IMG/VR virus record: IMGVR_UViG_3300037462_000235
Location: 1-24,347 of that record
Length of the DNA stretch: 24,347 nucleotides
From: a virus
Taxonomy: Duplodnaviria > Caudoviricetes
Direction: 5' to 3' (one strand)
Positions 1 through 24,347 of this stretch are shown piece by piece. The notes beneath the pieces are model-generated. The model made no database searches. It saw nothing but the letters and a program-made list of their open reading frames with translations, and was not told where the DNA came from. A program made the translations under genes and the position numbers. The stretch's first letter is position 1; each line of letters begins with the position of its first letter.

Positions 1-353
1 CGCAGCCGCCTGAAAAGCCCCCCGTGAAACCGCCTGTGGTGGTAGAGCCGCCCCCGCCGCCTGAGCTGCCCCCTGTGGTGGTGCCCCCACCCCCGGCCGG
101 TTCCCCGCCCGAATTGCCACCGGTCAGCGCCCCGCCGACCCTTGCGCCGTCGCCCGGTGACCGTGACCCGGTCGCTGCCGGACAGGCCATCCACTACGGC
201 TATTGCTGCCAGATCGACGGCAGGATGCATGTCAGCACCGCCTGGCTGCGCAACCCGGTCACCGCGCTGGAACAGTGCCGCGCCCGCGAAGAGCGGCTGC
301 AGTCGTTGCCCAGGTGCCCGCGCTGGGTCCACCGCCAGGAAGGCGGTGAGTGA
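1..353 (+). CDS. Proline-rich hypothetical protein, 5'-truncated by window edge
   Basis: The frame of ORF 24..353 is open back to base 3 (QPPEKPPVKPPVVVEPPPPPELPPVVVPPPP...). C-terminal Cys-containing segment (YGYCCQIDG...EQC...PRC). Its TGA overlaps the next ATG at 353. Confidence 0.65.
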   Translation, partial: QPPEKPPVKPPVVVEPPPPPELPPVVVPPPPAGSPPELPPVSAPPTLAPSPGDRDPVAAGQAIHYGYCCQIDGRMHVSTAWLRNPVTALEQCRAREERLQSLPRCPRWVHRQEGGE

Positions 354-421
354 TGGTGGCCTACAGCTTCCAGCCGCGCTTTGTCGAGCCGATCCGGCAG
401 GGTCTAAAGACCCAGACAATA
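353..421 (+). pseudogene. 5' remnant of an ASCH-domain protein gene
   Basis: MVAYSFQPRFVEPIRQGLKTQTI resembles the typical N-terminus of phage ASCH proteins (F..I..G.KTQTIR motif). The similarity stops abruptly after ~421, where the sequence becomes the antisense of the minus-strand gene. Confidence 0.65.
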
Positions 422-618
422 TCGTCGGCTTCCCGCACGGCGGCGGGCGACCACACATGTCCCGAGTCCTGTGCCGCATCGCGGATCATCGCAGCATTTT
501 TGAAGAACATCTCGGCGACGTCCGGGAAGGAAACGAACTCTGGCCTGCTGAGGTCGCGCGCAGGAAAAGCGTTGTCGATCAGCACCTCGACAAGAGTGCG
601 CGCGAGTTTATCGGACAC
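361..618 (-). CDS. Hypothetical protein, probably 3'-truncated/chimeric (last ~20 codons are antisense ASCH sequence)
   Basis: GTG start at 618 preceded by AAGGGA on the minus strand. Protein-like composition (MSDKLARTLVEVLIDNAFPARDLSRPEF...). Divergent from the promoter at 668. Confidence 0.55.
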   Translation of the reverse strand: MSDKLARTLVEVLIDNAFPARDLSRPEFVSFPDVAEMFFKNAAMIRDAAQDSGHVWSPAAVREADDIVWVFRPCRIGSTKRGWKL

Positions 619-667
619 TGGCGATTCCCTTGGGGGCGGGTTCGGTAAACCTGCTTGGAATCAGAAT

Positions 668-696
668 TTGACATTTCTGGGGACAACCCGCATTTT
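668..696 (+). promoter_or_regulatory. Putative sigma70 promoter for the antisense RNA/antirepressor operon
   Basis: Perfect TTGACA at 668-673, 17-nt spacer, CATTTT at 691-696 (keeps the -11A and -7T). Confidence 0.65.
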
Positions 697-704
697 GGTC
701 CCGT

Positions 705-757
705 TCGGACGCGTCCTGAAAAGCGCCCCGATCAAGACGACCGTAGGCGGTTACGCC
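705..757 (+). promoter_or_regulatory. Upstream antisense target region (c4 a1/b1-like)
   Basis: CTGAAAAG (716-723) is complementary to CTTTTCAG (856-863). AAGACGACCGTAGG (734-747) is 12/14 complementary to CCTACGGCAGTCTT (845-858). Small hairpin GGCG-GTTA-CGCC at 746-757. Confidence 0.7.
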
Positions 758-789
758 CCGACAGAGCCTCTCATTCGAGATCAGCTTCA

Positions 790-871
790 TCCGGGTGGCA
801 TGTGCAATGTCCAAGGCTTCGGCCCAAAGGCGCATGCGGATTGTCCTACGGCAGTCTTTTCAGCACCCGGA
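790..871 (+). ncRNA. C4/CI-like antisense RNA (P1 C4 / P4 CI type)
   Basis: Closing stem TCCGGGTG(790-797)/CACCCGGA(864-871). Arm GCATGTGC(798-805)/GCGCATGC(830-837) capped by GGC-TTCG-GCC. Second arm GATTGT/GCAGTC with loop CCTACG, and unpaired TTTTCAG. The loop and bulge are complementary to flanking sites. Lies directly upstream of an antirepressor gene. Confidence 0.75.
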
Positions 872-890
872 GCCGTTTCGGCTTCCGTAA

Positions 891-899
891 CCGTAGGAG
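891..899 (+). promoter_or_regulatory. Downstream antisense target overlapping the antirepressor Shine-Dalgarno
   Basis: CCGTAGG (891-897) repeats the upstream site at 741-747, is complementary to CCTACGG (845-851), and overlaps AGGAG (895-899) 6 nt before the ATG at 906. Confidence 0.7.
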
Positions 900-905
900 A
901 CCTAG

Positions 906-1589
906 ATGACCCTTCCAACCATCGCGGGGGTTCAATCCCGCATCCACAACCTTCCCGACCGTCCGCCGTTCATGATCATCCGCGAAATCGCGGAGGTCTT
1001 CGGGCTAGAGCAGCGCAACCTCGCGCGGCAGTTCCAGCGCACGAAGGACAAGTTTCCAGCGGGATACTACTTCGAGCTGACACCGGAGGAATACCGCGAG
1101 AAGTTGACCAAGAATTGGCAAACTTCCCAGGGCAGTCGTGCCGATGTGACGCAGTTCGCCTTCACCGAGAAGGGAGCGTTGTTCCTGCTTCGGTTCATCA
1201 CCGGCGACCAGGCGGACGCAGCCTTCACCATGCTGATCGAAGCCTTCGCGGACCAGCGCGACGGGACCTTGGACCGGCTGCGGGTTGCAGCCTTCAAGGA
1301 CGAGGTGGCCTACATCGGGCGGAGCAAGCTGCGGCTGGCGATCAAGCTGGCGGCAGAGGCGGGCTGGTCCTTTGGCAAGCTGTGGGACGAGCACGACTGG
1401 TCGGCTCCGAGGCTGGGCCGCGAGGTCGAGGACATGCGGATCAGGGGCTACATCCCGCAGGATTCGCTGTTCGTGCCCCACTACGTCTATCAGCGTCGGA
1501 AGTCCGAAAGGGCGCTGATGGAAAACCACGCAGAGGACGAGCGGCAGGGCAAGCTGAACCTTGGCCTGACCCTGGTCGCGGGTGGCTAA
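906..1589 (+). CDS. ORF6N (KilA-N-like) domain antirepressor-type DNA-binding protein
   Basis: Motifs IQSRIH...FMIIREIAEVFG....LARQFQRTKDKFPAGYYFELT.EE and FAFTEKGALFL...I....A.......IEAF are typical of ORF6N. AGGAG RBS and GC3-rich codon use. Confidence 0.85.
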   Translation: MTLPTIAGVQSRIHNLPDRPPFMIIREIAEVFGLEQRNLARQFQRTKDKFPAGYYFELTPEEYREKLTKNWQTSQGSRADVTQFAFTEKGALFLLRFITGDQADAAFTMLIEAFADQRDGTLDRLRVAAFKDEVAYIGRSKLRLAIKLAAEAGWSFGKLWDEHDWSAPRLGREVEDMRIRGYIPQDSLFVPHYVYQRRKSERALMENHAEDERQGKLNLGLTLVAGG

Positions 1590-1791
1590 CTTGTGCAACC
1601 ATTGTTCAGCCGACCCGCGCGACGCGGTGGGTGAAGTCGAGGTTGCACTCGGCGGCCTTCGTGTGCTGGTCAACCAACTGCCCCTCGGTTGTGAGGTGTC
1701 GTCTACTGGGCTTGGTGCCTTGCTTGGCCTCCTTCATGACCGACTCCGGCCCGCTTCCGACGCGTTGCAGGACTACATTCCCCGCACCTAA
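1582..1791 (+). CDS. Small hypothetical protein coupled to the antirepressor gene
   Basis: GTG start overlaps the upstream gene end. 69 aa, predicted helical (DAVGEVEVALGGLRVLVNQL...LGALLGLLHDRL). Confidence 0.6.
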   Translation: MANLCNHCSADPRDAVGEVEVALGGLRVLVNQLPLGCEVSSTGLGALLGLLHDRLRPASDALQDYIPRT

Positions 1792-1798
1792 AAGCGTA

Positions 1799-1820
1799 CG
1801 GCCCTTCTTCGGAAGGGCCG
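1799..1820 (+). promoter_or_regulatory. Stable hairpin covering the gemA ribosome-binding site (possible terminator/translational operator)
   Basis: CGGCCCTTC-TTCG-GAAGGGCCG, a 9-bp perfect stem with a cUUCGg loop, ending 1 nt before the ATG at 1822. No U-tract on the + strand. Confidence 0.6.
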
Positions 1821-1821
1821 C

Positions 1822-2259
1822 ATGACCCGCGCCCTACAGAAGCTGGTCCATGTCGGCTGCCGCGAGCTGGGGATCGATGGGGAGACCCGGCGCGATCTGC
1901 AGCTGGTGGTCACCGGCAAGGAATCCATGCTGGATATGGACGAGGCCGACCTGAACAAGCTGGTCACCGCCCTGAAGGAGCGCGGGTTCAAGCCCCATGC
2001 GGGCAAGGCCCGGGCCAAGCGCCCGGCGGCAAAGCGCGGCGACGTGCGGTTTGCCCATGTCCTTTGGGGCAAGCTGCACAAGGCCGGGGCGGTCACCCAG
2101 GGCGGGGCCAAGGGGCTGAACGCCTTCATCCGGGCCCGGTTCGAGAAGAGCTGGGGCGCGGCCGTCTTCGACATCGACACGATGCAGGACGCCCGCCAGA
2201 TCGCCACGCTGATCGAGGCCTTGAAGGGCATGTGCGCAAGAGCGGGGATCGATCTGTGA
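1822..2259 (+). CDS. gemA: Mu gp16/GemA family regulatory protein (DUF1018)
   Basis: LVHVGCRELGIDGETRRDLQLVVTGKESMLDMDEADLNKLVTALKERGF and C-terminal A..LIEALK.M match GemA. Expected position before the Mor/C gene. Confidence 0.88.
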   Translation: MTRALQKLVHVGCRELGIDGETRRDLQLVVTGKESMLDMDEADLNKLVTALKERGFKPHAGKARAKRPAAKRGDVRFAHVLWGKLHKAGAVTQGGAKGLNAFIRARFEKSWGAAVFDIDTMQDARQIATLIEALKGMCARAGIDL

Positions 2260-2540
2260 AAAAGCCCCGGGTCCGCATCACCGATCATGCCCTGGTCCGC
2301 TTTCTGGAGCGGGTCGGCGGCGTCGATGTCGACGGCTTGCGCCAGGCGCTGTCCCGCAGCCTGGAAGAGGCCGCGCGCCTGGGCGCGGCTGCGGTCGTGA
2401 TCGACGGCTACCGCTATGTCCTGCGGGTGGACGAGGACGGGCCAATCCTGGTGACGGTCGAGCCCTTCACCCAGGCGTCACCCATCCACCGGACCCCGCA
2501 CCCGCGCGTCCGCCCGCCACGGGGGGGGGACGAGGCATGA
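2256..2540 (+). CDS. Conserved small phage protein with (I/V)TDHAxxRxxER motif
   Basis: GTGA overlap with the gemA stop gives MKKPRVRITDHALVRFLERVGGVDV... The ORF-track start at 2064 is an upstream extension overlapping gemA. Confidence 0.75.
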   Translation: MKKPRVRITDHALVRFLERVGGVDVDGLRQALSRSLEEAARLGAAAVVIDGYRYVLRVDEDGPILVTVEPFTQASPIHRTPHPRVRPPRGGDEA

Positions 2541-2737
2541 TGCATTCTTCGATCCTGTATACCGCCGATTTCTCCCTTCGCCACTCGGAGGCAAAGACCC
2601 GGCTTTGGGCATCCGGTCAGGCTGAGACCGTGTTCGCCTGTCCGGGTTGTGGGAAAGCAGTCAGGGTTGCTTTGGATCGCAGGTCACAGGAGGCGACCTC
2701 GATGTGTTCAGGCGACTGTGGCGGATTGGCCTGGTGA
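2537..2737 (+). CDS. Small putative zinc-binding protein
   Basis: CPGC and CSGDC motifs. Start/stop overlaps on both sides fill the gap exactly. Confidence 0.6.
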   Translation: MMHSSILYTADFSLRHSEAKTRLWASGQAETVFACPGCGKAVRVALDRRSQEATSMCSGDCGGLAW

Positions 2738-3378
2738 TGTCCATGCACCCCCTTCTTTCCATCCGCCCGGCCGGGGGTTTCGGCCTGATCATGGCTGACC
2801 CGCCCTGGTCCTACGAGATGTTCTCGGCCAAGGGCTACCAGAAGGCGCCCGAGGCGCAGTACCAGACCATGTCGCTGGCTGATATCAAGGCCCTGCCGGT
2901 CGAGGCGCTGGCCGCGCCGGACTGCCTGTTGTGGCTTTGGGCCGTGAACCCGCAGCTGCCGCAGGCGATCGACGTGCTGCGTGCCTGGGGATTTACCTTC
3001 AAGACGGCTGGCACCTGGCTTAAGCGGTCCACGCGCGGCAAGGTGAGCTTCGGCACGGGCTACATCCTGCGGTCGTCAAACGAGCCCTTTCTGATCGGCA
3101 CCCGTGGCAACCCGAAGACGACCCGCGGCACCAGATCGTCCGTCATCACCCACGACGAGAGGTTCACGGGTACCGGCGACTGGTCGGACATCTGGCCGAA
3201 CGGAACCGTCACGATCGAAGCCTCAATCCGAGAGCACAGCCGGAAGCCGGAGCAAGCCTATTGGGCCTGTGAGGCCCTGATGCCTGAAGTTCGCAAGCTT
3301 GAGCTGTTCAGCCGCACGGACCGCGAAGGCTGGACAGCCTGGGGCGACGAGGCTGGCAAGTTCGAGGCCGCGCCATGA
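2737..3378 (+). CDS. MT-A70 family N6-adenine methyltransferase
   Basis: IMADPPW catalytic motif, Y.TMSLADIKALPV..LA..DCLLWLW, GTGY.LR...E..LIG.RG, EHSRKPE and LELFSR..R.GW..WGDE. Start placed at the ATG overlapping the upstream stop. Confidence 0.92.
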   Translation: MSMHPLLSIRPAGGFGLIMADPPWSYEMFSAKGYQKAPEAQYQTMSLADIKALPVEALAAPDCLLWLWAVNPQLPQAIDVLRAWGFTFKTAGTWLKRSTRGKVSFGTGYILRSSNEPFLIGTRGNPKTTRGTRSSVITHDERFTGTGDWSDIWPNGTVTIEASIREHSRKPEQAYWACEALMPEVRKLELFSRTDREGWTAWGDEAGKFEAAP

Positions 3379-3614
3379 TCCGCTGGAAGGACAGCGAGCC
3401 TAGCCGGTTGCACCCGCAAGAGCAGGCGCTGCTGATGCTGTGCGACCGGCTGACGATCCTGGAACAGGCCTTCACGGCCGAGAGCGACCGGCACAAGGCG
3501 ACCCGCGCCCGGCTGGACCTGGTGCAGAAGGACCTGAACCGCGCCCTTGCGGCCCTGGTCAAGCTGGAGCGTGAACACCGGGCGCTGATCGCCATTCTGG
3601 AGCGGGAAGAATGA
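3375..3614 (+). CDS. Small coiled-coil hypothetical protein
   Basis: ATGA overlaps at both ends. Heptad-like Leu pattern. Confidence 0.7.
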   Translation: MIRWKDSEPSRLHPQEQALLMLCDRLTILEQAFTAESDRHKATRARLDLVQKDLNRALAALVKLEREHRALIAILEREE

Positions 3615-3970
3615 CGGACCTGCCCCCGCCACCCGCCAGCATCGCCGAGTTTCACCGGATCCTCGGCCCCGAGCTGACCTGCCAGTTCCTGATGCGGTTC
3701 GGCGGGGCGGAGCTGTTCCTGTCGCCAAAGCCGCAGGGCCGATCCGAGGTCGAGAAGCTGATCGGCCCCGAAAAGATCAGCGAACTGGCCGAGCTGGGCT
3801 GGCCGCGCCGGGTGCCTTTGGCAAAGCGCTGGTGTGCCCAGTACCTGCGCGCCACAACAGGCTTGTCACAAGCCGAAATCGCCCGCAGACTGGGGGCCAG
3901 CGACGTGACGGTGCGGTCCTACCTCAAGGCTGCACCTGGTCGCGATCCCCGACAGATGCCGCTGATCTGA
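3611..3970 (+). CDS. Mor/C-family transcriptional activator (late-gene activator)
   Basis: ILGPELTCQFLMRFGGAELFL dimerisation-type region plus C-terminal HTH (GLSQAEIARRLGASDVTVRSYL). Last gene before the lysis operon, the position of Mu C. Confidence 0.82.
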   Translation: MTDLPPPPASIAEFHRILGPELTCQFLMRFGGAELFLSPKPQGRSEVEKLIGPEKISELAELGWPRRVPLAKRWCAQYLRATTGLSQAEIARRLGASDVTVRSYLKAAPGRDPRQMPLI

Positions 3971-3974
3971 CGCC

Positions 3975-4022
3975 ATCCGCAAAGGCCTGCGGATAACAAG
4001 GTGCCCACTGACATTGCAAAAT
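3975..4022 (+). promoter_or_regulatory. Late promoter Plys-like: activator palindrome plus -10
   Basis: ATCCGCA-N6-TGCGGAT (3975-3994), 22 nt, then CAAAAT (4017-4022). Same architecture at 12748-12795. Confidence 0.72.
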
Positions 4023-4075
4023 GGCCCGGAACCGTCCGGGCGCGCGCGCCCCGGGCCTGACCTGGGGAACATGCC

Positions 4076-5017
4076 ATGCGGATGAGTGCCAAGGGCCTTG
4101 CCTTTCTTGAAGCCCACGAAGGCGTGGTCCTGAAGGCTTACCGCGACCCGGTGGGCATCTGGACCATCGGCGCGGGCCTGACCTCGGCCTCGGGCGTCGT
4201 CAAGGTGCGCCCCGGCATGGTCCTGACGAAGGAAGAGGCGAGCAACCTTCTGGGCACCGCCCTGACCCGGAACTACGAACCCGGTGTTGTCCGAGCGATG
4301 GTCCAGATTCAGGGCAGCACGGTCATCAGTCCGAAGCAGCACGAGTTCGATGCCGCCGTATCCTTCCATTTCAACACCGGGGCCATCGCCCGCGCGACCT
4401 GGCTGAAGCGCTGGAAGGCCAAGGCAAAGCCCGATCTGATCCGGGCCGGTCTGATGGCCTGGAACAAGGCCGGAGGACGCGTCCTGCCGGGCCTGACGCG
4501 CCGCCGCCGCGAAGAGGCAGACATGCTGCTGGACGGCCGCTATGCGGGCATCAAGCCGGTCGAGCCGCGCCTTGGGCTTGCCCGCTGGGCGCTGGTTCTG
4601 TCGCCCGAGGAGATTGCGCGGGTTCGCGACGGGTTCCGGAAGCTGGGCTACAACCCCGGCCCGGATACCGATGGGGTCGTCACCGCGTCCGTCGTCAAGT
4701 TCCAGGCCGATCACGACCTGAAGGTCGACAACATCATCGGCCGCGCCACGCTGTCCACGCTGGATCGCGCCCTTGCCGCACGGTCGAAGGGCAAGGTCAT
4801 GGCCACGGCAGCCGCCGCATCGGGCGGGGCCACGGCCTTGCCAGAAGCGGCGGTGCAGGATGTGCCCGGCCTGGGCGAGATGCCCTGGGTCACCTGGGTT
4901 CTGCTTGGCCTGGCGATCCTTTACGCCCTGAAGCTGGCCTGGTCCTACCGCGACCAGGTGGCAGCGGCCGTGCAATCCCGTCTGCCGCGTCTTGCGGCCT
5001 TGCTGCGGAGCTTTTGA
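4076..5017 (+). CDS. Endolysin: GH24 lysozyme + peptidoglycan-binding domain + C-terminal membrane segment
   Basis: HEG..LKAYRDPVGIWTIGAG.T (E-D-T catalytic pattern), FDAAVSFHFNTG, GL.RRR.EEA. PG-binding LGY..G..DG.....V..FQADH.L.VD.IIG..T. Hydrophobic WVTWVLLGLAILYALKLAW. Confidence 0.92.
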   Translation: MRMSAKGLAFLEAHEGVVLKAYRDPVGIWTIGAGLTSASGVVKVRPGMVLTKEEASNLLGTALTRNYEPGVVRAMVQIQGSTVISPKQHEFDAAVSFHFNTGAIARATWLKRWKAKAKPDLIRAGLMAWNKAGGRVLPGLTRRRREEADMLLDGRYAGIKPVEPRLGLARWALVLSPEEIARVRDGFRKLGYNPGPDTDGVVTASVVKFQADHDLKVDNIIGRATLSTLDRALAARSKGKVMATAAAASGGATALPEAAVQDVPGLGEMPWVTWVLLGLAILYALKLAWSYRDQVAAAVQSRLPRLAALLRSF

Positions 5018-5343
5018 TGTCCTGGTTCGTGTCGATGGTGCGCTGGGTCCTGGCGCTGATGATTGCAGCCGCGCTGCTGTTCACGGTCCTTCTGGTCCAG
5101 GACGCCAAGGCGGCACCGCAATGCGATTCGGCCGAGCGGGTCCTGCAGCTTTTGGCAGACCGCTATGGCGAGGAGCGTGTCGGCGAAGGGTCAGCCGGGG
5201 GGGGCAAGCTTCTGATCTTTGCGCATCCGGACGGCGACACCTGGTCGGTCGTCATCCTGCTTCCGGACGGTCAGGCCTGCCTGTTGGCCTCGGGCGCGGA
5301 CTGGACGACCCTGAACCCTACCCCACCCGGATCGGAGACCTGA
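5017..5343 (+). CDS. Predicted secreted/periplasmic protein with two cysteines
   Basis: Hydrophobic N-terminus ending AKA-A (signal peptidase I-like), then PQC...L.DRYGE...G...TW.V....PDG.ACL.ASG..W. Confidence 0.75.
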   Translation: MSWFVSMVRWVLALMIAAALLFTVLLVQDAKAAPQCDSAERVLQLLADRYGEERVGEGSAGGGKLLIFAHPDGDTWSVVILLPDGQACLLASGADWTTLNPTPPGSET

Positions 5344-5344
5344 C

Positions 5345-5857
5345 ATGACGCCACTTGTCGCAATCGCCCTGCAAGCGGGCTTTCCGATGATCAAGGCGAT
5401 CCTTGAGCGCAAGCTGGGGGACAAGGGCGGCGCGCTGGTGGCCGATGTCATCGGGGCGGTCGCCAACCGCGCGGGTGTCGCACCCGAGCAGCTGGAAACG
5501 GTCGCCGTCGAGACGCCCGGCAAGATCATCGACGCCATGCGCCAAGTCGAGCCGATGACGCCGGAGTTGGTCGCGCTGTACACCAGCGGCCTTCAGCATC
5601 AGTTCGACCTTCTGCAGGCCGAGATGGCCGAGGGCGGCTGGAAAGCCGCCTGGCGGCCTGCGGGCATGTGGTTCATCCTGTTCTTGTGGTTCTACCAGAT
5701 CGTCGGACTGCACACCGCGAACGCGATCTTCAAGATCGCCCTGCCCGCGGCACCCTGGGAACACCTGATCACCTTCACCGGCTTCTACATGGCCCTCTAC
5801 ATGGGTGGCCACACGATCAAGGACGTGGTCGCGAACCTGGCAGGGGCGCGTCGGTGA
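5345..5857 (+). CDS. Holin, 3TM/gene-transfer-agent holin-like family
   Basis: WKAAWRPAGMW motif followed by two hydrophobic segments and YMGGHTIKD. Located in the lysis cassette. Confidence 0.75.
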   Translation: MTPLVAIALQAGFPMIKAILERKLGDKGGALVADVIGAVANRAGVAPEQLETVAVETPGKIIDAMRQVEPMTPELVALYTSGLQHQFDLLQAEMAEGGWKAAWRPAGMWFILFLWFYQIVGLHTANAIFKIALPAAPWEHLITFTGFYMALYMGGHTIKDVVANLAGARR

Positions 5858-6216
5858 TGGAATATGACTTCCGGGTTACGCTGCCGTTTGTGTTGACCGT
5901 CGTTACCCTGGTCTACACCTGGTGGCGGACGCGCGACCGCAACGTGGATGACCGGTTCAAGGCCGTCGAAAAGCGGTTCGAGCTTGGGTCCGAGCGGATG
6001 GACCGCCATGACAGCCGGCTTGCCAGCGTCGAGCAGACCCTGCGCGGCTTGCCTGCCAGGCAGGACATGCACGATCTGCAGATCTCGATCACCAAGCTTG
6101 ACGGAAAGCTGGAAACCATGGCCGCCGTGATGGAGGGCCGCAACCGCCTGATGGAACGGCTGGAGACCATCGTCGAGCGCCACGAAGATCACCTGCTGGA
6201 TGGAAGCCGGAAATGA
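5857..6216 (+). CDS. DUF2730-family protein (Mu gp25-like)
   Basis: N-terminal TM segment then coiled coil RLASVEQTLRGLP...DMHDL...I.KL.G.L. Start at the ATG overlapping the holin stop. Confidence 0.78.
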   Translation: MEYDFRVTLPFVLTVVTLVYTWWRTRDRNVDDRFKAVEKRFELGSERMDRHDSRLASVEQTLRGLPARQDMHDLQISITKLDGKLETMAAVMEGRNRLMERLETIVERHEDHLLDGSRK

Positions 6217-6515
6217 GCGAGTACCTGGAAACCCTGCGCGAGCACGCCCGCATCGCCATCCTGCGCCTCTTGGAAGAGGCCCCGAAGTACACCTCGAACG
6301 TCGCGATGATCACGACACTGCTGCAGGATTTCGGGATCGGCTTCACCCGCGACCAGGTGGACGGTGAAGCGTCCTGGCTGGAAGGGCAGGGTCTTGTCAC
6401 ACGGACCGAGCTGTCATCGGGCCTGGTGGTTCTGACTGCCACCCAGCGCGGGATCGACGTGGCCCAGGGCACCGTGCGGCACCCCGGGGTGCAGCGCCCG
6501 TCGCCCAAGAGGTAG
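6213..6515 (+). CDS. Mu gp26-like winged-helix protein
   Basis: RIAILRLL...P.Y.SN......L...G...TRDQV.....WL..QGLV..........T.RG.DVA.G...PGV.RPSP pattern. Confidence 0.85.
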   Translation: MSEYLETLREHARIAILRLLEEAPKYTSNVAMITTLLQDFGIGFTRDQVDGEASWLEGQGLVTRTELSSGLVVLTATQRGIDVAQGTVRHPGVQRPSPKR

Positions 6516-6518
6516 CCC

Positions 6519-7058
6519 ATGCCCGCGCCGAAGAAGCTGGACCTGATCCCCGATGCGCTGCGCGAACGGCTGAAGGCTGCGCTGATGGCGCGCGGGTTTG
6601 CCGACGTCATCAAGGTCACCGAAGAGCTGAACGTCTGGCTGGAGGCCGAAGGGCTGGAGCTGCGGATCGGCAAGACGGCCGTGGGCGAGTTCAGCCTGCT
6701 GTTGAAGCGCCAGCGCGATGCCTTTTCGGTGTCGAAGCAGGTCTTGTCCGAAATGGAGATCGGCGAAGAGAGCGCGATCTACCAAACCCTGTTCCAGCTG
6801 GTCGCGGCGCAGGCTGTGCACCTGGTGAAGGCGATGTCGGACGCCGATCAGGTGATCGAGGCGAAGGACCTGCACTTCCTGGGCAAGATGCTGAAGGACC
6901 TGATGTCGGCTGCCGGGATCAACGAGAAGCTGACGCAAGAGGTCGAGAAACGCCTGAAGGCCAAGCAGGCCGAGCAACTGACCGCCGCCGTCGCCAGCGG
7001 TGATATCGACGCCGAGGCCGCCGCGAAGGCGCGCCGCATCATGGGGTTTGCAGAATGA
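6519..7058 (+). CDS. DUF3486 / Mu gp27-like protein, putative terminase small subunit
   Basis: KLDLIP..LRE.L...L..RGF.......LN.WL...G..I.K.AV start and ...IMG end. Position between gp26 and terL. Confidence 0.8.
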   Translation: MPAPKKLDLIPDALRERLKAALMARGFADVIKVTEELNVWLEAEGLELRIGKTAVGEFSLLLKRQRDAFSVSKQVLSEMEIGEESAIYQTLFQLVAAQAVHLVKAMSDADQVIEAKDLHFLGKMLKDLMSAAGINEKLTQEVEKRLKAKQAEQLTAAVASGDIDAEAAAKARRIMGFAE

Positions 7059-7303
7059 ACGATCCTTATGCTGTGACCGCAGACGAGCTTCGCCAGTTCA
7101 TCGAGCGCTACGAAGATCTGGAGTCCGAGAAAGCCGACATCGCCGAAATGCAAAAAGAGCTGATGGCCGAGGCCAAGGGCCGGGGCTACGACACCGCCGT
7201 CATGCGCCAGGTGATTGCCCTGCGGAAAAGGAAACCCGACCAGATCGCCGAGCAGGAGGCCGTCCTGGAGCTGTATAAAGCCGCGCTGGGGATGAGCTGG
7301 TGA
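7055..7303 (+). CDS. gapR: GapR (DUF2312) nucleoid-associated protein homologue
   Basis: VTADELRQFIERYEDLESEKADIAEMQKELMAEAKGRGYDTAVMRQVIALRKRKPDQIAEQEAVLELYKAALGM is a near-canonical GapR/UPF0335 sequence. Confidence 0.92.
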   Translation: MNDPYAVTADELRQFIERYEDLESEKADIAEMQKELMAEAKGRGYDTAVMRQVIALRKRKPDQIAEQEAVLELYKAALGMSW

Positions 7304-7743
7304 CCCCGTCCCAGTTCATCGCCGAGGCGACCTACCGCAAGGGATCGGTCCTGGACGGGATCCGGAACGTGCCGGATGGCCGGAACGTCGACTGCGACGA
7401 CTTCGCCTGGTCGCTGCTGTGCCATATGGAAGGCGGCGAGCGAAGGGCCCTGGAGGCACTTCAGGATGGAAAGGCCACCCTTTGGCGCGTGCGGTCGCCG
7501 GTCAACAAGCTGCTGGCTCGGCATGTCGCGCTGGAATGGTCCGGGCGATGGATCGACAGCACCAACCGCAAGTGGCGCGATGAACCGGACCCGCATGTCC
7601 CTGTCCGCCGGATGCGGATGATTACCCTTGTGCCGCTGCTGATCTGGGGCAAGCCCCTGGGTAAGGTCGCCATCGGCGGGGCCCTGCTGGTCTGGGCGCA
7701 TCTGTCGGGGACCCTGGACTTGCTGCTTGCGCTGGTGGGATGA
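7300..7743 (+). CDS. Putative transglutaminase-like cysteine protease with C-terminal membrane anchor
   Basis: DCDDFA (C32), RHVAL (H75) and WIDS (D86) resemble the GDCEDYA/HAVL/LDN triad of BTLCP/LapG-type enzymes. Hydrophobic C-terminal ~40 aa. Confidence 0.6.
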   Translation: MTPSQFIAEATYRKGSVLDGIRNVPDGRNVDCDDFAWSLLCHMEGGERRALEALQDGKATLWRVRSPVNKLLARHVALEWSGRWIDSTNRKWRDEPDPHVPVRRMRMITLVPLLIWGKPLGKVAIGGALLVWAHLSGTLDLLLALVG

Positions 7744-8000
7744 TGCTGACAATCGAGGTCAAGCTGAACGGCAAGATGGTGGCCCACGCCGCGATCACAA
7801 ACCTATCGGACCTGGCCGAGGTCAGCGACTACCGGGTCGCCTGGTCGGAAATGGCGGAGACCGATCTCGACATCCGGGCGGACGGCGACGTCTTCCTGAT
7901 CCGAGGGCATCGCCGCCGCCAGACCGCCTGGGCGCTGGTCGCGAAGGTCGTTTGCGGCATCCTGGGCCAGATGACCGGCACGCCGGAGGTCAAGGGGTGA
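7740..8000 (+). CDS. Hypothetical phage protein
   Basis: Overlapping start/stop on both sides. Pattern A.I.N......DY.V.........I.GH.R....W.LV.K seen in small phage proteins. Confidence 0.75.
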   Translation: MMLTIEVKLNGKMVAHAAITNLSDLAEVSDYRVAWSEMAETDLDIRADGDVFLIRGHRRRQTAWALVAKVVCGILGQMTGTPEVKG

Positions 8001-8362
8001 GCGCCTTCGGCACCAAGCTGCGAAAGCTGGAAGGCGGCAAGGTCAGCTATTGGTGCCCGGGCTGCGACTTGGCGCATGTCTTGACAGTCGAACCGGGAGG
8101 GACCGGTCCCTGCTGGGATTTCAACGGCGATCCTGACGCCCCGAGTTTCAGCCCTTCGGTGATCTGCCGCTATGAACACTTTGTGCCGCCGGTGACCAGC
8201 GAAAACCTGAAGGACTGGAAGCGCAAGCCCTGGGTGCAGACGAAGAGGGTCGATATCTGCCACGCCTTCGTGACCGAAGGGCACGTCCAGTTCCTGGACG
8301 ACAGCACCCACAAGCTGGCCGGAAAAACCGTGCCGCTGCCGGACTTCGGGGTGACGCAATGA
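7997..8362 (+). CDS. DUF6527-like protein (CxxC...H, PSFSPSV, CH motifs)
   Basis: GTGA overlap start with GGAGG upstream. WCPGC...H.........W.FNGD...PSFSPSV......CH.FV..G..QFL.DSTH.LAG.TV.LP. Confidence 0.75.
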   Translation: MSAFGTKLRKLEGGKVSYWCPGCDLAHVLTVEPGGTGPCWDFNGDPDAPSFSPSVICRYEHFVPPVTSENLKDWKRKPWVQTKRVDICHAFVTEGHVQFLDDSTHKLAGKTVPLPDFGVTQ

Positions 8363-9789
8363 GCGCCCTTGTCCGCCCGGTCATCAACTTCCTGCCCTAC
8401 CAGCGCGCCTGGATCGCCGACGACAGCCGGTTTAAGATCGGCATGTTCGCCCGCCAAACGGGCAAGACATTCTCGACCGGGGGCGAGTGTTCCGACGATT
8501 GCTTTCGCGGCTGGGCCGAGGATCGGCGCGCGCGCTGGGTCATCCTGAGCCGGGGCGAGCGCCAGGCGGCCGAGATGATGACCGAGGTCATCAAGCCCTT
8601 CACCAAGGCCCTCTACGAGGTCTACAACACCATCGTCAAAGGCGGCGAGCCGGTCTTTGAGGAGACCGAGTTCCGCGCCCCGCAGGAGAAAGGCCCGGAC
8701 GCCGTCTACAAGGCGATGGAGGTCGCCTTTCCGAACGGCAGCCGGATCACCGCCCTGCCCGCGAACCCCGACACGGCGCGGGGCTTTTCGGCCAACGTGA
8801 TCCTGGACGAGTTTGCCTTCCATGCCAAATCCCGCGAGATCTGGGCGGCGCTGTTCCCCGTGATTTCGAAAGGCCAGCAGAAGCTGCGGGTCATCAGTAC
8901 CCCGAATGGCAAGGGCAACAAGTTCTACGAACTGATGACGGCCGAGGATTCGGTCTGGTCGCGGCACGTCGTCGACATTTACGAGGCCGTTAAACAGGGC
9001 CTTGAACGCGACGTCGAGATGCTGCGAAAGGGCATGGCCGACGAAGATGCGTGGGCGCAGGAATACGAGCTGAAGTGGCTGGACGAGGCCAGCGCCTGGC
9101 TGGACTACGACTTGATCAGCAGCTGCGAGGCCGAGGGCGCGGGCAGGCCCGACGGCTATCAGGGCGGACCCTGCTTCATCGGCGTCGACATCGCGGCGCG
9201 GAACGACCTGTTCGTGATCTGGGTGGCCGAGCTGGTGGGCGATGTCCTTTGGACCCGTGAAGTGATCGCCCGCCGCAGGATTAGCTTTGCCGAGCAGGAT
9301 GCGCTTCTGGCCGAGGTCTTCCGCCGCTACCGCGTGATCCGCGCCAAGATCGACCAGACCGGCATGGGCGAAAAGCCCGTGGAAGACGCGCAGCGCCGGT
9401 ATGGTACGAGCCGGGTGGAAGGGGTCCTCTTCACCGGCGCCAACAAGCTTGGCATGGCCACGGTCCTGAAGGAACGCTTCCAGGACCGCAAGCTGCGCAT
9501 TCCCGCCGGGGACGTGGTGCTGCGGTCCGACCTGCACGCGATCAAGAGCCAGGTGGGCGTCACCGGCCAGCGCCGCCTGATTGCCGATGGCGAGACCGAC
9601 GGCCACGCCGACCGGTTCTGGGCCGCCGCCCTGTGCTGCACGGCGGCCGAGCTGGGCGAGGCGACCTATGAGTATCGCGGGGCCGGGTCGGGCCGATCGG
9701 GAGGGGTGGGCGGTCCTGACGACGACGTGGAAGACCGCGACCGGTTTCGTGCGCCCCTCGGGGCAAGATTGAGGGGATCTATCCGATGA
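8359..9789 (+). CDS. terL: Terminase large subunit (Mu gp28-like)
   Basis: LPYQ adenine-binding motif, Walker A ARQTGKT, Walker B VILDEFAF, ISTPNG coupling motif, nuclease GVDIA...D, DQTGMG and HADRFWA. Confidence 0.95.
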   Translation: MSALVRPVINFLPYQRAWIADDSRFKIGMFARQTGKTFSTGGECSDDCFRGWAEDRRARWVILSRGERQAAEMMTEVIKPFTKALYEVYNTIVKGGEPVFEETEFRAPQEKGPDAVYKAMEVAFPNGSRITALPANPDTARGFSANVILDEFAFHAKSREIWAALFPVISKGQQKLRVISTPNGKGNKFYELMTAEDSVWSRHVVDIYEAVKQGLERDVEMLRKGMADEDAWAQEYELKWLDEASAWLDYDLISSCEAEGAGRPDGYQGGPCFIGVDIAARNDLFVIWVAELVGDVLWTREVIARRRISFAEQDALLAEVFRRYRVIRAKIDQTGMGEKPVEDAQRRYGTSRVEGVLFTGANKLGMATVLKERFQDRKLRIPAGDVVLRSDLHAIKSQVGVTGQRRLIADGETDGHADRFWAAALCCTAAELGEATYEYRGAGSGRSGGVGGPDDDVEDRDRFRAPLGARLRGSIR

Positions 9790-11426
9790 AGACCGCCCAG
9801 CTGATGGACGCCTATGGCAGGCCGGTGCGCAAGGCCGAGCTGAAGACAGAGGTGGCGCGCGCCACGCTGGGCGGAGTGCGGTCGCCGATCGCGGGCTATC
9901 CGGCGGATGGTCTGAACCCGAACCGGCTGGCCAACATCCTGCGCGAGGCGGATGCGGGGGACGCGATCCGCTATCTGGAGCTGGCCGAGACGATCGAGGA
10001 GCGCGATGCGCATTACCTGGGCGTCCTTGGCACCCGCCGCCGGGCCGTGAGCCAGATGCCCTTCACGGTCGAGGCCGGGGACGACACGCCCGAGGCGGAG
10101 GCCCAGGCGCAGATGGTCAGGGACTGGCTGAACCGCGACGAGCTGACCGAAGAGGTCTTCGATATTCTCGACACGCTGGGCAAGGGCTACAGCATGTCCG
10201 AGATCCTGTGGGACACCTCGGAAGGGCAGTGGATGCCCCTGCGCCTGGAATACCGCGACCCGCGCTGGTTCCGGTTCGACCGGTCCGACCTGAAGACGCC
10301 GATGATGCTGTCGGACACCGGGCAGGAGGTGGCGCTGCCCGCCTTTAAGTTCATCTTCGCCCAGATCCGCGCGAAGTCCGGGATCACGCTGCGATCCGGC
10401 CTTGCCCGGGTTGCTGCCTGGGGCTGGATGTTCAAGGCCTATACCCAGCGCGACTGGGCGATCTTCACCCAGACCTATGGCCAGCCTTTGCGCGTCGGCA
10501 AGTACGAATCGACTGCAACCGAGAAAGACAAGGATACGCTGTTCTCTGCAGTGTCGAACATCGCCGGGGACTGCGCCGCGATCATCCCGACTTCGATGCA
10601 GATCGAATTCATCGAGACCTCGAATGTCGGCGCGTCGTCGGACCTGTACGAGAAGCGGGCCAACTGGCTGGACATGCAGATCTCGAAGGCCGTCCTTGGC
10701 CAGACCGCGACCACTGACGCGGTGACCGGGGGACTTGGGTCGGGCAAGGAACACCGCGAGGTCCAGAAGTCGATCCAGACCGCCGATGCCCGCGCCCTGG
10801 CAGGGATCATCAACCGGGATCTGATCCGGCCCTGGATGCAGTTGAACTTCGGGCCCTTGAAGGTCTACCCGCGCCTCAAGATCGAAGAGCCCGAGAAGGA
10901 AGACCTGGTCGCGCTGTCGACGGCCATCGGCGGAATGGTCGATCGGGGCCTGGAGGTGGACCAGGGCGAAATGCGCGACAAGTTCGGTCTGTCGGACCCC
11001 AAGGCGGGGGCCAAATTGCTGCGTCCGTCGGGTGGAGGTGCGCCCGGCACCGTCCCTGTGCCCCCAGTTTCCGAAATTAAAAGCCAAAGAGACGAAATTA
11101 AACGGGTCGAGGCCTCGCCGGGTATCGAGACCGCCCTCAACGCAGAAAGCCCGTCTACGGGCAAAAAAACGGGGGGTTCTGAAATCGACCCCCTTGTCGA
11201 CCAGCTGGCCCGGAAAGCCGGTCCTGCCATCGAGGCGATGCTGGTGAAGATCGAGGCGATGATGGAGGCGGCAAGTTCGCTGCCCGAGCTGCGCGAGATG
11301 ATCTTTGCGGCCTACCCGGACCATGACACCAAGGATCTGGCCGAAGTGATCGCCGACGCGATGATGGCGGGCCATGCCGGTGGTCGCGCCGCCCTGGTCG
11401 CCGAGAGCGAGGGCGACGGTGAGTGA
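9786..11426 (+). CDS. Portal protein (DUF935, Mu gp29-like)
   Basis: EERDAHYLGVLGTRRRAV, GKGYS.SEI.W, W..F...YG.P.RVGKY and ISKAVLGQT.TT motifs. Follows terL. Confidence 0.93.
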   Translation: MKTAQLMDAYGRPVRKAELKTEVARATLGGVRSPIAGYPADGLNPNRLANILREADAGDAIRYLELAETIEERDAHYLGVLGTRRRAVSQMPFTVEAGDDTPEAEAQAQMVRDWLNRDELTEEVFDILDTLGKGYSMSEILWDTSEGQWMPLRLEYRDPRWFRFDRSDLKTPMMLSDTGQEVALPAFKFIFAQIRAKSGITLRSGLARVAAWGWMFKAYTQRDWAIFTQTYGQPLRVGKYESTATEKDKDTLFSAVSNIAGDCAAIIPTSMQIEFIETSNVGASSDLYEKRANWLDMQISKAVLGQTATTDAVTGGLGSGKEHREVQKSIQTADARALAGIINRDLIRPWMQLNFGPLKVYPRLKIEEPEKEDLVALSTAIGGMVDRGLEVDQGEMRDKFGLSDPKAGAKLLRPSGGGAPGTVPVPPVSEIKSQRDEIKRVEASPGIETALNAESPSTGKKTGGSEIDPLVDQLARKAGPAIEAMLVKIEAMMEAASSLPELREMIFAAYPDHDTKDLAEVIADAMMAGHAGGRAALVAESEGDGE

Positions 11427-12222
11427 CTGGCTGACGGCCACCTTCGCAAAGCCGTTCAAGGAGGCCGTCGCTGCCTTCCGGCTGCGCATGGGCACCCTGG
11501 TCGCCACCTCGACCTGGGAGGACGTCTGGCAGGCGCAGCACAACCGGGCCTTCATGGTCGCGGGGGCGACGAAGGCCGATCTTCTGTCCGATCTGGCCAA
11601 GGCGATCGAGAAGGCCATCGCCGAGGGCACGAGCCTGCAAGAGTTCCGCCGCGACTTTCGTCAGATCGTCGAGGATCGGGGCTGGCACGGCTGGACCGGC
11701 GAAGGAACCAAGGGCGGCGAGGCCTGGCGGACCCGGGTGATCTACCGCACGAACATCCGCGCGTCCTATGCGGCAGGGCGGATGGCCCAGCTGGTCGAGG
11801 GTGGGTTCACCCTTTGGATCTACCGCCACGGCGGCTCGGTGGAGCCGCGCATCATCCATCTTGGCTGGGACGGCCTGGTCTTGCCGCCGGACCATCCGTT
11901 CTGGGCCACCCACGCGCCGCCGAACGGCTGGGGCTGCAGCTGCTATGTCGTGGGCGCACGGTCCTTCCGGGGGGCGCAGCGCCTGGGCGGACAGCTCGGC
12001 AAGCCCCTGCCGGACGGCTGGCAGAAGCTTGACCCCAAGACCGGCGCGCCAGTCGGGATCGATCGGGGCTGGGCCTATGCCCCGGGTAGAAGTGCCGTCG
12101 AGGACATCCTGGCCATCGTTCGGGCCAAGTCCGGGGACCTGCCGCACCCGGTCTTCAAGGCCTTGCTTCAGGACGTCGAGGAGGCGCTGCAGGATGCCCG
12201 TCAGAACGATAATCGAGATTGA
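11419..12222 (+). CDS. Head morphogenesis protein, Mu gpF (gp30) family
   Basis: AF.VAGA...DLL, R.RVIYRTN....YAAGR, H..WDGLVLP.D.PFW..H.PPNGWGC.C and GID.GW.YAPG. GTG start overlapping the portal end. Confidence 0.9.
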   Translation: MSDWLTATFAKPFKEAVAAFRLRMGTLVATSTWEDVWQAQHNRAFMVAGATKADLLSDLAKAIEKAIAEGTSLQEFRRDFRQIVEDRGWHGWTGEGTKGGEAWRTRVIYRTNIRASYAAGRMAQLVEGGFTLWIYRHGGSVEPRIIHLGWDGLVLPPDHPFWATHAPPNGWGCSCYVVGARSFRGAQRLGGQLGKPLPDGWQKLDPKTGAPVGIDRGWAYAPGRSAVEDILAIVRAKSGDLPHPVFKALLQDVEEALQDARQNDNRD

Positions 12223-12676
12223 CGAGATCACCCCGGCGCTGCAGCGGCTGTCGGGTGCGATGGACAACATGCTGCCGGTCATGCAGGACCTGGGCGAGTA
12301 TTTCGTCGATTCCACCACCAGGCGCTTTGCATCGGGTCGCGCCCCGGACGGGTCGATCTGGGCCGCGAAGTCGCCCGTGACGATTGCAGCCTACGGCGGG
12401 CGGCGCACCAACCGGCTGGACACCAGGCCCTTGTTCGGTCCGTCGGGTGCCCTGTCGTCGACCATCAGCTACGAGGCGTTCAACGACCGCGTCGAGTGGG
12501 GATCGCCCATGGTCTATGCGGCAATGCAGCAGTTCGGCGGATCGAAGTCCGCGTTCCCGCACCTGTGGGGCGACATACCGGCCCGACCCTATCTTGGGCT
12601 GTCGGCCGAGGACGAAAGTCAGGTCCTGGACATCCTCGACGAGTGGCTGTCCCTGGTCGCAGGCACGGCTCTCTGA
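12194..12676 (+). CDS. Virion morphogenesis protein, Mu gpG (gp31) family
   Basis: RF..G.APDG..W, L..SG.L..TI, GS...YAA.QQFGG and IPARPYLGLS motifs. ATG at 12194 after GGAGG. Confidence 0.9.
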   Translation: MPVRTIIEIDEITPALQRLSGAMDNMLPVMQDLGEYFVDSTTRRFASGRAPDGSIWAAKSPVTIAAYGGRRTNRLDTRPLFGPSGALSSTISYEAFNDRVEWGSPMVYAAMQQFGGSKSAFPHLWGDIPARPYLGLSAEDESQVLDILDEWLSLVAGTAL

Positions 12677-12747
12677 GACCGCGCTTGACCGGTCAAGGGC
12701 CGCAGTCCAAGCTGCGAGCATCCCCCAACGCGCGACCCGACGCCCCC

Positions 12748-12795
12748 ATCCGCAAGGGTTTGCGTATGGCTTGCCCCCCGTTGCGCCGCGAATAT
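12748..12795 (+). promoter_or_regulatory. Late promoter PI-like: activator palindrome plus -10
   Basis: ATCCGCA-N6-TGCGTAT (12748-12767), 22 nt, then GAATAT (12790-12795). Matches the 3975-4022 element. Confidence 0.72.
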
Positions 12796-12802
12796 CTGGG
12801 AC

Positions 12803-13870
12803 ATGACGCAAGCTGCCCCGCCCCTTTACAAGGCCACCATGGCCGCGCTCGACCTCACCCAGGATGGTGAGGTTCCTGAGTGGGTGCATCTGTTGCCGGC
12901 ATTGTCCGGCGGCACGGTGCAGACCAACGATGATCGCGGTCCCTACCTGGTCGAAAACGCCGAAGCGATCATCGCCGCAAGCTTCGCGGGCCAGCCCAAG
13001 CTGCAGATCGACGAAAACCATGCCGAGGACCTGAAGTCCGGCCAGGGCGAGCCGTCCCCGGCGCGCGGCTGGATCACCGAGCTGCAGGCCCGCGCTGACG
13101 GGATCTGGGGCAAGGTGGAATGGACCGGAGCCGGGCGCGCCCTGGTGGCCGACAAGGCCTACCGGGCGATGTCTCCTGTCATCCTGCACGACAAGGCCAA
13201 GAAGGTCGTCGCGATCCTGCGGGCCAGCCTTGTGAACCGCCCGAACCTGAAGGGCCTCGTTTCACTCAACGGAGAGCAATCCATGGATGTCATGGCGAAG
13301 ATGGCCGCCGCGCTCGGCCTGGCGGAGGGCGCGTCGGAAGACGATGTCATGGCCGCCATCAAGGCGCTGAAGGACAAGAAGCCGGACGGCGACACGGCCA
13401 TGCAGTCGGCCCTGTCCGAGATCGGCGTGGCGCTGGGTGTCGAGGCGACCGCAAAGCCCGACGCCATCGTCACGGCCGCAAAGCTTGCTGCAGGCGGCAA
13501 GACCGACCTCGTCGCACTGCAGGCCCAGGTCGCCAGTCTGAACACGCAGCTGACCGCGCTGCAGGGGGCAGGCAAGCGCAACGCGGCCGAGGCCTTCATC
13601 GACAAGTCCATCGCCGACCGCCGCGCCGGAGTGAACGCGACCAACCGCGAAGATCTGATCGCGCTTCACATGGAAGACGCGACCAAGGCCGAGAAGCTGG
13701 TCAACACCATGCCGATGCTGACCATGACCGGCACCGTCCAGGTCCCGCCTGCGGCCAAGGACGGCACCATCAGCCTGAACGCCGCCCAGCTGGACGCGGC
13801 GAAGAAGCTGGGCGTGTCCGAAGAGGCCTACGCCAAGACCCTTGCCGCTGAACAGAAGGAGCGTGCCTGA
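12803..13870 (+). CDS. Mu gpI-like prohead protease/scaffold
   Basis: PEWVHLLP, D.RGPY, IDENH, PA.GWI, G.WG.VEWT, YR.MSPV and SLVNRPNL motifs, followed by an Ala/Lys-rich helical scaffold region. Confidence 0.92.
   Translation: MTQAAPPLYKATMAALDLTQDGEVPEWVHLLPALSGGTVQTNDDRGPYLVENAEAIIAASFAGQPKLQIDENHAEDLKSGQGEPSPARGWITELQARADGIWGKVEWTGAGRALVADKAYRAMSPVILHDKAKKVVAILRASLVNRPNLKGLVSLNGEQSMDVMAKMAAALGLAEGASEDDVMAAIKALKDKKPDGDTAMQSALSEIGVALGVEATAKPDAIVTAAKLAAGGKTDLVALQAQVASLNTQLTALQGAGKRNAAEAFIDKSIADRRAGVNATNREDLIALHMEDATKAEKLVNTMPMLTMTGTVQVPPAAKDGTISLNAAQLDAAKKLGVSEEAYAKTLAAEQKERA
13283..13870 (+). CDS. Nested in-frame scaffold protein (Mu gpZ-like), internal start
   Basis: GGAG at 13271-13274 then an in-frame ATG at 13283, immediately after the protease domain. 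Mu I/Z arrangement. Confidence 0.65.
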   Translation: MDVMAKMAAALGLAEGASEDDVMAAIKALKDKKPDGDTAMQSALSEIGVALGVEATAKPDAIVTAAKLAAGGKTDLVALQAQVASLNTQLTALQGAGKRNAAEAFIDKSIADRRAGVNATNREDLIALHMEDATKAEKLVNTMPMLTMTGTVQVPPAAKDGTISLNAAQLDAAKKLGVSEEAYAKTLAAEQKERA

Positions 13871-14301
13871 TGCCGCCGCTGACCCAAGACCGCAACACCC
13901 CCCGCGCCGAGGGTGACGAGCGCCAGGGCACCCTGGGTGCTAACCAGGCGATCTTTGCCGGTGCGATCCTCATGCGCAACGCCGCTGGTGACCTGATCGA
14001 GGGTGCCACGGCCGTCGGCAGCTTTGGTGTCGGTGTGGCCCAGGAACGCAAAATCTCGGTCGCCGCCGGGGTCGATGTGATCCGGTATCGCCCGGGCGTC
14101 CACCGCTTTGCCAATTCGACCGCCGGTGACCTGATCACCAAGGCCGACATCGGCACCGTCTGCTTCATCGTCGACGACAACCAGGTCGCGCGGACGAATG
14201 GCACCAACACCCGGTCGCCCGCGGGCACCGTCGACGGCGTGGACGCGAATGGCGTCTGGGTCCGCTTCGACGAGTCGCTCACCCGCGCCGTGCTTTCGTA
14301 A
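13870..14301 (+). CDS. Putative capsid decoration/cement protein
   Basis: Small Gly/Ala/Val-rich beta protein between scaffold and major capsid (I..ADIG..C.IVDD..V...G....AG......GVWV). Confidence 0.7.
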   Translation: MPPLTQDRNTPRAEGDERQGTLGANQAIFAGAILMRNAAGDLIEGATAVGSFGVGVAQERKISVAAGVDVIRYRPGVHRFANSTAGDLITKADIGTVCFIVDDNQVARTNGTNTRSPAGTVDGVDANGVWVRFDESLTRAVLS

Positions 14302-14313
14302 GGGAACCCCGAC

Positions 14314-15204
14314 ATGCTCGTTAATGCCGCAAACCTCGACAGCCTCCGCGTCGGCTTTAAGACGTCCTTCCAGGGCGGGCTCGGCCAGGCCGATCTGGAC
14401 TGGATGCAGATCGCGACCGTCATCGCGTCTTCGACCAAGGAACAGAAATACGGATGGCTGGGCAAGATCCCCAAGGTCCGCGAATGGATCGGCGCCCGTG
14501 CCATCCAGAACCTGATGCAGCACGACTATTCCATCAAGGAAAAGCCGCTGGAACTGACCATCGCGGTCGACAAGGACGACATCGAGACCGACAACCTTGG
14601 GATCTATACCCCGCTCTTCCAGGAGATGGGCGCGTCGACCGGTGCCGAGTTCGCCTCGATGGTCTATGCCCAGCTGGCCGCGGGTTTCACCACCAACTGC
14701 TATGACGGCCAGTTCTTCTTCGACACCGATCACCCGGTGCTGAATGCCGACGGCAACCCGACGAACGTCGCCAACACCGATGGCGGCGCTGGCACGCCCT
14801 GGTTCCTGATGGACGTGAGCCGCGCGATCAAGCCGATCATTTTGCAGAAGCGGAAGGACTTCGAGTTCACCTCGCTCGACAAACTCGATGACGAGAACGT
14901 CTTCATGAACAAGGAGTTCATCTACGGTGCCGACGCCCGGGCGAACACCGGCTACGGATTCTGGCAGATGGCCTGGGGGTCGCGTCAGCCGCTGACCGCC
15001 GCGAACTACGCCATCGCGCGCGCCGCCCTGATGGGAATGAAGGGCGACTACGGCAAGCCCCTGGGCATCAAGCCGGGCCTTCTGGTCGTGCCGCCTGCAC
15101 TGGAAAGCGCGGGCAACAAGATCCTGAACTCGGAATATGCCGCCGGTGGCGAAACGAACGAGTGGAAGGGCACCGCCAAGCTTCTGGTCACGCCCTGGCT
15201 CTGA
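14314..15204 (+). CDS. Major capsid protein, Mu gpT family
   Basis: Y.WLG..P..REWIG.R, DIE.DNLGIY.P, CYDGQ.FFDTDHPV, KP.I.Q.R, YG.D.R...GYGFWQ.A.GS and L.VPP.LE motifs. Confidence 0.95.
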   Translation: MLVNAANLDSLRVGFKTSFQGGLGQADLDWMQIATVIASSTKEQKYGWLGKIPKVREWIGARAIQNLMQHDYSIKEKPLELTIAVDKDDIETDNLGIYTPLFQEMGASTGAEFASMVYAQLAAGFTTNCYDGQFFFDTDHPVLNADGNPTNVANTDGGAGTPWFLMDVSRAIKPIILQKRKDFEFTSLDKLDDENVFMNKEFIYGADARANTGYGFWQMAWGSRQPLTAANYAIARAALMGMKGDYGKPLGIKPGLLVVPPALESAGNKILNSEYAAGGETNEWKGTAKLLVTPWL

Positions 15205-15210
15205 CACTGA

Positions 15211-15259
15211 CCTGATTTAGCAGAGGGGCCGGTTTCGGCTGGCCCCTTCCTTGATCAGG
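15211..15259 (+). terminator. Extended hairpin after the major capsid gene (terminator or mRNA 3' stabiliser)
   Basis: AGGGGCCGGT-TTCG-GCTGGCCCCT (15224-15247) with outer pairing CCTGATT/GATCAGG. Only a weak pyrimidine tail. Confidence 0.6.
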
Positions 15260-15300
15260 CCTTGCAGGACCCCGCACTTCCAACTGCCGAAAGGATCCCA

Positions 15301-15642
15301 ATGTCCCGTCCTTCGAAACCCAAGCCCGCCGCCGCTGCCCCCGCCGGCGACCCCAATCCGGCTTCGCCCCAGGGGCCGGAGACCACCGGTGCCGCAAGCG
15401 CGCCCCCGTCGGCAGCCGGAGAGGCCGCAGCGGTGCCGGTGGTTACCCAAGGCCAGCCGCAGCACGAGCCCGCGACGGCCAGTGGCTTCATCCTGCGCGT
15501 GAAGGGCCCGGCCAAGGGCCGCTGGCGTGCCGGTCGTCACTTCGGGACTGACCCCGTCGACCTTCTGGCGGCCGAGCTGACTGAGGCGCAGATCCTGGCG
15601 TTGAACGACGACCCGGAGCTGACCGTGATGGTCCTGGGCTAG
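15301..15642 (+). CDS. Mu gp35 / HI1506-like protein with low-complexity N-terminus
   Basis: AAAGGA RBS before the ATG at 15301. C-terminal GRWRAGRHF...PV......LTEAQI.AL..DP.L.V motif. Confidence 0.78.
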   Translation: MSRPSKPKPAAAAPAGDPNPASPQGPETTGAASAPPSAAGEAAAVPVVTQGQPQHEPATASGFILRVKGPAKGRWRAGRHFGTDPVDLLAAELTEAQILALNDDPELTVMVLG

Positions 15643-15647
15643 GACGA

Positions 15648-15800
15648 CTGACCGATCCCGAGCGAAAGGATCAATCGCGACCCCGACCGTGAAAGGCCAG
15701 CACCCAAAGCCCCCGGCGGACGATCCGAGTAGGCGACCCCGGCGCGGACCGGGGGTGAACGTCGGAACACGGGCGTGACATCCGGGAGAGACCGGTACCT
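15648..15800 (+). ncRNA. Candidate structured non-coding RNA/cis element at the head-tail junction
   Basis: 175-nt ORF-free gap with stems GATCC/GGATC, GCCC/GGGC, CCGGCG/CGTCGG, CCCCGG/CCGGGG and CCGG-GAGAGA-CCGG. Confidence 0.5.
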
Positions 15801-15817
15801 GAACACCAGAGGACCAG

Positions 15818-16246
15818 ATGCCCTACGTCACCCTGCAGCAGCTGATCGACCGTTTCGGTGAGCGCGCCCTGATCGCGCTGACCGACCGGGGCGAGTATGC
15901 CGCTGGGGTTATCGACGAGGCCGTGGTCAACCGCGCGATCGCGGACGCGGATGCCACGATTGATGGCTACCTCAAGCGCAAGTACGCGCTACCGCTGACC
16001 GAGGCGCAGCCCCTGCTGGTCAAGATCGCGGGGTCGCTGGTCTTTTCCGACCTGCACGTGGCCCAGGCCGACCCGAAGGTCGAGGCGGATATGAAGACCG
16101 CCATGGCCATGCTGAAGGACCTTGCGTCGGGCGTGGTCGCGCTGACCGCCGCCGGGATCGAGCCGGACAGCGTCGAGGGGTCGTCCGCCCGGATCACCGA
16201 CCGCGACCGGCAGCTGACCCAGGACAACATGAAGGGCTTCATCTGA
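15818..16246 (+). CDS. Mu gp36 (DUF1320) head-tail connector
   Basis: MPY.T...L..RFG...L..LTD, AI.DA.A.IDGYL..KY.LPL and A...L..LA.G...L. GAGGA RBS. Confidence 0.9.
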   Translation: MPYVTLQQLIDRFGERALIALTDRGEYAAGVIDEAVVNRAIADADATIDGYLKRKYALPLTEAQPLLVKIAGSLVFSDLHVAQADPKVEADMKTAMAMLKDLASGVVALTAAGIEPDSVEGSSARITDRDRQLTQDNMKGFI

Positions 16247-16683
16247 TGCTGGTGGATCACGTCATCCAGCGCCTGTCCGAACGCATTCCTTACCTGGTCG
16301 GACGGGTCGAGGGCGCGGCCAGCCTTGTGCAGCTGATGACCCAGAACGCCCTGCCACAGGTCGGGCCCGCCGCACGGGTGATCTCGTCCGCCCTTCTGGG
16401 GCGCGAGCCGCAGGCAAGCTCGGGCTACTTCGTCCAGTCCTTCGACGAGACGGTTTCGGTCTTCCTGGTGTTTCGCAACGTGCAGGGGTCTGGCGGCAAT
16501 GAGCTGGACCTTTTCGACAGCACCCGGATGGACGTCATCAACGCGATCTGCGGCTGGGCCCCGGAAAACACCGTGGGAGTCTTCCGCCTGGCCAACGGCC
16601 AGGTGCGCAACATGGCCCAGGGATCGCTGATCTACCAGATCGACTTCGCCATCGCCGACCAGCTGAGGATCACAGTGACATGA
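16246..16683 (+). CDS. Tail terminator/completion protein (Mu gp37-like)
   Basis: Position after gp36 and before the tube. VI.AI.GWAP and YQIDF motifs. Confidence 0.72.
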   Translation: MLVDHVIQRLSERIPYLVGRVEGAASLVQLMTQNALPQVGPAARVISSALLGREPQASSGYFVQSFDETVSVFLVFRNVQGSGGNELDLFDSTRMDVINAICGWAPENTVGVFRLANGQVRNMAQGSLIYQIDFAIADQLRITVT

Positions 16684-16847
16684 CCGATCAGACCCTTCCC
16701 ACCGGCGGCGGAGCCTACATCCGCGACAAGGACGGCACCCTGCGCCCCGAGACGCCCCCGGCCGAAGCCCCTGTTCAAGCCCTTGTACAAGCCCCTGTTG
16801 AAGGGCCTGTCGAACGCCCTGCCAAAAGCCCCGTGAAGGAGGCCTGA
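16680..16847 (+). CDS. 55-aa small protein missed by the ORF track
   Basis: ATGA overlap. MTDQTLPTGGGAYIRDKDGTLRPETPPAEAPVQALVQAPVEGPVERPAKSPVKEA. Its end supplies the AAGGAGG RBS for the tube gene. Confidence 0.72.
   Translation: MTDQTLPTGGGAYIRDKDGTLRPETPPAEAPVQALVQAPVEGPVERPAKSPVKEA
16764..16835 (+). repeat. Degenerate 12-bp tandem repeat x6
   Basis: GAAGCCCCTGTT CAAGCCCTTGTA CAAGCCCCTGTT GAAGGGCCTGTC GAACGCCCTGCC AAAAGCCCCGTG, encoding (E/Q)APV-like units. Confidence 0.8.
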
Positions 16848-16848
16848 C

Positions 16849-17796
16849 ATGCCCGCAGCGAAGTATTGGCGGAAGAAGAGCTTCCTCTTCAAGATCGAGA
16901 CGACCTACGGCGTGGACTCGGTCCCCACGGGGGTGCTGAACGCGATCCTGGCAACGGACGTGAAGTTCCAGCCGATGGAGGGGACGGACGTCAACCGGAA
17001 CCTCGATCTTCCCTACCTTGGGGCCCAGGGGACCATCCCGAACGAGCTGCACGCAAAGTTCAGCTGCAAGGTGGAACTGGCTCCTTCGGGCACCGCCGGT
17101 ACCGCGCCCGCTTGGGGCCCGATGCTGCGGGCCTGCGCCTGCGCCCAGGTGGTGAACGCGGGTGTGAGCGTGGTCTATAACCCGATCACCGACAACCACG
17201 AATCCGCGACCCTGAAGCTGACGGTGGACGGCACGCTTTTCCAGGCGGTGGGCGTGCGCGGCAACGCGAAAATGACCATCAACGCGCAAGGCATCCCGTA
17301 TCTCGAGTTCGAGTTTACCGGTCTGTTCGTTCAGCCGATCGAGCAGGCGAACCCCGCCGTGACCCTGACCGCCTTCCGGCCGCCGCGCGTTGCCTCGGCC
17401 GCGAATACGCCGACCTTCCGGATCAACGGCGTCGATCTGGTGATGCGGACCTTCGAGATGGATCTGGGCAACAAGGTCGAGCCGCGCTTCCTGGTCGGCG
17501 TCGGGGCCGAACAGATCCTGATCACCCAGCGCGAGGAGATGATCAAGACGCAGGTCGAGGCCCAGCCCCTGACCGCGATCAACCCCTTTGCCCTGGCCGC
17601 GGCCCAGACGGCCGTCGCGGTCAACCTGACCCACGGGATCGGTGCCGGCAACATCGCCACGCTGGCCGTGCCCACCGCCCAGATGCAGCGACCGCAAGGC
17701 ATGGAGAACGCCCAGGACATCATGGAATGGCCGCTGAGCCTGATGCCCCTGCCGTCGGGCGCGGGCAACAACCAGTGGACCCTGACGCTGACCTAA
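16849..17796 (+). CDS. Major tail tube protein
   Basis: K.E.TYG.D, ELA.SG.AG.AP.WG..LRAC and G.RG.......G.P...FEFTG motifs. Strong RBS and position before the chaperones/TMP. Confidence 0.85.
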   Translation: MPAAKYWRKKSFLFKIETTYGVDSVPTGVLNAILATDVKFQPMEGTDVNRNLDLPYLGAQGTIPNELHAKFSCKVELAPSGTAGTAPAWGPMLRACACAQVVNAGVSVVYNPITDNHESATLKLTVDGTLFQAVGVRGNAKMTINAQGIPYLEFEFTGLFVQPIEQANPAVTLTAFRPPRVASAANTPTFRINGVDLVMRTFEMDLGNKVEPRFLVGVGAEQILITQREEMIKTQVEAQPLTAINPFALAAAQTAVAVNLTHGIGAGNIATLAVPTAQMQRPQGMENAQDIMEWPLSLMPLPSGAGNNQWTLTLT

Positions 17797-17826
17797 CCGG
17801 CGGGGACCTGCGAGCCCAAACCGCCC

Positions 17827-17852
17827 GCGGAGGGCCAGCGATGGCCCTCCGC
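17827..17852 (+). terminator. Perfect hairpin after the tail tube gene (stabiliser/attenuator)
   Basis: GCGGAGGGCCA-GCGA-TGGCCCTCCGC, 11-bp stem with a GNRA loop. No U-tract. Confidence 0.6.
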
Positions 17853-17872
17853 ACCCAACCCACGGAGCTGCC

Positions 17873-18199
17873 ATGTTCAAGATCACCAAGAACCCCGAGT
17901 TCACCCACGACGTGCCGGTCCTCGTCCCCTGCGACGGCGGGCATGTCGAACAGTCGCTGCGCGTCCGGTTCCGGGCGATTTCGGTCGACGAGATGAACAC
18001 GCATTCGATGTACGGCGACGGGCAGGAAACCTACCTGCGCGCGGTCTGTGTCCGTTTCGAGGACGTGGCCGATGACGACGGCCAGCCGATTCCGCCTTCA
18101 GAAGAGCTGACCACCAAGCTGCTGGCCATACCCTTTGTCCGCGTGGCGCTGATCCGGGCCTACACGCTGGCCATGTCGAAGGCCAAGACGGGAAACTGA
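17873..18199 (+). CDS. Tail assembly chaperone (gpG-like)
   Basis: Between tube and TMP. Ends in G GGA AAC TGA, a slippery site. Confidence 0.8.
   Translation: MFKITKNPEFTHDVPVLVPCDGGHVEQSLRVRFRAISVDEMNTHSMYGDGQETYLRAVCVRFEDVADDDGQPIPPSEELTTKLLAIPFVRVALIRAYTLAMSKAKTGN
18190..18196 (+). other. Programmed -1 ribosomal frameshift site GGGAAAC
   Basis: X XXY YYZ heptamer immediately before the stop. The -1 frame is open from 18190 to 18567. Confidence 0.85.
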
Positions 18200-18567
18200 C
18201 CTGGGCCGGGCGCGCCTGGGCAACCGGCACGCTTGGCAGCGCAAGGCAGCACGAAGACGACGAGCTGAAGGCGGACATGGCCCGCTTTGGCCTGATCTAC
18301 GAGGCGGACGAGGACGATGACACAACGGGCGGCATCTGGGCAGAGAACGTGGAGGCGGTGTGCGCCTTCCTGTCCGTTGCGACCCAGTGGCGCATCGCCT
18401 GTCCCGGCGACGGCACGATGCGGCGCACCGGCCTGGATTACCCCGCCGCACGAACGGGTCTTGAGCTTGCAGGTGTCGCCGTGACGCCAGAACTGTGGGC
18501 TGACATCAAGATCATCGAATACGCGGTGATCGCGGCCGATAGCGAGGAGGCCTTGCGGTGGCGCTGA
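18190..18567 (+). CDS. gpT-like (DUF1799-like) C-terminal part of the frameshifted G-T chaperone
   Basis: The -1 frame reads KLTWAGRAWATG...IWAENVEAV.AFL.VATQWR......TGLDY. The track ORF 18277..18567 is the distal part. Confidence 0.8.
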   Translation, partial: GKLTWAGRAWATGTLGSARQHEDDELKADMARFGLIYEADEDDDTTGGIWAENVEAVCAFLSVATQWRIACPGDGTMRRTGLDYPAARTGLELAGVAVTPELWADIKIIEYAVIAADSEEALRWR

Positions 18568-20687
18568 ACCTGCGCATGGTCGTGCAAGCCGACGCCGCGT
18601 CTGCAAAGGCCGCGCTGGACGATACCGCGCGCGGCGTCCAGGGTATTTCCGCCGCGACGGACAAGGCCACGACATCGTCACGGGCATCCGCCACCGCCGC
18701 CCAGTCCGAGGCACGCGCCCGTCAGCAGGCCGCCCAGGCCAACCGCGCCTACACGGCCACGACCCAGCAGGCCGCCGGGGCCACGGGCAACCTGGTCGCG
18801 CAGTTCAACGACATCGGCATTATGCTGGCCGCCGGTCAGAACCCCTTGCAGCTGGCGATCCAGCAGGGCCCCCAGATCACCCAGGTCTTCGGCAACCAGG
18901 GCGCTGCCGGGGCGGCAAACCTGCTGAAGACCGCCTTCGTGTCGATGCTGAGCCCGATCAATCTGGTGACCGTCGGGGCCATTGCGGCAGGTGCTGCGAT
19001 GATCCAGTGGCTGACGGGGGCAGACGCCCAAGCGCGCACGCTGGAAGACCAGATCGGCGCTGTAAACGATGCCGTGAAGTCGTGGCGGGACGAAAGCGGC
19101 AAGTCCTTCGAAGATCTACGGTCAACGTTTGGCACGCTGACCCCCGAAATCGTGGCGATGCAGCGCGAGCTCAACCAACTGCGGATCGCCGACATCCTGC
19201 GCGAGGCGGATGCTGCGTCACGCCAGCTGTCCGAGACCATCGGCAGCGGAATGTTCGCTTCGGTGGGCGGCGATCTGCGACGCCTGTTCCTGGAATCCGG
19301 CATCACGCTGGGGACCAGCCAGATTCAGGAGTTCCGGGCGGCACTTGATGCGGTCGGAAGCGCTTCGGGACTTCGTGAGCAGTTGGATGCGGTCCAGGCG
19401 CTGCGCGAGCGTTTCGCGGATATCACGGGCGGCATTCAAAGCATGTCGGAAGGTCAGAGGGCCTTCTACGGGTCGCTTCTTGATACCGAGGCCGCCCTGC
19501 GCGCTGCCGCCGCCGCGACCGGCGAAATCGCGAACGAGACCGACGCAGCCGCCAGTGCCGCCGCGAACCTGGAGGCCAGGGCGCGCGCCGTCGTGGGGGC
19601 CATTGCATCGGCGGATGGCAGTCGCCTGGTCGCGGCGTTTTCGGCGGCCTTCCCGGTGGCCAGCCAGCTTCTGGGCATGGCCCAGGGCATCATCGCGACC
19701 ATTGGTGCGGCGCGGCGGAAGGCGGCCTCGGCCGACATGCTGGGTCAGATGGCGATCGAGTTCTCGCCTGGCGGACAGAACCTGACGGCTTACGGTGGAC
19801 GCACCCCGGGCGGCACGGCGTCACAGAACGCGCTTGCCTATCGCAACCGGCCGGTCGTCCCGGTGTTCAGTGGCGGTGGCGGCGGGGCCGGTGCTGCCCT
19901 GGCCGAGGCCAATGCGCTGCAAGAGCTGATCACCAGCCTGGAAGGCGAGATCGAGGCGCTGCGCGTGCAGGACCCGATCCAGAAGGAGATGCTGAAGCAC
20001 CGCGAGGCTCTCACCGGTGCGACCGAGGCCGAGAAGCAGAAGGTCGAGGAACTGATCGCCACCCGCGAACGCGAGCAGCTTTTGATGGAGGGTGCCAAGG
20101 CCCGGGCCGAGTTCTTCGAGGATCTGGGCAACAACGCCCTGGAGGCGCTGATCGTCAAGGGAGAGTCCTTCAACGAGGTCCTGAAGAACATTGCCCGATC
20201 GCTGATCCAGGCCGCGCTTCAGGCGGCGCTGTTCGGGTCCGGTCCTTTCGGCAGCCTGTTCGGCGGCAAGTCGATCATTGGTCAGATCTTCCCGGCCCTT
20301 GGCGGCAAGGCGGAAGGCGGCATGGTCTATGGGCCCGGAAGCGGGACATCGGACAGCATCCCGACCATGCTGTCGAACGGGGAATACGTGGTCAACGCCA
20401 AGGCAACAGCCCGGAACCGGCACCTGCTGGAGGCGATCAACGCAGGGGGTCGGGTCGGCGGGTTCGCTGCGGGCGGGATGGTGGGTGGCGACAGTCGCCG
20501 GGCCACGGCGCGCGGCACCGGCGGCGGGCCATCGACCCTGGTCGTGGATGTGCGGGGCGCGCAGGGCAACACCGAGATCCAGGAGATGGTCCGGCGCGGC
20601 GTGCAGACCGGCCTGCAGCTCTATGACCGCGAGGCGCTGCCCCGGTCGGTGCAGCGGGTGTCCAATGACAGCCGCCGGGTGAACTGA
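18558..20687 (+). CDS. Tail tape measure protein
   Basis: 709 aa, Ala-rich. NLVAQFNDIGIMLAAGQNPLQLAIQQGPQI lambda-type TMP motif, and C-terminal GG.V.GPG.GTSDSIP.MLSNGEYVVNA. GAGGAGG RBS before the GTG. Confidence 0.92.
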   Translation: MALNLRMVVQADAASAKAALDDTARGVQGISAATDKATTSSRASATAAQSEARARQQAAQANRAYTATTQQAAGATGNLVAQFNDIGIMLAAGQNPLQLAIQQGPQITQVFGNQGAAGAANLLKTAFVSMLSPINLVTVGAIAAGAAMIQWLTGADAQARTLEDQIGAVNDAVKSWRDESGKSFEDLRSTFGTLTPEIVAMQRELNQLRIADILREADAASRQLSETIGSGMFASVGGDLRRLFLESGITLGTSQIQEFRAALDAVGSASGLREQLDAVQALRERFADITGGIQSMSEGQRAFYGSLLDTEAALRAAAAATGEIANETDAAASAAANLEARARAVVGAIASADGSRLVAAFSAAFPVASQLLGMAQGIIATIGAARRKAASADMLGQMAIEFSPGGQNLTAYGGRTPGGTASQNALAYRNRPVVPVFSGGGGGAGAALAEANALQELITSLEGEIEALRVQDPIQKEMLKHREALTGATEAEKQKVEELIATREREQLLMEGAKARAEFFEDLGNNALEALIVKGESFNEVLKNIARSLIQAALQAALFGSGPFGSLFGGKSIIGQIFPALGGKAEGGMVYGPGSGTSDSIPTMLSNGEYVVNAKATARNRHLLEAINAGGRVGGFAAGGMVGGDSRRATARGTGGGPSTLVVDVRGAQGNTEIQEMVRRGVQTGLQLYDREALPRSVQRVSNDSRRVN

Positions 20688-21349
20688 TGCCGCTGAGCTA
20701 TCCCCTTCCGCTCGCCACCTTCGCCGACAGCCTTCTGGTGGCCGAGGCGTCCTGCGAGCTGCCCGAGCAGCTGGCCCAGTCGCGGACGGCCGGGGGCGAA
20801 CAGCTGACCGCCGATCTGGCCGAACGGCTGTGGACCGGACGCATCGGCATCGCGTTCCAGCAGCGCCACGAGGTCGGCCACCAGGAGGTCCTGGTGTCGC
20901 TTCTGGGCCAGGCAGGGCGCACCTTCCTGATGTATGACCGACGTCGACCGAACCCGCTGCTGGACCCCACAGGGTCGATCCTGGGCGCGGCCACGGTCAC
21001 GATCCTTGCCCTTGGGGGCGACACACGCGAGCTGTCCCTGACCGGCTTGCCTGCGGGCTATACCCTAAGCCGGGGCGATTACCTGTCCTTCGCCTATACC
21101 TCGCTGGCCGTGTCGCGCCAGGCGCTGCACCGGGTGGTCGACGCCACGGTGGTGGCCAACGGGTCGGGCCAGACCACCCTTTTCGAAGTCGAGCCGTTCA
21201 TTCGGCCCGGTGCCGTGGCCGGGGCGGCTGTCACCTTGCGGAAGGCCTTCTGCCGGGCGGTCAAGGTTGCAGGATCCGGCACCCCGAACACGGGCCGGAC
21301 GACCCTGAGCGAGGGGTTGGGCTTTGACTGGGTCCAGACGCTGAGGTGA
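20687..21349 (+). CDS. Putative distal tail protein
   Basis: First gene after the TMP, beta-rich, with GL.AGY.LS.GD.LS and V.P.IR motifs. Call is by synteny. Confidence 0.65.
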   Translation: MPLSYPLPLATFADSLLVAEASCELPEQLAQSRTAGGEQLTADLAERLWTGRIGIAFQQRHEVGHQEVLVSLLGQAGRTFLMYDRRRPNPLLDPTGSILGAATVTILALGGDTRELSLTGLPAGYTLSRGDYLSFAYTSLAVSRQALHRVVDATVVANGSGQTTLFEVEPFIRPGAVAGAAVTLRKAFCRAVKVAGSGTPNTGRTTLSEGLGFDWVQTLR

Positions 21350-21352
21350 CAA

Positions 21353-22024
21353 ATGCGCAGCTTTGATGCCCCCACCCTTGCCCAGTTCCAGAACCGCACC
21401 GCCCTGGTGGCGCGGATCCTGATCTGGGCTGTCGCGCGGAACCGAACGACCGGCGTTGACGAAAGCCTGGGCCTGTGGACCGGCGCGCAGGACACGAGCT
21501 TTACCATCGGAGGCACCCCGCGCACCTATGTCGGGGCCGGGTCGATCATGGAGATCGCGCCGATGGTGGCCGAGACCGGACTGACGGTCCGGATGCAGCG
21601 GTTCAGCCTGTCGCCCCTGTCACCTGCGGTCGCGACCCTGATCCGCACCTATGACGCGCGGTTCGCCCGGGTCGAGATCCACCGCGCCCTGTTCAACCCT
21701 GTGACCGGTGTCCTGGTCGCGGAACCGCACAGGCTGTTCAAGGGCATCATCGACGAGGTGGCCCTGCCGATCGATCCCAAGACCGGGGAGACGCGCTGCG
21801 ACGTCACGGTCGCTTCGTCCGCGCGGTACCTGACCCGCACTTTGCCCCTGAAGCGGTCCGATGCGACGCAGCAGCGCCGGATGGGAGACCGGTTCCTGCG
21901 CTATGTCGATGTGTCGGGTGAGGTCGATGTCTACTGGGGCGAGAACCGCCCGGCCGTCGGGCCTACCACCCCGGCCCCGTCCTTCCCGAGCTGGCTGTTG
22001 CCAGGAAGCGGCGGCAGCCGATGA
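21353..22024 (+). CDS. Putative tail tip/hub protein (gpL/DUF2163-like)
   Basis: Y.GAG, F.G.ID and RSDA.QQ.R..D.F.RY.......V.WG motifs. Synteny between the distal tail protein and NlpC/P60. Confidence 0.65.
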   Translation: MRSFDAPTLAQFQNRTALVARILIWAVARNRTTGVDESLGLWTGAQDTSFTIGGTPRTYVGAGSIMEIAPMVAETGLTVRMQRFSLSPLSPAVATLIRTYDARFARVEIHRALFNPVTGVLVAEPHRLFKGIIDEVALPIDPKTGETRCDVTVASSARYLTRTLPLKRSDATQQRRMGDRFLRYVDVSGEVDVYWGENRPAVGPTTPAPSFPSWLLPGSGGSR

Positions 22025-22440
22025 CGGACGCACGCCGCCTTCCCGACTGGCGTCCGCGCCTGACTGCTTACCTGGCCGAAACCGCAGGGCTTGGGTTTCG
22101 GTATGGGTCGAATGACTGCGCGCTGTTTGCGGCCGGGGCTGTCCGGGCGATGACGGGGCACGATCCTGCGGCCGCCTGGCGGGGGACTTACACGACCCTT
22201 GAAGGGGGCCTTAAACGGCTGCGCAAGGCTGGGGTGCAGGATCATGTCGACCAGGTGGGACGCCTGTTCCCGCCCGTAGCACCGGCCTTCGCCCATGTCG
22301 GCGATATCGCGATGATCGATGCACCCGAGGGCCGGTCGCTGGGCGTGTTCGTGGGTGACGTCATCGCCTGTCTGTCCCCGCATGGCCTGGGCCATATCCC
22401 GCGCGCGGCGGCGGCGCTGGCCTGGTCGGTGCCGACATGA
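22021..22440 (+). CDS. NlpC/P60-like tail-associated protein (gpK-like)
   Basis: R.PDW..RL..YL, F.YG..DCALFAA.AV.AMTG.D, RG.Y.T..G and A..GDIA motifs. Confidence 0.8.
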   Translation: MTDARRLPDWRPRLTAYLAETAGLGFRYGSNDCALFAAGAVRAMTGHDPAAAWRGTYTTLEGGLKRLRKAGVQDHVDQVGRLFPPVAPAFAHVGDIAMIDAPEGRSLGVFVGDVIACLSPHGLGHIPRAAAALAWSVPT

Positions 22441-24347
22441 GCCGCGCCCTTGTCGTCGTGTTGCTGACCTTCGGCCTTGCCGCCCCGGCCGAGGCCGGAC
22501 CGATCGCGGCGGCCATCGGCGCAATCGTGTCGACGGTGACAGGCGCATTCGCCGCGGGCGAGTTCTTCACGATGATCCTCGGCCGCCTGATCCTGTCAGT
22601 CGCCCTGTCGGCCTTGCAGCGGGCGTTGATGCCCAAGCCGAAGGAGCCGGGCATCAAGACCAAGGTGACGCAGACCGGCGGCACCAACCCGCAAGCCTTT
22701 CCGCTGCTGCGCTATGCCACCGCCGGAACCCATGCCTGCCCGCCCATGACCCATGGGACAGCGGGCAAGACCCCGAACGTCTACCTGACCTATGTCATCA
22801 TCCTAAGCGACGTGCCGGGCTGTTCGATCAGCCGCGTGATGATCAACAACCAGTACGTGACCCTGGGTGGCGAAAACCCGGAGTACGGCGCGACGGTCGT
22901 GTCGGCACCCTTCACCAATCGCGCCTGGGTCAGGTTCTACAATGGCACCCAGACGGCGGCCGACCCGATGCTGCTGGACAAGTACGGGTCCTACCCCGAG
23001 CGGCCCTGGTTGCCCGACATGATCGGTCGGGGGACAGCCTACGCCATCGTGACCTTTGCCTATGACAGGCAGATGTACCCCGGCCTGCCCCGGGTGAAGT
23101 TCGAGATGAACGGCATCCCGCTGTACGACCCGCGCCGCGACAGCACGGTGGGCGGGTCGGGTGCGCATCGCTGGGCGAACAAGGCCACCTGGGAGCCGAC
23201 CGTGAACCCCGAAGTCGCGGTCTACAATGTCCTGCGCGGCATTAGCCTTAACGACGGGTCAGTCTACGGCGGTGGCTTCCCGGCCGAGGATATCCCACTG
23301 GCATCCTGGTTTGCCGCGATGAACGAATGCGACCTTCTGGTGACCAACGGTGCCGGGACCGAAGCGCAGTTCCGCGCCGGACTGGAGGTCGCTGTCGACG
23401 AGGAACCCGCCGATGTGATCGGTGAACTTCTGAAGGTCTGTGCGGGCAATATCGCCGAGATCGGCGGGCTTTGGAAAACCCGGGTCGGCGCACCCGGCAC
23501 GCCGATCTATCTGTTCACCGACGCCGATGTGGTCAGTTCCAGCCCGCAGGATTTTCAGCCGTTCCCGAACATGGCCGGATCCTACAACGGGGCCCATGCG
23601 AACTATCCCGACCCGACGAAATCCTGGGAAAGCTCGGAGGCCACGCCCTATTACAACGTGACCCACGAGGCGGCGGACCGCAACTTCCGCCTGACCGCCG
23701 ACCTGAACCTGGTTGCCTGCCCTTACCCTGCCCAGGTCCGGCGGCTGCAGTATGCCTATGTCGAGGAGGAACGCAGGTTCCGCCGCCACACGGTGACCCT
23801 GCCGCCCGACGCTGCCGTTCTGGAACCCTTGGACGCTGTGGGCTGGACCAGCGCGTGGAACGGTTACACGACCAAGGTCTTTGAGGTCGACCAGGTCGGC
23901 GAAGATGTCCTTACCGGCCTGCAGCGCGTCATGCTGAAGGAACGCGAGGCCGCCGATTTCAGCTATCCGGGTCTGCCCGCGGCTGCGAGCATTTCGATCC
24001 TGCCGATCATCCCGACCGCCCAGATCGTCCCGAACTTCGCTGTCACGCCCACCTCGATCCCGGACGCAAGCGGCATTGCCCGTCGCCCGGCCCTGCGACT
24101 GACATGGGAGCCGGACCTGGCGGACGTTCGCGGCATCATGTTCGAAGTGCGCGTGCAGGCCACCGGTGTCGTGGTCTATCGCGGGTCGACGCAGGACGTG
24201 GCGTCGGCGGCATTCATCGTCACCGAAGGGCTGATCGCCTCGACCGCCTACCAAGTGCGGGCGCAGCCTGTCGTCGACCGGCCCGCGACCTGGACCGCAT
24301 GGATCGCCGCGACCACGCCTGCGAACCTGTTCATCCGGCCCGACCTG
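22437..24347 (+). CDS. Tail tip/host-specificity protein (gpJ-like central fibre), 3'-truncated by window edge
   Basis: ATGA overlap with the upstream stop. The frame reads MSRALVVVLLTFGLAAPAEAGPIAAAIG...FYNGTQTAADPML...G.AYAIVT...P.V.FE..G.PLYDPRRDSTVGGSG.HRW and appears open to the end. It is absent from the track because it has no stop. Confidence 0.85.
   Translation, partial: MSRALVVVLLTFGLAAPAEAGPIAAAIGAIVSTVTGAFAAGEFFTMILGRLILSVALSALQRALMPKPKEPGIKTKVTQTGGTNPQAFPLLRYATAGTHACPPMTHGTAGKTPNVYLTYVIILSDVPGCSISRVMINNQYVTLGGENPEYGATVVSAPFTNRAWVRFYNGTQTAADPMLLDKYGSYPERPWLPDMIGRGTAYAIVTFAYDRQMYPGLPRVKFEMNGIPLYDPRRDSTVGGSGAHRWANKATWEPTVNPEVAVYNVLRGISLNDGSVYGGGFPAEDIPLASWFAAMNECDLLVTNGAGTEAQFRAGLEVAVDEEPADVIGELLKVCAGNIAEIGGLWKTRVGAPGTPIYLFTDADVVSSSPQDFQPFPNMAGSYNGAHANYPDPTKSWESSEATPYYNVTHEAADRNFRLTADLNLVACPYPAQVRRLQYAYVEEERRFRRHTVTLPPDAAVLEPLDAVGWTSAWNGYTTKVFEVDQVGEDVLTGLQRVMLKEREAADFSYPGLPAAASISILPIIPTAQIVPNFAVTPTSIPDASGIARRPALRLTWEPDLADVRGIMFEVRVQATGVVVYRGSTQDVASAAFIVTEGLIASTAYQVRAQPVVDRPATWTAWIAATTPANLFIRPDL

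Follow-up and report, generated by a model that had tools for sequence, protein, structure and literature searches.

A candidate C4/CI-type antisense RNA switch ahead of predicted antirepressor genes in Mu-like transposable phages

The leader at positions 668–905 of the window, by which we mean the whole 24,347-nt stretch of DNA that was analyzed, carries an RNA and a set of target sites whose short pairing words co-vary across 42 related phage cassettes, and on this comparative sequence evidence we regard the RNA-target pairing system as real and strongly supported. We think it probable that this self-contained accessory cassette is a C4/CI-type antisense switch that silences a predicted antirepressor in any cell already containing RNA with its own code. 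This reading draws on the target sites, their covariation, the fold of the RNA, the families of the cargo genes and the patchy distribution of the cassette, all of which were observed; the steps of the regulatory cycle are what we infer from them. The logic of the switch is classical, its RNA branch is uncatalogued, and the subfamily found in Mu-like phages is a distinct reduced design.

The first-pass annotation had proposed a promoter, two upstream sites (b1 and a1), an embedded RNA with a bulge, a downstream site (a2) and a ribosome-binding site, and all of these elements were found where it had placed them (plus strand throughout, unless noted). The a/b site nomenclature, like the notion of P1/P7 heteroimmunity, comes from the P1/P7 c4 system. 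The predicted sigma70-type promoter (668–696) comprises TTGACA (668–673), a 17-nt spacer and CATTTT (691–696), and homology among related cassettes begins at its −35 box. A TTGAC-17-xAxxxT pattern with the same 17-nt spacing was present in 39/39 homologues in which a −35 box was found (none was found in 3 of the 42), but a simple consensus scan made no call at 668–696. The spacer contains a short inverted repeat (676–690) that reads GGG..CCC in the window and GGCG..CGCC in most homologues, and that could be an operator for the cargo or for the phage repressor. Next comes an upstream hairpin (703–732), supported by folding and by covariation in its stem, which displays target b1 (CTGAAAAG, 716–723) in its loop, followed by upstream target a1 (CCGTAGG, 741–747), whose flanks (733–752) lengthen a predicted cis duplex with 839–858 to give −22.7 kcal/mol. 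A further folded hairpin, H (GGCG-GUUA-CGCC, 746–757), includes a strand (748–755) that is the alternative partner of a downstream strand at 886–893, and the latter overlaps the 5′ end of a2. The downstream target a2 (891–898; CCGTAGG at 891–897) overlaps the Shine-Dalgarno (SD) sequence AGGAG (895–899), with the start codon ATG at 906 lying 3′ of both; its contact with the RNA is 8 nt long (844–851:891–898) and covers AGGA of the SD. Overlap of a2 with a GGAG, GGAA or AGGA SD recurred in 41/42 cassettes. An 84-aa ORF running across the leader (655–909) was considered as an icd gene and rejected, because it lacks an SD-led start here and does not recur among the homologues.

The 42 distinct subfamily cassettes were drawn from 144 motif contexts with enough flanking sequence, obtained in protein- and DNA-seeded scans, and were defined by a GGCGG..CG..CC hairpin together with a CACCCGG P1 strand; distant ORF6N loci that do not have the leader (e.g., L035, L037, L038 and L043) were outside the counts. 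Using symmetric fixed windows, which agreed with an earlier best-match choice of loop and a2, we found that the P3 region or loop matched a1 in 40/42 cognate combinations and in 298/1722 non-cognate ones (17%), that the loop matched a2 in 41/42 and 319/1722 (19%), and that the bulge matched b1 in 42/42 and 113/1722 (7%), with kinship inflating the cognate counts and the number of distinct words setting a floor for independent changes. The expectation that loop and targets should co-vary in homologues was thus borne out, and none of 100,000 permutations equalled the cognate counts. A test made earlier on 21 modules, at fixed positions, had given 19, 20 and 20 matches for a1, a2 and b1, respectively. 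In a 20-row alignment, 99.3% of cells paired and 17 of 44 pairs were altered on both sides, and the bulge:b1 contact showed two-sided changes at 5 of its 6 pairs. The three imperfect cassettes (L011/L346, L029 and L036) each carry one change that leaves a G-U pair, and pairing is therefore retained in them. The loop takes nine different words and the bulge 21, which implies many independent changes; together they make 33 codes in the 42 modules, and only 29/1722 non-cognate ordered pairs matched at both sites, in line with the original proposal that specificity is borne by short words. Chance complementarity in GC-rich DNA might be suspected, given that 7-mers are short and that CCGTAGG occurs five times on the two strands of the whole window against 1.29 expected, with three copies inside 741–897 and two unrelated copies elsewhere. 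We give this explanation practically no weight, however, as not one permutation reached the cognate counts and sliding the 20-row alignment out of register dropped the paired fraction from 99% to 36–40%; the covariation refutes it.

The antisense RNA itself is predicted, from folding and covariation, to be an 82-nt three-way junction (790–871). Its 8-bp P1 (790–797/864–871) closes onto P2 (798–805/830–837), which bears an AUGUCCA/YAAAG internal loop and a tetraloop hairpin, and onto P3 (839–856), which holds the a′ segment (844–851, with CCTACGG at 845–851); the junction word b′, or "bulge" (CTTTTCAG, 856–863), is complementary to b1. The segment from 780 to 880 folded at −38.9 kcal/mol (z = −2.37), with 2 of 200 shuffles folding as well, and in a wider set of 69 sequences compensatory changes were seen in 18 of 22 predicted pairs. 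In the minimum free energy structure only CUAC of the loop 7-mer is unpaired, its CC and GG ends being paired, and P3 closes with the first two bulge bases. The complementary words described in the first-pass annotation as an exposed loop and bulge are present but less exposed than it implied, and with just four of the seven loop bases free, the a′ tip must open before target pairing. The P2 internal loop (807–829) is invariant, an invariance that in the wider set stems partly from how sequences were selected, and it may act as a determinant of processing or of protein binding.

The long-range outer helix (748–755:886–893) is not as well proven as the code contacts, because its upstream strand forms part of the selection pattern. 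At least 7 of its 8 pairs were formed in 39/42 cassettes, with one clean compensation (L261) and three broken helices; it is otherwise near-invariant, and it shares 2–3 bases with a2, with which it competes. Folding of the free window leader predicted the cis a1:loop duplex with a probability of 0.99 and P1 with a probability of 0.01. When a1 and b1 were forced unpaired, as a stand-in for binding in trans, the predicted values became 0.74 for P1 and 0.99 for the outer helix. Across the 42 leaders the same constraint raised the number with an outer helix above 0.5 from 9 to 29 and the number with P1 above 0.5 from 11 to 28, although the cis a1 trap was dominant in only 21/42 free leaders. Nested folding of these 42 leaders gave no closure of the SD upon occupancy of a1 and b1 (median accessibility 0.34 before and 0.41 after). 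The a′:a2 contact is a pseudoknot and lies beyond the folding program's model, so it is covariation and the P1/P4 precedent, not folding, that carry the case for repression.

The cycle we favor would begin with entry into a cell that holds no matching RNA, where the embedded copy would pair with a1 in cis through the extended duplex; its native fold would be blocked and the cargo would be translated as a brief pulse. Some transcripts would fold natively and be processed to free RNA, which would bind b1 and a1 of new transcripts and open hairpin H. The embedded copy could then fold inside the 748–755:886–893 helix and yield more RNA, in a positive feedback. The freed a′ loop, acting in cis or in trans, would pair with a2 over the SD and block translation. 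A resident copy would thereby keep silent both its own cargo and the cargo of incomers sharing its code, and an incomer with a different code would still fire its cargo. Background on this kind of system includes Citron and Schuster (1990) and the processing of C4/CI RNAs by RNase P in P1 and P4.

Repression might instead operate mainly by termination or RNA cleavage, as with P4 CI or through Rho after a translation block, and less by SD masking. P4 CI terminates through seqA/seqC, according to the part of the source consulted (PMC4825925), a T5+ tract lies upstream of the RNA in 27 of the 71 loci of the wider branch described below, and the outer helix could, we infer, serve as a processing stem. 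Of 34 subfamily leaders tested, however, just one had such a tract; a simple scan called no terminator in 668–905, and a2 sits on the SD in 41/42 cassettes, all of which makes this mode of repression improbable in our estimation. Still less probable, and by a good distance, is a leader that works in cis alone, switching between pairing at a1 and pairing at a2, with no trans RNA. Covariation in cis is indeed no proof of action in trans, but 33 nearly orthogonal codes would be needless for a cis switch, and the RNA, closed and conserved as a unit, resembles sRNA-Xcc1, which the portions of literature consulted report as a discrete RNA.

What the antisense switch would control is a 227-aa ORF6N-domain protein (906–1589; PF10543, E = 1e-15), for which we found 71 homologues and which we predict, from homology labels, to be an antirepressor. 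Its matches to PHROG anti-repressor families (E = 2e-8 and weaker) cover residues ~21–120 only. The 69-aa ORF that had been noted after it is present (1582–1791), overlaps the ORF6N stop codon, and appears to be a variable companion gene with a homologue in 15/42 cassette loci; it matched no Pfam or PHROG family, and gave an Atlas lead only (DUF1484 at 0.89). The cargo in the 42 cassettes comprised ORF6N (25), P22_AR_N (14), a Mu I-gamma fragment (2) and a truncated ORF (1), showing that the same leader is found with swapped cargo. The two fragment-bearing leaders (L276:4117–4566 and L330:1601–2050) precede a 150-aa protein that combines an HTH with a Mu transposase I-gamma domain and is possibly a transposition regulator.

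We also weighed the explanation that the same RNA switch drives cargo other than an antirepressor, so that the cassette would be a general timer for a pulse of DNA-binding or toxic protein upon entry, with no role in immunity. In the part of the source consulted (PMC10111431), ORF6N and P22_AR_N are described as interchangeable N-terminal domains in the Bro network, and this fits such a timer, as do the limited span of the PHROG matches, the Mu I-gamma fragment behind two cassettes, the accessory nature of the cassette and the report, in the part of a preprint consulted, that sRNA-Xcc1, a sister RNA, precedes symE in Xanthomonas integrons. On the other side, 39/42 cargo genes carry ORF6N or P22_AR_N, domains typical of annotated antirepressors, and the high diversity of codes with little cross-matching fits discrimination of phage versus phage. 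We consider a cargo of this other kind unlikely, though it is the strongest of the competing explanations.

The genomic setting agreed with the initial description of a Mu-like phage. A Mu GemA homologue identified by domain search (1822–2259) lies in the early accessory region, with genes for Mu gp27, portal, protease I and gpT further right, so that the window carries the markers of a Mu-like transposable phage, MuA/MuB lying outside the fragment; MuA/MuB adjoin cassettes in L368 and L369. Mu-like markers occurred near 38/42 subfamily loci, as compared with 4/48 wider-branch loci scored with the same marker set, and the named subfamily hosts were Tabrizicola, Rhodobacter, Fuscovulum, Roseovarius and uncultured Rhodobacterales. 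We do not retain the term prophage, since the record, a virus contig, is linear and 61% complete, and a lysogenic state of the window copy is unsupported. The early region also contains an MT-A70 methyltransferase gene (2737–3378), and a GapR-like DNA-binding gene lies among the packaging genes (7055–7303). Just upstream of the promoter is a divergent 85-aa ORF (361–618, minus strand) that matched no family; L024, L260 and L301 have a homologue of it next to the cassette. A blastn search with the leader found no homologue in a cultured phage, its one 32-nt match being attributable to chance; it returned three weak matches (H2–H4) to the RNA part on Sphingomonadales plasmids, one of them near a recombinase gene. 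Contigs of two sequencing runs, probably of DNA, yielded only pieces from relatives.

The distribution of the cassette is patchy. Within the flank retrieved, six of 34 gemA-relative loci had the motif, which lay upstream of gemA in one of them, like in the window, and downstream in five, and the whole cassette was absent from 4/4 near-complete close relatives (gemA 89–97% identical, CheckV 98–100%), with the positive control having it. In a Tabrizicola family sample the motif was present in 5/401 genomes, one of which was the seed genome. One Mu-like prophage (L369:2–3300, the same prophage as L017) carries a pair of cassettes with differing codes, separated by 2.3 kb, each preceding a different ORF6N gene and together flanking gemA; it also carries MuA, MuB and an S24-peptidase repressor-like gene. 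From this patchiness and the repressor-like gene in L369, the cassette looks like an optional addition to a protein-repressor system and not a required immunity region. The proposal of a second immunity layer was consequently too strong, given the absence from all four close relatives and an antirepressor activity that is predicted from family labels only.

Antirepressors under antisense control are known in P1/P7, P4 and N15. We found no literature on an antisense-controlled antirepressor in transposable phages, older phage papers being thinly covered in that search. As a tentative proposal, to which we attach well under even probability, the cassettes may form a third, uncatalogued C4-type branch in alphaproteobacterial Mu-like phages that has dropped icd, the attenuator and b2 to become a compact self-amplifying switch, in which 33 or more near-orthogonal codes would act as passwords, staying silent in own-code cells and firing the antirepressor at transposable prophages of another code; such a set might also offer an orthogonal regulator library for Rhodobacterales. 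The many natural codes permit clean specificity swaps, and the icd-less design with one downstream site is a simple system for asking whether trans RNA frees the cis copy.

The first-pass annotation had looked to the Rfam C4, c4-2 and c4-a1b1 models for recognition of the RNA, and none of them matched the window. C4 (RF01695; criterion at least 45 bits) gave no window match at E ≤ 10, c4-2 (RF02944) gave none at E ≤ 10 in the window or in four wider-branch records, and c4-a1b1 (RF03163) gave none in the window and a single one in wider-branch loci (L215; 15 bits, E = 8.5). The window was likewise unmatched by sRNA-Xcc1 (RF02221, gathering threshold 53 bits), the nearest family, and by isrK, and a gathering-level scan of 20 cassette loci returned 0 matches from any family. 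A DUF3268 RNA match in the window (15 bits, E = 1.3) was set aside as chance, its structure being different. Rfam 15 thus misses window-type RNA entirely. Searching with the invariant internal-loop motif retrieved at least 120 viral stretches (about 210 estimated), adding a branch of more than 120 viral loci to the C4 superfamily; 118 distinct contexts, less 5 at edges, 3 without P1 and 5 outside 74–92 nt, left 105. Among the 71 non-subfamily members, site a was present upstream in 58 and downstream in 52, and site b upstream in 67 and downstream in 57, against non-cognate rates of 10–23%.

Several lines of comparison connect this branch to sRNA-Xcc1. Six of 20 wider-branch loci scored 21–33 bits on the sRNA-Xcc1 model (best 33.3, against a gathering threshold of 53), and 33 sRNA-Xcc1-type loci gave 10 matches of 13–22 bits on the branch's own model, at the position of the RNA; all 20 sRNA-Xcc1-pattern loci that were checked lay above the Rfam threshold. 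The same four-site layout was seen in 77 sRNA-Xcc1 RNAs (69, 68, 60 and 67 of 77 for the four sites). The two RNAs share a short P1, a P2 with internal loop and tetraloop, a P3 and a junction word, and they differ in the invariant internal loop, which is AUACAAUA/GAAU in sRNA-Xcc1 and AUGUCCA/YAAAG here. From this shared architecture, the cross-model scores and the four-site layout, we place the RNA as a sister of sRNA-Xcc1 in a C4-like superfamily. Rfam-true sRNA-Xcc1 copies in viral contigs (L371–L450, e.g., L396:584–667) have co-varying b1-a1/b2-a2 sites, frequently with a U-tract attenuator 3′ of a1, and sRNA-Xcc1 therefore looks like a C4-type antisense RNA. The branch supports reading it as such and not as a virulence sRNA, although in the portions of literature consulted it is treated as a trans or virulence sRNA. 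A copy is reported there upstream of an ORF6N gene in APSE, and an equation of sRNA-Xcc1 with c4 antisense was not found in the consulted parts of literature naming both. Six motif strings were absent from 8 supplements of Weinberg 2010 (PMC2864571), a weak test in that alignment gaps split strings.

Judged by its sequence, then, the window RNA works like C4, yet is a member of no listed family. The c4-2 motif (RF02944) is described, in the part of its source consulted, as probably being distantly homologous to a known RNA, and parts of further papers (PMC5737381, PMC3632133, PMC11701678, PMC12189769, PMC4378225) and preprints (bioRxiv 10.1101/2020.03.17.996009 and 10.1101/2025.06.18.660453) were also drawn on. 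The P4 CI RNA, according to the same partial source as above (PMC4825925), is released from a leader by processing and can pair with sites on either side of itself. The cassette resembles P4 CI, and Gifsy-1 IsrK, in having a leader-embedded RNA complementary to upstream and downstream sites; P4, however, acts by termination on replication genes, whereas the subfamily has neither a U-tract attenuator nor an isrK match. A close precedent is the c4-icd-ant operon of P1, in which an antirepressor is under antisense control (PMC8198154, consulted in part). Like C4 (RF01695, RF03163), the window RNA has a tetraloop hairpin, an a′ hairpin and b′ at the junction, with its code in short words, but C4 combines a long P1 with a short tetraloop P2 in its alignment rows, and the window RNA an 8-bp P1 with a long P2 containing an internal loop. 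The target-RNA-target layout attributed to the leader at the outset is present and co-varying, except that its downstream side is only half of the P1/P4 arrangement: a downstream b2 site was found in 0/42 subfamily cassettes, compared with 57/71 in the wider branch. It was correctly noted that no small icd/kil ORF intervenes before the antirepressor gene. The window leader contains no SD-led small ORF, one 13-codon case (L288) was found among the 42 cassettes, and the RNA ends only 19–21 nt before a2, which leaves no place for icd. In sum, the cassette shares with P1/P7 immI a promoter, b1-a1 sites, a three-way RNA and then a ribosome-binding-site target before an antirepressor-type gene; it departs from P1 in having no icd-like ORF and no b2, in having an extra long-range helix, and in being an accessory gene block of Mu-like phages where the P1/P7 counterpart is a core immunity region.
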